Counted from the stretch's first letter, positions 1 to 64,000 are shown. The stretch is 64,000 bases of DNA from Candidatus Thermosaccharophagus tengchongensis (GCA_032161105.1 JAVHTD010000009.1); one strand, 5' to 3'. Translations and numbers: made by a program. Notes: a model not told the origin generated them from the letters alone.

Positions 1-488
1 ACGCTCACCTTGCTTTGGTTCACTCCGAGCTTGAGCAGCAAACCCCTTGTGAATTCATTGTGAACGATGAAGCGCTCAGCCTTGCGCCTCCTAAACAGCC
101 AAATGTTGATGAGCCACTTCACAAGTGAGATTGGGAAGGCACCGTATGTGTCAAGTTCGTGTATTGTAACCACAGCTGGCACCCTCAAATTCCCGACCAG
201 TGTTGTGAATGTGCACCTTAGAGGGTGCATGCCACCAAAGAATTGCGGTTGAAACTGGATGTGAGCTATCTCCGCATGTGATGCCACTCTGGCTGCTTCA
301 ACAGCTCTAATTTTCCGCGCAGCGATGTCATTCGGCAGCCCGAGGCGTTTCCAAACCTGCGGACCGAATGGGATGATGAAAATGTCAACATGCTTGCGCA
401 ATGCGTTCACAAGCTCAGCACTGTAACGGGCTATGCCGCAATCAACATCCCAACTCGTGATGAAAGAGACAAAGGCGCGCCTTCCCAT
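1..488 (-). CDS. Glycosyltransferase family 4 protein, N-terminal part (runs off window start)
   Basis: Not in the ORF track. Manual translation from ATG at 488: MGRRAFVSFITSWDVDCGIARYSAELVNAL...IAHIQFQ...VVTIHE...FIVHN, a typical GT4 N-terminal domain; frame stays open to the edge. Confidence 0.75.
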   Translation of the reverse strand, partial: MGRRAFVSFITSWDVDCGIARYSAELVNALRKHVDIFIIPFGPQVWKRLGLPNDIAARKIRAVEAARVASHAEIAHIQFQPQFFGGMHPLRCTFTTLVGNLRVPAVVTIHELDTYGAFPISLVKWLINIWLFRRRKAERFIVHNEFTRGLLLKLGVNQSKVS

Positions 489-559
489 CTCAACCTGCGC
501 CCCAATTCAATGGAGTGACGGCAAGCTGACAGTGCGTGAGGAGTCACATTTCAAAGACA

Positions 560-1222
560 CTACTTCGGTGTGGATGCAGCCCCCGCAATCAAAGCTACGA
601 AGAAATAACCCACCGTAGCAATCACACAGCAACAGCCAAGCAATATTGGAAGAATGACAGCGATGGCGGAGCGCCAATATTCTATCCCGTGAGCACGCGC
701 CAAACCAATAATCTCCAAGACAATGCCGTAAATTGGTGCGACTAACCAACCGATGACTGGCACGATGGAAAAGATATTTGGCGCCCATGCATACCCGATA
801 ACTCGGCAAGTTGTAGCTAAACCTCCCCTTGCGCCACCAACGATGATGAGAAAAAGGTGCGCAACTAAGGTGCTCACCATAATTCCAACTAAGGCGAATA
901 ACCACCCAAAGAGTATATAGACTGCAACCCATGCTGCTTGCGACATTACGCTGATGAGACCTGAAACTTGACCACCCGAAATCGTTCCAAGAAAACTAAC
1001 CAGTGGAGCAATGCCCATAAATGACATCAGCGAGGTTGCAATTGCGCTTAGCCAACCCACGATCACTCCGAACAAGACTGGTTCAAACAAGCTTGTCCCT
1101 CTACCAACTGCATCAAAGAACTTCACTGGGCTGAGGCACGCTTCAAACCATGTGCGAGCAAATGCCGCAAGCCAGCCACCGTGTTGCTGTGGCTCCTCTA
1201 ATGGGGGCAAGTTGTATACCAT
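560..1222 (-). CDS. YIP1 family membrane protein
   Basis: 'LSPVKFF' start motif, about 5 TM helices, 'LVAHLFLIIVGG...RVIGYAWAP...IP..G.L' pattern. Confidence 0.75.
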   Translation of the reverse strand: MVYNLPPLEEPQQHGGWLAAFARTWFEACLSPVKFFDAVGRGTSLFEPVLFGVIVGWLSAIATSLMSFMGIAPLVSFLGTISGGQVSGLISVMSQAAWVAVYILFGWLFALVGIMVSTLVAHLFLIIVGGARGGLATTCRVIGYAWAPNIFSIVPVIGWLVAPIYGIVLEIIGLARAHGIEYWRSAIAVILPILLGCCCVIATVGYFFVALIAGAASTPK

Positions 1223-1372
1223 GCCATCTCACCCTTCACACCGTGTTCCGCTCACAACGGCTGTCACAACCAAATGACTTTGATGCCCGCTCACATGCGG
1301 TTATTTTACCTTTTGCTGGGAGGCATGTTCAGTGTAAAGGGGCAGAATCGCAGATGCCATGTCATTACTCGC

Positions 1373-2044
1373 TCATCCCCGCTTCACCGCTTTTATCACC
1401 CTGTATCCGCCGTGCCTGTCCACCGTCTCGGCGTTTCCAAACATCTCTTGGATTATGCGCTGCAAGCGCTTTGCGCCTTGACTCGTTTTTGCGACTATCC
1501 AAAGTGTGCCATTTGACTTCAGGCGCTCATACGACTCTCGGAGCATCTTCATGATGACCTTCATGCCAGCCCTCATCGGTGGATTTGAGAGGATGGCATC
1601 AAGCTCTAACTCCTTCGGCAGCGGTTCAAATCCATCCCCGTGAAGTATGTGCACATTCTTCAGACCGTATGCCTTGGCATTCCGCCTCGCCAGCGCTATG
1701 GCGCGCTCATTGACATCAACCATCCACACCCTTAACTTTGGATGGCACACTGCTGCCACAATCCCGATGACGCCATACCCGCATCCCCAATCAAGGATGT
1801 TGCCCTCCTCAGGCAACTCCATCTTCTCAACCAACCTCTTGGTCCCCAAATCAACATAGTCCTTTGCGAACACACCCTTGTCAGTGTGGAACGAGAAAAC
1901 CCTCCCGCGAAGGCGTGCGTATATCACCTTCGGGCGATGTTCGGTTTTTGGGCGCTCCACGAAGTAGTGTGAGAACTCCGCTTCAGCTTGCTCTTTTGAG
2001 CCCTCATCATTTCGCCACTTATCATTGCTCGCCATTCCTTCCAC
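1373..2044 (-). CDS. Class I SAM-dependent methyltransferase, RsmC/YbxB-like (MTS domain)
   Basis: SHYF, GVF, 'LDWGCGYGVIG' SAM motif, 'SNPPMRAG'. Confidence 0.85.
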   Translation of the reverse strand: MEGMASNDKWRNDEGSKEQAEAEFSHYFVERPKTEHRPKVIYARLRGRVFSFHTDKGVFAKDYVDLGTKRLVEKMELPEEGNILDWGCGYGVIGIVAAVCHPKLRVWMVDVNERAIALARRNAKAYGLKNVHILHGDGFEPLPKELELDAILSNPPMRAGMKVIMKMLRESYERLKSNGTLWIVAKTSQGAKRLQRIIQEMFGNAETVDRHGGYRVIKAVKRG

Positions 2045-2186
2045 CTCTTTCCTTCAGCGCCTTGCGAATGGTGACCACCCGTTAATCGCTCGCCATTTGG
2101 GCAAAGCCCATGCCATCGTCATTATTCTCGCTTCATAACCAAGCGATGAAGATCGTCTTTGACCCTGCCTTCATACCCGAACGCCA

Positions 2187-3173
2187 TCATTTGCCTTGCG
2201 ATACTGCTTCATGCTCAGCATGGCAAGTTGGGTTGTATCGCATCACATCCAACCCTGAGAAAACACCCCCAACCTTTTCCACCGCCCTGCAGAATGCGCA
2301 CACATCCTCAGCAGTCGGCATTGAGCAAATTGAACAAGGCTTAAGTTGCACCTTCGGGGCTTGCTCACGCTCAAACAGCCCCCGTGCATGCACAAGGAAG
2401 TTGTTGTAGAACTGCAACTTAGTCCCGGGCATGCGCTCCTCAATTTGGTTCAAGATGCCCTTGAGGAAAATCGTCGTTGCGTCAACCGAATATGGGCATT
2501 CATCCTCAATGTATGCGATGCCATTTAGCAGCGCGTAGAGAGCTGTTTCCTTCTCAGTGAACCGATATAGCGGTTTAATTCGCCTAACAAAGCCATCTCG
2601 TTCCATAAGCACTGGCGATTGCCTCGCCAAGTAGCCAACTTGCCAATGAAGGACATTTGAGAGCAAAGTTGAAACCTCGTCATCCAAGTTATGCCCTGTA
2701 GCCAAGACATCAAATCCGCCTTCAACGGCAAACCTGTTCATGATGTATCGCTTGACTAAGCCACACAATGAGCATGGCGAGCGGTCACTTCGGCGCACCA
2801 ATTGCGGTATTGCTTTCCCCACGCTGCCAGATACGGAGACAATATTTAGCGGGCGCATCAGCCTATCTGCAAGTTGCATCGCATACATCTTGCTCTTCTC
2901 CGAGTAGCCGATGCTGTCAATGCCCAAGTCAATGTAGAGCCCCTCAGCATCATATCCGAGCCCGCACAATACATGCCACAGGCTCAAGCTGTCTTTCCCA
3001 CCGGAGACTGCCACAAGCACTCTCTCGCCCTTCCTCAACATCTTGAGCTCCGATATTGAGCGTTGCGTTTGCTTCACAAACCACTGCACATAGCAATCCT
3101 TGCATAGGGCAAGCCTATGTTGGCGCATGTAAATGACGGCTTTGCTCGGGCACAGCTTGCACTTGTAGCCCAT
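2187..3173 (-). CDS. ttuA: tRNA 2-thiolation enzyme TtuA (TtcA/TtuA family)
   Basis: N- and C-terminal Zn fingers (CKLC...LCKDC; CSIC...CAFC), PP-loop SGGKDS, CSLC, TGHNLDDE, ECPYS; adjacent to a sulfur carrier. Start set at MGYKC (ATG 3173). Confidence 0.85.
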   Translation of the reverse strand: MGYKCKLCPSKAVIYMRQHRLALCKDCYVQWFVKQTQRSISELKMLRKGERVLVAVSGGKDSLSLWHVLCGLGYDAEGLYIDLGIDSIGYSEKSKMYAMQLADRLMRPLNIVSVSGSVGKAIPQLVRRSDRSPCSLCGLVKRYIMNRFAVEGGFDVLATGHNLDDEVSTLLSNVLHWQVGYLARQSPVLMERDGFVRRIKPLYRFTEKETALYALLNGIAYIEDECPYSVDATTIFLKGILNQIEERMPGTKLQFYNNFLVHARGLFEREQAPKVQLKPCSICSMPTAEDVCAFCRAVEKVGGVFSGLDVMRYNPTCHAEHEAVSQGK

Positions 3174-3177
3174 GACA

Positions 3178-3384
3178 TCATCCTCCCGAGATGGCAATGA
3201 TGATGCGCACTTCATCACCGCGCCTCAAAAGCTCATCCTCGGTCAGCACCTCATCGCCGCGAACAACAAGTGTGCTCTCAGGAGACAGGTTGAGCCGCTT
3301 GAGCAAGTCCTTCACCTTCATCTTCTTCTCATCAAACTCATACACCTTGCCCCTGAAGATGGCTCTCAAAACGCTGTCACTCAT
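3178..3384 (-). CDS. ttuB: Ubiquitin-like sulfur carrier (TtuB/ThiS/MoaD family)
   Basis: 68 aa ending in AISGG, directly upstream of ttuA. Confidence 0.85.
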   Translation of the reverse strand: MSDSVLRAIFRGKVYEFDEKKMKVKDLLKRLNLSPESTLVVRGDEVLTEDELLRRGDEVRIIIAISGG

Positions 3385-3470
3385 GCGGCATCACTCCCCG
3401 CCTGCAATGGAGGGCTTTTTGCTGAGTCATCCTGCGGCATTTTATAAGTCACTGGCGGTCATTTGGTTGG

Positions 3471-6407
3471 CTATGCGACTTTTGCCGAACCTGCGCCAAC
3501 GCGCGTTGGGCGCTTACCCTTAGCGCCCTCCTTCAACCTGCCATGCTTTTGAAGTATGCGCTTTAGGAACTGCCCAGTGTATGAGTGCTCAACTTGCGCT
3601 ACAACTTCCGGCGGACCCTCGGCGACGATGTAGCCGCCGGCATCGCCGCCCTCAGGTCCGAGGTCAATTATCCAGTCGGCTGTTTTGATGATCTCAAGGT
3701 TGTGCTCAATGACGACGACCGTGTTTCCGGCGTCAACGAGGCGATGAAGCACATTCAAAAGCTTGTGCACATCGGCAAAGTGCAACCCGACCGTCGGCTC
3801 ATCAAGTATGTATAGTGTTTTCCCGGTGCTCTTTCGCGCCAACTCCTCGGCGAGTTTTACCCGCTGCGCTTCGCCACCAGAGAGCGTAGTCGCTGGCTGC
3901 CCAAGCTTTATGTAGCCCAATCCGACATCGCTCAGCGTCTGCAGTATGTGCCTTATCTGCGGTATGTTCTCAAAGAACGAGAGTGCCTCATCAACTGTCA
4001 TGTCAAGCACATCCGCTATATTCTTCCCCTTGTATGTGACTTCAAGCGTCTCTCGGTTGTATCGCTTACCCTTGCACACATCGCATGTGACATAAACATC
4101 GGGCAGGAAGTGCATCTCAATCTTGATTACACCGCTGCCCTGACACGCCTCGCACCTACCACCCTTAACATTGAAGCTGAACCTGCCAGCCTTGTATCCC
4201 CTCGCCCTCGCCTCGCGCGTTTGAGCAAACAGCTCCCTTATGTAAGTGAACACGCCGGTGTATGTCGCCGGGTTTGATCTGGGTGTCCTGCCGATGGGTG
4301 ATTGGTCAATGTTTATCACCTTGTCAATGTGCTCAATGCCCAGTATCTCATCGTGGTCTCCCCAACGGGTTATTGCTCGGTGAAGCAGATATGCGAGCCT
4401 GTTGTAAACGATGTCAATCATGAGCGTGCTCTTACCGGAGCCAGAAACGCCCGTTACGCACACGAATAAGCCAAGCGGTATGCGCACATCTATGTTTTTG
4501 AGGTTGTGCTCCCTCGCCCCCTTAACTATGAGCCACTTGTCGGTTGGCTGACGACGCCTCTCCGGGATCGGTATCTGCAGCTCACCGCTCAAGTATTTGC
4601 CCGTGATTGACTCCTTGCAGTTGATGATGTCTTCAACCGTCCCAGTTGCCACAACATAACCGCCATGCTCACCGGCACCGGGTCCAAGGTCAACGATGAA
4701 GTCGGCACTGCGAATCATATCCTCATCGTGTTCAACGACTATGACGGTATTCCCCATGTCGCGCAACCTCTTCAAAGTCTCAATCAACCTTCTGTTGTCC
4801 CTCGGGTGCAGCCCTATGCTCGGCTCATCAAGCACATACAAAACACCGGCAAGCCCGGAGCCAATCTGCGTTGCCAACCTTATGCGCTGCGCCTCACCGC
4901 CAGCAAGCGTTGAAGCACACCTGTCAAGCGTTAGGTAATCCAAGCCGACATCAACGAGGAAGCGGAGGCGATTGCGTATCTCCTTAAGTATCTCCTGCGC
5001 TATGACTTGCTGCCGCTCCGGCAGCTTCAGATTCTCAAAGAAGCTCAAAGCATCCTTGACGGTGAGCCTGCAAACCTCGGCAATGTTCCAACCGTTTATC
5101 TTCACGGCGAGGCTCTCCGGCTTCAGTCTGGCGCCGTTGCACTTTGGGCATGGTCTCTCCCTCATGAATCTGCGCAACTGCTCACGCCACTCGTCATCGC
5201 CCTCATCATAATCACGCTGCAGGCTGTTTATGACGCCCTCAAAGTAAGTGGTGATGGTGCGCAACCTGCCATAGCGATTAACATAGGTGACTTGCACGGG
5301 CTTGTCGGTGCCGTAAAGGATGACATTCAATTGCTCCTCAGTGAGATCCTTTATTGGCGTGTGAATTGAGAAGCCGTAAGCCCTTGCAACAGCCTTGAGT
5401 ATCTCACGCTTGTAGTTGCTCGTGTAGCTTCTCCAAGGGACAATTGCGCCCTCGGCGATTGAGAGGCGGGTGTCTGGTATCACAAGTTCCGGATCAAACT
5501 CGGCGATTGAGCCCAAGCCGTCGCAGTGTGGGCATGCGCCATATGGGCTGTTGAAGGAGAAGTTGCGCGGTTGAAGTTCACCGATGCTCACACCGCAATC
5601 CGGGCACGCAAAATGCTCCGTGAACATCAAATCGTCGCCTGTGCCATCCTCATTCAAGCGATGGACGATCACATAACCTTGCCCAGCTTTGAGCGCCATC
5701 TCAATTGAGTCCGAAAGCCTGCCCCTGACTTCATCGCTTATGACGAGCCTGTCAACCACGACCTCAATCCAATGCAGCTTGTATCTGTCAAGCTCAATCT
5801 CTTCGTTCACATCCCTTATCACGCCATCAACTCTTACTCTGACAAAGCCCTGCCTGCGTATCTCATCAAACAGGTGCCTGTATTCCCCCTTACGACCGCG
5901 CACGAGTGGGGCGAGGATGTAAACCCTTGTTCCGTTGGGGAGGGAGAGAACTTGGTCAACAATCTGGTCAACTGACTGGCGAGATATTTGCCGACCGCAA
6001 TTTGGGCAGTGAGGTATGCCGACCCTCGCATATAGCAAACGAAGGTAATCGTAAATCTCCGTCACCGTCGCAACCGTTGAACGCGGATTGTGTGAGGCGA
6101 TACCTTGGTCAATTGAGATGGCGGGAGATAGACCATCTATGAAGTCAACATCGGGCTTATCCATGCGCTCAAGGAACTGGCGCGCATATGCCGAAAGCGA
6201 TTCAACATACCTCCTTTCGCCTTCGGCATAGATGGTGTCAAATGCGAGCGATGATTTTCCAGACCCGCTTATCCCGGTAATGCAAATGAGTTTTTCCCTC
6301 GGGAGCTTAAGCGATATGTTCTTCAAGTTGTGCTGCCTTGCGCCCTTGATAGTGATGTATCTGGTTCCCACGGCTTGGTGCCTCCCATTGTGAGGCAATT
6401 GGTTCAT
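3471..6407 (-). CDS. uvrA: Excinuclease ABC subunit A
   Basis: [10 protein letters not shown], two Walker A motifs ([16 protein letters not shown]), Zn fingers, LSGGEAQR. Confidence 0.98.
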
Positions 6408-6594
6408 AAGAGACGGTTAATCCATCGCCGCATCAACGCATGCCCCCTCACCTTATCCATTTTGACGACAGCCCATGGAGCATGGAGAGCCGCTGTAGCA
6501 CTCCGCAATCTCTCAGTGGCGGCTTCTCCGTCACACGGGGCATTGCCCAACGCGGCACTCTGTGATGCACCCTTTGAGTGATGCGTGAATGCCA

Positions 6595-8253
6595 TCACCA
6601 CGGTCTTACGGAATCAACCATTGCCCTCACCAAAAGGGCAACGATGCATTGGAGCGCCGAAAGCAAGATAAGCGGTTTATCCCGACAGCTCAACTCCCAT
6701 TGAGCTAAGTTGGCTGCAGTGCCAACCGCAAGCATCGGAACAAATGGCAGCCAAACTCTGGAGACCTCGCCACGAACGACTCCAAGCAGGTCAAGCAAAA
6801 TTATCACAGCGATTGAGGATAGCGATGGCATGAGCGCCATAAAGCCTCCCCGAATGAGAAGCCGAAAAGAGCATACCTTGAGCAGGGCAACCAACGCCGG
6901 ACCAATTGAGATTCCAAACTCAATCAAGTTGACGATAGCCCACTTCCAATGGGTGCGCACCGATGATGCTGCTTGCTCACCGTGCGCTCGCATCGCCGCA
7001 GAGAATGCGCCAAGCCAGTCAAATTTGAAGGCAGCGGAGAAAAGCAACGGGAGCAGGACCATCGGAATGATGAGCCAAAAAAACGATTTGACTGCCATTG
7101 CAACTTTCCCTCTATTCGCGTCGGGCGCTGCACAACGGGATGCGCCAACCACCCAGATTGCCCATGCGGCAATGATGGGCAAAAACTTGAAGCTGCAAAT
7201 TGTGCCAATGAACCCGAGCACACCGCACAGCGACAACGCAAATTTTTGTTTCGGCTTAACCATCCACGCACAGAGACATATTGTCCCGAGCGCTGAGACG
7301 AGCGTGAGCAGCTGATCTGGTGAGAGTGAGAAGGCAAGCTGCGCCGGTGAAAGCGAATAAAGCAGCACCGCACTCGCAATCGCAAACCATGCTCTGTTGG
7401 CGCTGTCGCATGATGAACCACCATCGCCAACCGAGCTGCCATTGGCACACCTAACAAGCAACAGCGCCCCAAACACCACAGGCGGCAATGCCAATGCCCC
7501 AAGCAGCAGCATGAGCAGCGAGCTCAGGAATGCCGCCGCTAATTCCCACGGCTCAACCGATACACCGAGCAAACGGCGCACAATGTAAATGTGGTCATAC
7601 ATCCTCCACCCGCCGCCGAGCAACCCATATGCCACATGCTGCAGCCAATCCGAGCTGCGGGTTGCGATTCTGATGAGGCTGTAAAGCATGAGCATCCCAG
7701 GTGGATGGGTTGCTGCGTGGACTGGTTGGCGGCGCATGAACTCGTCATAACTCCGCAAGACATTCAGCCAGCCCTCATGTTCAGCCTCGCGCGCAGCCGT
7801 AAAGTAAGATGTGGCTATCGGGCTAACGGCAATGTATGCTGCGGATGCTATCGGATTCCTGTTGGGTGGCTCGGCAATTTGCGAGGCGAGTTTGAGAAGG
7901 ACAATCGTGATGAAAATGAGCGCATGCGCGCAGATGGAATAGCCGATGCTCTTTGGCGGTGATGCGATGAATCGCCATGCGATTAGGACGAGGACGACCG
8001 CAACAACTGCCATGGGAATGCAGTTTGCAAGCGGTGTAAACTTGCGCTCAAACACCCATTCGCCGATTACACCAAGCGGTATGAGTGGGCACGCGATGAT
8101 GATGCTGAATGCGACGCAAAGCAGCAGCGTAAGCCATATAGTCACTCGCATAAGCATCTCATCCGGCTGGCTCTTCAAGCCAAACTGCTTGAACCAACTG
8201 AAGGCACACCTCAAATTCATCACCATACCTCTATTTGGCAAGGATGGAAACAT
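6595..8253 (-). CDS. Polytopic membrane protein, probable GT-C glycosyltransferase
   Basis: About 12 hydrophobic segments, extracytoplasmic 'HAATHPPG' loop and 'GEVSRVWLPF' motif. True start probably downstream of the ORF-track start. Confidence 0.55.
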   Translation of the reverse strand: MFPSLPNRGMVMNLRCAFSWFKQFGLKSQPDEMLMRVTIWLTLLLCVAFSIIIACPLIPLGVIGEWVFERKFTPLANCIPMAVVAVVLVLIAWRFIASPPKSIGYSICAHALIFITIVLLKLASQIAEPPNRNPIASAAYIAVSPIATSYFTAAREAEHEGWLNVLRSYDEFMRRQPVHAATHPPGMLMLYSLIRIATRSSDWLQHVAYGLLGGGWRMYDHIYIVRRLLGVSVEPWELAAAFLSSLLMLLLGALALPPVVFGALLLVRCANGSSVGDGGSSCDSANRAWFAIASAVLLYSLSPAQLAFSLSPDQLLTLVSALGTICLCAWMVKPKQKFALSLCGVLGFIGTICSFKFLPIIAAWAIWVVGASRCAAPDANRGKVAMAVKSFFWLIIPMVLLPLLFSAAFKFDWLGAFSAAMRAHGEQAASSVRTHWKWAIVNLIEFGISIGPALVALLKVCSFRLLIRGGFMALMPSLSSIAVIILLDLLGVVRGEVSRVWLPFVPMLAVGTAANLAQWELSCRDKPLILLSALQCIVALLVRAMVDSVRPW

Positions 8254-8431
8254 TGCGAACGGTGCTGTGAAGGCTTGCTGTGATTAGCCAACTTGGACCT
8301 TATTGGCAGCGTTTGTCCGCTTCGCAGTGCAGATGGGCATATGAGCGCATAACCGTAGTAACAAGGCATGCCAAAATGCATCATAGCGTCACGAATGCGC
8401 AGTTGGTGCAGGCTGCAACATCGTTTGCTTA

Positions 8432-8935
8432 ATGGAAGTGAATGGCATGTGGGAAATCCAAATCGCGACCGCCGACGAGATGGCGAAGCTCGGCAGGTGC
8501 ATAGCGGCTCACCTTTGTGGCGGTGACATCGTTGCGCTTTATGGACCACTTGGTGCCGGCAAGACTACGCTCATACAGGGAATTGCTGATGGGCTCGGCG
8601 TGAGCAAGCGCGCCATAAGTCCGACATTCGTGCTTGTGCGCGAGTATCTTGGGAGGCTGCCACTTTTCCATGTGGATGCGTATCGCCTTGAGGGAATTGA
8701 CCCCGATGAAGCTGACTTACAAGTGGCATTCAGTGAATATGCCTCTCGCGGTGGCGTCATCGTAATTGAATGGGCTGAGCACATAAGGCAATTGCTCCCG
8801 AGCGAGCGCTTGGATGCATTCCTGTCGCATGAGAGCATCGGAAGGAGAGTCAAGTTTGTGGCGCACGGTGAAAGGCATTTAAAGCTGCTCGCAGCAATCC
8901 GCGAGGATTGGAGCCATCTTTTGGGGAGAGGTTGA
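8432..8935 (+). CDS. tsaE: tRNA threonylcarbamoyladenosine ATPase TsaE
   Basis: GPLGAGKTT, SPTF, HVDAYRL, IEWAE. Confidence 0.95.
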   Translation: MEVNGMWEIQIATADEMAKLGRCIAAHLCGGDIVALYGPLGAGKTTLIQGIADGLGVSKRAISPTFVLVREYLGRLPLFHVDAYRLEGIDPDEADLQVAFSEYASRGGVIVIEWAEHIRQLLPSERLDAFLSHESIGRRVKFVAHGERHLKLLAAIREDWSHLLGRG

Positions 8936-8937
8936 GG

Positions 8938-9651
8938 ATGCTCATCCTCAGCATTGAGACAACCGGCGAACTGTGCAGCTTAGCAGTTTGCGAGAAGTCG
9001 TCGTTAAAGGCGATGCTTCTCACTCACACATATCGTGACTTGCTCGTCAGATTGCCGGAGCTGACGCAGCTGACGCTCAAGGCAGCCAATTGCGAGCTCT
9101 CAGATATATCGCTTGTGGCTGTTTCCATAGGACCGGGCTCATTCACGAGCACGCGCATTGGCGTTGCATATGCAAAGGCGATGGCTTATTCGCTTAACAA
9201 GCCGATTGTGGGGGTAAGGACGCTTGAATGCATGGCGCACCTTGCAGGCGCACAAGATGGGCAAAGGTTGATCGTCCTATATCCATCACGCCCAACACGC
9301 CCATTTGAAGCATACTCGGCAAAGTTCGTCAAGGTGAGCGGGGAGTTGAAAACGATTGAGGAAGAGTGTGTGGTCAATGTTGAGGCGCTGCTGAGCGAAC
9401 TCACATGCTGCAACGAACGAACGGTCATCTGTGGCGCATTGAGGGATGAATGGAAAATGTTGCTATCTGAGGTTGCCACATCCAACAGCCTTATCTGGGT
9501 GATTCATATCTTCCCAACTGCCTGGGGCATCGGGCAGCTGGCGTATCGCCGTTGGGAGAGGCAAGGATGCGGCGATGATGTATTTCAACTCAAACCGCTT
9601 TATGTGCTGCCGTCACAGGCTGAAGAGAAGTTCGGCATAAGGGTGACATGA
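8938..9651 (+). CDS. tsaB: tRNA threonylcarbamoyladenosine biosynthesis protein TsaB
   Basis: MLILSIETT, 'VSIGPGSFTSTRIG', C-terminal 'LKPLYV.PSQAE'; follows tsaE. Confidence 0.92.
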   Translation: MLILSIETTGELCSLAVCEKSSLKAMLLTHTYRDLLVRLPELTQLTLKAANCELSDISLVAVSIGPGSFTSTRIGVAYAKAMAYSLNKPIVGVRTLECMAHLAGAQDGQRLIVLYPSRPTRPFEAYSAKFVKVSGELKTIEEECVVNVEALLSELTCCNERTVICGALRDEWKMLLSEVATSNSLIWVIHIFPTAWGIGQLAYRRWERQGCGDDVFQLKPLYVLPSQAEEKFGIRVT

Positions 9652-9689
9652 GTAGCATTGGTTGTGGATGAGCAAGACGAGCTCAAGCA

Positions 9690-9785
9690 TCACGGGCGAA
9701 GAAGGACGCGGGTGAAGCAATACACGACCAAGCTTATCACCAAGCCCCATCCGATGAGCATGAACAGCCATCCTTGCCAACTCAC
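9690..9785 (-). CDS. 31-aa single-TM peptide, putative small subunit of the NSS transporter (MetS-like)
   Basis: GTG start overlaps the transporter TGA (GTGA), GGAGGG upstream; MSWQGWLFMLIGWGLVISLVVYCFTRVLLRP. Confidence 0.65.
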   Translation of the reverse strand: MSWQGWLFMLIGWGLVISLVVYCFTRVLLRP

Positions 9786-11605
9786 CTTTTGACGCCCTCC
9801 CTGATTCGCCACGCGATTCCGACGGCAACGCACATTGAGATAAATACGGTTAAGAGGAACGCCCTCGTTATCCAAATAGTCGCTCCCGGACGCTGCCCTT
9901 CAACGCTTCTTGCGATGACGGTGTAATACGAATCGCTGTCGGCGATGAAGCTGAATACATTGCTCCCTTTGAAGTAGCCTGCGAAGACTTCATCGCCAGC
10001 CTTGAACTCGCTTAAGCTCGCCCTCTCGCAATTGCGCAGCAGCGTAGTTCCGTCGGCTTGCCTGACTGTGCCGACTATCTCACCCCTTTCAGTCCTGATT
10101 GCCACACGAGCTTCTTCACCGATGAGCTCAATTCGCTCTATGGAGCCGTAGTAGGTTTTGGGTGGCAACAGGTTCCGCCAAATCCAGCCAAAGAAGATGA
10201 GGATCAAAAACAGTGGTGTCACATATTTGCTTGTGTAGTAGAAGAAGCGAGGCGCGCGAAGCTCGGCACCACGGTGCATCTCCTCCCACATCCTATCGGC
10301 TCCGAATATCCACATCATGATGATGACTTCAATCAGGGCGAGCAGCGGTGGACCGAATGTGCCAGCCCAAAAATCCATCACATCAACGCCGCCGCGAAGG
10401 AAGATGCAAATTTGGGTTGTGACGAAGTAGAAACAACCGAGCACGAGAGCTGCGTGAACTCTCCTGATGCCGAAGTGCTCTTGAAGGAATGCCATTATGG
10501 GTTGCGACATGGCAACGGAAGATGTAAGGCCGGCGAAGAAGAGAAGTAAGAACCAAAGTGCGCCAAATAAGTTGCCAAGAGGCAAGTAGCTGAATATCGC
10601 CGGCATTGAAATAAAAGCGAGGTAGAAGACGCCCTTTCCGGCAGCCTCAAGTGCCCCAACCAAGCCAAAGAAAGTGACCGCTGCCGGAATGGCAATTGAG
10701 CCGCCAAGCACGACTTCAGCAAACTCATTTGTAGCCGTCGTTGTCAAGCCAGTCAGCATGACATCGTCATTCTCGTCCATATAGCTCGCATAGGTTTGTA
10801 TGGCACCCATACCTAAGCTCAGCGTGAAGAACATCTGCCCAGCTGCTGCCAGCCATATCGTTGGATCAAGCAAAGTGATGACAGTATGTCCGGAGCGCTC
10901 CATCACCCATTTTGGCTCCCAGAGGAATGACAAGCCTTTAAGTGGTGTCCATTCCGGGTGGACTTGTGCACCGAGCGTGAAAACCCTTATTACAAGCACT
11001 ATCGCAAATAGGAATAGCAGTGGCATTGCCACCTTAGCGAGCACTTCAATGCCGCGGGAAACGCCTCGGGCAAGTATCCACATGTTGAGCATGAGCGTGA
11101 TGAGGAAGAACGCATACGCTGTTGGGCTGACGGAGATAAACCATTCACCGCCCTTACCGATGTAGGAGGCAAAGTATTCCTCAAACTGCGCCAAAACCTC
11201 CCTCGGCGACATGCCGGGTTCAACAGTCGGCATCTTCCCAATGAGCGCAAGGAAGCTATAGCCAAGCGTCCAGCTCTCAATGTAGGTGTAGTAAATCATG
11301 ATCACCGTCGGGATGAATATGCCGAGCACCCCGAGATATTTACTTATGCGCGCACGCCACATCTCGTGGAACATCCCTGGCGTTGTCCCATAGCCTCGTG
11401 AACCGCCGAAACGCCCCTGGGCGAATTCCATCCACATTAGCGGTATGCCCATCATGACGAGGGAGATGAAATAAGGTATCATGAATGCGCCGCCGCCATT
11501 GCGAGCTGCCTGTCCGGGGAAGCGCAGGAAGTTTCCAAGCCCTATGGCATTGCCAGCCATCGCCAAAATGAGCCCTATCCTCGTCGCCCATCGTTCACGC
11601 CGCAT
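9782..11605 (-). CDS. Sodium-dependent amino-acid transporter, NSS family, LeuT-like
   Basis: 'RERWATRIGLILAMAGNAIGLGNFLRFP...NGGGAFMIPY', 'FFTLSLG', 'FAGLTSS' match LeuT-type motifs. Confidence 0.93.
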   Translation of the reverse strand: MRRERWATRIGLILAMAGNAIGLGNFLRFPGQAARNGGGAFMIPYFISLVMMGIPLMWMEFAQGRFGGSRGYGTTPGMFHEMWRARISKYLGVLGIFIPTVIMIYYTYIESWTLGYSFLALIGKMPTVEPGMSPREVLAQFEEYFASYIGKGGEWFISVSPTAYAFFLITLMLNMWILARGVSRGIEVLAKVAMPLLFLFAIVLVIRVFTLGAQVHPEWTPLKGLSFLWEPKWVMERSGHTVITLLDPTIWLAAAGQMFFTLSLGMGAIQTYASYMDENDDVMLTGLTTTATNEFAEVVLGGSIAIPAAVTFFGLVGALEAAGKGVFYLAFISMPAIFSYLPLGNLFGALWFLLLFFAGLTSSVAMSQPIMAFLQEHFGIRRVHAALVLGCFYFVTTQICIFLRGGVDVMDFWAGTFGPPLLALIEVIIMMWIFGADRMWEEMHRGAELRAPRFFYYTSKYVTPLFLILIFFGWIWRNLLPPKTYYGSIERIELIGEEARVAIRTERGEIVGTVRQADGTTLLRNCERASLSEFKAGDEVFAGYFKGSNVFSFIADSDSYYTVIARSVEGQRPGATIWITRAFLLTVFISMCVAVGIAWRIREGVKR

Positions 11606-11628
11606 CCTGACGCCACCTCAAGCCAATT

Positions 11629-12393
11629 TCAGATGTCCAGTATCCCATCAACTTGCGTCAGGTTTATGAAAGCATCGCATGACCTTATGAGCTCGGGCGA
11701 TGTGAGTTTATCCGGACCAATGACCTTGACCATCTTGCCCATCCTTGCAAGCTGATCAATTAGCGGCGCAAAGTCACCATCACCGGTGACGATGACTATC
11801 TCATCAAGGTATGGTGCTTCGGACAATATTTCAATTGCCATCTCCATGTCCATGCTTGCCTTCACAGATCCATCGGGGAGGCGCTTTATAGGCTTTGCTA
11901 CGACTCTGTATCCCATAAGCGCGAGCGCATGGATAAACTCAAGCTGCGGGCGATTGTCCGGGTCGTAACATGTGAATGCGGTCATCTTGACGATGGCTCC
12001 ATTGCGGGATAAAAAATCCTTGAGCGCACGGTAGTTTATCTTCGCCTGATTGAAAACGCTCTTCACGCACAAGTAAAGGTTTTGCACATCTATAAACACA
12101 CCCACCCTCCAAGGTTGCCCATATGGGCGCGGGACAAACTCCTCCTTTGTAATGCTCCATGAGTGCTCACGCTGCTGCGGGAATAAGTCACCTTGCTCAT
12201 CATTGTTAAAGCCCCTGCCAAAATGACTTAAAGACGCATCCTGCACATTTTCTCCCATTGCTTTCACCCCCCTCATGGGCTGCGCTGGCTGCCTTGTTTT
12301 AGCTTCAAACCCATCGTGTGTCTTTTTAACTCCTACAAGACGACGCCAGATGCTCCAAAGCCAACCTGCACGGTGCATATGCTTGCTTTTCAT
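11629..12393 (-). CDS. NYN domain (LabA/DUF88, PIN-like) protein
   Basis: FIDVQNLY, KASMDMEM, VTGDGDFAPL, LIRSCDAFI. Confidence 0.88.
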   Translation of the reverse strand: MKSKHMHRAGWLWSIWRRLVGVKKTHDGFEAKTRQPAQPMRGVKAMGENVQDASLSHFGRGFNNDEQGDLFPQQREHSWSITKEEFVPRPYGQPWRVGVFIDVQNLYLCVKSVFNQAKINYRALKDFLSRNGAIVKMTAFTCYDPDNRPQLEFIHALALMGYRVVAKPIKRLPDGSVKASMDMEMAIEILSEAPYLDEIVIVTGDGDFAPLIDQLARMGKMVKVIGPDKLTSPELIRSCDAFINLTQVDGILDI

Positions 12394-12525
12394 GAGTAAT
12401 CACCAACCACGGCAATCACTGCAGCGTTTGATGAGGGGACAAAAACCACACTCATTTTAGCGCGCCTTGAAATTCACATAAGTTGAGTGCACTGTCAGCT
12501 GGTCGCGATCTTTTGAGGCAATCGC

Positions 12526-13134
12526 TCAGGTTAGTTCGTTATGCTCATCAAATCTAAACTTTGAAACTGCTGCCTCTTTCCTCCGGTGGTAGAGCCACAG
12601 CAATGCGAAAAAGCCAGAGAGAGCTAAGACGAGAAGCAAGCTTACGATGTCCAGTTGCTTGACGAACGCCTGCCCGATGAAGCGCACGGAATATGCCACA
12701 AGGAAGAAGCGTGCGCCACGCCCGATGAACGACATGAAGAGCAGCGCAAAAATGCTCAGCCTGAAGACACCGCTTGCAATCGTGAATACCTTGTAGGGGA
12801 TTGGCGTGAAGGCAGCTATGAGGACTGCCCATGCACCATAGTTGTTGTAGAGGTTTTCGGCGGCTTCCACCTTGCTCCGTTTAAAGAGCTTGAGCAACAA
12901 TGGGCGTCCGCCAATCAACCCAATTGCATATCCCAGTAGCGCACCGAGCACGCTGCCAATTGTGCAAACAGTGCTGGCAGCTAAAGCAACCATCGGTGCT
13001 CTCGTCGTGATGGCGATTAAAAGCACATCCGGTGGCACCGGGAAGAAGGACGACTCAATGAATGCCACGACGAATAGCCCGATCATGCCATAGCGGTCAA
13101 GCAGTTGCAATGCCCACTGTTGCAATGCCACCAA
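12526..13134 (-). CDS. YqaA/DedA (VTT domain) membrane protein
   Basis: 'ESSFFPVPPD', 'FTPIPYKVFTI', 'GRGARFF'. Start estimated just downstream of the upstream gene's stop. Confidence 0.88.
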   Translation of the reverse strand: MVALQQWALQLLDRYGMIGLFVVAFIESSFFPVPPDVLLIAITTRAPMVALAASTVCTIGSVLGALLGYAIGLIGGRPLLLKLFKRSKVEAAENLYNNYGAWAVLIAAFTPIPYKVFTIASGVFRLSIFALLFMSFIGRGARFFLVAYSVRFIGQAFVKQLDIVSLLLVLALSGFFALLWLYHRRKEAAVSKFRFDEHNELT

Positions 13135-13141
13135 CTCATCC

Positions 13142-13852
13142 TCATCTCCCTTCACTCTCGTTGGCGCCATAACGCTGCTGCGTTTCCCATGCGACCAAAC
13201 TGTGCAGCGCATTGTAATGATCCAATATGTCGCTCAAGTATGAGGTGATGTTCGCCACATTCGGTATGCCGAGGCGCAATTGGATCAGCTTTGGACCAAG
13301 CCTATATGAAGCGAGTGCCATTTCAATGAGATCATCCCTATCATGCCAGAGCTGCATCAGCATGCCAATGTAGCGTGCAGCCCCATCCAAGTTTTGAGCG
13401 ATATCGTATGGGTCTATCACGCCGAGCATGGTTGCAGTTTGTGGCATCAGCTGGGCAAGCCCGATGGCGCCGCTCGGCGAGCGAGCCTCCGGGCGGAAAG
13501 ATGACTCTCTCGCCACAACGGCTGCAAGCAAGAGTGGGTCAATGCAATTTCGCCTCGCCGCATCAAGCAATGCAAGTGCAATCACTTCTGCAAGCTCCCT
13601 TTTAAGCCGTCCGTTCAACTTCATCGCATACTCAGCTATGGCGTTTGCGATGACCATCTCATCAGCTTCGCTTCGCTGTTTAAGCGCCTCAGTCAGCCGC
13701 GTGCACTTCGGCAAAAGCGGCGCATGTAAAGCCACCAAGGCGCGTTCGTTTGCGCTTAGCGCATTTGCATATGGACGGATTGCATCGCAGTCACTTCGCA
13801 CAAGCAACTGCATCATCAGAGCTGTTAGGATGAGCGCTCCACCGAGTCCCAT
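13142..13852 (-). CDS. Lytic transglycosylase (SLT domain) with N-terminal signal/anchor
   Basis: 'AVVARESSF...SPSGAIGLAQLMP.TA', 'QNLDGAARYI'. Start estimated at ATG 13852. Confidence 0.85.
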   Translation of the reverse strand: MGLGGALILTALMMQLLVRSDCDAIRPYANALSANERALVALHAPLLPKCTRLTEALKQRSEADEMVIANAIAEYAMKLNGRLKRELAEVIALALLDAARRNCIDPLLLAAVVARESSFRPEARSPSGAIGLAQLMPQTATMLGVIDPYDIAQNLDGAARYIGMLMQLWHDRDDLIEMALASYRLGPKLIQLRLGIPNVANITSYLSDILDHYNALHSLVAWETQQRYGANESEGR

Positions 13853-13898
13853 TCTCGTCACCGCAGTGGCACAGGCAAAGTAAAAGCATGAGCGATAG

Positions 13899-14786
13899 TC
13901 AAAGTGAGAAGCCCTCCCCGAGGATGAGGTCAATGAGGCGTTGTAAGTCGCCATCGGAGAAGTATCGGATCTCAACCGTGCCGCCGCGCCTGCCCGGCTT
14001 TATGCGGACGCGCATTTGCAACCTTTCCTGAAGCGCATCCTGCAAAGAGAGCAAGTTCGGATCAACCTTTGGCTTCTCCTTTGGCGGCTTCTCATGTTGC
14101 TCCTTGAGGCGGCGCACAAGCGCTTCAGTTTGCCTCACTGAAAGGTTGTGCCTTTGAATGAGCGAAAATGCGTGAAGGATGAGATGCTCTTCATCAAGCG
14201 CAAGGAGTGCTCTGCCATGTCCCTCGGATATTTCTCCCCTTCGTATAGCCTCCTTCACCGGCTCTGGAAGCTGTAAGAGGCGCATGGAGTTGGCTATGGC
14301 TGCCCTACTCTTACCGACGCGCGCTGCTATCTCCTCTTGCGTCATCCCGAAGCGCCGAGAGAGCTGAAAGTATGCTTCTGCCTCCTCAATTGGGTTGATG
14401 TCCTCTCGCTGCAAGTTTTCAACGAGCGCAAACTCTATCATCTCCTGATCGTCACATTGCCTAATGACAGCCGGCAGCTTCCTAAGCCCGGCAATCATTG
14501 CGGCACGCCATCGCCTCTCACCAGTTACAAGCTGATAGCCATCCTCAGTTTGCCTGACAACAACCGGTTGAAGCAACCCGTGCACCCTTATGGAGTCGGC
14601 GAGTTCCTGTAGCGCCTTTTGATCCATGTCGCGGCGCGGTTGAAATGGGTTTGGCTTTATGCGGTCAATATCTATCTCAACGATGCTGGCTGCCTCTGGC
14701 GTTACTGTTGCAAGCCAATTTTCATCCACTGCTGGTGGTATGAGGGCATCCAGTCCACGACCGAGACCGCGTTTTCGCATCTTCAA
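13899..14786 (-). CDS. parB: Chromosome partitioning protein ParB/Spo0J
   Basis: GLGRGL N-terminus, NPFQPR, GERRWRA, ENLQREDI, HTH. Confidence 0.95.
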   Translation of the reverse strand: MKMRKRGLGRGLDALIPPAVDENWLATVTPEAASIVEIDIDRIKPNPFQPRRDMDQKALQELADSIRVHGLLQPVVVRQTEDGYQLVTGERRWRAAMIAGLRKLPAVIRQCDDQEMIEFALVENLQREDINPIEEAEAYFQLSRRFGMTQEEIAARVGKSRAAIANSMRLLQLPEPVKEAIRRGEISEGHGRALLALDEEHLILHAFSLIQRHNLSVRQTEALVRRLKEQHEKPPKEKPKVDPNLLSLQDALQERLQMRVRIKPGRRGGTVEIRYFSDGDLQRLIDLILGEGFSL

Positions 14787-14901
14787 TCCACCACCTAATT
14801 GCTGCGTGTCTGCAATTGCAAGTGGTCCTCAACCCGGTCTGACAAAGGGCTGCATCAATTCAATTCAACTTTAGCTGCGCGATGCTGCATCCTCGTTTGC
14901 A

Positions 14902-14930
14902 AAGATAACAGCTTTTGGCAAAGCCGTCAA
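14902..14930 (-). promoter_or_regulatory. Sigma70-type promoter for the parB unit
   Basis: Minus strand TTGACG-17 nt-TATCTT with a TGn extended -10. Confidence 0.6.
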
Positions 14931-15039
14931 TCACCGCACTGCATGGCGCATGTGCTGTAGAGGGCATCCTTGCAAACTGCTTTACTCGTAAGCTGTGCCA
15001 TCCAAGCTGCGACAATGCTCAATAGCTATGGGCAGCTTT

Positions 15040-15068
15040 TTGGACCGACATTTTGAATGCGCTATAAT
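15040..15068 (+). promoter_or_regulatory. Putative sigma70 promoter of the riboswitch-led unit
   Basis: TTGGAC-17 nt-TATAAT (perfect -10), about 70 nt upstream of the riboswitch. Confidence 0.5.
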
Positions 15069-15137
15069 GAAGTGACGATGTTTCTGCATTGCGCCAGTAG
15101 GAGGAACTTCAACTGCTCACAATCAATGCGGTGCGAA

Positions 15138-15318
15138 GCGGGTGGATGAGCGGGAAGACGGTGCAAATCCGTCGCTGCCCCGCAGCTGTGACCGGGGACG
15201 AAACCCGTATGGCGGTGCATTTAACTTGGCACCGTCAAAAGCCACTGGTGGGGCTGATCCCCACTGGGAAGGCACGGGGAGTAGGATGATCCGGGAGCCA
15301 GAAGACCGGTCCACCCGC
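15138..15318 (+). ncRNA. Cobalamin (B12) riboswitch
   Basis: GGGAAGACGGTGCAAATCCGTCGCTGCCCCGCAGCTGTG core, GCCACTG...GGGAAGG, B12 box AGCCAGAAGACC. Closing stem GCGGGTGGA (15138-46) / TCCACCCGC (15310-18). Lies upstream of btuF-cobUTS. Confidence 0.93.
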
Positions 15319-15633
15319 GGGAATGCTCGTGCCGCCTCGCGGGAGGGCGATGAGCATGCTCAAAGAGCGGTTTGGCAGACCCCCGGCAAGCTGCTAAGGG
15401 AGCTTCCAAGGATGGGGATGGCTGCCGGGGGTAATTGCTTTATGCACCGCAGCAGCGCCGCATGAATACCCCCGCTGTGTAGGAAGTGCAGCTACTCCCC
15501 ATCTGATGCCTTGGCTTTCTCCGGCAGCAAAGCTTTCGCCATCCATACTCTCAGCCTTGCCGGTGCACTAACACAGTCAAACGCGCTCACCGGTTGTTTG
15601 GCATAACCAAAACCAAAAGCACGGAGGTGCGTC

Positions 15634-16443
15634 GTGATGAGGCGCTATAGGTGCAGCTCAAATTTGGGCTTTGGCGCAGCAAGATGCACAGGACAACAGA
15701 CGCCGGGAGCATTCACGCTAATTGAGCTGCTGGTGGTGATTGCCATAATCGCCATCTTGGCAGCGATATTGTTCCCGGTGTTTGCACGGGCGAGGGAGAA
15801 GGCAAGGCAAGCTTCATGTCAGTCCAACCTGAAGCAGATCGGTCTGGCTTTCCTAATGTATGTCCAAGACTACGATGAAATGGCGATGCCAGTGCAAGTC
15901 AGTGGCGCCGGAAAAACATACTACTGGTGGGGCAGTTGGGATGGGAGCACATTAAATGAACAAGAGGGGCTTCTTTACCCCTACATGAGGAACACGCAAA
16001 TTAGGGCATGTCCATCATTCCCTGAGACATTGCGCACAGCGTTGGGGCTCACAGGATATGGGTATAACTACGCCTACCTATCTCCATACCTTCCACCCGA
16101 CTGGGATGTGCATCCGGTCTCCATAGCCAAGATTCAAAACCCGGCTGAGACGGTTCTTATGGCGGACGCAGCCCGGATAAATACATGGAGCTACCCTCAA
16201 CCAACTTTGGAAGGCAATGCCTACCTTGACCCGCCTTCTTACAGTTACCCTGGCTTTCACGCTCGCCACAATGAGACGGGAAATGTCCTATGGATGGATG
16301 GGCATGTGAAAGCGAGGAAACCGGTATACCGAACCGGGACTTTCGGATGGGGATATAACGCCGATGACTTTCGCAAGAACAATCTCGGCGACATTGATGA
16401 GGATGGCGACCTGACCACAGATGAGCTGTTTGACCTGAACTGA
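15634..16443 (+). CDS. Prepilin-type N-terminal cleavage/methylation protein with H-X9-DG motif (DUF1559-like)
   Basis: [61 protein letters not shown]. Confidence 0.92.
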
Positions 16444-16588
16444 AGCGCAATGCTCACGCCCTGTGCAAGGTGGCTGAGGAATGATTGAGTGAGACTCCCC
16501 TGCGCCTTTGATGCTGGGGCGCAAACAGCCCGTGCAGTTCTAACTGACGGAATGCTGCTGCCAGCACAGACGGTTGAAATGAAAAGGG

Positions 16589-17527
16589 GTGGGCAATGTG
16601 AACGATAGATGTCACTGTGCTGGTGGGCTGATAGCGGTGCTTCTGATGGCGCAAATCTGCGCCCTCTGCACCGCTGAGACAGCTCGTCACGGGTGCGCAG
16701 TCAAAGATGATTTGGGAAGGCTCATCAAACTTGATGTGCTGCCGAAACGCATCATATCGCTCTCGCCGAGCACAACCGAGATACTCTTTGCCATAGGCGC
16801 CGGCAGGCTCGTCGTTGCCGTTGATGATTGGTCCGACTATCCACCTGAAGCACGCCGCTTGCCGAAGGTGGGTCCTTTTATGCGCCCAAGCATTGAGGCT
16901 GTAGTTAAGCATCACCCGGATTTGATCGTGCTCGCATCAGTTGTGCTTCCGATGAGTGAGGTTGAAACGCTTGAGGGGAGGGTGCGTGCGCCAATATTCG
17001 TCATGTCCCCAAGGAGGGTCATTGACATAGTGAGCAGCATTGAGAGAATCGGGATGCTCGTCGGTAAGCAAAAGGAGGCCAAGCTGGTTGCCGATAGGAT
17101 GCGCTCCGACATAAAACGCATCACGGCGATGCAACAAAAGCGCTTCAGGAAGCCGAGTGTGTTCATAGAGGTCTCGCCGCCACCAAGTCTGATGGGCGTC
17201 GGCGCCAACAATTTCATTGATGATGCCATTGAGCTCGCTGGCGGATACAACATCATGAGGCGGCTCAAATCAAGGAGTGAATTCCCAACGGTCAGCCTTG
17301 AGGTGCTGATGGCGCTTAACCCAGATGTTTACATTTTGGCGAGGCACGGTCGTTTGAATTCGGCTCGTGCCCTTTGCGAGGTCAGGGGGAGAAGCGGCTT
17401 TGAGCAACTCAAAGCGGTGCGCATGGGTAGAGTATACGCGCTCAACGCTGATTTGATTTTCAGACCCGGACCGAGGATCACATCGGGGATAGCTGAACTG
17501 CACCGCTTCCTTTATGGACGCAAGTGA
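16589..17527 (+). CDS. btuF: Cobalamin-binding periplasmic protein (BtuF-like ABC substrate-binding protein)
   Basis: Signal peptide, 'DDLGR...PKRIISLSPSTTEILFAIG', 'DYPPEA', 'RPGPR'; B12 context. Confidence 0.85.
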   Translation: MGNVNDRCHCAGGLIAVLLMAQICALCTAETARHGCAVKDDLGRLIKLDVLPKRIISLSPSTTEILFAIGAGRLVVAVDDWSDYPPEARRLPKVGPFMRPSIEAVVKHHPDLIVLASVVLPMSEVETLEGRVRAPIFVMSPRRVIDIVSSIERIGMLVGKQKEAKLVADRMRSDIKRITAMQQKRFRKPSVFIEVSPPPSLMGVGANNFIDDAIELAGGYNIMRRLKSRSEFPTVSLEVLMALNPDVYILARHGRLNSARALCEVRGRSGFEQLKAVRMGRVYALNADLIFRPGPRITSGIAELHRFLYGRK

Positions 17528-17568
17528 TGTTTGGTGCGGGCATGATGTTTGTGCCACAGTGTGGGGGT

Positions 17569-18129
17569 ATGAGCATTGTGGGATTAATCACACTACTACT
17601 TGGTGGGGCGCGCAGCGGGAAGAGCAAATTCGCTGTTGAGCTTGCAAGGGGCAATGGAAAAGTGGCTTTCATAGCCACAGCAACATGCACCGATGGCGAA
17701 ATGGAAAAGCGAATTGAAGCGCACAGGCGTTCTCGCCCGAGGGAGTGGCTGACCGTTGAAGAGGCGCTCAATGTATCCGAATGGATTGATGAGCATGGCG
17801 ATGAATTTGATGTGGTGATAATTGACTGCATCACGCTATGGCTCAGCAATTGCCTTGCATTTGGCATGAGCGATGAAGCGATATTGGACGCCGTTGAGAA
17901 GCTGCTCAATGCGTGCAAGGGGCGCAAGTGCAACGCCATCATAGTGAGCAATGAAGTTGGTATGGGAGTTGTCCCAATGACGCACATTGGCAGGCGATTT
18001 AGGGACTTGCTCGGTGAAGCAAATCAAAAGCTCGCCTCATGTGCTGATTGTGTATACTGGCTTTGCGCCGGCATACCGGTGCGTTTAAAGGGGCAAGATT
18101 TGCGCAACTGCCCTCAGGTGAATGAATGA
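17569..18129 (+). CDS. cobU: Adenosylcobinamide kinase / cobinamide-phosphate guanylyltransferase
   Basis: GGARSGKS, EMEKRIEAH, DCITLW, VSNEVGMG, RRFRD. Confidence 0.95.
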   Translation: MSIVGLITLLLGGARSGKSKFAVELARGNGKVAFIATATCTDGEMEKRIEAHRRSRPREWLTVEEALNVSEWIDEHGDEFDVVIIDCITLWLSNCLAFGMSDEAILDAVEKLLNACKGRKCNAIIVSNEVGMGVVPMTHIGRRFRDLLGEANQKLASCADCVYWLCAGIPVRLKGQDLRNCPQVNE

Positions 18130-18152
18130 AGCGGTGGGCGTGGTGATGCGAT

Positions 18153-19217
18153 GTGGACAACAAAAGCCTTCAAGCACTCTTGAACGCTATAAAGCCGTTG
18201 GATAGGCTATCAATGGTTAAAGCGAGTGAGCGCATGGACAGGCTAACCAAGCCGCTCGGGAGCCTCGGCAAGCTGGAAGACATTGCCGTGCGTGTTGCCG
18301 GAATTACCGGGACACCATTGCCGAGCGTGGAAGGCAAGGCTGTAGTTGTGTTTGCAGCTGATCATGGTGTCACCGCTCAGGGCGTGAGCCTTTACCCGAG
18401 GGAAGTTACGGCGCAAATGGTGATGAATTTCGTCCGTGGCGGCGCGGCGATAAGCGTGCTGAGCAGGCATTGCGGTGCAAGGCTTGTGGTGGTTGATGTT
18501 GGGGTTGCGGCAGAACTGCCACAGCATGATGGTTTGATCTTGAGGAAGGTTGCATGGGGCACAAGGGATCTTTCAACCGAACCAGCAATGACGCTTGAGC
18601 AGGCGATGGAGGCGATTGGCATCGGCGTTGAAGTGACCAAGATGCTTATCAACGATGGCGCACGCATGATCGCCCTCGGTGATATGGGGATAGGCAACAC
18701 AACGCCGAGCGCAGCCATTGCTGCGGTGCTGCTCGGTAAGCCAGCAAGGGATGTGACGGGGAGGGGCACGGGGTTGGATGATGAGCGCTACGAGCATAAG
18801 GTCGCTGTTATTGAAGCAGCATTGAATTTGCACCGTCCAACCCCGGATGACCCAATTGGAGTGCTCACAAAAGTTGGCGGGCTTGAGATTGCGGCGTTAA
18901 TTGGCGTTGTGATAGCTTGTGCGGCGGGGCGAATCCCGGTCGTGCTTGACGGGTTTATCACAACCGCTGCAGCGGCACTCGCATTCAAGATGCAACCGCT
19001 TGTGAGAGAATACATGTTTGCCGGGCATATCTCAATGGAGCCGGGGCACCGCCTGTTGCTTGACTGGCTTGGGCTTGAGCCAATATTGAATCTCAACATG
19101 CGCCTCGGGGAGGGAACTGGTGCTGTCTTGGCGATGCACCTGATTGACGGTGCGTGTAAGCTGCTCTCACAGATGGCTACATTTGATGAGGCGGGTGTTT
19201 CCGGTCCGGTGGCGTAA
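18153..19217 (+). CDS. cobT: Nicotinate-nucleotide:dimethylbenzimidazole phosphoribosyltransferase
   Basis: LTKPLGSLGKLE, FAADHG, GDMGIGNTT, MRLGEGTGA. Confidence 0.96.
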   Translation: MDNKSLQALLNAIKPLDRLSMVKASERMDRLTKPLGSLGKLEDIAVRVAGITGTPLPSVEGKAVVVFAADHGVTAQGVSLYPREVTAQMVMNFVRGGAAISVLSRHCGARLVVVDVGVAAELPQHDGLILRKVAWGTRDLSTEPAMTLEQAMEAIGIGVEVTKMLINDGARMIALGDMGIGNTTPSAAIAAVLLGKPARDVTGRGTGLDDERYEHKVAVIEAALNLHRPTPDDPIGVLTKVGGLEIAALIGVVIACAAGRIPVVLDGFITTAAAALAFKMQPLVREYMFAGHISMEPGHRLLLDWLGLEPILNLNMRLGEGTGAVLAMHLIDGACKLLSQMATFDEAGVSGPVA

Positions 19218-19220
19218 GGC

Positions 19221-20012
19221 ATGTTTGTGAAAGCCATATTGTGCAGGTTGCGCAGGGCTGTTAATTGGCACCTTAACACCATATGCTGTGCCATCTCTTT
19301 CCTCACGATTGTGCCGATGCCTCGCCCACACTCGGAAAGCGCCATCAAGATGTGCAGTTGGCTCTTTCCATTTGTCGGGTTGCTCATTGGTGCTCTAATA
19401 GCCACGGTGGACAGCCTGCTTCTTCTGCTCATGCCCGAAAGCGCGACGAGTGCCATAACCGTCGGAATGCTTGCGGCTATCACTGGTGGACTTCACCTTG
19501 ATGGGCTGGCAGATTTGGCGGATGCAATTGGCAGCCTTAAGGACAGGCGGGGGCAACTTGAAGTGATGCGTGATGCGCACATCGGCGCTTTGGGGGCTGC
19601 GAGTGTGTGCATTGTGCTGCTGTTAAAGTATGCCCTCATAGCCTCCGTTAATCCGCCTCTGAGGTGGGTTGCACTCTCGCTTGCGCCGATGCTCGGGAGG
19701 TATTGCGCTGCGCTATCAATGCTCCTCTTCCCGTATGCGCGCTCCGAAGATGGGATAGCCTTTCGCATGAGAGAACACAGGATGGAGCAACTCATCGCGG
19801 CAACGGCATACACAGTCATAGCAGTGCATGCTGCTGCAAGCTATGTCGGGCACATCAGCATGTGGTTGTGCATCGTGATCACCCTCCTCATTTCACTGCG
19901 ATTGACGAAGAGGTTTGGTGGTCTGACCGGCGATTGCTATGGGGCGACGGTTGAAATATGTGAGACGGCATCGTTATTCGCCTTTGCCATGCTGCAAAAG
20001 GTTTTCCTGTGA
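19221..20012 (+). CDS. cobS: Cobalamin synthase
   Basis: FLT, TGGLHLDGLAD, GGLTGDCYGA; polytopic. Confidence 0.94.
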   Translation: MFVKAILCRLRRAVNWHLNTICCAISFLTIVPMPRPHSESAIKMCSWLFPFVGLLIGALIATVDSLLLLLMPESATSAITVGMLAAITGGLHLDGLADLADAIGSLKDRRGQLEVMRDAHIGALGAASVCIVLLLKYALIASVNPPLRWVALSLAPMLGRYCAALSMLLFPYARSEDGIAFRMREHRMEQLIAATAYTVIAVHAAASYVGHISMWLCIVITLLISLRLTKRFGGLTGDCYGATVEICETASLFAFAMLQKVFL

Positions 20013-20161
20013 GTGTGAACGGAGCAATACCCAGTGTGCGCTATACTGGTAAAGGGTTTGCTTGACCAAAAGTGAGGGTTAATGGCGGGCAATCACGGTG
20101 CAGATAAGGTGCTTATAAACAGGGAAGGCGAATTAGCCACTTGCAGCGAGGAGTGAGTTCA

Positions 20162-20380
20162 ATGGAGTTCACCACGGAGCGAAGAAAGCGCTTTGATGGA
20201 GTTGAGGTTGAAATACTCGGAGAGACATATGAGCCCGGTAAGCCGCAGCCGGAAGGGGAGGGCGACTGGAAGAGCAAATTGCAGACGATAGAGGAGATTG
20301 AGAAGTATCTCCGTTACGCTGAGCGCTACTGGTATAGCACCGAATGGTATGGCTCCGAGAAGCGCAAGACACCCGCTTAA
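20162..20380 (+). CDS. Small hypothetical protein (72 aa) heading the acs cluster
   Basis: GAGGAG RBS before ATG 20162; co-oriented, 51 nt upstream of acsD. Confidence 0.7.
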   Translation: MEFTTERRKRFDGVEVEILGETYEPGKPQPEGEGDWKSKLQTIEEIEKYLRYAERYWYSTEWYGSEKRKTPA

Positions 20381-20431
20381 CCTGCAGCTGTCCATTCCTT
20401 GCCTCAGATGATGAAGCGCAATTGGGGGTGA

Positions 20432-21385
20432 ATGGCTGTGAGTTTAAACATCCCGAAGGAGACCTATGTCGGTCGGATAAGGGAAATCACGATTGGCAGC
20501 GGTGATAAGGCGGTGAAAGTTGGCAACGAAGGCTGCCTACCGTTCTACACATTTGAGGGCGAGATGCCAAACCCGGTCCGCATAGCAATGGATGTGTATG
20601 ACTATCCACCTGAGGGCTGGGCGCCTGCGTTGCTTGAAGTTTACGGTGATGTGCTCAACGACCCAATTGCGTGGGCGAAAAAATGCGTTGAGCAATTTGG
20701 CGCTGAGATGATTTGCCTCCAGCTTGCGAGCACTGACCCTTACGGGATGGATAGACCATCCGAGGAGGCGGCACGGATAGCAAAGCAAGTTGCTGATGCA
20801 ATTGATGTGCCGCTCATAATCTGGGGGTGTGGCAACGAGGCAAAGGATGTAGAGACGCTGAGGCTTGTTTGCGAGCTGTGCGAGGGTAAGCGAGTGGTGG
20901 TGGGACCGGTCGTTGAAAAGATCTACGCAAAAGTTGGCGCGCAGGCGATAGCTTATGGGCAAGTTGTGGCAGCCTCCTCGCCAATTGACATTAACCTCGC
21001 AAAGCAACTTAACATACTGCTCTCCAACCTCGGCGTGCCGGATGAGCAAATTTTGATTGACCCGACCGTTGGCGGGCTTGGCTATGGGATTGAATACACA
21101 TATTCGGTGATGGAACGCATCAGAATCGCAGCCCTGCTACACGAGGATGAGCGGCTTGCCTTCCCGATGATTTGCAATGTCGCAAAGGAAGTTTGGGGCA
21201 CAAAGGAAGCCAAGTTGAGCGAGGAGGAAGCGCCACTGCTTGGAAAGGCGAAGGAAAGGGGTATCCTGATGGAAGCAATCACAGCAATGCTGCTTGCGCT
21301 CGCCGGCGCTGATATACTCATCATGCGCCATCCTGACGCAGTTGAGCTTGTCCGGAAGGCTTTGAACGAATTGATGAATGCCTAA
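20432..21385 (+). CDS. acsD: Corrinoid Fe-S protein small subunit (AcsD/CdhD)
   Basis: VGNE..LPFY.FEG, PIDINLAKQLN, LGYGIEYTYSVMERIR, GADILIMRHP. Confidence 0.95.
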   Translation: MAVSLNIPKETYVGRIREITIGSGDKAVKVGNEGCLPFYTFEGEMPNPVRIAMDVYDYPPEGWAPALLEVYGDVLNDPIAWAKKCVEQFGAEMICLQLASTDPYGMDRPSEEAARIAKQVADAIDVPLIIWGCGNEAKDVETLRLVCELCEGKRVVVGPVVEKIYAKVGAQAIAYGQVVAASSPIDINLAKQLNILLSNLGVPDEQILIDPTVGGLGYGIEYTYSVMERIRIAALLHEDERLAFPMICNVAKEVWGTKEAKLSEEEAPLLGKAKERGILMEAITAMLLALAGADILIMRHPDAVELVRKALNELMNA

Positions 21386-21436
21386 TTGCGCAAAGTGCCT
21401 TACGGCGCGATCAATCGGCAAAGGATGGTGATTGAG

Positions 21437-23380
21437 ATGCCTCAAAATAATTACAGCATAGACCCAGCAGTTGTTGAGCTCCTTGAGCGAGCAAAAAGGG
21501 ACGGTGTAATGACAGCCTTTGACAGGGCTGAGGCAATGCGCCCATGCCCAATTGGAAGGGACGGAATATGCTGTAAGCTATGCGCTATGGGACCGTGTCG
21601 CCTGGTTGCACGGAAGGGCGAGGAGCCACCGAGAGGGGTATGCGGTGCAACTCAGGACACAGTTGTGGCGAGGAACTACCTCCGAATAGTGGCGGCTGGA
21701 TGCGCCGCACATGCTGATCACGGGAGGGCTGCAGCCGAGCTTTTGCTTGCGGTAGCTAATGGTGAGACGAAGGACTACGAAATTAAGGACGAGATGAAGC
21801 TGATCAAGCTCGCCATGGACTTCGGGGTTGAGGTATCGGGGCGACGAATTGAGGACATAGCAAGGGATGTGGCGATGTTGGCGCTTGAGGAGTTTGGGAA
21901 GCAGGAGGGCGAATTGGCATTCATCAAGCGTGCACCATTGCGCCGCCAACAGCTTTGGCGAGAACTCGGCATTGTCCCGCGAGGCATTGATAGGGAGATA
22001 ACCGAAGCGTTGCACAGGACACACATGGGCACTGACCAAGATTACGAGAACTTGCTCATGCACGCTGCAAGGGTAGCGCTTGCCGACGGCTGGGGTGGCT
22101 CAATGCTTGCAACCGAAATTCAGGATGTGCTTTTTGGCACTCCCTACCCAACCGTAAGCCAAGTCAACCTCGGCGTTTTAAAGCCAGACCATGTCAACAT
22201 AATCGTGCACGGTCATGAGCCATTGCTCTCGGAAGTAGTCGTGCTCGCTTCAAGGGAGCCGAAGCTTGTAGAGCTCGCGAGGAGCAAGGGTGCAAAGGGA
22301 ATCAACATAGCTGGTATATGTTGCACTGCCAATGAGGTGCTAATGCGCCATGGCATACCGTTAGCCGGAAACTTCCTGCAGCAAGAGGCTGCTCTCCTCA
22401 CTGGCGTGGTTGATGTAATGGTTGTTGATGTGCAGTGCATAATGCAATCGCTGCCTGAGATAGCTGAATGCTATCACGGGCGCATCATAACGACCTCACC
22501 GAGGGCGAAGATAAGGGGCGCAACACACATTGAATTCAACGAGCACAATGCGCTTGACTCCGCAAGGAAGCTCATTGAGATCGCAATTGATGAGTTTGAA
22601 AAGCGCGGTGGGAATGGCTATGTGCCAAACTACGCCGTTGATTTGGTAGCCGGATTCAGTCATGAGACAATCACCTATCTGCTCGGCGGTCTGTTCAGGG
22701 CATCCTATCGCCCATTGAATGACAACATCATCAACGGGCGCATAAGAGGGGTTGCCGGCGTAGTTGGATGCAACAATCCGAGAGTGACTCAGGACAGCGC
22801 CATTGTGACGCTCGTAAAGGAACTCATAAAGAACGATGTTCTCGTCCTTGAGACGGGCTGCGCGGCTATGGCGTGTGCGAAAGCCGGATTGATGAACCCA
22901 GATGAAGCCCTGAAATATACAGGCGATGGTCTTGGTGAGGTCTGTGAGGCGGTTGGCATACCGCCAGTCCTTCATATGGGTTCGTGCGTTGACAACAGCC
23001 GAATATTGATTGCAGCAACAGCGATGGTCAAGGAGGGCGGCTTGGGCGATGACATAAGCGACCTACCCGCAGCCGGTGCAGCACCGGAATGGATGTCGGA
23101 AAAGGCGATAGCCATAGGCATGTATTTCGTTGCGTCGGGCGTCTTCACAGTTTTCGGTGTTCACTATCCGACGCTCGGAAATGAGGCTGTCTCCAACTGG
23201 CTCTTTAGGGATATGGAAAAGCTGTTCAAGGCAAGGTGGGCTTTTGAGCCAGACCCTGAGGAGATGGCGAAATTGATGATCAACCACATTGACCAGAAGC
23301 GCAAGGCACTCGGCATTGATAAGGCGAGGGAGCGAATACTGTTTGACATGGCCATGAGGCGGCAGTTGGAGGCGGTTTAA
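21437..23380 (+). CDS. cooS: Anaerobic Ni-CO dehydrogenase catalytic subunit (CooS/AcsA)
   Basis: CPIG..GICCKLCAMGPC...GVCG (D/B clusters); C-cluster ligands HGHEP, GICCT, DVQC, VVGC, TGC, GSCVD; WMSEKA. Confidence 0.97.
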   Translation: MPQNNYSIDPAVVELLERAKRDGVMTAFDRAEAMRPCPIGRDGICCKLCAMGPCRLVARKGEEPPRGVCGATQDTVVARNYLRIVAAGCAAHADHGRAAAELLLAVANGETKDYEIKDEMKLIKLAMDFGVEVSGRRIEDIARDVAMLALEEFGKQEGELAFIKRAPLRRQQLWRELGIVPRGIDREITEALHRTHMGTDQDYENLLMHAARVALADGWGGSMLATEIQDVLFGTPYPTVSQVNLGVLKPDHVNIIVHGHEPLLSEVVVLASREPKLVELARSKGAKGINIAGICCTANEVLMRHGIPLAGNFLQQEAALLTGVVDVMVVDVQCIMQSLPEIAECYHGRIITTSPRAKIRGATHIEFNEHNALDSARKLIEIAIDEFEKRGGNGYVPNYAVDLVAGFSHETITYLLGGLFRASYRPLNDNIINGRIRGVAGVVGCNNPRVTQDSAIVTLVKELIKNDVLVLETGCAAMACAKAGLMNPDEALKYTGDGLGEVCEAVGIPPVLHMGSCVDNSRILIAATAMVKEGGLGDDISDLPAAGAAPEWMSEKAIAIGMYFVASGVFTVFGVHYPTLGNEAVSNWLFRDMEKLFKARWAFEPDPEEMAKLMINHIDQKRKALGIDKARERILFDMAMRRQLEAV

Positions 23381-23468
23381 AGGGTTACATGGATGCCAAA
23401 TTTGTGGCTGGTCAAAGAAGCATTTGAAAGGCAGCCCATGAGCAGCGCCTGTGGGGAGGGGATATGCG

Positions 23469-25673
23469 ATGTCAAAGTTGATTTGCTCTGCAGCAATCAG
23501 GGGCGCACATAAGATAGTGGCGAGGGCTGAACAAAAGTGGCGAGAGGCGATGGATAGGTGGGGGGCTAAGCAGGAAGTCGGCTTTCCAAACACAGCATAT
23601 TACTTGCCAATCATCTACGGCATAACTGGCATCGCTGTCAAAACGCTCGGCGACATGGAGCAAGTCCTTAAGCTGTGCAGGAGATTGCTCCCGCCGCCGG
23701 TCAGGGAGAAGGTGCACCTTCCGTATCTTGCGCCGGCGCTTGATGCTGGCATGGCTACATTCTTCGCTGAGGAGATAATTGAGGCGATCAAGTATCTTGA
23801 GAATCCGAACATGTATGTTGCGAGCGCGGAAGAGCCAACCGATGAGAACATCTGGCTCGGTGCAGCCGATGATATCATCATGCGAAAGAGGGGCGTTGAA
23901 TTCGTTGATGGAACTGCGCCCGGCTTCGCGGCGATACTCGGTGCACCGCCGGATGTTGATACAGCGGTTCGCATAGCCAGAGAGCTTCAGGAGAAGAACC
24001 TGTATGTCTTCATGTGCTCGGATAACAACGGCGTGAGGATGGCTGAGCAACTTGTGGAAGCCGGCGTGCAAATTGGATGGACGACAAGGCTTGTTCCATT
24101 TGGTCCGGATACCTCGGCGACCGTCTTCTCAATCGGCTTTGCCACGAGGGTCGCAATGGCATTTGGTGGTATAAAGCCCGGCGAGTATAGGCGCATCCTC
24201 ATCTACAACAAGGATAGGGTTTTTGCGTTTGTCCTTGCGCTTGGCTTTGTGACCGACGAATGGTATGCTAATGCGGCTGGGGCAATAAATTGGGGCTTCC
24301 CGACGATAGCCGACACACCCATACCGCAAGTTCTCCCGACGGGCATTTGCACATACGAACATGTTGTCTCAAATGTGCCACACTCGGAGATCGTTTCAAA
24401 GGCAATTGAGGTGCGCGGTCTCAAGGTGACTGTGACCAAGGTGCCAGTGCCAGTTGCCTATGGACCAGCGTTCGAAGGCGAGAGGGTGCGTAAGGCTGAT
24501 CTGTATGTTGAATTTGGTGGCAATAGGTCGCTTGCACTTGAACTTTGCAGGATGCGGCGCATGGATGAAGTGCAAGACGGCAAGATTGAGATCGTCGGTC
24601 CAGACATTGATACTGCCGAAGAGGGCGGTGCAATGCCGCTCGCAATACTCGTTGAGATTGCCGGAAGGAGGATGCAGGAGGACTTTGAGCCGATACTTGA
24701 GCGTCAGATACATCACTTCATCAACTACGCTCAGGGCATCTTCCACATGGGGCAGCGTGATATAGTTTGGTTGCGCATAAGCAAGGGCGCATTCAATCAG
24801 GGCTTCAGGCTCAGACACATTGGAGAGATACTACACGCAAGGTTCCATCAGGACTTTGGAAACATTCTGGACAAGGTTCAAATCACCATATTCACCAACG
24901 AGGAGGATGTGCGCAGGTTGCTTGATGAGGCACGGGCAATATACCATGCAAGGGATGCGCGCATGGAGGGCATGAGAGATGAGGATGTGGACATATTCTA
25001 CTCGTGTGTGCTCTGTCAATCATTTGCGCCAACGCATGTCTGCGTCATAAGCCCAGAGCGCCCGGGATTGTGCGGCGCATACACATGGCTTGATGCGAAG
25101 GCAATGTATGAAGTCAATCCGGAGGGACCAAACCAACCAGTCCAATATGGTGAGTGCATAGACCCGCTCAAGGGTGCATGGAAAGGCGTGAACGAGTTCG
25201 TTAAGAAAGCCTCAAGGGGTGCAATTGATGGCTATAACTTCTACAGCGTTGTGGATAGCCCTATGACAACATGCGGTTGCTGTGAGTGCATAACTGCTGT
25301 CTTGCCGTTGTGCAACGGCGTCATGACTGTAAACCGAGAATACATGGGCATGACGCCGTGCGGTATGAAGTTCACGACGCTCGCCGGAACAATCGGCGGT
25401 GGAGTCAGCACGCCGGGGTTCGTCGGGCATGCGAAGATTTGGATTGTGCAAAGGAAGTGGCTTCAAGGTGATGGCGGGATAAAGAGGCTCGTTTGGATGC
25501 CCAAGATGTTGAAGGAGGAGCTCGGTGAGAGGTTGGTCAAGCGCCTCGCCGAAGTCGGGATGTCGGTTGACATGATTGCCGACGAGACAGTCGGCACTAC
25601 CGAAGAGGAGATATTGCCATACCTGCAGGAGAAAGGGCATCCGGCGCTCGAGATGCCGCCGATAATTGGGTGA
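23469..25673 (+). CDS. acsB: Acetyl-CoA synthase (AcsB/CdhC, bacterial long form)
   Basis: FPNTAYYLP, CVLCQSFAPTH, GLCGA, MTTCGCCEC A-cluster ligands. Confidence 0.97.
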   Translation: MSKLICSAAIRGAHKIVARAEQKWREAMDRWGAKQEVGFPNTAYYLPIIYGITGIAVKTLGDMEQVLKLCRRLLPPPVREKVHLPYLAPALDAGMATFFAEEIIEAIKYLENPNMYVASAEEPTDENIWLGAADDIIMRKRGVEFVDGTAPGFAAILGAPPDVDTAVRIARELQEKNLYVFMCSDNNGVRMAEQLVEAGVQIGWTTRLVPFGPDTSATVFSIGFATRVAMAFGGIKPGEYRRILIYNKDRVFAFVLALGFVTDEWYANAAGAINWGFPTIADTPIPQVLPTGICTYEHVVSNVPHSEIVSKAIEVRGLKVTVTKVPVPVAYGPAFEGERVRKADLYVEFGGNRSLALELCRMRRMDEVQDGKIEIVGPDIDTAEEGGAMPLAILVEIAGRRMQEDFEPILERQIHHFINYAQGIFHMGQRDIVWLRISKGAFNQGFRLRHIGEILHARFHQDFGNILDKVQITIFTNEEDVRRLLDEARAIYHARDARMEGMRDEDVDIFYSCVLCQSFAPTHVCVISPERPGLCGAYTWLDAKAMYEVNPEGPNQPVQYGECIDPLKGAWKGVNEFVKKASRGAIDGYNFYSVVDSPMTTCGCCECITAVLPLCNGVMTVNREYMGMTPCGMKFTTLAGTIGGGVSTPGFVGHAKIWIVQRKWLQGDGGIKRLVWMPKMLKEELGERLVKRLAEVGMSVDMIADETVGTTEEEILPYLQEKGHPALEMPPIIG

Positions 25674-25706
25674 TGCAGACCGAATGATGTAGAGGGGGCA
25701 TGAGAT

Positions 25707-27062
25707 ATGCCATTGAGTGGCATTGAGATATTCAAGCTGCTTCCAAAAAAGAACTGCGGTGAGTGTGGCGTGCCAACATGCCTTGCATTTGCAATGAACT
25801 TGGCGCAGGGCAAGGCTGAACTTGATGCATGCCCATACATCTCCGATGAGGCAAGGGAAAAGCTGGCTGAGGTTGCTGCACCTCCAATTAGGGAAGTTGT
25901 CATAGGCAGTGATGGCAGAGTTGTGAAAGTCGGCGGTGAAACCGTCCTCTTCAGGCACGAGAAGACATTCGTCAACCCGCCCGGAATAGCCATGCTCATC
26001 AGCGATACGATGGACGATAGCGAAATTGATGCTCGCATTGACAGGATCAACAGCATGGTCTATGACAGAGCCGGATTCATATTGCGCCCTGAGATAGCCG
26101 CGCTGCGCTGCGACTCCGGCAGCAAGGAAAGGTTCACCGATGTAGTCGGGCGGATCATCAGCAGTTCAGATTGCAGCATCATGCTCATCAGCTATGACCC
26201 ATCAATTCAATGTGCTGCGCTTGAGGTATGCAAAGCGAAGCGCCCGCTAATTTACGCCGCCACCAGTGAGAACATTGATGAGATGATGGAGCTGGCAAAG
26301 GAGTATGCATGTCCGCTGGCTGTAAAGGGGAATGGCTTGAGCGAAGTTGCGAGGTTGACATCAACAGCCATTCAAGCCGGCTTAAAGGACCTCCTAATTG
26401 ACACCGGCGCACGCTCGCTCAAGGAGGCTTTCGTGCATCACATAATGCTGAGGAGGGGCGCCCTCATAGGCAAGATTAGGGAGCTTGGCTTCCCGACGGT
26501 TGTCATGGCGTGCGAAATGAGCGACGACCTTTTGATGCAGACGCTCATTGGGGCGATATTCATTGCCAAGTATGGCGGCATAATTGTCCTCTCGGATTTC
26601 CAAGGGCACTCGCTTTATCCGCTCCTGCTTGCGAGGATGAACATTTACACAGACCCGAGAAAGCCGCTTGCAGTTGAAGAGGGCATCTACGAGATAGGAA
26701 AGCCAACGGAAGAATCGCCCGTGCTGCTGACCTGCAACTTTTCTCTCACATACTTCCTCGTCTCAACCGAGATAGAAAACAGCCGAGTGCCATCATGGTT
26801 GCTGGTCAAGGATACCGAGGGGCTTTCGGTGATGACCGCATGGGCTGGCGGCAAATTCACAGCGGATGTGATTGCTCCATTCATCAAGAAGTGCGGCATT
26901 GAGAGCAGAGTTAAGCACCGCAAGCTGATCATACCGGGCTATCTTGCACCCGAGAGCGGCGCGCTTGAAGAGGAACTTGGCGGTGAATGGGAGATACTTG
27001 TCGGTCCAAGAGAAGCAGCAAACATACCTGCATATTTGCGCACCGTCTGGCAAGCTGCCTGA
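25707..27062 (+). CDS. acsC: Corrinoid Fe-S protein large subunit (AcsC/CdhE)
   Basis: LPKKNCGECGVPTCLAFAM...CP, GGETVLFRHEKTF, GLSVMTAWAGGKF. Confidence 0.97.
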   Translation: MPLSGIEIFKLLPKKNCGECGVPTCLAFAMNLAQGKAELDACPYISDEAREKLAEVAAPPIREVVIGSDGRVVKVGGETVLFRHEKTFVNPPGIAMLISDTMDDSEIDARIDRINSMVYDRAGFILRPEIAALRCDSGSKERFTDVVGRIISSSDCSIMLISYDPSIQCAALEVCKAKRPLIYAATSENIDEMMELAKEYACPLAVKGNGLSEVARLTSTAIQAGLKDLLIDTGARSLKEAFVHHIMLRRGALIGKIRELGFPTVVMACEMSDDLLMQTLIGAIFIAKYGGIIVLSDFQGHSLYPLLLARMNIYTDPRKPLAVEEGIYEIGKPTEESPVLLTCNFSLTYFLVSTEIENSRVPSWLLVKDTEGLSVMTAWAGGKFTADVIAPFIKKCGIESRVKHRKLIIPGYLAPESGALEEELGGEWEILVGPREAANIPAYLRTVWQAA

Positions 27063-27225
27063 GGTCAATGCAACCTCGTCATAAAGGTTGCTGAATGCGA
27101 ATTGAAGGGTGCCCTATGTGGGGCGGGATCTTCCATTGCAGTTAACTCCGCGCCTTAAGTGAGCTTGTTTGGCGATGGCTATATTGCACGGGCGGGAAAA
27201 TCGCCCTATGCAGGGGTGGTGAGAG

Positions 27226-28104
27226 ATGATCCTTGTGGGTGAGAACATCAACATCATGTCAAAGACGATAGGGGCTGCGATAAGAAATCGCGATGCGGCT
27301 ACAATACAGCAGCTTGCAAGGCAGCAAGCGGGAGCCGGGATGGATTACCTTGACCTCAACATTGGGCCGGCGAGGAGAGACGGTCCCGAGCTTATGGAGT
27401 GGATAGTTAAGACGGTGCAAGAGGTCGTTGAATTGCCGCTGTCACTTGATACAACGAATCCGGATGCAATGGAAGCCGGCTTGAAGGTGCACCGTGGTAA
27501 GGCGATCATCAACTCAATCTCACTTCAACCGGAGAGGCTTGAGAGGATGCTTCCACTTGCCAAGCAATATGGCGCTGCAGTTGTCGGACTGCTGTGGGGC
27601 ACCGAGGGAATGCCGAGGGATGCGGATGACCGTGCCGCATTATGCGTTGAACTTGTCCAAAGGGTTATGGATGCCGGCGTCCCGCCGGAGGACATCCTGA
27701 TTGACCCCATTGTCACACCAGTTTCAGCCGACATAGGGCAGGTGATTGCGGTAGTTGAGTTCATGAGCGCCTTTAAGGACCTTGCGCCCGGATGCAAGTC
27801 CATCGTCGGCTTATCAAATGTCTCCAATGGAACTCCAACTGAGCTGCGCCCACATTTGAATCGTGCATACCTTGCGATGCTCATGAAGTATGGCTTAGAT
27901 GCGGCGATAGTCAACGCTTTTGATGAGGAGTTGGTTAAGCTCGCAAGGGGTGAGATGCCGGAGATACTGAACTTGGTTCACCGCATAATGGATGGCGAAA
28001 GATTTGATGTGAACGAGTTGCCCGAGAAAGAGCGCATATACGCAAAGACGACGCTTGTGCTCATGGGAAAAGTCGTTTACTCGCACTCGTGGCTTGAAGC
28101 CTGA
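27226..28104 (+). CDS. acsE: Methyltetrahydrofolate:corrinoid Fe-S protein methyltransferase
   Basis: Pterin-binding TIM barrel (GENINIM, LDLNIG, SLDTTN, INS, GLSNVSNG) inside the acs cluster. Confidence 0.88.
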   Translation: MILVGENINIMSKTIGAAIRNRDAATIQQLARQQAGAGMDYLDLNIGPARRDGPELMEWIVKTVQEVVELPLSLDTTNPDAMEAGLKVHRGKAIINSISLQPERLERMLPLAKQYGAAVVGLLWGTEGMPRDADDRAALCVELVQRVMDAGVPPEDILIDPIVTPVSADIGQVIAVVEFMSAFKDLAPGCKSIVGLSNVSNGTPTELRPHLNRAYLAMLMKYGLDAAIVNAFDEELVKLARGEMPEILNLVHRIMDGERFDVNELPEKERIYAKTTLVLMGKVVYSHSWLEA

Positions 28105-28215
28105 GCCGAGTTCCGTGCACCATTTGAGTAATGCTAAACATCCATGTTGGGATCGGAAACACAAGACGCAATTTGCGCTTCTAACTTAAGCCTCTAATTT
28201 TGGGCTGTAAGAGCC

Positions 28216-28875
28216 GTGAGGGTGATGATGCCATTCAACACCATCCCAAAGGATGAGCATGAGGGGCACAAAATAGCCTATGAACTCTCAAAGGAAGGCT
28301 TGAGGGCGCTTGATATCAAACTGCAATGTGAACTTGCTGGTGCGCACTTTGTTGAGGGGGAGCGTAAAGCTCGCCTGAAGCTGCTCGGTGATGTCTACGA
28401 AATTTCGCTTCCTGATTGCGATGTCAGGTGTGTGACGGATGAGGATGCACCAATCCACCTGAAGATACTCGCATTGCACTACCTCACACAAGCCACCGGT
28501 AAGCCGCTCACAGGCAGGTTGATTGACTTTAGGGAATTGCCCGGCGGGATCGCTTACCATGTGAGCTTTGATAGCCGCGTGAAGAAGCCGCTAATAAACG
28601 CATTTGGTGATGACGATGGGAGCAAGTTGCGCCAAGCTGCTATGCGCCTTGATGCGGAAGATGTGAACTACGGCGATGTCGGATTGAGGATATGGGCGCT
28701 ACCGAAGGTGCCAATCATAATCGCCTTCTGGGCAGCAGATGAGGAGATGCCGGCGAGCATCAGCATCCTCTTTGACTCATCCATATCGGACTATCTTACA
28801 ACCGAGGATGTGGCAGTCCTCGGCGAGCACTTAGCCGAGAAACTCATAACCGCAGCTAAAACGATGCAGCGGTAA
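28216..28875 (+). CDS. DUF3786 family protein
   Basis: 'ILALHYL', 'FRELPGG..Y', 'LPKVP....W.ADEE.PA...LFD', 'EDVA'; typical of acs clusters. Confidence 0.8.
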   Translation: MRVMMPFNTIPKDEHEGHKIAYELSKEGLRALDIKLQCELAGAHFVEGERKARLKLLGDVYEISLPDCDVRCVTDEDAPIHLKILALHYLTQATGKPLTGRLIDFRELPGGIAYHVSFDSRVKKPLINAFGDDDGSKLRQAAMRLDAEDVNYGDVGLRIWALPKVPIIIAFWAADEEMPASISILFDSSISDYLTTEDVAVLGEHLAEKLITAAKTMQR

Positions 28876-28968
28876 AATTTTGATTCCCTGTGAGATGGCC
28901 GGGGCTAATTCAAAGCCGCTGAATGTGGACGATTTCAGCCGTTTGAGTGAAGGGGGCGAAATGACAAG

Positions 28969-29712
28969 GTGCACATTTCAATTGCTGGGAAGGGTGGCAC
29001 AGGAAAGACAACATTTGCCGCTCTGCTCATAAAGTGGCTTGCCGAAAATGGCAAAGGACCGATATTGGCGATTGATGCTGACCCAAACTCAAACTTAAAT
29101 GAAGCCCTCGGCATGGAAGTCAACGCATACATTGCCGACATACTCTCGCGGGTGCGCACGGCGGCTCCATCGCCCAACATGCCGAAGTTGCGCATGATTG
29201 AGTATCAACTGCACGAAGTCATCACCGAAGGTGACAAAGTTGACCTGCTTGCAATGGGTGGACCTGAAGGTCCGGGATGCTATTGCGCTGCCAATCAAAT
29301 GCTGCGCGATTTCATTGAGCGGCTGCGCCCAAGCTATGCCTATCTCGTGATGGATAACGAAGCCGGGATGGAGCATTTGAGCAGGCGCGTTGCGCAGGAT
29401 GTTGACATCCTGTTCATAATGAGCGACCCGACAGTGAAGGGCATACGCTCCTCTGGAAGGATTGCCGCTTTGGCTAAGTCACTTGAACTCAGCGTGCGAA
29501 GGGTATATCTCGTGCTTAACAGGGCAGGGGAAGATGCGGTTGAAGCGCTCTCCGATGAGATTGAGAAGACGAGATTGGAACTCGCCGGAGTCATACCTGA
29601 GGATGAACTCATCATCAAGTATGACATTGAGGGACGACCGCTGGTGGAGCTCCCGCACGATAGCCTCGCATACAAAGCTGTGCGTGAGATAGCGCAGAGG
29701 GTAATCGGATGA
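28969..29712 (+). CDS. cooC: CODH/ACS nickel-insertion ATPase (CooC/AcsF)
   Basis: GKGGTGKT, DADPN, GCYC, DNEAGMEHLSR. Confidence 0.9.
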   Translation: MHISIAGKGGTGKTTFAALLIKWLAENGKGPILAIDADPNSNLNEALGMEVNAYIADILSRVRTAAPSPNMPKLRMIEYQLHEVITEGDKVDLLAMGGPEGPGCYCAANQMLRDFIERLRPSYAYLVMDNEAGMEHLSRRVAQDVDILFIMSDPTVKGIRSSGRIAALAKSLELSVRRVYLVLNRAGEDAVEALSDEIEKTRLELAGVIPEDELIIKYDIEGRPLVELPHDSLAYKAVREIAQRVIG

Positions 29713-29990
29713 CCGATGTGTTAAATTGTTCACGATGGCTGTCCCGCTTTGAACTGTCATTTGAGATGCTCAAATGTTAGCCGCAAGCAATTCGCAACGA
29801 GTCGGAACACATCAAGATGCGTCAGGAACGAGGGAGCTTCCATTTGCCATTCACTTATATGGTTGGCAACGGCTGAAGAGCGAGCAAGCGAGGGTGTATG
29901 TTCAATTGCAAGTCCTCACTCCTCATGAGCAGATGCGCTTACATGCCGTTACCTACGAGGCAGCGATGAAATTCGGGAGGGTGAGCATCG

Positions 29991-31940
29991 GTGCCGCTCA
30001 GGAGGATACGGTTTCTTCCAGAGGGCGTCTCAATCTTCGTTGAAGAGAGCACACCGGTCCTTCTGGCTGCGAGGGATGCCGGCATTGAAATAGCGAGCGT
30101 TTGCGGCGGTCAGGGCACCTGTGGGAAATGCCTTGTGAGGTTGCTCTCGGGCAAGGCGCGCATGACGGAAAGGGTGTCAATGATTAGTGAAGAGTTGCGT
30201 TCAGAGGGATACACGCTCGCATGCCAAACATTCCCAGTTGAGGACTTGGTTGTTGAAGTCCCAGTTGAATCGCGCTTGGCGTTTTCCGAGGAGGCGATCA
30301 AGCACATTGAGCTTGAAGTTCCAGAACACGAAGCCGGGTTAAATGTTTACCCACCGAGCCCGATGGCGATCAAAGTGCATATCAAAATGCACCCGCCATC
30401 GCTCACCGACAACATCAGCGATTTGACAAGGTTGCTTAATGCCGTGAAGCGAACGCTAAGCGAGAAGCAAGGGCTCACGGGGGCGCAATTTGACATTGGG
30501 CGTCCAATGAGGGCGAGCATCAATGCCCTCCGACAACTGCCATTTGCTGCAAGGGCTGGTGGCTGGGAAGTGACGGTCACTTTGGTGAACTGCCTTGACT
30601 ATTGGGAGGTTGTAAGGATAACCCCCGGCGTTGACGAGAGGCATGTTTATGGCGCCGCAATTGATGTGGGAACAACGACAGTCACAGTTCACATCGTTGA
30701 CTTGAAAACCTTTGAGACAGTTCAGCGGCTGGCAAAGTATAACGAACAGTTTGTCTTTGGTGAGGATGTGATAAGCCGAATAGCGTATGCCTCTCGCAAC
30801 GCGAATGGCTTGAATGAGCTGCGTGAGGCTGCCTTGAAGACCATCAATTCGCTTCTGAAGCACGCTGTAAGTTCACTTGGCATATCGCACGATGACATAG
30901 CATGTGCAACTGTTGCGGGCAATACCATCATGACGCATCTTTTGCTCGGCATTGACCCAGCGAACATACGCATAGAACCATACATCCCAGCCGCCACTGT
31001 ATTCCCACCGCTGAAGGCAAGCGATGCCGGGATCGCCATCCATCAGGATGGATGTGTCCTCATATTTCCATGTGTTGCCAGCTATGTTGGCGGCGATATT
31101 GTGGCTGGCACTCTCATCTCCGGGATGTCACTGCGAGATGAAATCTGCCTTCTGATTGACATGGGGACGAATGGTGAGATGGTTCTCGGGAACAGGGACT
31201 TCATGGTGGCGTGCGCATGCTCCATAGGTCCGGCATTTGAGGGCAGCGGAATAACTTGCGGTATGCGCTCCGTTAGGGGCGCAATATCCAGTGTCAGGAT
31301 TGATCCAAAAAACCTTGATGTGAGCGTTAAAACCATAGGAGATGCAAAGCCGATTGGGATATGCGGCTCTGGGCTTGTTGACCTGCTCGCCGAAATGAGG
31401 CATGCCAACATCATTGACATGGCTGGCAACTTCGCTGAGCGTAATGGCAGCGGGAGGCTGAGGCAGACTGCCGACGGCGATTTGGAGTTTGTGCTTATGC
31501 GCTCAAAAGATGCCGGCATAGCCCGTGACATCACGATAACACAATCGGACATAAAGAACTTGATTCGCTCAAAGGCAGCCGTGTATGCCGCGCTCAGGTC
31601 CATGCTGAATTCAATCGGGATGGAAGTTAACCAGATAAAGCGCATCTTCGTTGCGGGTGCATTCGGAAGCCATTTGAATGTTCGTGGGGCGATTGAAATA
31701 GGCTTGCTTCCGGACATCGCTGAGGATAGGTTCATCGTGCTCGGCAACAGCTCGGTCAAAGGTGCACGGCTGGCTCTGCTGTCACGGGCAGCATTTGACG
31801 AGGCGCATAGGATCGCATCAAAAATGACATACATTGAGCTAAGCGTTGACCCGGGTTATATGAGCGAGTTCATTTCGGCAAACTTCATACCGCACACGGA
31901 CTTGCGCCAATTCCCATCGGTCAAATTGGATGCGAGGTGA
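29991..31940 (+). CDS. acsV: Corrinoid reductive activator (AcsV/RACo; 2Fe-2S plus ASKHA ATPase)
   Basis: CGGQGTCGKC...LACQ ferredoxin, DVGTTT, GEDVISRI, DMGTNGE, GPAFEG, GICGSG. Confidence 0.9.
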   Translation: MPLRRIRFLPEGVSIFVEESTPVLLAARDAGIEIASVCGGQGTCGKCLVRLLSGKARMTERVSMISEELRSEGYTLACQTFPVEDLVVEVPVESRLAFSEEAIKHIELEVPEHEAGLNVYPPSPMAIKVHIKMHPPSLTDNISDLTRLLNAVKRTLSEKQGLTGAQFDIGRPMRASINALRQLPFAARAGGWEVTVTLVNCLDYWEVVRITPGVDERHVYGAAIDVGTTTVTVHIVDLKTFETVQRLAKYNEQFVFGEDVISRIAYASRNANGLNELREAALKTINSLLKHAVSSLGISHDDIACATVAGNTIMTHLLLGIDPANIRIEPYIPAATVFPPLKASDAGIAIHQDGCVLIFPCVASYVGGDIVAGTLISGMSLRDEICLLIDMGTNGEMVLGNRDFMVACACSIGPAFEGSGITCGMRSVRGAISSVRIDPKNLDVSVKTIGDAKPIGICGSGLVDLLAEMRHANIIDMAGNFAERNGSGRLRQTADGDLEFVLMRSKDAGIARDITITQSDIKNLIRSKAAVYAALRSMLNSIGMEVNQIKRIFVAGAFGSHLNVRGAIEIGLLPDIAEDRFIVLGNSSVKGARLALLSRAAFDEAHRIASKMTYIELSVDPGYMSEFISANFIPHTDLRQFPSVKLDAR

Positions 31941-32743
31941 CCGAGTTGAAGTTTGCAATATCAGGGAAGGGCGGCGTTGGCAAAACGACGATAGCAGCAG
32001 CGCTGTCGCGGATGCTCGTCCTTAACGGCTATACAGTGTATGCGGTTGATGCTGACCCGGATGCTAACCTTGGTATCGCGCTTGGCTTCCCTCCGGACGA
32101 AGTTGATGCGCTTACACCGATAACCGAGCTGAAGGAATTGATCGCGGAGCGGACTGGCGGTGCGGGTCCTTATTTTGTGCTCAATCCGAGGGTGGACGAT
32201 GTCATTGAGAAGTTCGTTGTGGCTCGTGAGGGCATCAAGCTGATGCGGATGGGCATGGTTAAGAAGGCGGCTTCAGAATGCTACTGCCGTGAGAATGCGT
32301 TCCTGAGGGCAGTCATTCAAGGGTTGTTAATTGAGAGGGATGAAGTCGTGATCATGGACATGACTGCTGGGATTGAGCATCTGACGAGGGGCACAGCGAT
32401 GTATGTTGATGGGATGCTCGTGATAACAGAGCCGACGATTGCGAGCATGCGCACAGCACTAACCGTGTGCACGCTCGCACAGGATTTGGGCATCAAAGAG
32501 GTGGCAATCGTCGGGAACAAGGTGCGCAACAGTGAGGAGGCGAATTCCATTGCATCGTTTATTGAGGGTGAACAAGCGAAGTTGAGAAAGCCCATTCAGC
32601 TGCTGTGCTGCATACCGTTTGATGAGGGCATTTGGGGGAGGGCAGTTGCAAGCGTCCCGAGGGAGAGCGAAATTGATGCCTCGCCATTTTGGGGCGCTAT
32701 AAGGCGCATATGCGATTGGCTCATCGGGTCCGTGATGGGATGA
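31937..32743 (+). CDS. cooC: Second CooC/AcsF ATPase
   Basis: GKGGVGKT, DADPD, ECYC, DMTAGIEHL.RG. Confidence 0.88.
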   Translation: MTELKFAISGKGGVGKTTIAAALSRMLVLNGYTVYAVDADPDANLGIALGFPPDEVDALTPITELKELIAERTGGAGPYFVLNPRVDDVIEKFVVAREGIKLMRMGMVKKAASECYCRENAFLRAVIQGLLIERDEVVIMDMTAGIEHLTRGTAMYVDGMLVITEPTIASMRTALTVCTLAQDLGIKEVAIVGNKVRNSEEANSIASFIEGEQAKLRKPIQLLCCIPFDEGIWGRAVASVPRESEIDASPFWGAIRRICDWLIGSVMG

Positions 32744-32875
32744 TGATAAGACCTCGCACATAGGACGGCTGTCGCGTTTAATTCCGCGCTGACCGAACCT
32801 GTGAACCAATGCCTTATCGCAGGTTGAATTGCTCACCCTTTTGAGGATGGCTTGCAAGTAAGATGGTCGCCTTTG

Positions 32876-33523
32876 ATGGGGTGGTGCAATTTGCTTCGGA
32901 GGGGTTTAGCATCTGCTGCTGCGTTTGTCATTATCGTCGGCATAATGCATTTGCTCCCAAGATGCGCAAAGCGCATTGGCGAGTATTACATCGTCACATC
33001 GGTCATTGACGGTGACACCGTGCAACTTTCAAGGGGGCAGATTGTGCGCTACATAGGCATTGATGCGCCAGAGCGTGATCAGCCGTTCTACTTGGAGGCG
33101 AAGCGAGCCAATGAAAAGCTGGTGCTTAAAAAGAGGGTGCGCCTTGAGTTTGATGTGCAGAGGCAAGACCGCTACGGTAGATGGCTCGCCTATGTGTTCG
33201 TCAGAAGGGGTGGTAGGGAAATATTCGTCAACGCTGAGTTAATCAAAGACGGCTATGCTACTGCGTATACAGTGCCGCCGAATGTGAAATACGCCGACCT
33301 GTTTGTGAGGCTTCAGCGTGCGGCAATTGAAGGTGAAAAGGGGCTGTGGAAGGGGCAAAGCGAGAAGGTGGCGAGATACATCGGCAACAGGAGGACATTC
33401 ACATTTCACCGTCCGACATGCGTGTATGGCAAATCCATCTCGCCATCAAACCGCGTCATCTTCCGAAGTCGCAAAGCAGCGCTGAAAGCTGGATATAGAC
33501 CCTGCAAGGTGTGCCGACCGTGA
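32876..33523 (+). CDS. Thermonuclease (SNase) with C-terminal Ada-like metal-binding domain
   Basis: IDGDT, RYIGIDAPE, DRYGR.LAY; FHRPTC...GYRPCKVCRP; N-terminal anchor. Confidence 0.88.
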   Translation: MGWCNLLRRGLASAAAFVIIVGIMHLLPRCAKRIGEYYIVTSVIDGDTVQLSRGQIVRYIGIDAPERDQPFYLEAKRANEKLVLKKRVRLEFDVQRQDRYGRWLAYVFVRRGGREIFVNAELIKDGYATAYTVPPNVKYADLFVRLQRAAIEGEKGLWKGQSEKVARYIGNRRTFTFHRPTCVYGKSISPSNRVIFRSRKAALKAGYRPCKVCRP

Positions 33524-33663
33524 AGAGTGAGAGTTGACTCACGATGCTCAGTTTATTGTGATGCCAACCCTTTGTGGCAAACACTTAGTGGGAGTGTTTG
33601 ATGAGCGGTGCGCGAACCAAACAGCGCCAAGCATGTTAGCGCTCAAATTGATGGGGAGATGAG

Positions 33664-34638
33664 GTGGTGACATGCAGCATGGCAGCCGTGAGAAGGTCTA
33701 TTAATGTGACGGTGCGCTGCGCCGCGAAGGTGAATCTTTTCCTTGACATACGCGGCAAGCGTCCCGATGGATACCATGACATTGTCAACGTGATGTGTCC
33801 GATTGATTTGCGTGACACACTTATCGCAACTCCGCTGCCGCCAGAGGAAGGATTCAAGATCATCATCAACAATGCCAACATCCCAAGCGGTGAGGAGAAC
33901 ACGGTTTGGAAGGCTTCCGAGGCGCTCGCAAGAGCTGCGAATGTCCCGATGTGCGCACTGATCAGGCTATACAAGCAAATACCGGTAGCAGCTGGGCTTG
34001 GTGGCGGGAGCTCTGATGCAGCTGGTGCACTTATAGCTTTGAACAAGCTTTGGAACTTGGGTTACAAGCAATCCGAGCTCGTAGAGATTGCGAAGTCAAT
34101 TGGCGCTGATGTCCCATTCTTCCTTCACGGCGGTTGGGCGCTCGTGGAGGGCTACGGGGATGTGATTGTCCCTTTGAACATCAAGGTGCAGCTTTGGATG
34201 CTCCTCGTGAAGCCGCCAATTGAGGTCCCAACTTCGTGGGCGTATAAAGTTTGGGACTCAAAAGGTAAACCAGAGAACCGTGATCCGACGCCGTTGATTG
34301 AGGCGTTGCAGCGCGGCGACTTAAGCGCTATTGGGGAGCACATTTACAATGCCTTTGAGAAAGTCGTCTCGGAAACGCACACGGAGATAAGCTATCTCAA
34401 GAAGTTGCTCATGCGCACCGAACCATTGGGGGTTGTCATGAGCGGCAGCGGTCCGACAATAGCTGCACTCTTTGCGAGCAAGAAGGATGTGGAGGACGCA
34501 AAGCAAAAGTTCAGCGAGGAGTTGCGCCGATGTTATGAAGGCAGCAGCTTGCTCCCAAGCGGCGCTGAAGTTAGCGACAGTGTCTGGATGGCTGTCGCAT
34601 CGGTTACACAACGGAGTTTGATAACACGGATAACATAG
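33664..34638 (+). CDS. ispE: 4-diphosphocytidyl-2-C-methyl-D-erythritol kinase
   Basis: AKVNLFL, KQIPVAAGLGGGSSDAA, GADVPFF, MSGSGPT. Confidence 0.96.
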   Translation: MVTCSMAAVRRSINVTVRCAAKVNLFLDIRGKRPDGYHDIVNVMCPIDLRDTLIATPLPPEEGFKIIINNANIPSGEENTVWKASEALARAANVPMCALIRLYKQIPVAAGLGGGSSDAAGALIALNKLWNLGYKQSELVEIAKSIGADVPFFLHGGWALVEGYGDVIVPLNIKVQLWMLLVKPPIEVPTSWAYKVWDSKGKPENRDPTPLIEALQRGDLSAIGEHIYNAFEKVVSETHTEISYLKKLLMRTEPLGVVMSGSGPTIAALFASKKDVEDAKQKFSEELRRCYEGSSLLPSGAEVSDSVWMAVASVTQRSLITRIT

Positions 34639-34643
34639 GGGCG

Positions 34644-35642
34644 TTGAAGATGAGCGTGGGCAACAAGAGCGCATACGAGAATCTCGCTGAAGCAGTTGAC
34701 TCACTTGAAGTTGGCGGTGAAGGGCATAGCAAGGCGGTAGCTCGTTGGGCGACATTGATTGCAGTTGAGCAACAGCTGCCAAGCCAACTTGTAAGCATCG
34801 TTGAGCGCGCCGGTCTGTTGCACGACATTGGGAAAGTGGAGCTCCCAAAGGAGTTGCTCAACAAGCCTGACAGGTTAACGCGGGGGGAGTTTGAGCTTGT
34901 CAAACAGCACACTACCATAGGCGCGCGCATAGCAAAGGCGCTCCCGTCAGCAAGCGATGCTGCGGATGCCATTGAGCATCACCACGAACGGTGGGACGGA
35001 AAAGGCTATCCGCACGGTAAGCACGGCGTTGGGATCCCAATTGAGGGGCGCATAATTGCCGCTGCAGAGGCATTCGCATCAATGACACGACCTGTGCCAT
35101 ACCGCCAACCGCTCACCCTCTCACAAGCGCTTGATAGGCTTAAATGGGCTGCGCATGCGCAGCTTGACCCGCAGGTGGTCAGGGCGCTGATCAAAGCTGT
35201 AGAGCGCTCAATACCGGCGCATATGATGGGGGATTACTTATCAACGCCGCTTGAAGTGGTTATCTCATCCGAGACAGCGAGGTTGAAAAGCGCCTTCACC
35301 GGGTTAGGGCAGCAGCTATTGTGGACTGCAAAAAGGCTGCTCGGGGAGGCGTTAATGCAGCACCTCGCTCAAAAGTTGAATGAGGCATTGGTGAGGGATG
35401 GAATACCGGTCAGCATTAGCGGCGCTCAAATCGTTGACGAAATACCGTGGGTGATCGCTTTAGAGGAGAGAGCCAAGGTTTACCGAAACGCCTTGTGGCA
35501 TATAGCGTCAACGCTGTCAAAGATCTTCGGTGATGCTTTTGTCGCTCAATTGCTCAAAAGGTTTGCGGAGGCTCTCCCGGAGGAGCTTCGTGAGATATGC
35601 TCTCAGTATGAGTTACATCCGGTGTTGGCTCACGCCGCTTGA
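34644..35642 (+). CDS. HD-GYP domain protein with C-terminal extension
   Basis: GHS, LHDIGK, HHHERWDGKGYP. Confidence 0.85.
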   Translation: MKMSVGNKSAYENLAEAVDSLEVGGEGHSKAVARWATLIAVEQQLPSQLVSIVERAGLLHDIGKVELPKELLNKPDRLTRGEFELVKQHTTIGARIAKALPSASDAADAIEHHHERWDGKGYPHGKHGVGIPIEGRIIAAAEAFASMTRPVPYRQPLTLSQALDRLKWAAHAQLDPQVVRALIKAVERSIPAHMMGDYLSTPLEVVISSETARLKSAFTGLGQQLLWTAKRLLGEALMQHLAQKLNEALVRDGIPVSISGAQIVDEIPWVIALEERAKVYRNALWHIASTLSKIFGDAFVAQLLKRFAEALPEELREICSQYELHPVLAHAA

Positions 35643-35652
35643 GGTGATCCAT

Positions 35653-36096
35653 GTGACACCTTGGAGTATCACAATTGGATTGCTCACCATCGCCACCTTC
35701 TTTCTCTCCATCTTTGCAGCCATACTTTGTGCCGAACTCTATTTGCTGCTGAGCACCGGCATGCTCGGTAAAATGTGGCGCATGTTCACACTCTCCGTGA
35801 TGATATTTGCCATAGCCGAGATAGTTTCCTTCAGTGAGGCAGTGGGGCTCATAAGGATTTATGGATTGTCTCAGTTTTTGAGGGTCACCTTCTTGGCGCT
35901 CTTTTGCATTGGCTTCTGGCAGCAGCGTCAGGCATTCGTGAAGGCGCTCGGAATAAAGCATAGCAGCATGGTGCTGCACATCCTCTCAGCCAAGCTCTTT
36001 GCGCATCGGCGCCGAATTAATGTTGCCGAGTTAAATGGAGTGGATAAACCGCAGGGGAAGCAAGTTCAGAGGGCGTCGGGCAACGGCAGCAAGTAA
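35653..36096 (+). CDS. Hypothetical membrane protein (about 3 TM)
   Basis: GAGGTG RBS then GTG 35653; hydrophobic helices. Confidence 0.6.
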   Translation: MTPWSITIGLLTIATFFLSIFAAILCAELYLLLSTGMLGKMWRMFTLSVMIFAIAEIVSFSEAVGLIRIYGLSQFLRVTFLALFCIGFWQQRQAFVKALGIKHSSMVLHILSAKLFAHRRRINVAELNGVDKPQGKQVQRASGNGSK

Positions 36097-36125
36097 GCAT
36101 TTGCGCTCAAAATCAAAGCGCCCAA

Positions 36126-36593
36126 TTATGCCGTTCGGCAGGCAGTGACTTTCGGCAAGTGAACGAATAGCATGCGGCGCCTCTCATCCATGGTTGCGTA
36201 TCCATGCGAAGCGTCAACTTCAATTGGCAATCTCCTCGTATGGCGCACCGTCACGCTTATCATCAATGCTGTGCTGTGCTGGCGACGGGCAAACTGATGT
36301 AAGAGGATGACGCTTCCGCTCGCCTCCACGACAACCGATGTTGATGATGCCCTGATGCGAGCGAAGTTAAAAACACCGCGTGGCATCGGGAAAGCTATGA
36401 CGATATGATCATCGCTCTCAAGCACCGTTGCAAGCGACCTTTTAATGATGCGTCGCGTGATCGTCCTTTGGCGATTTAACTTGCCGCAGCACAATGCGCT
36501 GCGAAGCCTCTCCATAAGGCAAATCACCGATGAGAGGGAAAAAGCTGCCGCCCGCATAAGTGATGTAATAACGCTCATTGCCACCGCTCTCAC
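36126..36593 (-). CDS. Hypothetical protein with a divergent Hsp20/alpha-crystallin-like C-terminus
   Basis: 'RRLPIEVD...YAT....MLFVHLPK' resembles the Hsp20 C-terminal motif. Confidence 0.4.
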   Translation of the reverse strand: MRAVAMSVITSLMRAAAFSLSSVICLMERLRSALCCGKLNRQRTITRRIIKRSLATVLESDDHIVIAFPMPRGVFNFARIRASSTSVVVEASGSVILLHQFARRQHSTALMISVTVRHTRRLPIEVDASHGYATMDERRRMLFVHLPKVTACRTA

Positions 36594-36631
36594 CGCAAGC
36601 CCCCACCTTGGGCAGTTATTCCAACAGGATG

Positions 36632-37726
36632 TCAGACACGCTCACTTTGTGCGGAACTCATCATTGCAAGCTGCTGGTTCATCTCGTGCCTGCGCAGGGC
36701 ATTGATTATCTCATCAAGTTCCCCATCAAGCACCTCTTGCAAGTTGTATACCGTCAATCCTATCCTGTGGTCGGTCACTCTATTCTGAGGGAAATTATAT
36801 GTGCGCGTCTTTTCGCTCCTGTCGCCAGTCCCTATCTGCGCCTTGCGAACTTGCGTCATCTTTTGCTCCTGCTCTCGGCGCATCATCTCAATCAGCTTCG
36901 CTCTGAGTATCCTCAAGGCGCGCATCTTATTCTGATACTGCGAGCGTTGGTCTTGGCAGACGACAACTATGCCTGTAGGCTTATGCCTTATTCGCACAGC
37001 TGTTTCGTTCTTCTGCATATGTTGTCCACCCGGCCCGGAGGAGAGCATCGTTTCAATCTCCAAATCGTCCTCATCAATCTGGACATCAACTTCATCGGGC
37101 TCTGGCAATATGGCGACTGTGGCGGTTGATGTGTGAATTCTTCCGCTTGATTCCGTAATGGGTATGCGCTGAACCCTGTGCACACCGCTCTCATACTTCA
37201 AGTTGCGCCAGACATCTTTGCCGCTGATGGCTAAGATGACTTCCTTGAACCCGCCGAGCTCCGTCGGGTGGGAATGGAACACTTCAACCTTCCAGCCCTT
37301 TCGCTCAGCATACTTGGTATACATGCGAAAGAGATCGGCAGCGAATAATGCAGCTTCTTCACCGCCGGCGCCAGCCCGTATTTCCATAATGACCGTCTTG
37401 CCCTCGTTTGGGTCCTTTGGGAGCAGCTCCTCAATCAGCTCCATCTCAAGCTGCTCAACCTGAGGGCTTATCCGCTCCACCTCCTCTTGGGCGAGCTGGC
37501 GCAACTCCTCATCCTCTTCAACTTCAAGTAGCCCCTTTGCCTCCTCCAAGCGGCGCTTGAGCTCACTGTAGCGCCTATACTTTTCAACGAGCGGATAAAT
37601 TTCGCTGTAGCGTTTTAGGAGCGATTGAAGCCGCTCTTTATCGGAAGCAGTTTGTGAGTCCGATAGCTCCCTCTCTATCTGTATTAGCTCAGCCTCAAGC
37701 TGCTCCAACTTCTCAAACATACTCAT
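36632..37726 (-). CDS. prfA: Peptide chain release factor 1
   Basis: EIRAGAGGEEAALF, ESGVHRVQRIPITE (PxT), GGQ, RTYNFPQNR. Confidence 0.96.
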   Translation of the reverse strand: MSMFEKLEQLEAELIQIERELSDSQTASDKERLQSLLKRYSEIYPLVEKYRRYSELKRRLEEAKGLLEVEEDEELRQLAQEEVERISPQVEQLEMELIEELLPKDPNEGKTVIMEIRAGAGGEEAALFAADLFRMYTKYAERKGWKVEVFHSHPTELGGFKEVILAISGKDVWRNLKYESGVHRVQRIPITESSGRIHTSTATVAILPEPDEVDVQIDEDDLEIETMLSSGPGGQHMQKNETAVRIRHKPTGIVVVCQDQRSQYQNKMRALRILRAKLIEMMRREQEQKMTQVRKAQIGTGDRSEKTRTYNFPQNRVTDHRIGLTVYNLQEVLDGELDEIINALRRHEMNQQLAMMSSAQSERV

Positions 37727-38709
37727 CGCTCCTCCGAATGCTGATTGTGACCTTTACAACGATTGTCCGTCACCTCGTCATCCATGTTCCCCTGCGAAGT
37801 TGCTGCTTCGCTTTGCAACAGTGAACTCAGCGCAGCCAATGCCACTTCCAATTGTTGCACTGATGGCTCTGCCGTTGTCAGCCGTTGGACTTGCATTCCA
37901 AGGGCGTTTATCACCTTTGCCCATGTTGCCCCCTTTAGCGTCCCAGCGATGATAGCTTCGTAAGATAAACTCGCAACGGCGGGCAAAAGCAGGAGGCGCC
38001 CAATCAACCTAATCGGTATGCTCGTCCAAGGAACGAACGAAAAGAGCACCATAGCGACTATGAACACGGTGAGCATAAATGTCGTCCCACATCGCCCATG
38101 CAATCTCGGTTGGCGAATCAATTCATCAACAGTTAGCTCACTACCGCTCTCGTAGGCGTTTATTGCCTTGTGCTCAGCACCATGATATGCGAAATAGCGG
38201 CGCATCGCTGGGAGCAGACGAACCATAAGGACAAAAGCGATGAACACAAGCAGGCGCATTATGCCCTCAACCAAATTCAACGCAAAGTGAGCTGCGCTAT
38301 ACAAGCGCACCGGAGCACTGCCGTATAACGAAGCACAGCGCAGGGCATCGGCAAGCATGTGCGGTATAACCACGAACATGGAAAAGCTGACCGCCAACCC
38401 TATGGGGAGTTCTATGGCAAAGATTGTGCGATGGGATAACCGCTGCCTTTTCCCAGCTAACTCAAGTGACTCACGCAAGCCATAAAAGCCGCAAGACACC
38501 GCCTCATAGAGCGCAACGATGCCGCGCGCAAATGGAACTCGCATCCACCTCCATAATAGCTGTCCACATTTTGCTCCCCTAACCGAAGTGATGATTGAGC
38601 CGTTGGCAGCGCGCACGGCAATGGCAACAAAGCTTTGACTGTGCATCATCACGCCCTCGTAGACAGCTTGTCCGGCAATGATGACCCTCACACTGTCACC
38701 GCCCCCCAA
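37723..38709 (-). CDS. DUF1385 family membrane protein
   Basis: GQAVYEGVMM, YHGAEHK, RCGT, LTTAEP; between rpmE and prfA. Confidence 0.9.
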   Translation of the reverse strand: MGGGDSVRVIIAGQAVYEGVMMHSQSFVAIAVRAANGSIITSVRGAKCGQLLWRWMRVPFARGIVALYEAVSCGFYGLRESLELAGKRQRLSHRTIFAIELPIGLAVSFSMFVVIPHMLADALRCASLYGSAPVRLYSAAHFALNLVEGIMRLLVFIAFVLMVRLLPAMRRYFAYHGAEHKAINAYESGSELTVDELIRQPRLHGRCGTTFMLTVFIVAMVLFSFVPWTSIPIRLIGRLLLLPAVASLSYEAIIAGTLKGATWAKVINALGMQVQRLTTAEPSVQQLEVALAALSSLLQSEAATSQGNMDDEVTDNRCKGHNQHSEER

Positions 38710-38725
38710 GAGCCCGCATCTTAAG

Positions 38726-38977
38726 CTATGCTTTCTCCTGCTGCTTGGTTGAGCGCTGCGCTTTCCTCTGAGCAGCTCTCAACCTTTGCTGGAAGCGCTC
38801 AACACGCCCAAGCGTATCAACCAACCTTTGACCACTTAACTGCCCAGTGTATATCGGGTGGCACTGTGAGCAGACCTCAATGTGCAATACTGGTTTTGTT
38901 GAGCGCGTCTTGAACGAATGCCCGCAGGCGCATATCACGGTGCATTCAACATACTCCGGATGGATGCCCTTCTTCAT
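38726..38977 (-). CDS. rpmE: 50S ribosomal protein L31 (Zn-binding type)
   Basis: [25 protein letters not shown]. Confidence 0.97.
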
Positions 38978-39117
38978 AGCGTGAGAACCCCCTTCAAAGT
39001 GGAAGGATTACCCAAAGGGAGCAGTTGTCCCTAACCGATCTCATCGCACACCTGTAGCAGTGTCAAGTTCATCATTATGCCGAAGCTATTAATCGCATGA
39101 CAATCGCAGGCAGCGGC

Positions 39118-40653
39118 TCACTTCGGCACAGTTATTCCGACCAAATCAATGACCAATCTAACTTCGCGCCTCGCCAACCTGTAAGTTAGCCCCCATTCAA
39201 TGCAGTGAGCGCGATATACTACGCCGACGCTCCAATCTCGCATCTTCCATTGCGAGGGATCGTAGCGCAGGTCATAAGTTAGCTTCCAGCGGTCGCGTGT
39301 GAGCCATACATGCCCTCTCATTCTGCACTCGGTTCGTATGTCAACATCATCAAATTCAAACGGTGTCCTGCCGGATTGAATGTGATGCAAAACCATTATG
39401 GAGCTGTCTATGCGGCGTCCAACTCGCCCCCTCAAACCCATCAACAAGCGGGCAAGCTTAAACTCGTCATCCCTGTAAAGCGAGTAGCGCAGTAGCAAAT
39501 CAAAGTTCCATCGCCAATATCCGTCGTTGCGCGGGATGTTTCTCAGACCAAGCTGAATGTTCACCCTCGGTGAGGATACGCGCTTTACATACCTTTCGGT
39601 ATACCGCCCCCAAGAGATGTCGCCGTAAAGTGAAAAGCCGCCGCGTGGAATATCGTATGCACCATTGATACCGACTTCCGGGACAGCATCCAAAAACAAT
39701 CTCCTTGCAAGCTCATCTGACATTGTGTCCTTGTGTGCCATCCCCACACGCGCTTCGCCATGTCCCCACGACCTTAGAAGCGAGATCTTGCCACGCCATG
39801 TTTCCTTTGCCGATAGCCCAATTGTGCCCGAGAGCATTAAGGGGTGTTGACTGACTGAGCCCCCAAGTTGGCGTGAGTAATTGAACCCAGCGTAAACGCC
39901 ATCTGCTGAGTTGATGTGGGCTATGAAGGGAAATTCACCACCGCCACCATCACCAATTCTCAAGCGATACCTCGGCAGCGTTGGCAAATGCAGCCCGTAT
40001 ATTCGCCCACTCAAGCCATCCAAAATAACTTGCCCTCCGGGAACAACCTGAATTCGTTTGGCAGTTAGCTCAAAGTGTGGATGAGCTCGGTTGCAAGTTG
40101 TGACTTTGCTATCCTCAAGGACGATGCTATCACCTAACATGCTTGCCTTGTAAGCCGCAAAGTTAAAAGCGCCATATGAAGCTTTAACAGATGCGAGGCT
40201 TCCACGGCGGTCATTCAAGTTGTAGCTAAGGGACTCACTTACAAGCGTTAACTCGTCCCCCATCAGCAGTGTCGCTCCATCCTGAGCCACCACACAGCTG
40301 CTTTTCACATCATACTGCACCTGGTTGGCGCGCAGCAAAAATTTGTCATACTTCAGCTCCACATCGCCGACAGCGCTAATGGAACCAGATTTTGGCTCCC
40401 AGTGGATATGCCATGCGCGCAGAGTTGCTGCTTGGATAGCTGTGGTTTGGATTGTGTCCTTTAAGTCGCTGCTCATGCTGGTTGCGGGCAGGCTTGACTT
40501 AGGGGACGCTTCATTAAGCGCATCAACACTTTGCGCATCTTTAATGGGCTCTTCGGTGAGAGCCAAGCAAAAAGTTAGTGAAACTGTGGGCACCAAGAGG
40601 GTTAAAACGATAAAGTGAGCGAGTTTCATTGGATGCGTCATTGTGCCATTCAT
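39118..40653 (-). CDS. LptD/OstA-like outer-membrane assembly protein
   Basis: Signal peptide, beta-jellyroll-like N-region, 'VTTC...PHFEL.AK', C-terminal 'TPFEFD' and 'HCIEW' barrel strands. Confidence 0.65.
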   Translation of the reverse strand: MNGTMTHPMKLAHFIVLTLLVPTVSLTFCLALTEEPIKDAQSVDALNEASPKSSLPATSMSSDLKDTIQTTAIQAATLRAWHIHWEPKSGSISAVGDVELKYDKFLLRANQVQYDVKSSCVVAQDGATLLMGDELTLVSESLSYNLNDRRGSLASVKASYGAFNFAAYKASMLGDSIVLEDSKVTTCNRAHPHFELTAKRIQVVPGGQVILDGLSGRIYGLHLPTLPRYRLRIGDGGGGEFPFIAHINSADGVYAGFNYSRQLGGSVSQHPLMLSGTIGLSAKETWRGKISLLRSWGHGEARVGMAHKDTMSDELARRLFLDAVPEVGINGAYDIPRGGFSLYGDISWGRYTERYVKRVSSPRVNIQLGLRNIPRNDGYWRWNFDLLLRYSLYRDDEFKLARLLMGLRGRVGRRIDSSIMVLHHIQSGRTPFEFDDVDIRTECRMRGHVWLTRDRWKLTYDLRYDPSQWKMRDWSVGVVYRAHCIEWGLTYRLARREVRLVIDLVGITVPK

Positions 40654-40681
40654 TCTTTGTCAGCGGCGGTGAACCGGTGCC

Positions 40682-42070
40682 TCAAAAGCGAAGTTGCACC
40701 TGCAATCTTGCCGTCTCCTCTTGAGAGTCCCTCTGCTTGCTCTCATAATCTGTGATTTGGTAGAGGAGGCGCAACTCGGCTTGCGGTGATATCATGTAAC
40801 TGACCCCTAAGACAGCCCCGGTTGAAATTGCATCAGCGTTAAATGGAGCTATCGCCCGCCGCAAACCGAAAGTGAGCGTCCATCTCTTACCCCACAGATA
40901 ATCAACTTGCCCCATATGCACCCTATAAGCTCTTCCATCCTCCCCAACGCTTGAGAGCAACTGCAAGCGATACCTCGCAAGCAGCCTTTCCGATGGATGC
41001 CACGCAAAGCCAAAAGCCACACCGTGTAAAGCATCGCCTGTTCTCCACATAGATTCAAGGTCGGAAAAAGCCCCGCCCTCACCGAAGCGCGTGTAAAGCG
41101 CAAATGCGCTTAGCCTGTCACCCTTATACTGCCCGCCCACCTCCACGCTGCTGTAACGGAGCAGGTCTGATATCCTCATGCTCTTACTCCATGCGGGCAA
41201 GCGCTGTGTATACCCGCCAAGCAACCTCCATTGTTCCCCAAACGGTATAGCGACTTGAGCGCTAAATACTCGGTCGGCAGTATATGGCGGGGTGGATTGC
41301 AAACGCCAGTTTGATATCCTCAGCGACATGGAAGGCAACACAATTGTGGTTGTCGTATCGTTCAATAACACTTTGCTCTCGCCCAACCAGTAAGCAATCA
41401 CGACATCGTGAGCCGATTCAAAGGCATCCTCAAGCCGATCCAGCGTGGAAGGCGCAAAGCCAGCCTTAGCGGTGTCCTGACGAGCGGATGACAGGGTGGC
41501 GTTGCTGTGCTGGCTTTTCTTCAGGGGCATGCTTGTGGACTCCGCAATGCTTGGTTGTTGTGTTCCCAAACGGGGCTTGCTCGGGAATGCTTTCATCGTT
41601 GACTCAAACAAATCCACAATGTGAAGTAAATGCTTGGCATCCTCTTCCAGCGACAGAGTATTGATGTCATTGGCGAAGTAGTTGATCAGCGCCCTCAGGA
41701 GGGCGGCAATACGCTCCACATCGCCCACTGTCATCGCCGGTAAGCTAACGGCTTCACATATCTCCTCAAGCGATGGATTAGTAAGCGATGGTTTCTTTTC
41801 CTTCACTCGTTCAAGCACCAAGCGGAGCGCATCAACTGCTGACATGATGTCCCTAACGAACTGCAGCCTGCTGAGCGGTTGCGGCTTTGCATACTCGCTA
41901 AATGGGATGCCCCAAGTGAGCTTTACACTCCCAAGCTCTTGCATCCATGTATATGGAGGCTCGCTGCGTTCCACCTCATCATACCAACTCGTGTATCCGA
42001 ATGCAATGCTCCCGCCCATGAGAATGGCGCATAGGGCGATAATTGCCTTTCCTCCACAACGCCGCTTCAT
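40682..42070 (-). CDS. Putative outer-membrane beta-barrel with N-terminal SLH-like/helical region
   Basis: Signal peptide, amphipathic strands in the C-terminal half, terminal 'LQVQLRF'. Confidence 0.55.
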   Translation of the reverse strand: MKRRCGGKAIIALCAILMGGSIAFGYTSWYDEVERSEPPYTWMQELGSVKLTWGIPFSEYAKPQPLSRLQFVRDIMSAVDALRLVLERVKEKKPSLTNPSLEEICEAVSLPAMTVGDVERIAALLRALINYFANDINTLSLEEDAKHLLHIVDLFESTMKAFPSKPRLGTQQPSIAESTSMPLKKSQHSNATLSSARQDTAKAGFAPSTLDRLEDAFESAHDVVIAYWLGESKVLLNDTTTTIVLPSMSLRISNWRLQSTPPYTADRVFSAQVAIPFGEQWRLLGGYTQRLPAWSKSMRISDLLRYSSVEVGGQYKGDRLSAFALYTRFGEGGAFSDLESMWRTGDALHGVAFGFAWHPSERLLARYRLQLLSSVGEDGRAYRVHMGQVDYLWGKRWTLTFGLRRAIAPFNADAISTGAVLGVSYMISPQAELRLLYQITDYESKQRDSQEETARLQVQLRF

Positions 42071-42299
42071 CTCCTTCGCCTCCGAGGGATTGGTTGCAAT
42101 TTAAGTATAGCGCATAAGCAAAATTGCTGTTGCCACAACACCGCTCCCCCAATTCACGGTTCCGTAACCGCATATGTCACCATGAAGATGTGCTGAGTCA
42201 TCATCCTTAAGTGATGTCATTGCGCAGGCTTTGCAACCCCACTCAATGTGAGTGTGTCATGAGCCGACGAGAGATTTCAAACCAGCATAATGCCTCAAG

Positions 42300-44171
42300 T
42301 TGGTGAGCGCCATGATTGCGAAAGCCGTAACGGAGTATAATGGGCAGCTTGAACATTCGTTTTGGCTCAACGGCGCTCAATCACGCATATATGTGACTGC
42401 GCATGTGCCGGCTGAGTTGCATCTGCGCGGTGCAGTCATCCTATGCCATGCCTTCGCCGAGGAGCATAAGGCATCCTACCGAACTTTGGTGGCACTCGCA
42501 AGGGAGCTTGCAAGGGTTGGTTTTGTCACCATAAGATTTGATCATCGTGGCTACGGTGACAGCTCCGGAGAATTTGAGCGCTTCACAGTGAGCCATTGGA
42601 TTGAGGATATTAAATTGCTTGCCAAGCTTGTCAGGGAGCGTTTGCCCGATGTGCCGTTGGTCATCGGTGGGCTGCGCCTTGGGGCAACACTCGCTGCACT
42701 TTCATCCAACGACCTCTGCGCCAACGGGTTAATACTTTGGCAGCCAATTGTGAGCGGCGAAAGGTTTGTGCAATTAAACATGGCGAGGATGAAAATTCAG
42801 CGCCAATTGATAGCTTATGAAAGTGGTGAGGCAGATAGCGCCGCCGGGATACAACTGGCGCCACATGATGTTGAGGACAGCATTGGGCAAGCCGCCGATG
42901 AAGAAATCTTCACCGACTTCAACGGTTACATAATCACCAAAAGGTTGCACGGTGAACTGTGCTCAATTGACCTCACCGAGATCAAACTGCCGGGTGAGGC
43001 AAATTGCCTGCTGGTGCAAATCTCCGGGAGCGCGAAGCTGAGCGGTGAGTTGGCGAAGTTTGAAAAGCATCTCCATTCATCGGGGCACCGATACAGTGTC
43101 CTCACCATACGGGAGCAACCCATCTGGAGCTTGCTCGGGTTGGTTGAAGCGAAGGAGCTCGTCAACGAGACAGTCAAGTGGGCATTGGATTCGTTTCCCG
43201 AGAGACGCAAGCTTGACTTGCACGCACAAGGGCTATTTTCGGACATGCCTGCATCCACAGATGGTGAGAGCATCATTGTGATTGGCACTCCAAGGGGCTG
43301 GTTAAAGGGCATACTCGGCATCCCGAAGGGGCACTCTGACACCGCTGTCCTTTTCCTTCACGGATGGTCTGGCAACCGCTCCGGACCGCATCACATGTTT
43401 GTGAAACTCGCCCGCTTGCTCACAAACGACGGGCTTGTCAACCTCCGGTTTGACTTCTACGGGCGCGGTGAGAGCAGCGGCGAGTTGTTTGATGGCACGC
43501 TGCTCACCATGATTGAGGATGCAATCTGCGCCATTGAGTGGCTCTCCGATAATCTTGGCGTAAGAAGGTGCATCACCATTGGCATATGCTCCGGTGGCGA
43601 AGTCGCTGTCGGGTGTGCCACTCACCCGAAGGTTCATGGGTGCGTTCTTTGGTCCGCACCGATATTTGCCGGGCTTCAAGCGCGCCAAAGGGAGAGGCGA
43701 AAGCGATGGAGTTACTTCGTTGAATACCTGCGGAAGATGTTTCGCCCGACAACTTGGAGAAAGCTTTTCAGCGGGCAAGTCCAATTCGGCATAATAATGC
43801 GCGTGCTCTTCGGAAGGGTTGGAGATGCGCACAAGCCAAAGGGGAGTCCAAGCAGCACACCGTATGACGAAGCGCAGGCAAAAAGGTCTATTGATGCTGT
43901 GCCAACGGATGTGCTGAACCGAGAGAGGGCGCAGCTTGAGAGGTTGCTTGATGAATTTGAGAGGCACTACAGGAAGCCAACTCTGATGGTCTACGGCACG
44001 GGTGACCCGGAGGCAAAGCCAGCAATAGCATGGTATGGGCGCATACTTGACAGGAGCAGGGCTCCATACACGGTTCATCTTGTGCGCGGCGCAAACCACA
44101 GCTTCTACTCCCTTGTCTGGGAACGAGAGGTGCTCAATGTCACAAGGCAGTGGCTATCCTCAAAGGCTTAA
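42300..44171 (+). CDS. Tandem alpha/beta-hydrolase fusion (exosortase-associated hydrolase 2-like plus hydrolase 1-like)
   Basis: Domain 1: FAEE, GYGDSSG, GLRLGA, LWQP. Domain 2: RSGPH, GRGESSG, GICSGG, GANHSF. Confidence 0.7.
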   Translation: MVSAMIAKAVTEYNGQLEHSFWLNGAQSRIYVTAHVPAELHLRGAVILCHAFAEEHKASYRTLVALARELARVGFVTIRFDHRGYGDSSGEFERFTVSHWIEDIKLLAKLVRERLPDVPLVIGGLRLGATLAALSSNDLCANGLILWQPIVSGERFVQLNMARMKIQRQLIAYESGEADSAAGIQLAPHDVEDSIGQAADEEIFTDFNGYIITKRLHGELCSIDLTEIKLPGEANCLLVQISGSAKLSGELAKFEKHLHSSGHRYSVLTIREQPIWSLLGLVEAKELVNETVKWALDSFPERRKLDLHAQGLFSDMPASTDGESIIVIGTPRGWLKGILGIPKGHSDTAVLFLHGWSGNRSGPHHMFVKLARLLTNDGLVNLRFDFYGRGESSGELFDGTLLTMIEDAICAIEWLSDNLGVRRCITIGICSGGEVAVGCATHPKVHGCVLWSAPIFAGLQARQRERRKRWSYFVEYLRKMFRPTTWRKLFSGQVQFGIIMRVLFGRVGDAHKPKGSPSSTPYDEAQAKRSIDAVPTDVLNRERAQLERLLDEFERHYRKPTLMVYGTGDPEAKPAIAWYGRILDRSRAPYTVHLVRGANHSFYSLVWEREVLNVTRQWLSSKA

Positions 44172-45366
44172 AGTTTTATTCGCCAATCACACGGGCAAAG
44201 TTGGTGGTGCCGAAGTAAGCTTGCTGACATTGCTTGAGGTGCTTGCCTCCTCGCATGGCGATAAAGTTGAGCTTATCATTGCAGCGCCAGATGACGGTAA
44301 CCTGCTTGAGCGCGCCAAAGCCATCGGCGTGCACGCAATCAGCACAGGGCGAATAAGGCGTCTTCGGCGTCCAAAGAGCGCTTCGGAGTTTATAACGGTA
44401 GCAATGGCGCTCACGCGTGGCATCGCAGATGCCATCCAAACATTGCGCATAGCATCGCCGCACATCGTCTATTGCAATAGCCTTCAGTCGGCGCTGTATT
44501 TTGCCCTCCCGGCGGCGCTTAAGCGAATGCCGATAATTTGGCACTGCCGTGATTTGCTCATGCCTCACTCAATCGCAAAGCTTGTGGGAATGCTAAGCAG
44601 TGCCGTCATTGCGATATCAAACTCGGTCGCAAAAGCCCTCTTTGAGCACGGCGTGCCGAGGGGCAAGGTCAGGGTCATTTACAATGCCGTCAATGCGGCA
44701 CAGTTTGAGCACCCGTGTGAGAGTGCCGTAAGGGAATTCCGAAAGCGATGTGGTGTCCCAAATGGATGTCTGTTAGTCGGCATGGTGGCGCACATCGTCC
44801 CGTGGAAACGACACGACATCTTCGTCAGAATGGCGAGCATGATTTCAAGGCACTATCGTGATGTGCGGTTCGTCATCGTCGGCGGTGACATATTCGGTGA
44901 GCATGAGCAATGGCTAAAGCAACTGATGCAACTTAGTAGCGAACTGTCGCTCAATGACAAGTTGGCATTCGTTGGTGCGCAGACGGACATGGCTACAGTG
45001 ATGAACGCAATTGACATTCTCGTCCATCCATCACCAATGGAGCCATTTGGCAGGGCGATCATTGAGGCGATGGCTGCGGGGAAGGCTGTTATCGCTGTCA
45101 ATTCGTTCGGGCCGGCGGAAGTTATTTCGGACGGTGAGAATGGGCTTTTGGTCCCGACGGCGACACCGGAAGCATTCGCGCATGCTGTGACCAGACTGAT
45201 TGAGGATGAAGCGCTCAGAGAGCGCATAGGGAGAGCAGCACGCAAATTCGTCATAGAGCGCTTCTCGCCGCAGCTTCATGCCGAAGCGATTTTGCGCCTA
45301 TGGTTTGAATTGCTCGGCATGAAGGCGTCGCAAGCGAACGGCAGCCGCGAACAACACCAGACATGA
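44137..45366 (+). CDS. Glycosyltransferase family 4 protein
   Basis: GGAE, WHCRD, IYNAV, EPFGRAIIEAMAAG. Confidence 0.9.
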   Translation: MSQGSGYPQRLKVLFANHTGKVGGAEVSLLTLLEVLASSHGDKVELIIAAPDDGNLLERAKAIGVHAISTGRIRRLRRPKSASEFITVAMALTRGIADAIQTLRIASPHIVYCNSLQSALYFALPAALKRMPIIWHCRDLLMPHSIAKLVGMLSSAVIAISNSVAKALFEHGVPRGKVRVIYNAVNAAQFEHPCESAVREFRKRCGVPNGCLLVGMVAHIVPWKRHDIFVRMASMISRHYRDVRFVIVGGDIFGEHEQWLKQLMQLSSELSLNDKLAFVGAQTDMATVMNAIDILVHPSPMEPFGRAIIEAMAAGKAVIAVNSFGPAEVISDGENGLLVPTATPEAFAHAVTRLIEDEALRERIGRAARKFVIERFSPQLHAEAILRLWFELLGMKASQANGSREQHQT

Positions 45367-45456
45367 ACTCTTGATGACATACTGTCTCCGTGGGCATCAG
45401 TGTGCCGTTTTTGGCTGCGGGAATTAACCGCTCTCAAGTGGTTGGGGTGATGCGGT

Positions 45457-46041
45457 GTGCGCCTAAAGTTGACCAAGAGAGATGCGCTAATAATCGTTGA
45501 TGTTCAGCGCGACTTTTGTCCCGGCGGAGCTTTGGCTGTCCCTAACGGCGATGCAGTTGTTGAGCCGCTAAACCGCTACATTGGTCCCTTCAAATCCAAC
45601 GGGCTGCCGATAATAGCCACGCGGGATTGGCACCCGCCAAACCACATCTCATTTCGCGAGCGCGGCGGTCCGTGGCCACCACACTGTGTTCAAGGCACAC
45701 CGGGTGCCGAGTTCCATCCCACTTTGGAACTGCCAGAAGATGCCATCATCATCTCAAAGGCGACCGACCCGGATAGCGAGGCTTACTCCGGATTTGCGGG
45801 CACAGGACTTGAAACGCTCCTGAGGGAGAGGGGTATCACACGCGTGTTCGTTGGGGGGCTTGCCACGGACTATTGTGTCAAGATGACAGTGCTTGATGCG
45901 CTCGCTTTCGGCTTCACGACATTCCTGCTTGAGGATGCCATTAGGGGCGTTGATGTTAACCCGGGTGATAGCGAACGAGCTGTTGATGAAATGCTCTCAA
46001 ACGGCGCAATCGCTATAACCATCGGTGACTTGGGGCTTTAA
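45457..46041 (+). CDS. pncA: Nicotinamidase/pyrazinamidase
   Basis: DVQRDFCPGGAL, DWHP..H, WPPHC, GLATDYCV. Confidence 0.92.
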   Translation: MRLKLTKRDALIIVDVQRDFCPGGALAVPNGDAVVEPLNRYIGPFKSNGLPIIATRDWHPPNHISFRERGGPWPPHCVQGTPGAEFHPTLELPEDAIIISKATDPDSEAYSGFAGTGLETLLRERGITRVFVGGLATDYCVKMTVLDALAFGFTTFLLEDAIRGVDVNPGDSERAVDEMLSNGAIAITIGDLGL

Positions 46042-46064
46042 AGTCTCACGCCGTGCTTGGGCAC

Positions 46065-48848
46065 CTATTGCATCTTGATGAAACGCTCTCGCTTAACTTC
46101 AATCACTTTCCCTCGCCACATCAATCTTGCGTCACCAAAGCCATGGTATATTCGCACAGCCGTTGAATGCTCAAGTGGCTTTCCATCAAGGCTTCGTATC
46201 GTGAACAGCGGCGCATCAGCATAATTTAAACCATTGAAACTCGCGGCATGAAAGGCAACGAATGTTGGCGCATCAGCTATGAAGCCGTATGGTGGGAGCA
46301 CAATTTCGCCGAAGCGCTTTGACTCCAACTTATAGTTCTTGGAACCCAAGTTAACGACTATACTCACCCGCCCATCGCCGAAGGTTGATTGGCGCACCAT
46401 CAAATCCGGCGTTAAGAAGCGATACGCACTCATGAGCATCTGCGCTGTAATTTCGTTGAGCGGTGAGAGCACCTCATGCGTGTTTTTCATGAAGCGGTCA
46501 AGCGGATGCATGCCTTCAGCCCAACCGTTGTCGGCACGCGCAAAAACAGCTGTGTCCATAACAGTCTCATCGGTCGGCGTGAGCGGTTCAAATTCAACCC
46601 CGTCGGCTTTGATGTGGACTCTGCCAACTATGTATCGCCTTTGCCCATCGTCAATTCCGATAAGCCTTGCACGCTCACCTTGCGGTGGTCTATACAATCC
46701 CATGCGCACATCAAATGTCCCAATCAGCCCCTCGGGTATGCGCACCGTAAGCGGACCTATAGTGACTTTTGGTGGTTGCCACTTGCTTGTTGGCGGTGCG
46801 GGATCGTGGTCGTTCTGGAACTTAATGTTCCCAGACGCGTCGGTGAAGTGGACAAAGACGCGCCAATCCTCACTCACCGGCTTTCTGACGAGCCACCGGT
46901 ATGAGATGCGGAATTGCCTCTCATCAATTCGCTCAACGCCAATCACAGATGGCTGTGCCTCAACCATCAACTCGCGCCACCCCTCACGCCAATACAACCC
47001 CGAAGGGACACTGTGATAATTCAATGGACGCCCTATGAGGATGTGATGAAGCACATATTCGGCTGCATTGAATATGTCGTAGCCATACTTGCCATACACT
47101 TGGATGCAGTCTCGGTAAACCATTTCAAAGATCGGCACAACGGTAGCTCCGAGCTTCTTGAGCAGGTTGGCATCGTGATAGTATGTTCCGCTCACGCCGC
47201 TTAACCCCTCAAAGAAGTCAGCCACCGGTATGCCCCATTCACGACCGCACTCAGAGCCGAAGATGCCAAAGAGCCCCCTTGCGTATCGGCATAACTCCTG
47301 CTTCCAGAACATGTCATCGGAGCGAGTGAGCCTGTGCTCCGGGTCATAGCACTCATACAGACCAGCTGCGAATGTCGTATCAATGAAGTAGGCATTGGGG
47401 GCAAAGAGCTCTTTAACGGCTGGCAAGTTTTGCGGGCGCTTCGCGAGTTCAATTGCTTTCCTTGAGCATGTGATGTATGCGCGCCCACCAAGCCACCTAC
47501 CACCTTTAACCAGACTGCCATCGCGAGCTTTCATGATGTATCTCTCATCCCAAGAGGGAGCATCGCGATACATGTCCTGATAGTTGTCGTGCAGGCAGAA
47601 CAAGTATCCGAGCCCTTTGACGCGCCTTGAGCATTCAGCCAACCCTTCATTGCCACCGCACTCAGGCGCTGCCGGCAATATGTCAGGGTGCTGATTGTCA
47701 TAACCGCGATGAATCCACCCGCCGAGGATGAAGAGCACCCTCTCCATGCCCATGTCGTTTTTGAGGTGCTCAGCAATTTGCGCGGCTTGCTCAAAAGTCC
47801 AATTGACCCTCACCCACTCCTCCTGCTTGCTCTCCTCATCCATTCGCCTTGCAAGGCATGTCCAAAGCTTGAAATTGGAAGCGCCAAACAACTTGCTCCG
47901 CTCCGGATTCTCCCTCAATTTCTCGTCCCATGTGACGAGCCATCCTTTTGACTTAGCCACAGTGCGGTAGGCTTTTGCTATGTTCACATAATCACCCTTG
48001 CCGAGTAGGCGTATGCTGAAGCGCCTCGCATCACCGGACAGCTCAAGCGTCGGGAGGAGAAGCTGTCCATATGGCTCAAGCTTGGTGTCACCGATAATGC
48101 TTCTTAGGCGCAATGTCACATATGGACTGTGCCATGTGACGAGCATTGCAGAGGCATCCTTGACAACGCCGAACATCTCCATGTGGCAACCCTCATACGA
48201 GAATGTCGTGAAGGCATGCTCAAATGAGATGCCGCTCTTGCCCGGTATGAGCATTCCGAGACGCACGGGGACGATGATATAGCCATCATCCGCATCGCCC
48301 ACGAAAAAGGAGCTGTCAAGCAGGCGCACGCTGCGAACCTGTGTGCCATCAGCCTCATATGAGACTTCAAGTTCCTCACCCTTTAATTCAAGCCGAATGA
48401 CAACGGATGGTTCCCCATCGCTGGGCAGATAGCGCAGCTCAATTGCATTTGCGCTGATGAGGCGCGAGGCAAACTTGTTTAACTCCACCCTTTTGTCCGT
48501 GCCCCCGATTGCAAATGTGGCTTCACCAAAGCGCGCCACATAAGGGTTACTAAACCACCTTACGCCGCTGCGCTTATCCACAACCTCATACGCCCCGGTG
48601 CGCCCGCAAATTCGCAGAGAAGCAAACTCAGATTGGAGCTCAATCGGCTCAACGATGCGCTTTGAGAGCACTTCCTGAGTGAGCCTCACCTGCCCTTCAA
48701 AGCTCATTGCCATCCCTCCCGTTACTCGTAACCACAGCAACACAGCACAAGGCAAAATCAATGCCAACAGTGTTTTCCATCGCAGCCAAGATGCAGCTTC
48801 GTGCTGCATAGTCAAGCACCCCATCTTGCCAGCAATTTGCGCCTCCAT
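46065..48848 (-). CDS. Secreted glycoside hydrolase, GH129/DUF5696-like
   Basis: 'GW...GYDNQHPD.LP...CGG.EG' and 'HDNYQDMY' motifs; signal/anchor; inserted Ig-like domain. Confidence 0.65.
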   Translation of the reverse strand: MEAQIAGKMGCLTMQHEAASWLRWKTLLALILPCAVLLWLRVTGGMAMSFEGQVRLTQEVLSKRIVEPIELQSEFASLRICGRTGAYEVVDKRSGVRWFSNPYVARFGEATFAIGGTDKRVELNKFASRLISANAIELRYLPSDGEPSVVIRLELKGEELEVSYEADGTQVRSVRLLDSSFFVGDADDGYIIVPVRLGMLIPGKSGISFEHAFTTFSYEGCHMEMFGVVKDASAMLVTWHSPYVTLRLRSIIGDTKLEPYGQLLLPTLELSGDARRFSIRLLGKGDYVNIAKAYRTVAKSKGWLVTWDEKLRENPERSKLFGASNFKLWTCLARRMDEESKQEEWVRVNWTFEQAAQIAEHLKNDMGMERVLFILGGWIHRGYDNQHPDILPAAPECGGNEGLAECSRRVKGLGYLFCLHDNYQDMYRDAPSWDERYIMKARDGSLVKGGRWLGGRAYITCSRKAIELAKRPQNLPAVKELFAPNAYFIDTTFAAGLYECYDPEHRLTRSDDMFWKQELCRYARGLFGIFGSECGREWGIPVADFFEGLSGVSGTYYHDANLLKKLGATVVPIFEMVYRDCIQVYGKYGYDIFNAAEYVLHHILIGRPLNYHSVPSGLYWREGWRELMVEAQPSVIGVERIDERQFRISYRWLVRKPVSEDWRVFVHFTDASGNIKFQNDHDPAPPTSKWQPPKVTIGPLTVRIPEGLIGTFDVRMGLYRPPQGERARLIGIDDGQRRYIVGRVHIKADGVEFEPLTPTDETVMDTAVFARADNGWAEGMHPLDRFMKNTHEVLSPLNEITAQMLMSAYRFLTPDLMVRQSTFGDGRVSIVVNLGSKNYKLESKRFGEIVLPPYGFIADAPTFVAFHAASFNGLNYADAPLFTIRSLDGKPLEHSTAVRIYHGFGDARLMWRGKVIEVKRERFIKMQ

Positions 48849-48881
48849 AATCCGTCACGCTGTTCGCCAACGCTCTCACCG

Positions 48882-49706
48882 CTAATCATCGCCATCGTGA
48901 AAGGCGCATTGCTCAATGTAATCCATAGCCTTTGGAAGCTCAACAAACGGGTCTCCGGGTATGTGACACTCAAATCCAAAGAAGCCATCGTAGCCGCTAC
49001 TCATTAACTCCTTCAGCGGGCGCGCAAACTTCGTATGTCCATATCCGGGCAACCATCTATTGCTGTCGGCAAGATGGACATGTTTTATGCGCGTGGCAGC
49101 CTCCTTGATTGACGATGCGATGTCAGCTTCCTCTATGTTCATGTGGAAGAAGTCCGCCAATATAGCCATTGCCTCATTTCCAACTCTTTCGCATATCGCT
49201 GAGGCTTCCTTCAGCGTCCTCGGATACCATTGCTCGTAGCGATTGAGCGGCTCAATCAGAAGGCTGCAATTTCGTTTTTGGGCGTGCTCTGAAAGCTCAC
49301 TCAGCATCTCAACCATGACTTCCATCTCAACCTGCTCCTGACTTTTCCATGGCGAGAGGTCTGGAATTCTCGGTCGCCCGCCAAGCTTGATCGGCAACAG
49401 CGTGACGACGATTATTCCCACACCGCCAAGCTCACCACACATGTCCAATGTTTCCTTGGCGCATCGCAAATAGCGCATGCGTTCTTCCTTCCGCGCATCA
49501 AGCAATGCGCCCTCCCTGACACTCCATATTGCTGGCACAACTCCGGTTTCCTCTGACGCCCTTCTCACATCATCAAAATGTTCGCGTGAAGCACTCGCCA
49601 CAAGCTCAATTCCGGCAATCTCCATGCTTGCGATGCTCTCAAATTTTTCAATGAGCGTTTTCCCGGGTGCCATGTATTCTCGGAGAGCGAATTTGAGCCT
49701 TCGCAT
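48882..49706 (-). CDS. Sugar phosphate isomerase/epimerase (xylose-isomerase-like TIM barrel)
   Basis: IEPLNRYE, DFFHMNIEE, HVHLADSNR..PG.G, FE. Confidence 0.9.
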   Translation of the reverse strand: MRRLKFALREYMAPGKTLIEKFESIASMEIAGIELVASASREHFDDVRRASEETGVVPAIWSVREGALLDARKEERMRYLRCAKETLDMCGELGGVGIIVVTLLPIKLGGRPRIPDLSPWKSQEQVEMEVMVEMLSELSEHAQKRNCSLLIEPLNRYEQWYPRTLKEASAICERVGNEAMAILADFFHMNIEEADIASSIKEAATRIKHVHLADSNRWLPGYGHTKFARPLKELMSSGYDGFFGFECHIPGDPFVELPKAMDYIEQCAFHDGDD

Positions 49707-49833
49707 CCCACTTGCACCTCCCCATCCAACCTCTCGTGTCCCACTTTCAAAGGACAAAAGCGCACGATGAGCATCCCTACACCGCTATGGGCATAGATTG
49801 CCTCGCCACTCAAAAGTTGCTCGGCAGGTTTTA

Positions 49834-51822
49834 TCAACGTTGCTCTTTGATGCGAATGAAGATCGGGTTGGTCATCGCCACTGGTATTGGATCACCCTCA
49901 CGGAAAACTTGAACCAAACTCCAACCGTTGTCAGCTGCAAGGTCCATCTCAACAGAGAACTCAGTTTTTCCTCCGACCGCAAAGCTGTGAATGACCTCGC
50001 CGTTTAAGACGATCTCAATCCTGTCAATGGGCGAAACACTTTGAGCCCAAACTTTGACTCTAATTGGTGTGCTGCTGACAGTGCCCCCAGGCAAGATGCC
50101 ATCGGCAGTGAATAGCACCAATGTGCCACGACTCAAGAAGCTGCACCCCTCTCTAAGAGCCTTAACAATGTTGGCAGCCGTCAACGGCTTATCACCCAAG
50201 TAGACATAAGTTCTGCGATGCCCCAATCGTGCGCTCTTTCGGTTATGGCTATCAGTCCCCGCTGCGGCGAAGGCTATCACGCCCCTGTTGAGCATCTCCC
50301 ACCAAAGCGAAATCGTCTTCTTGACCTCGTCACTACCACCATCGTTCCATACCTCAATCAGCGGCAACTTCTCAAGCTGGCGAGCCAACTCCGGTGTTTT
50401 GGGTGTGCCCGACCAGTGAGGATGATTGAGTTTGATCGTGATTGGGTGCTCGTCGCTGTCGGCTTTCAAGACAGCCTCAATGACCTGCTGCAAAGGGGTG
50501 GCTGGCGTTTCTAAAACAGTGCCGTTAATGATGTTGGCGTGGTAATTCGGCGTGGTGAACTCTTCACCCGGAATAACTGCGAACCTGCCCGGCTCCGAAA
50601 GAGGCAGCGCTTCCTGGTGAGCCATTAGAACATGCTTAATCGTCGGACCGGCACCGTGATCGGTTAAGACAAACCAATCAAGCCCCTCGCCGCGAGCAGC
50701 CTCAACCATTTGAGCGGGTGTATCGTTGCCATCGGAGTAAACTGTATGGGTGTGCGTGTCGCCACAATACCAGCCATCGGGTCGCCTCAAAATCCGCTGG
50801 ATGGAGATGCCAATGGATTTTGAATCGGTGGAGACGGAAATTGTCTGAGCCTCAAATTCAAAACCCCTTGAAGCGGTGATGCGGTAAGTTATCCCGGGAA
50901 GCAGGAACAATACCCCTGCACCATCTTTGTCAGTGAATGCAACATAAGGCTCGTTAGCCGTTTGGGGCGATGTGATGTCAAGCCTTGCAGCGGCGGGTTG
51001 ATTTTCACCCGCAATGGCGGTGGTGACTTGAACTGCTTGAGGCATGGGCATGAGGACATCGTCGGCAAAGAAGAGACGCAGCTCCTGCTCAATCCCGAGT
51101 GCGTAGATGCCTTTGACATTGCTTATTGTCAACTTCCACAGACCTCTCAAGTCTGGAGCTGTGACTTCAAGGAACTCAAGTGAGCCGCGGGATAACCCAC
51201 CCCACCGCTGCTCCGCATTCACGCCTTCAGGTGGCTGCAGCTGAACTTCAACAGTTTGCTCCTCGCGAGGACGAACAAAATTGAAGCGGACTCTCGCAAG
51301 CTCCGGGACCTGGACTGTGAACCTATGGACAGGCTCACCACCAAATTTTGGTTCAGCGAATCTCAAACCGCGAGCGAGCACAACCGGTTCAGGCTTGGCA
51401 AACAAATCAACATCGCCAATCGTCCGCACAAGGAAATGATTGCGGGCGTTTGGGCGACCTTTCGTGGGTTGTGGTCCGGTGATCATCAATCGCCAGATGC
51501 CCCAACGACCGTTGACGGCGACTTTGTATTCTGACCAAGCTTTGCTTTGCGGATTGGACAGTTTCATTGCCTCAGAGCGGTCAGGTGCAAAGAGGACAAA
51601 GGATGATGGCTGTCCTACCTCTTCATCATCGGCTTGGTCAAAAATCTCCACCGTGAATTCGCTTGTAGTCGGTGGGACATAAATGAACAGCTGCATCGTC
51701 CGCGCTGAGCTGGTTGCATCAACATAAAGGCTGTCGGGCGACTGGCAAATCCTTTGCGCCCATCCAAGCGAGATAATCAATACAACCGACCATAAGGTGC
51801 ACAGCGACCGCATGAACCGCAT
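49834..51822 (-). CDS. Secreted PHP-domain metallohydrolase (CehA/McbA-like)
   Basis: GDTHTHTVYSDG, TDH, GEE, NHP, GTDSH, C-terminal TNPIF; signal peptide. Confidence 0.8.
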   Translation of the reverse strand: MRFMRSLCTLWSVVLIISLGWAQRICQSPDSLYVDATSSARTMQLFIYVPPTTSEFTVEIFDQADDEEVGQPSSFVLFAPDRSEAMKLSNPQSKAWSEYKVAVNGRWGIWRLMITGPQPTKGRPNARNHFLVRTIGDVDLFAKPEPVVLARGLRFAEPKFGGEPVHRFTVQVPELARVRFNFVRPREEQTVEVQLQPPEGVNAEQRWGGLSRGSLEFLEVTAPDLRGLWKLTISNVKGIYALGIEQELRLFFADDVLMPMPQAVQVTTAIAGENQPAAARLDITSPQTANEPYVAFTDKDGAGVLFLLPGITYRITASRGFEFEAQTISVSTDSKSIGISIQRILRRPDGWYCGDTHTHTVYSDGNDTPAQMVEAARGEGLDWFVLTDHGAGPTIKHVLMAHQEALPLSEPGRFAVIPGEEFTTPNYHANIINGTVLETPATPLQQVIEAVLKADSDEHPITIKLNHPHWSGTPKTPELARQLEKLPLIEVWNDGGSDEVKKTISLWWEMLNRGVIAFAAAGTDSHNRKSARLGHRRTYVYLGDKPLTAANIVKALREGCSFLSRGTLVLFTADGILPGGTVSSTPIRVKVWAQSVSPIDRIEIVLNGEVIHSFAVGGKTEFSVEMDLAADNGWSLVQVFREGDPIPVAMTNPIFIRIKEQR

Positions 51823-52183
51823 GTCACTCTCACCCCCTCACAAAACCCACCGCAATTTGGCTTTGTTGCAAAGCCCTCAATGTGACAGCGGTGAAATGCA
51901 AGCTGCCTGAACGAACGAAGTTGAGCGACCTCACACATGCATCATTATACATGCTCTCATGCGCTCCTTTTAAAGCGGACACATGCGACAATTCGTCATA
52001 CTGATTATATGGCTTGCTTGCATCCGACTGCTCACCTTAGCTCAGCCCAAAATCCACAACCGGCTTTGGCGCTTGAATTGACGGTCTTTATATCGCATCC
52101 ATAGATGCGATTTGTGCCTGACATTAAAGTGCGTTAAGAAACTTTTGGCGGGCTGGATTTGCCGCGTGGGGGTGAGACTCAGT

Positions 52184-53983
52184 TTGGCAGTCACCGTGAG
52201 GACAATACTGGCAACCGATTGTGGAAGCACAACTACGAAGGCGATCCTGATAGAGCACAGCGGTGGAAGATACAGATTGATTGCCCGCGGTGAGGCACCA
52301 ACGACAGTTGAAGCACCGTTTGACGATGTCACCATTGGCGTCCTTAATGCTGTGAGGGAACTTGAGGAGCTCACTGGCAGACAGTTCCTACTTGATGGCA
52401 GGGTGCACACGCGTCAAGCCGGCTCCAACTCCGATGACGACATCGGATGCGACATTTATGTTTCCACATCAAGTGCCGGTGGCGGACTGCAAATGATGGT
52501 CACCGGCGTAGTTAAGACCATGACCGCTGAGAGCGCACAGCGTGCAGCTCTCGGTGCTGGTGCAATCGTCATGGATGTGATCGCAATTGATGACGGTAGG
52601 GCTGAGCATGAACGGATACAGCGTATGCGCTCATTGCGCCCCGACATGATACTCCTCTCCGGAGGCACTGACGGTGGGACGGTAACACATGTCATTGAGC
52701 TCGCCGAGCTCATACTTGCAGCAAACCCGCGCCCAAGGCTTGGGAGTGGAATGAAGCTCCCAATCATTTACGCCGGGAATAGAGATGCGAGGGAGAAAAT
52801 ACGCCAGCTGCTTGAGGGCAAATTTGACCTTCGCATAGTTGACAACATACGCCCGACACTTGAAGTTGAGAACCTTCAACCGGCAAGGGAGGCAATTCAT
52901 GACCTCTTCCTTGAGCATGTCATGCAGCAAGCTCCCGGATACTCAAAACTTGCAAGTTGGGTATCCGCCGAAATAATGCCGACACCTATGGCAGTTGGGA
53001 AGCTGGTTGAGCTCGTGGCAAATGAGGGGCGAATAAATGTCCTCGCAGTTGACATAGGCGGTGCGACGACCGATGTGTTTTCAGTGTTTGATGGCAGGTT
53101 CACAAGGACTGTTTCGGCTAACCTCGGATTGAGCTACAGCATATGCAATGTGATGGTGAGCGCCGGAATTGAGAACATATCCAGATGGCTCCCGATGCGC
53201 ATGGACGAGGGTGAGATGAGGAACAGGCTTCGCAACAAGATGATTCGTCCAACGACCATACCGCAGACGATGGATAGCTTGTTGCTTGAGCAAGCTGTGG
53301 CAAGGGAAGCCTTAAGGCTCGCGCTTGAGCACCATAAGCAACTCGCCGTCAGGCTGAAGGGTGTGCATGTCCAAAGGACCATCGGTGAGGTGCTTGGAGC
53401 GATTGAGCAAGAAACGCTTGTGGACTTGATGGCGGTAAACCTGATCATCGGGAGCGGCGGCGTCCTCTCACATGCACCGAAGAGAAACCAAGCTATGATG
53501 ATGCTCACCGATGCATTCCAACCGGAGGGTGTCACCGAACTCGCCGTTGATAGCATTTTCATGATGCCACATCTCGGCGTCCTGTCGCAAGTCCATCCAG
53601 AAGCAGCACTGCAGGTCTTCTGGAATGACTGCCTCATACCTCTTGGGACTGTCATTGCTCCAAGGGGGTCTGGCAAGCTCGGCGAACCGGTTGGGAGGTT
53701 GAGCGTAAGCGGTGGCGAGTTTAACATCTTTGGCGAGGAGATGAGGCTCGGTGAAATCAAACTGCTGCCTGTTGCGCCAAACCGAACGATACGAATCAGG
53801 TTTGAGCCAACGAGACAATTTGATGTCGGCGCCGGCTATGGGAAAGCATGGGAGGGTGAGGTTAAAGGTGGCGCCGTTGGCGTTCTCATAGATGCGCGTG
53901 GCAGACCGATTCAATTCAGCGCCGATGAAAACGAGCGCATGCTGCAGGTGCAAAACTGGCTTACTGCGGCTGATTGCATTTGA
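52184..53983 (+). CDS. glmL: Glutamate mutase L / MutL-like reactivating factor (ASKHA fold)
   Basis: DCGSTTTKA, SSAGGGL, GGTDGG, PTP.AV, DIGGATTDV.S. Confidence 0.8.
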   Translation: MAVTVRTILATDCGSTTTKAILIEHSGGRYRLIARGEAPTTVEAPFDDVTIGVLNAVRELEELTGRQFLLDGRVHTRQAGSNSDDDIGCDIYVSTSSAGGGLQMMVTGVVKTMTAESAQRAALGAGAIVMDVIAIDDGRAEHERIQRMRSLRPDMILLSGGTDGGTVTHVIELAELILAANPRPRLGSGMKLPIIYAGNRDAREKIRQLLEGKFDLRIVDNIRPTLEVENLQPAREAIHDLFLEHVMQQAPGYSKLASWVSAEIMPTPMAVGKLVELVANEGRINVLAVDIGGATTDVFSVFDGRFTRTVSANLGLSYSICNVMVSAGIENISRWLPMRMDEGEMRNRLRNKMIRPTTIPQTMDSLLLEQAVAREALRLALEHHKQLAVRLKGVHVQRTIGEVLGAIEQETLVDLMAVNLIIGSGGVLSHAPKRNQAMMMLTDAFQPEGVTELAVDSIFMMPHLGVLSQVHPEAALQVFWNDCLIPLGTVIAPRGSGKLGEPVGRLSVSGGEFNIFGEEMRLGEIKLLPVAPNRTIRIRFEPTRQFDVGAGYGKAWEGEVKGGAVGVLIDARGRPIQFSADENERMLQVQNWLTAADCI

Positions 53984-53991
53984 TGGCATAG

Positions 53992-54756
53992 GTGGCAGCA
54001 ATGCTTGAGCGGTTGCAAAAGGTTCTTGCAAGAGTTGGAGTGGCTTCAAGGCGCAAGGCGGAGGAGCTGATAAAGCAGGGCAGGGTGAAGGTTGACGGGG
54101 TCACAGTGACACAACTCGGATTTAAGGTTGATGCGGAGCGCTCCGTCATAGAGGTTGACGGAAAGCGCATTGATGCGCGGTTGAAAGCGGTTTACATTGC
54201 CCTTCATAAGCCGAGGGGATATGTCACGACGGCTTCGGATCCGCATGTGCCGTTTGAAAAGACGGTCATGAGTTTGCTCCCGCCACAGTATCGCAACCTG
54301 CACTACATCGGCAGGCTTGATAAGGACAGTGAGGGGCTACTGCTGATGACAAACGATGGCGAGCTAACGCACCTTGTAACGCATCCGAGGCATGGAATTG
54401 AGAAGCGTTATATCGTGACCGTTGAGGGCATCGTCAGGCAAAGCCATTTAAAGCGGCTTAGAGAGGGCATCATCCTTGACGATGGCAAAAGGCACACGGC
54501 AAAGGCTCGCATCATCTCGCTTGGTAGGCGCACGACGACACTTGCAGTGAGCATTCGTGAGGGGCGCAAGCGCCAAATACGGGTCATGATGAATAAGCTC
54601 GGGTTCAAGGTCACGAGGTTGGTGAGAGTAGCCGTTGGACCGATAAAGCTTGGTGGGTTGAGCCCGGGCGAGTTCAGGCACTTGACCGATGAGGAAGTGA
54701 CAGCGCTATACGAAGCAGCCAAGAGGGGAATGAACGAGGGCGCAATCGGGGATTGA
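53992..54756 (+). CDS. rRNA pseudouridine synthase (RsuA/RluB family)
   Basis: RLQKVLA..GVASRR S4 domain, GRLDKDSEGL, EGRKRQIR. Confidence 0.93.
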   Translation: MAAMLERLQKVLARVGVASRRKAEELIKQGRVKVDGVTVTQLGFKVDAERSVIEVDGKRIDARLKAVYIALHKPRGYVTTASDPHVPFEKTVMSLLPPQYRNLHYIGRLDKDSEGLLLMTNDGELTHLVTHPRHGIEKRYIVTVEGIVRQSHLKRLREGIILDDGKRHTAKARIISLGRRTTTLAVSIREGRKRQIRVMMNKLGFKVTRLVRVAVGPIKLGGLSPGEFRHLTDEEVTALYEAAKRGMNEGAIGD

Positions 54757-54851
54757 AGATGGCGTCAAGATTGCATGGGCATGCCGAATGTCCGAAGTGA
54801 GGGTTGGAAAAGCCAGACCTTATTTCGGATACGCGCAATGGCGAGGTGCGC

Positions 54852-55883
54852 ATGAAGGTGAAAGGGTCTCTCCAGTTTGACTTTTCGGCGGGCAAGCTGC
54901 ACGCACAGCTTCTTGAAGCGCTGATTGGCAAGCTGCCGCTTGATGACGAGCGCGTTGTTGTCGGTCCGAGGATTGGTGAGGATGCAGCAGTGATTGATAT
55001 GGGCGATAGGTATCTTGTGGCAAAGACGGACCCGATCACATTCACCGCAGAGGAAATCGGTTGGTATGCCGTGAATGTGAACGCCAACGACATAGCTGTC
55101 ATGGGGGCAACTCCAAAGTGGTTTATGGCTACCGTGCTCCTGCCGGAGGGCAAATCCGATGAAGCGCTCGCCGAAAGCATATTCACGCAAATCGCAAATG
55201 CGTGCCGTGAGCTCAACATAACCGTCATCGGCGGTCACACCGAAGTCACATACGGTTTGGATAGACCGATACTCGTTGGGGCGATGTTGGGCGAGTGCGA
55301 TAGGGATAAGCTCGTGGTGAGTTCAAATGCGCAAATCGGTGATGCCATTATACTCACCAAAGGCATACCGATTGAGGGCACATCAATCATAGCTCGTGAG
55401 AAGGGTGATGAGCTTTTTAGGCGCGGCTACGAGGCTTCGTTTATTGAGCGGGCAAAGCGAATGCTTTATGAGCCGGGGATAAGCGTTGTAAAGGATGCGC
55501 TCATTGCAACCTCCTCTGGGAGAGTGCACGCCATGCACGACCCAACCGAGGGAGGATTGGCAATGGGGCTGTATGAGCTTTCATGGGCGTCTGGGGTGAG
55601 CATTGAGGTTGATGGGGAAGCCATCAAGATTGTTGAGGAGGGTGCAAGGCTGTGTGCTGAATTTGGTTTGAACCCGCTTGGGACAATCGCATCAGGCGCG
55701 TTGCTCATTGTTGCCCATCCGGATGATGCCGATGGCATCGTCAAAGCGTTAAATGCCTCAGGGATAAGCGCAGCCGTTATTGGGCGCGTGACATCGGTTG
55801 GGAATGAAGTCACTTTGAGGCATGGAAATGAACGCCTCACCATGCCACTGTTTGTGAAGGACGAAATAGCAAAGCTGTTTTAG
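54852..55883 (+). CDS. AIR-synthase (PurM/HypE/ThiL superfamily) related protein
   Basis: GKL, GEDAA, TDPIT, NDIA, GGHTE, MHDPTEGG. Confidence 0.85.
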   Translation: MKVKGSLQFDFSAGKLHAQLLEALIGKLPLDDERVVVGPRIGEDAAVIDMGDRYLVAKTDPITFTAEEIGWYAVNVNANDIAVMGATPKWFMATVLLPEGKSDEALAESIFTQIANACRELNITVIGGHTEVTYGLDRPILVGAMLGECDRDKLVVSSNAQIGDAIILTKGIPIEGTSIIAREKGDELFRRGYEASFIERAKRMLYEPGISVVKDALIATSSGRVHAMHDPTEGGLAMGLYELSWASGVSIEVDGEAIKIVEEGARLCAEFGLNPLGTIASGALLIVAHPDDADGIVKALNASGISAAVIGRVTSVGNEVTLRHGNERLTMPLFVKDEIAKLF

Positions 55884-56003
55884 CCGATTGTGGGATTGGC
55901 GCCATGTCGGCGAGGCGCCCTCACCGAAGCGGAGTCTTAAAAGAAAAAGGGGCATCCAATGAATGACTGATGCCGCCGATACTACAAACTGCGATAAGCA
56001 AGG

Positions 56004-56459
56004 GTGAGCACCATGTGGTCTCAAGACGATGGGCATTCAGCAATTCAGCACAAGGTCATTGACCGATATAGCGATGGAGATTTAGAGGTTGCCCTTGTAG
56101 AGCGCCAAATGGTAGGTGGGGCAGTTGACTACATCCTTCATGTAGAGCCAAAGACCTTCACGACTTCAGGCATTCAATGGACGCACTTCCTTGAGTGGTT
56201 AGGATTTCGTTACTTCAATAATTGCCCCCATGTTTTAAGTCATTGCTGCCTTTGGAGGAAATGGGACAGCAATACAACCGATGCAGAGAAAATCGCCCGA
56301 ACTTTGAAGGAAGCATACCAGCGAGTGAAAGAAGGGGATAAATTGCTTTCGGAAACGCCCTTGAAACTTCCAGAAAGCAATTTGGGGTGGCTTTACTTTC
56401 TCGCCCCTGAGGACATGAAACGACACGAACCTTTGATGCGATGGTTGGCGGAGTTGTGA
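56004..56459 (+). CDS. Hypothetical His/Cys-motif protein with antitoxin-like C-terminal tail
   Basis: Paralogue of 56865..57260; ends MKRHEPLMRWLAEL 4 nt before doc. Confidence 0.7.
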   Translation: MSTMWSQDDGHSAIQHKVIDRYSDGDLEVALVERQMVGGAVDYILHVEPKTFTTSGIQWTHFLEWLGFRYFNNCPHVLSHCCLWRKWDSNTTDAEKIARTLKEAYQRVKEGDKLLSETPLKLPESNLGWLYFLAPEDMKRHEPLMRWLAEL

Positions 56460-56463
56460 GGGA

Positions 56464-56862
56464 GTGTCCATCAAATACCTTACGGCTGAGGAGATAGAGA
56501 GCCTTCACGAGCAAATCATGCTTCGTTTTGGAGGCGTTATAGGCGTGCTCAACCGAACCCTGTTGGAATCTGCAGCGGGGAGACCAAAAATGGCTATTGG
56601 AGAGCAGGAACTTTATCCGACACTCGAAGAAAAAGCGGCGGCTTTAATGCACTCGCTCATTGCAAACCATCCTTTTGTAGATGGCAACAAACGGACAGCG
56701 TTTCTCGCCACTCAGGAATTCTTGCGGCTAAATAACCATCAAATTGTTGCAACAAACGAAGAATTGTTGGAGTTTACCTTAGCCATTGCTGAGGGGCGGC
56801 TTGAGTTTCACGAAATCGTTGATTGGCTGTGCTCTCATATTCAACCGACAAGGAGGAGATGA
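56464..56862 (+). CDS. doc: Death-on-curing (Fic/Doc) family toxin
   Basis: HPFVDGNKRTA motif, 'LLESA..RP', 'KAAAL..SL'; 132 aa. Confidence 0.92.
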   Translation: MSIKYLTAEEIESLHEQIMLRFGGVIGVLNRTLLESAAGRPKMAIGEQELYPTLEEKAAALMHSLIANHPFVDGNKRTAFLATQEFLRLNNHQIVATNEELLEFTLAIAEGRLEFHEIVDWLCSHIQPTRRR

Positions 56863-56864
56863 GA

Positions 56865-57260
56865 ATGTGGGATGGTCACACGGCAATAGAGCACAAAATA
56901 GCAAAAGACCCTATAAGCCATGGAGGTTTCACTTTCTGCCTCACCTTCGCAACACTGGCAGATGGACGCAAGTCTTTCGTTATCCATATCGCTTCCAATG
57001 AATCGTTGTCACCCGATGCGAAAAGATGGATGGAAAAGATGGGAATGGTTGAACACTCAAGTTGCCCTTATCTGGGACAGCGACCTTGCTTTTGGAAAGG
57101 GATAGAAGTTTCGGGTCTGACAGATGACCCATATGCCTATCGCCAACAAGTGCACGCTATCCATCACGCCTTTGATCAACTTTGCCAAAGGTTCCCTGAA
57201 GCGCTTGGGAAACTTCAAGAGGCTTCCCAGATTTTGGCTGAAATCGGTTTAGGGTTGTGA
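56865..57260 (+). CDS. Hypothetical His/Cys-motif protein (paralogue of 56004..56459)
   Basis: AGGAGGAG RBS at 56851-58, ATG 56865 (alternative ATG 56859 overlaps the doc stop). Confidence 0.7.
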   Translation: MWDGHTAIEHKIAKDPISHGGFTFCLTFATLADGRKSFVIHIASNESLSPDAKRWMEKMGMVEHSSCPYLGQRPCFWKGIEVSGLTDDPYAYRQQVHAIHHAFDQLCQRFPEALGKLQEASQILAEIGLGL

Positions 57261-57269
57261 GCGGAAAGG

Positions 57270-57514
57270 GTGAGATGCATAGACATCCTCAAGTTCATCG
57301 GACAGCGATTGCCCGAGGCGCGGGAATTTTGGGTTTGAAGCAGGAGGAAGCAACAAGGCGATTGGGCATAACGCGTGGATATCTTTCGCAACTTGGGACT
57401 GGCAAGCGACGCATCCCGATGAGGCTATTGGCGAAATGCGCTGAACTTTACGCTTCAGGATGCGCGTTTGAGCGATTGGGAAAAGGTGAAGTCATGTGTA
57501 TGAGCATCCAATAG
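57270..57514 (+). pseudogene. Frameshifted XRE-family HTH regulator
   Basis: One frame reads ...FIGQRLPEAREF and another LGLKQEEATRRLGITRGYLSQLGTGKRRIP; adding one T to TTTT at 57327-30 joins them. Confidence 0.65.
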
Positions 57515-58431
57515 ACCCGCTCGGGTTGTGTTCACCTTCAGCAGTCCTTAGCTTGATGCGAGAGCACCGCATCCGACCAAGCAAGCATCTTGGACAACAC
57601 TTCATCATAGACCGAAATGCCCTCAGGCGAATTGTTAACGCAGCTCAACTTCAAGAGGATGACCATGTGCTTGAGATCGGGACTGGCTTCGGGACGCTAA
57701 CAGCGGCGCTCGCAGTCAGATGCAAAACCGTAGTCACGGTTGAGAGGGACAAAAAGTTGGCGCGCATAGCTGAGGAGCTGCTATCGCCATTTGGGAATGT
57801 GCGTGTGATCGCCAACGACTTCGTGAAGCTTGGTTTGCCCGAAGCTTTGGAACAAGGCAATGGTGGGCACGCTGGTTTTTGGAAGGTCATCGGGAACTTG
57901 CCATACTATGCCACAAAGCCCATCCTGATGAAGATACTCTCACACCGCTCACTCTTTGGGCTATGCGTGCTCACGGTCCAGCGTGAGGTGGCGGAGAGAA
58001 TTGCATCAAGTCATGGCACGAGGGCATACGGCATTTTGAGCATAGCCGCACAGCTGTTTTCGGATGTTGAGCTGCTCTTTGACATCTCTCCAAACTGCTT
58101 CCTGCCGCCTCCGAAGGTGACTTCAAAGGTTGTGAGGCTTCACATCCTGAAGGAGCCAAGATACGAACTTCCCAATGAGGCTCTCTTCTTTGATGTTGTT
58201 AGGGCTGCCTTCTCCGAGCGCCGAAAGCGCATAATTAACTCGCTGAGCAGCCATGCGCATAAGCTTGGATTGACCAGGGAGCAAATTGAAAGCGCCCTTA
58301 GAAGCGCCGGAATTGATCCGAGTGAGCGTGCAGAACATGTCAGCATAGCCAGCTTCGTGAATTTGGCATGGGCGATTCAGAGGACGGGCAAATCACAAGC
58401 GGCAAACAAGACAAAACGATTTGAAGGATGA
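57496..58431 (+). CDS. rsmA: 16S rRNA adenine dimethyltransferase
   Basis: KHLGQHF, LEIGTG.G.LT, GNLPYY, QREVAERI, PPPKVTS, RAE. Confidence 0.96.
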   Translation: MYEHPIDPLGLCSPSAVLSLMREHRIRPSKHLGQHFIIDRNALRRIVNAAQLQEDDHVLEIGTGFGTLTAALAVRCKTVVTVERDKKLARIAEELLSPFGNVRVIANDFVKLGLPEALEQGNGGHAGFWKVIGNLPYYATKPILMKILSHRSLFGLCVLTVQREVAERIASSHGTRAYGILSIAAQLFSDVELLFDISPNCFLPPPKVTSKVVRLHILKEPRYELPNEALFFDVVRAAFSERRKRIINSLSSHAHKLGLTREQIESALRSAGIDPSERAEHVSIASFVNLAWAIQRTGKSQAANKTKRFEG

Positions 58432-58493
58432 GCCCTTGGTGAGTGGGTATCCGAAAAGTTTTAGCATGTCAGTGACGCCACAATGTATGCCGC

Positions 58494-60653
58494 TCACTTT
58501 GCGATGTTCTCCTCGTGCTGCAGACCCGCATCAATCAAGTCAAGGTAATATTCAGCTGTCTTGCGCAGGCTGCAATATGGATAAGCCTCAATGAGCTTGA
58601 GGAGCTCTTGTTGTGCCCTTTCCTTATCGCCGGGATACGCTTGGTAGTAAAAGTTCAGGGCAAAGTAAAGCCAGACTGATGGTATGCCATCGTAATCTGG
58701 ATAGTTGCGCATCAGCTTGAGCGACTCCTCAATGTGCTTTTGCCTGTTGTAGTTCCCGCCCCAGATTGAGTAAAGCTGAGTGAGGTATAGCTGCACCGAA
58801 ACGCATTTATCGCTCTTTGGGTAGCGCTCCAGAAAAAGCCCGTAAGTTTCGGCAGCCTTCTCATACTGCTTCAGCGAGGTGTATACTGATGCAATTTGGA
58901 GCAAGATATCTTCGCATCTGTCATCATCCGGAAAGAGCTCCATGAACCTGCGCAATGCCTCTATCCTGCGCTCTGTATCTTTAAGCACATACCCGTAGAT
59001 GTATGCAATGCGCTGCATTGAGACAACCGCATAATATGTGTCAGTGAACTCATTCACGACGGCTTCGTATCGCCTTAGCGCTTCCTCAATGTTTTGGCGC
59101 TCCAGTTTGTATGCCTCCGAATACGCCTTTGCAGCCTCTTGCCTGCGCTTTCGCCTTTCAGGGTCTCTGTCAACATAGATTGCTTCAACTGAGCGCGGAA
59201 AGCGCTTGACCAACTCAGAATATGCCTCTTCGGCTTTTGCCGGCTCATTAAGCTGCATCCAGATATCGCCTATGGTTTTCAATACCGCCGAAAGCCCATC
59301 CCAGTCGGGATAAGCCCTGACAATCGCCTCATACTCCCTCAGCGCGGAGTTTGGATCCTTGAGCGCTTGATGATATAGCTGCGCTATCTTCAAGTGGACG
59401 GATGGGCAGTCATCCCTATCGGGATAGTCATTGATGTATCGCCTATACTCGGCAATCGCCCCGTCGTAGTCTTTCAGCGATGTCGCCAAGGTATCCGCAA
59501 TGCGCAGGCGAATACTTGGGCACCTGTCATCATCGGGATAAAGCGAGATGAACTTCCGCCACACTTCAATTGCCTTAGCGGCATCCTTCAACCTCTCCAT
59601 GTAAATGTTCCCGAGGTCAAACAGGGCATCTCTGGATGCATGCGCTTTCGGATATTTCCGGACAGCCTCCTCAAGCAACGCTATAGCTCTCTCAACACTT
59701 CCCCTGTTCAGCTCCTTCTGCGCCAACTTGTAAATTGCCGATGCAGCGAGCACCTCAAAATAACTTTTTGCGCGCTGCGTCCTCATAGCCTTCAATGCTG
59801 CTTCATACAGCCCAACAGCCTTTTGTGTGTCATCAAGCAATTCGGCAAGCAGCGTGTAGTTGTAATGATTTCTCGGTGAGCGCTTTATGCCCTCTTCAAG
59901 TAGCTGCAAGATGCGCGGGCGAAGCGATTCAAGCGCCCCTTCGTCACCGAATTTGTATTGCCCGGTATAGATGCGTTCAATCTCTTGATACAGCCTGCAC
60001 ATGTCGCTTGTGAGCGCCGCTTCAGACATGCATGCATCCATGCCGGCTTGCAGTATCTTCAGCGCATCATCATATCGTCTTCGTATCATGTAGAGGTGGG
60101 CAAGCTCATAGTAGGCTTGCACATTATCAGGGTTGGCATTTATCACCCCCACAAGATATGCCTCACTCTTTGATTCAAGCCTCGCCTCAACACTTGTAAC
60201 TTTGCCCTCCTCAACCTTCACCTCCTGCCGCCATGTCACAAAATCCTCTCGCTCCAAATGAAGCGTGTAAATGCCGGGCTCAATGTCGCGGAGCACAATT
60301 GGCGTCTTGCCCCTCAAGACGCCATTCAGGTAAACATTCGCTCCAGAGGGAATGGATGTGACAGAGATTGAGCCGAGCTGGCGCTGCTGCAAGCTGACTT
60401 TGACAAAGACATCCGATTCAAAAACTTCAACTGCGCCAACCCACAACTTATACCCGTGCTTGAGCAGCCTGAGCAAATGCTTGCCGTATGCCACTCCGTC
60501 AACGGTCAGAGGTGTTAACCCGGCATACTTCCCATCAAGGAATGCCATTGCGTTTTGCGGCTCGGAGTTGATGTGCAATTTCCCGACTTGCCCACACGCT
60601 GAGGCAAACCAAAATGAGGCAAGGAATGTCAAAGCAACTGCCCTGCGGACCAA
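58494..60653 (-). CDS. Exported PEGA-domain plus TPR-repeat protein
   Basis: Signal peptide, two PEGA repeats (SEP.NA..LDG..G.TP; SIPSGA.VYLNG..GKTP), many TPRs ending YPD.D.C. Confidence 0.85.
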   Translation of the reverse strand: MVRRAVALTFLASFWFASACGQVGKLHINSEPQNAMAFLDGKYAGLTPLTVDGVAYGKHLLRLLKHGYKLWVGAVEVFESDVFVKVSLQQRQLGSISVTSIPSGANVYLNGVLRGKTPIVLRDIEPGIYTLHLEREDFVTWRQEVKVEEGKVTSVEARLESKSEAYLVGVINANPDNVQAYYELAHLYMIRRRYDDALKILQAGMDACMSEAALTSDMCRLYQEIERIYTGQYKFGDEGALESLRPRILQLLEEGIKRSPRNHYNYTLLAELLDDTQKAVGLYEAALKAMRTQRAKSYFEVLAASAIYKLAQKELNRGSVERAIALLEEAVRKYPKAHASRDALFDLGNIYMERLKDAAKAIEVWRKFISLYPDDDRCPSIRLRIADTLATSLKDYDGAIAEYRRYINDYPDRDDCPSVHLKIAQLYHQALKDPNSALREYEAIVRAYPDWDGLSAVLKTIGDIWMQLNEPAKAEEAYSELVKRFPRSVEAIYVDRDPERRKRRQEAAKAYSEAYKLERQNIEEALRRYEAVVNEFTDTYYAVVSMQRIAYIYGYVLKDTERRIEALRRFMELFPDDDRCEDILLQIASVYTSLKQYEKAAETYGLFLERYPKSDKCVSVQLYLTQLYSIWGGNYNRQKHIEESLKLMRNYPDYDGIPSVWLYFALNFYYQAYPGDKERAQQELLKLIEAYPYCSLRKTAEYYLDLIDAGLQHEENIAK

Positions 60654-60697
60654 ATTGGCTCACCCTCCCCGAAGAGGCAATCAGGCATTGTGGATTT

Positions 60698-63550
60698 TTA
60701 TTTGGCACGCCCAACGCTGCTCGCCTTTGCGCTCACGGCAGTTTCAGCATCGTAAAATGTTCGCCTAACCGGTGCAACGATTGGGTGCGCCTCCTCCTTG
60801 CCGAGTATGCGCTCAGCACAAACCGTAAAGCGGGCCACCATGATCCCGTTATCCCTCGTCCAGATTGCGATGTGCTTGCCATCAATTGGCTGCGGGTCGT
60901 TGTATTCAAGGAGCAGCTTATCATCAACGAAGTAGCGCAACACACCGCCATGCTTCTCCACCCTGATGAGGAACCACTTGCGATGGATATCCTCGCCAAA
61001 CGGCTTATGCTCAACCTGCGCCACAACCTTTTCCTTGCGGACAATTGCCGACCTTGTCCCGCGCCATCCACCGAGCACAAATGTATAGCCGCTGGTCAAG
61101 TCACTGCCATCGGCACATATCGTGACATTCAAGTCCTGAGCGTAAGAGGCATAACTGCCGCGCTCACGAGCCATCTTGACAGCTACGGCAAACTCAACTG
61201 CCATATCACCATCGCAGAGATACTTGCTCCATACTACTGCGAGGTTTGAACCGAGTGACTTGCGCATGGCTTTTGCGCGCTCAATTTCATCGCGGCTATC
61301 CGACATCGCAGTGACCATGTTCCAAGAGATGCCGGAAAAGAATGACCACCTCGGATCGCATTGCCATCTTTGGCTCACTTCCCAGAGCCCATTTGATGAA
61401 CGCCAATTTGTTGGAGCACTGCGAAACATGTCGGTGATGCTGTTGGCGGCAAACAGCTCAACATCCTCACGCTGCACTGCATTCCCTGAGAACACAACGC
61501 CGAATTTGCTCCCACGCAACGGCTCCTTATCCTCGTAAGCGAGCAGTGGCTTTCCATCCAAATACGCTATGATGAATTTCCCAACCCGTCTCACCCTCAG
61601 GTAAGTTGGTGACGGCGTGTTCTCCAACTTGAGCTCTTTCACGAGTTCGCCATTGCGGAGCAGAGCAATGCGATCACTTGCAAAATGCAACCTATAGCCC
61701 GAATTGACATCCTGCTGTGATGCGGAGAGCACGAATGCGACTTCGCCATCGCTCAGATTAAGCCTTGAGCGCACCTCTAAGTCGCCCCAAAATCCAGCCC
61801 TGTGCCAAAGCGCCCTCATTCCACGCCCGCCTAATTGAGCATTACCTTCAACCCAATCACTCTGTGCTGCAGCCCAGTTGCCCATGCTATACTCATGCGC
61901 AAACACCTCATGCACTGTGCTGAATTGCTCAAACTGCCTTCCGCCAAGACGAATGCGCAAGCCGTGAAAGCGCGCCTTGCATGAGTCCGCATATAACCCG
62001 ATCATGCCGGATGTGATGGACGGATCAAAGGCTTGAATGAGCTGTTCACCGTTGACGGAGACAGTTAGCAGACCGTCATCGGATGAGGCGGATAGCCTGA
62101 ATGGCTTTGTAACATCCAACTTGATCGGCACGCTGGCGAGCGGTTTCTCCTCACCGGAATGGCGGCTGACCAATTCAACGACTGTTTTATCGCCGAACAC
62201 AACACGAGCCAAATGATGCGTCTGCTCATCATTGTAGTTGAGGCACAATCCAACAGAGGCACTGCCAGCTACGCCGCCATCAAGTGAGATGTATGCATCC
62301 ACGGAGCAATTTGATACGCTATCCCCAATAAGCGCCTTTGCATCGGATGCCGTTTCAACCCTGCACACCCTCCCGATGCCCTTTACGCTTACAAAGCTCC
62401 AACTTCCCTTCAAACAGCGCACGATGCCATCAAAGCTCCCGTCCTGAAAGTCAATGGCAAACTCGCTTGCATCTCTCACTTGCACATCATCAAAGTAAGC
62501 TCCGACTGCACTCGTGGTGTATAGACCGACCATGCCGCGATACAAACTCCCATCCCTCACCTCGCACACCTTATGCCCATCAATGTAAACCCTGATTGAA
62601 TTGAGCGACGCTTCAATGCGCACTTCATACCATTGCCCGGGAATAAAGCCGCCCTGAGCGTCAAACAAGGTGGTCAACTTGCCCATGTGCCGTTTGAGCA
62701 ATTGTCTTCTGCCCACAGACTTGCCATCGCTCCCAGTCCACCTGAAGAGGTAGTAGTTTTGGGGGTCAGTCCAGCATGCGATGAGCCCAATGGAACTCGC
62801 ATCCATGCACCTTACGGATGCTTGAATTGAGTAGTCGCTCCAGAACTCATATCCGGTAACCGATATTGCCGCGCCGCCTTTGCTCCTCGCAAAGTATGTA
62901 AAAGCATTTGCGCTGCGCAGAGGATTGTTTGATGCCCTCACTTTCCAATCGCCGGAGATGACATGCCAATCACTCCCCTCGTTTTCCAAGCGCATGAAAT
63001 CGTCCGAAAAGTAAACCTCACCAGCTGGCTGAAGTGAAACGGCAGTAACAGCCGCAGCCTTATCGTGGACGAGGTAACCAACATGACCGGCATGCATTCC
63101 GATGGCAAATTGCGAGAGCACAATTTTGCGCACACCGTTAACAAACACTTCCATCCACATGCGCCTTTGCCTGATCATAATGCCGATTGGCTTTCCCTTT
63201 GCTATTGTGGGCATGCTCGCGGATGCAAGCTCAACTTCAAGTCCCTCTTCAACCTTGCCCACATGTATGGATGAAGCACCCACCTTCACGAACGCATAGT
63301 TTCTCTCATCCTGATAGTTGGTGAGGACTTTGACAAGCTCGTTTGATGGTGACGCCACTTGCAACCTCATAGTGAGATCAAACTCGCTTATCGGCTGATC
63401 GCTCAAGAAGCGGCATGAGTTCACATCCAACTTTTGCTCACTCAACGGTGGGAATAAAGCCTCACCACAAACAGCATGCGCTATAAACCAACAGGACAGC
63501 GCAAGCGAGGTTAAAGTGGCTTTAAGCATCCGTCGCATGGCACTCCTCAC
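60698..63550 (-). CDS. Large secreted protein with repeated ConA/LamG-like (DUF1080-like) jelly-roll domains
   Basis: Signal peptide; about five repeats of 'D..NY...V.(I/V)(D/N)G.....D....G.(V/I)G' (e.g. IRVYIDG...GMVGLY...YFDDVQV). Confidence 0.6.
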   Translation of the reverse strand: MRSAMRRMLKATLTSLALSCWFIAHAVCGEALFPPLSEQKLDVNSCRFLSDQPISEFDLTMRLQVASPSNELVKVLTNYQDERNYAFVKVGASSIHVGKVEEGLEVELASASMPTIAKGKPIGIMIRQRRMWMEVFVNGVRKIVLSQFAIGMHAGHVGYLVHDKAAAVTAVSLQPAGEVYFSDDFMRLENEGSDWHVISGDWKVRASNNPLRSANAFTYFARSKGGAAISVTGYEFWSDYSIQASVRCMDASSIGLIACWTDPQNYYLFRWTGSDGKSVGRRQLLKRHMGKLTTLFDAQGGFIPGQWYEVRIEASLNSIRVYIDGHKVCEVRDGSLYRGMVGLYTTSAVGAYFDDVQVRDASEFAIDFQDGSFDGIVRCLKGSWSFVSVKGIGRVCRVETASDAKALIGDSVSNCSVDAYISLDGGVAGSASVGLCLNYNDEQTHHLARVVFGDKTVVELVSRHSGEEKPLASVPIKLDVTKPFRLSASSDDGLLTVSVNGEQLIQAFDPSITSGMIGLYADSCKARFHGLRIRLGGRQFEQFSTVHEVFAHEYSMGNWAAAQSDWVEGNAQLGGRGMRALWHRAGFWGDLEVRSRLNLSDGEVAFVLSASQQDVNSGYRLHFASDRIALLRNGELVKELKLENTPSPTYLRVRRVGKFIIAYLDGKPLLAYEDKEPLRGSKFGVVFSGNAVQREDVELFAANSITDMFRSAPTNWRSSNGLWEVSQRWQCDPRWSFFSGISWNMVTAMSDSRDEIERAKAMRKSLGSNLAVVWSKYLCDGDMAVEFAVAVKMARERGSYASYAQDLNVTICADGSDLTSGYTFVLGGWRGTRSAIVRKEKVVAQVEHKPFGEDIHRKWFLIRVEKHGGVLRYFVDDKLLLEYNDPQPIDGKHIAIWTRDNGIMVARFTVCAERILGKEEAHPIVAPVRRTFYDAETAVSAKASSVGRAK

Positions 63551-63901
63551 CTGCCAATCGCAAGCCGCCGTTCAATGGCAAACGATTCCACAGGCAGCTC
63601 AACAGTTGCCTTTCGTTCATCGCATGACTCCCGCTCAAGTTGAGAGCAACAGTGTCGGCTCACAAGCATTTGGGAGCAGTGACAAAGTTGGCGTTGAAGC
63701 AACACAATCGCAAGCCACCACTCATCATTTTATGGCGCGATGCTCAGCCATCACCACCAAAGCGTCGTTAAGTTAGATGGAATGCACAAAAGGGCGGTTG
63801 CCACTATTGAGCCACTCACAGCAATGTTGGCGATGCTCATGCCATCTTCAGTGCGAGCTTTCAAGACGGCATCAGTGGGGTCACGAGCCATTTAGTCAAA
63901 C

Positions 63902-64000
63902 TTAGTTGTGTTCCACCCACTCACGCCATCGGTTGGTGATGGGTAACCTGCGGTCTTTGCCGAAGGCGCGGTGGGTTATTTTCGGTCCGGGGGCAAATTG
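63902..64000 (-). CDS. nadE: NAD+ synthetase (glutamine-dependent type), C-terminal end only
   Basis: Manual translation [32 protein letters not shown] matches the conserved NadE C-terminus; enters from the window end. Confidence 0.8.

Follow-up and report, generated by a model that had tools for sequence, protein, structure and literature searches.

In the 64-kb stretch of Candidatus Thermosaccharophagus tengchongensis DNA analyzed here (the window), the toxin gene doc is enclosed by two small genes, A and C, whose products are, as judged from their sequences, the split form of a tandem His/Cys module, with the effector gene lying between the two halves. A-doc-C is a conserved and horizontally mobile unit, doc included. 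On balance, it probably constitutes a mobile toxin module in which A and C, as the parts of the split module, would pair as a heterodimer and hold Doc inactive until a trigger arrives.

The ORF calls of the window bear out the three genes proposed in an earlier note on this DNA, which are closely packed on the plus strand at 56004–57260:

56004–56459, plus strand: ORF A, 151 aa, GTG start; repeat-1-type His/Cys domain with a core at approximately residues 10–118 and a conserved C-terminal tail at approximately residues 120–151

56464–56862, plus strand: doc, 132 aa; intact gene of a Doc/Fic-family toxin

56865–57260, plus strand: ORF C, 131 aa; repeat-2-type His/Cys domain

An in-frame ATG for ORF A is located at 56013. 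The stop codon of A is separated from doc by 4 nt and doc from C by 2 nt, spacings that suggest translational coupling, and purine-rich stretches precede the starts of both doc and C. The 4-nt gap agrees with the tight coupling to doc that the earlier note had described; the overlapping ATG cited there for C (56859) does exist, but 56865 is the likelier start since MWDGH forms the N terminus of all six C-family proteins. No further ORF called in the window fits between A, doc, and C. Windowed GC amounts to 0.46–0.50 over 56000–57400 versus 0.52–0.555 in the flanks, so that the block is AT-richer, as had been noticed before. A simple sigma-70 scan found no sigma-70-like promoter at the locus. 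Because neither A nor C contains a DNA-binding domain and no operator-like inverted repeat was found upstream of A, classical antitoxin autoregulation is not evident. Two contigs alone of the RNA library X19, with lengths of 152 nt and 41 nt, fall on the stretch.

By domain models and motif, doc belongs to the Doc subfamily of Fic proteins. It matches the Pfam family Fic (PF02661) with an E value of 1.1e-19 and 71.5 bits (cut-off 24) and TIGR01550 DOC_P1 with 3.7e-19 and 69.1 bits (cut-off 38.65), and the nearest solved chains to its product are PDB 9vzc (6.1e-17) and P1 Doc (3k33, 1.4e-10). The catalytic motif of Doc proteins has the form HxFxD(A/G)NKR, in which a lysine replaces the second glycine. 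Residues 69–77, HPFVDGNKR, align with HIFNDANKR of P1 Doc 3k33, and the motif is invariant across seven doc orthologs. From what is known of the family, the protein would be an EF-Tu kinase that stops translation. The gene also matches the PADLOC candidate defense models PDC-S23 (5.1e-17), PDC-M59B, and PDC-S05. No antitoxin of the Phd/YefM or AbrB type is encoded at the triad, where A and C match no Pfam or NCBIfam family at E values up to 1; together with the Fic and DOC_P1 scores above their cut-offs, this upholds the initial description of a Doc toxin that lacks such a partner. A G run at position 56577 of the window deserves mention in its own right, as a 1-nt deletion at the matching site frameshifts doc in the metagenome locus L007, which points either to a doc-null allele in circulation or to a homopolymer error. 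The deletion is polymorphic, being present in contigs of metagenome run X7 and in part of X2 and absent from X4, and on this ground looks like a real polymorphism, with homopolymer error as the other possibility.

A and C are true paralogs. BLASTP aligns them over 137 columns at 23% identity (E 6e-11), and their Smith–Waterman score of 104 is reached by none of 2000 shuffles, which have a mean of 27.2, a standard deviation of 4.3, and a maximum of 52. Profiles of the A and C families align in hhalign over 112 columns with a probability of 98.2% (E 3.4e-14). The similarity between the two proteins, from which the earlier note had started, holds in pairwise shuffling as well as in the BLASTP and profile comparisons, and their domain has proved to be as unrecognized as was supposed: besides Pfam and NCBIfam, PADLOC 2.0 and PHROGs contain no match to A or C, and neither a SecB-like family (Pfam and NCBIfam) nor a Phd-like one (Pfam) was found in them. 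Over 68 single repeats of the family, the columns conserved to at least 80% are solely H, H, C, and C, which in A numbering are H11 (67/68 repeats), H46 (68/68), C74 (68/68), and C82 (64/68). A C-x(4–12)-C pair is present in all 62 tandem repeats (62/62). Two Cys and two of the three His formerly listed as shared are retained at the family level, whereas the third His is not conserved family-wide over the 68 repeats. The His/Cys tetrad can reasonably be regarded as a predicted metal site.

In the AlphaFold2 model of the tandem protein P0040 (pLDDT 90.8, pTM 0.87), each repeat adopts a β3-α-β2-α fold, and the two repeats are packed onto each other. Linker residues 117–126 are disordered and mark the place where a split would fall. 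The AlphaFold2 model of A has a pLDDT of 84.9, with values above 90 in the core and of 52–74 in the tail, which contains a helix at 135–150. This tail (residues 120–151) is kept in 8 of 9 A-family proteins and absent from the tandem proteins. Repeat 2 may bear a weak fold resemblance to type III secretion system (T3SS) chaperones and YbjN. Fold searches yielded no firm relative: neither the tandem model nor A has a Foldseek match in the PDB at E ≤1e-3. Foldseek likewise found none among the BFVD viral models, a sequence-profile search of the PDB with the C family gave nothing below an E value of 0.2, and the ESM Atlas yielded no usable match.

The family is rare: an exhaustive, profile-free HMMER search with A through 1.84 billion representatives returned only 55 proteins at E ≤1e-3, 31 of them matching twice within one chain. 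When HMMs are made separately for repeat 1 and repeat 2 of these 31 tandem proteins, they assign A to repeat 1 (90.2 bits, compared with 42.1 for repeat 2) and C to repeat 2 (66.0 bits, compared with 28.9 for repeat 1). The same division is seen in a quick maximum-likelihood tree of 74 repeats and few columns, where a split with an SH-aLRT value of 96 separates the 31 first repeats, 5 A proteins, and P0013 from the 31 second repeats, 5 C proteins, and P0045. Since the repeat-1 and repeat-2 clades hold A and C, respectively, the duplication of the repeat predates both the split and the fused forms. Moreover, since 31 of the 55 relatives carry the two repeat types in one polypeptide, with A corresponding to repeat 1 and C to repeat 2, A and C most likely act as a pair, which favors the heterodimer suggested in the earlier note. 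Single-repeat relatives occur as well (P0013, P0045, and P0064); P0064, with a length of 341 aa, combines one repeat with a C-terminal region of ~230 aa that has no Pfam or PHROGs match. A word-based search, which amounts to weak evidence, found no longer (fused) relatives of C.

The tandem proteins support the view that the domain keeps company with toxic effectors of the TIR, CHAT, and PLD-like types. TIR_2 is found in 19 of the 31 (18 above the Pfam cut-off) and follows the tandem except in one protein, where it precedes it; CHAT is found in one of the 31, and one further protein of the 31 has a weak PLDc_2 match, its C terminus matching PADLOC PDC-S05 at 7.6e-26. Among the PADLOC models, those for PDC-S66 (down to 9.6e-27) and ThsB recognize the TIR parts. 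The tandem His/Cys part itself matches no PADLOC family, the candidate models matching Doc and the TIR/CHAT parts only. Scanning one genome per species for the motif CPEFDF[ED]xC, an approach restricted to the subgroup with this motif, located 19 tandem-family loci spanning Alphaproteobacteria, Anaerolineales, Dehalococcoidia, Thermodesulfobacteriota, Brocadiaceae, Holophagaceae, Eisenbacteria, Armatimonadota, Aquabacterium, and others. The central gene carries a fused TIR in 11 of 17 tandem loci examined. No neighbor gene recurs over these 17 loci, and the genes found beside them encode an Eco57I-type methylase, integrase, BrnA, patatin, HNH, and AAA proteins. At one locus (L022, 5956–7296), a tandem module of 288 aa and a TIR protein of 155 aa are encoded by adjacent ORFs 10 nt apart, as a result of either a frameshift or a further natural split. 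A scan of viral contigs with the C family found none; a scan of a viral collection with the tandem family found one contig (L041, 4701–6047) encoding a 448-aa tandem protein with 50% identity to the query, and this contig may be a prophage or a misbinned host fragment.

We infer that A and C regulate Doc, since by sequence they represent the halves of a module that is usually partnered with cell-killing effector domains, and doc moves with them. In the proposed mechanism, A and C would pair into a heterodimer mimicking the tandem module. This heterodimer would hold Doc inactive, perhaps via the conserved C-terminal helix of A, which may fold conditionally, and a trigger sensed by the module would lead to release or activation of Doc, as in fused toxin–antitoxin or abortive-infection sensors. 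The C terminus of Phd plugs Doc, and by analogy the tail of A is a candidate Doc-binding element. A trigger-responsive sensor is the reading that we prefer over an unusual antitoxin pair. With its fusions to cell-killing immune domains elsewhere, the His/Cys module is probably a new kind of toxin switch. A broader generalization is tentative and to be taken as possible rather than probable: the His-His-Cys-Cys tandem may represent a new trigger-sensing switch family for abortive infection, which would sense either a phage protein or the metal or redox state and would gate TIR, CHAT, and PLD-like domains in cis or, as split subunits, clamp the Doc kinase.

The alternative that survives best is a two-part toxin–antitoxin system without external sensing, in which A alone would be the antitoxin and plug Doc with its C-terminal helix, and C would be a helper that stabilizes A, loosely like the chaperone of a TAC system. 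A lies upstream of doc, the usual place of an antitoxin, and its conserved tail is modeled with low confidence as a helix, which is typical of segments whose folding accompanies binding; the weak likeness of repeat 2 to peptide-binding chaperones would suit a helper. To this may be added that the A ortholog in the sister genome G001 (L006, 6270–6938) and in L021 (4919–5587) is 222 aa long and carries an N-terminal AF2212-like domain (PF01954, 1e-10), followed by an unassigned segment of ~40 aa and then the His/Cys repeat. This family is annotated as antitoxin, and with such a domain on A an antitoxin-like role fits as well as a sensor role. However, both repeats are fused to TIR, CHAT, and PLD-like domains within a single polypeptide, and the surrounding genes include no toxin gene of their own; such an architecture befits a sensor or regulator, not a labile antidote. 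Furthermore, C is conserved as much as A, and Pfam recognizes no SecB-like or Phd-like family in either protein. An antitoxin with a helper accordingly strikes us as rather unlikely, and a trigger-responsive A:C module is retained as the preferred reading.

The triad recurs well outside the window. Within the same genus, A-doc-C is present in one of three other genomes (G001), where it lies between a queG-like gene and phoU; a search of 57 more distant relatives with the same query gave no match. A metagenome scan with the C family yielded 15 loci, 14 of which cover the doc position, and doc, whether intact or frameshifted, directly precedes C in 13 of these 14. Wherever the contig reaches that far, A is found upstream: 11 loci have it whole, L008 retains a terminal fragment, and in L018 it falls beyond the contig end. 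The doc gene is intact in 9 of the 15 loci (L011, L012, and L013, with the same coordinates and scores, look like near-copies) and frameshifted in L007, L008, and L017, by assembly errors or real decay; its 5′ end is ambiguous in L010, and its position lies outside the L020 contig. In L014 (860–960), a low-coverage contig with an extra T near the 3′ end of A, doc is cleanly deleted and A is directly followed by C, so loss of the toxin need not entail loss of A and C. Purifying selection acts on each of the three genes, with dN/dS values of 0.09–0.21 in four diverged ortholog sets (A 0.11–0.19, doc 0.10–0.19, and C 0.09–0.21); comparisons with the window copy are saturated at synonymous sites. 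The triad is kept over a synonymous divergence of 0.66–2.8. As a unit, it has moved into at least three different contexts, and the annotated neighbors are typical of defense islands, comprising HNH, GIY-YIG, a DUF433/DUF5615 pair, Cas6/RAMP, an HTH-M78 and PIN pair, a 1684-aa DEAD/MZB/DUF559 helicase, and a ClpB-like AAA protein.

In the window, the triad is a recent insertion of ~1.5 kb, which three sister genomes and one metagenome contig lack at this site. The inserted block and the gene remnants that it carries are as follows:

55882–57481, no strand: inserted block between an AIR-synthase-like gene and rsmA; homology to the sister genome G003 extends as far as 55881 and returns at 57482, and GC is lower inside

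55948–56000, plus strand: 3′ remnant of an HNH endonuclease gene, which lies ahead of A in the donor-type island; matched in L007, where HNH (Pfam 3.8e-9) is the ORF whose end directly precedes A

57279–57452, plus strand: decayed 5′ remnant of an HTH_3 + Peptidase_M78 (IrrE/ImmA-type) gene and real content of ORF D; an intact 384-aa version follows C in L007

The distance between the AIR-synthase-like gene and rsmA is 38 bp in G001, 41 bp in G002, and 350 bp in G003, versus 1612 bp in the window. In the hot-spring metagenome run X4, a contig at a depth of ~747 has 128 other letters between 55885 and 57474 instead of the 1588-base block; the cassette occurs at lower depth and in an L007-type context. 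Strains with and without the insertion coexist in nature. Both the empty sites in G001–G003 and X4 and the breaks in homology to G003 confirm the earlier observation that the block interrupts housekeeping genes and mark it as a foreign insertion. Positions 55948–57452 of the window are 95.6% identical to L007, where the triad is located between the HNH gene and the intact HTH_3 + Peptidase_M78 gene, and the window keeps stubs of both. The HNH gene precedes A in L007 and L014. As the 3′ end of this gene makes up the ~50 bases ahead of A in the window, the transferred fragment was cut out of a larger island. ORF D (57257–57514), which has a weak HTH_3 match, is ruled out both as a fourth component and as an HTH antitoxin, being a chimeric ORF over the decayed gene and native sequence: the start codon of the remnant reads ATA, the remnant contains 1-nt indels, the homology to L007 ends near 57452, and the sequence from 57482 onward is the native upstream region of rsmA by comparison with G003. 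The HTH_3 + Peptidase_M78 gene, with a PIN gene beside it, is also found near the triad in L015–L017.

It might be argued that the link between doc and its neighbors is accidental, with doc as a selfish insertion in the linker of a once-tandem gene and A and C serving a function unrelated to Doc. The disordered linker between the repeats would be a place tolerant of such a split, A is directly followed by C in L014, and doc is broken in three other loci. Yet the triad is conserved over the synonymous divergence given above with all of its genes under purifying selection, the genes are spaced by 2–4 nt, the triad has moved as a unit into at least three contexts, and the A family has gained a conserved tail that is missing from the tandem proteins; an accidental link is therefore held to be improbable. 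That A and C are chaperone-type adaptors, which deliver or present Doc (or the fused TIR and other domains) to a target or export route instead of inhibiting it, is very improbable.

The preferred trigger-responsive module shares features with several known systems. As in phd-doc of phage P1, the toxin is a Doc-family Fic protein with an HxFx(D)(A/G)NKR-type motif, and the operon is small, tightly spaced, and mobile, with a gene directly upstream of the toxin. Unlike phd-doc, the triad contains no Phd/YefM or AbrB-type antitoxin, consists of three genes rather than two, and has flanking proteins that are paralogous repeats of an undescribed His/Cys domain. TAC systems are tripartite toxin–antitoxin–chaperone systems with a SecB-like chaperone. 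The triad resembles them in having three genes, with one partner that is possibly chaperone-like in fold, and differs in that A and C show no SecB-like family in Pfam or NCBIfam and that the genes other than the toxin gene are paralogs of each other flanking the toxin. The tandem proteins share the build of single-chain TIR immune proteins (PDC-S66, ThsB-like), namely an N-terminal noncatalytic module and a C-terminal effector; unlike in these, the N-terminal module of the tandem proteins matches no PADLOC model, and the effector in the window is Doc, encoded by a separate gene between the repeats. With class I T3SS chaperones and YbjN, including the heterodimer SycN–YscB, there is the possible weak fold resemblance of repeat 2 and a dimeric, here pseudodimeric, organization. 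In ARG-centered systems, ADP-ribosylglycohydrolase genes are reported as neighbors of TY-Chap2 (Iyer, Burroughs, Aravind and co-workers 2022, PMC9503650). In gene neighborhood, the present family differs from TY-Chap2: no ADP-ribosylglycohydrolase occurs among 34 triad neighbors (E up to 1e-3) or 51 proteins around the tandem genes (E up to 1e-5).

In open-access papers and bioRxiv, no description was found of a Doc gene flanked by paralogous regulators or of a tandem His/Cys module with TIR, TY-Chap2 being the sole lead. The triad is regarded as a toxin or abortive-infection-like system with a new, split regulatory module, and it has a fair chance of defining a new sensor family. Doc toxins are known with Phd-type antidotes; the partner of Doc in the triad is a paralogous pair whose domain family has no counterpart in Pfam, NCBIfam, PADLOC, PHROGs, or the PDB. 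The family offers a natural "Rosetta stone," in which the same module would control effectors in cis when fused and apparently in trans when split, and the function of the module can be tested with small proteins from a thermophile-associated cassette. If A and C are merely an unusual antitoxin pair, the known ways of restraining Doc would still be widened. If the module is a sensor, it would be a new input domain for bacterial immunity and toxin–antitoxin biology. Should the reading as a sensor switch be true, the family would represent a new defense family spread thinly over at least 10 bacterial lineages, and the triad would be the first Doc system under the control of a split sensor rather than a labile antitoxin.
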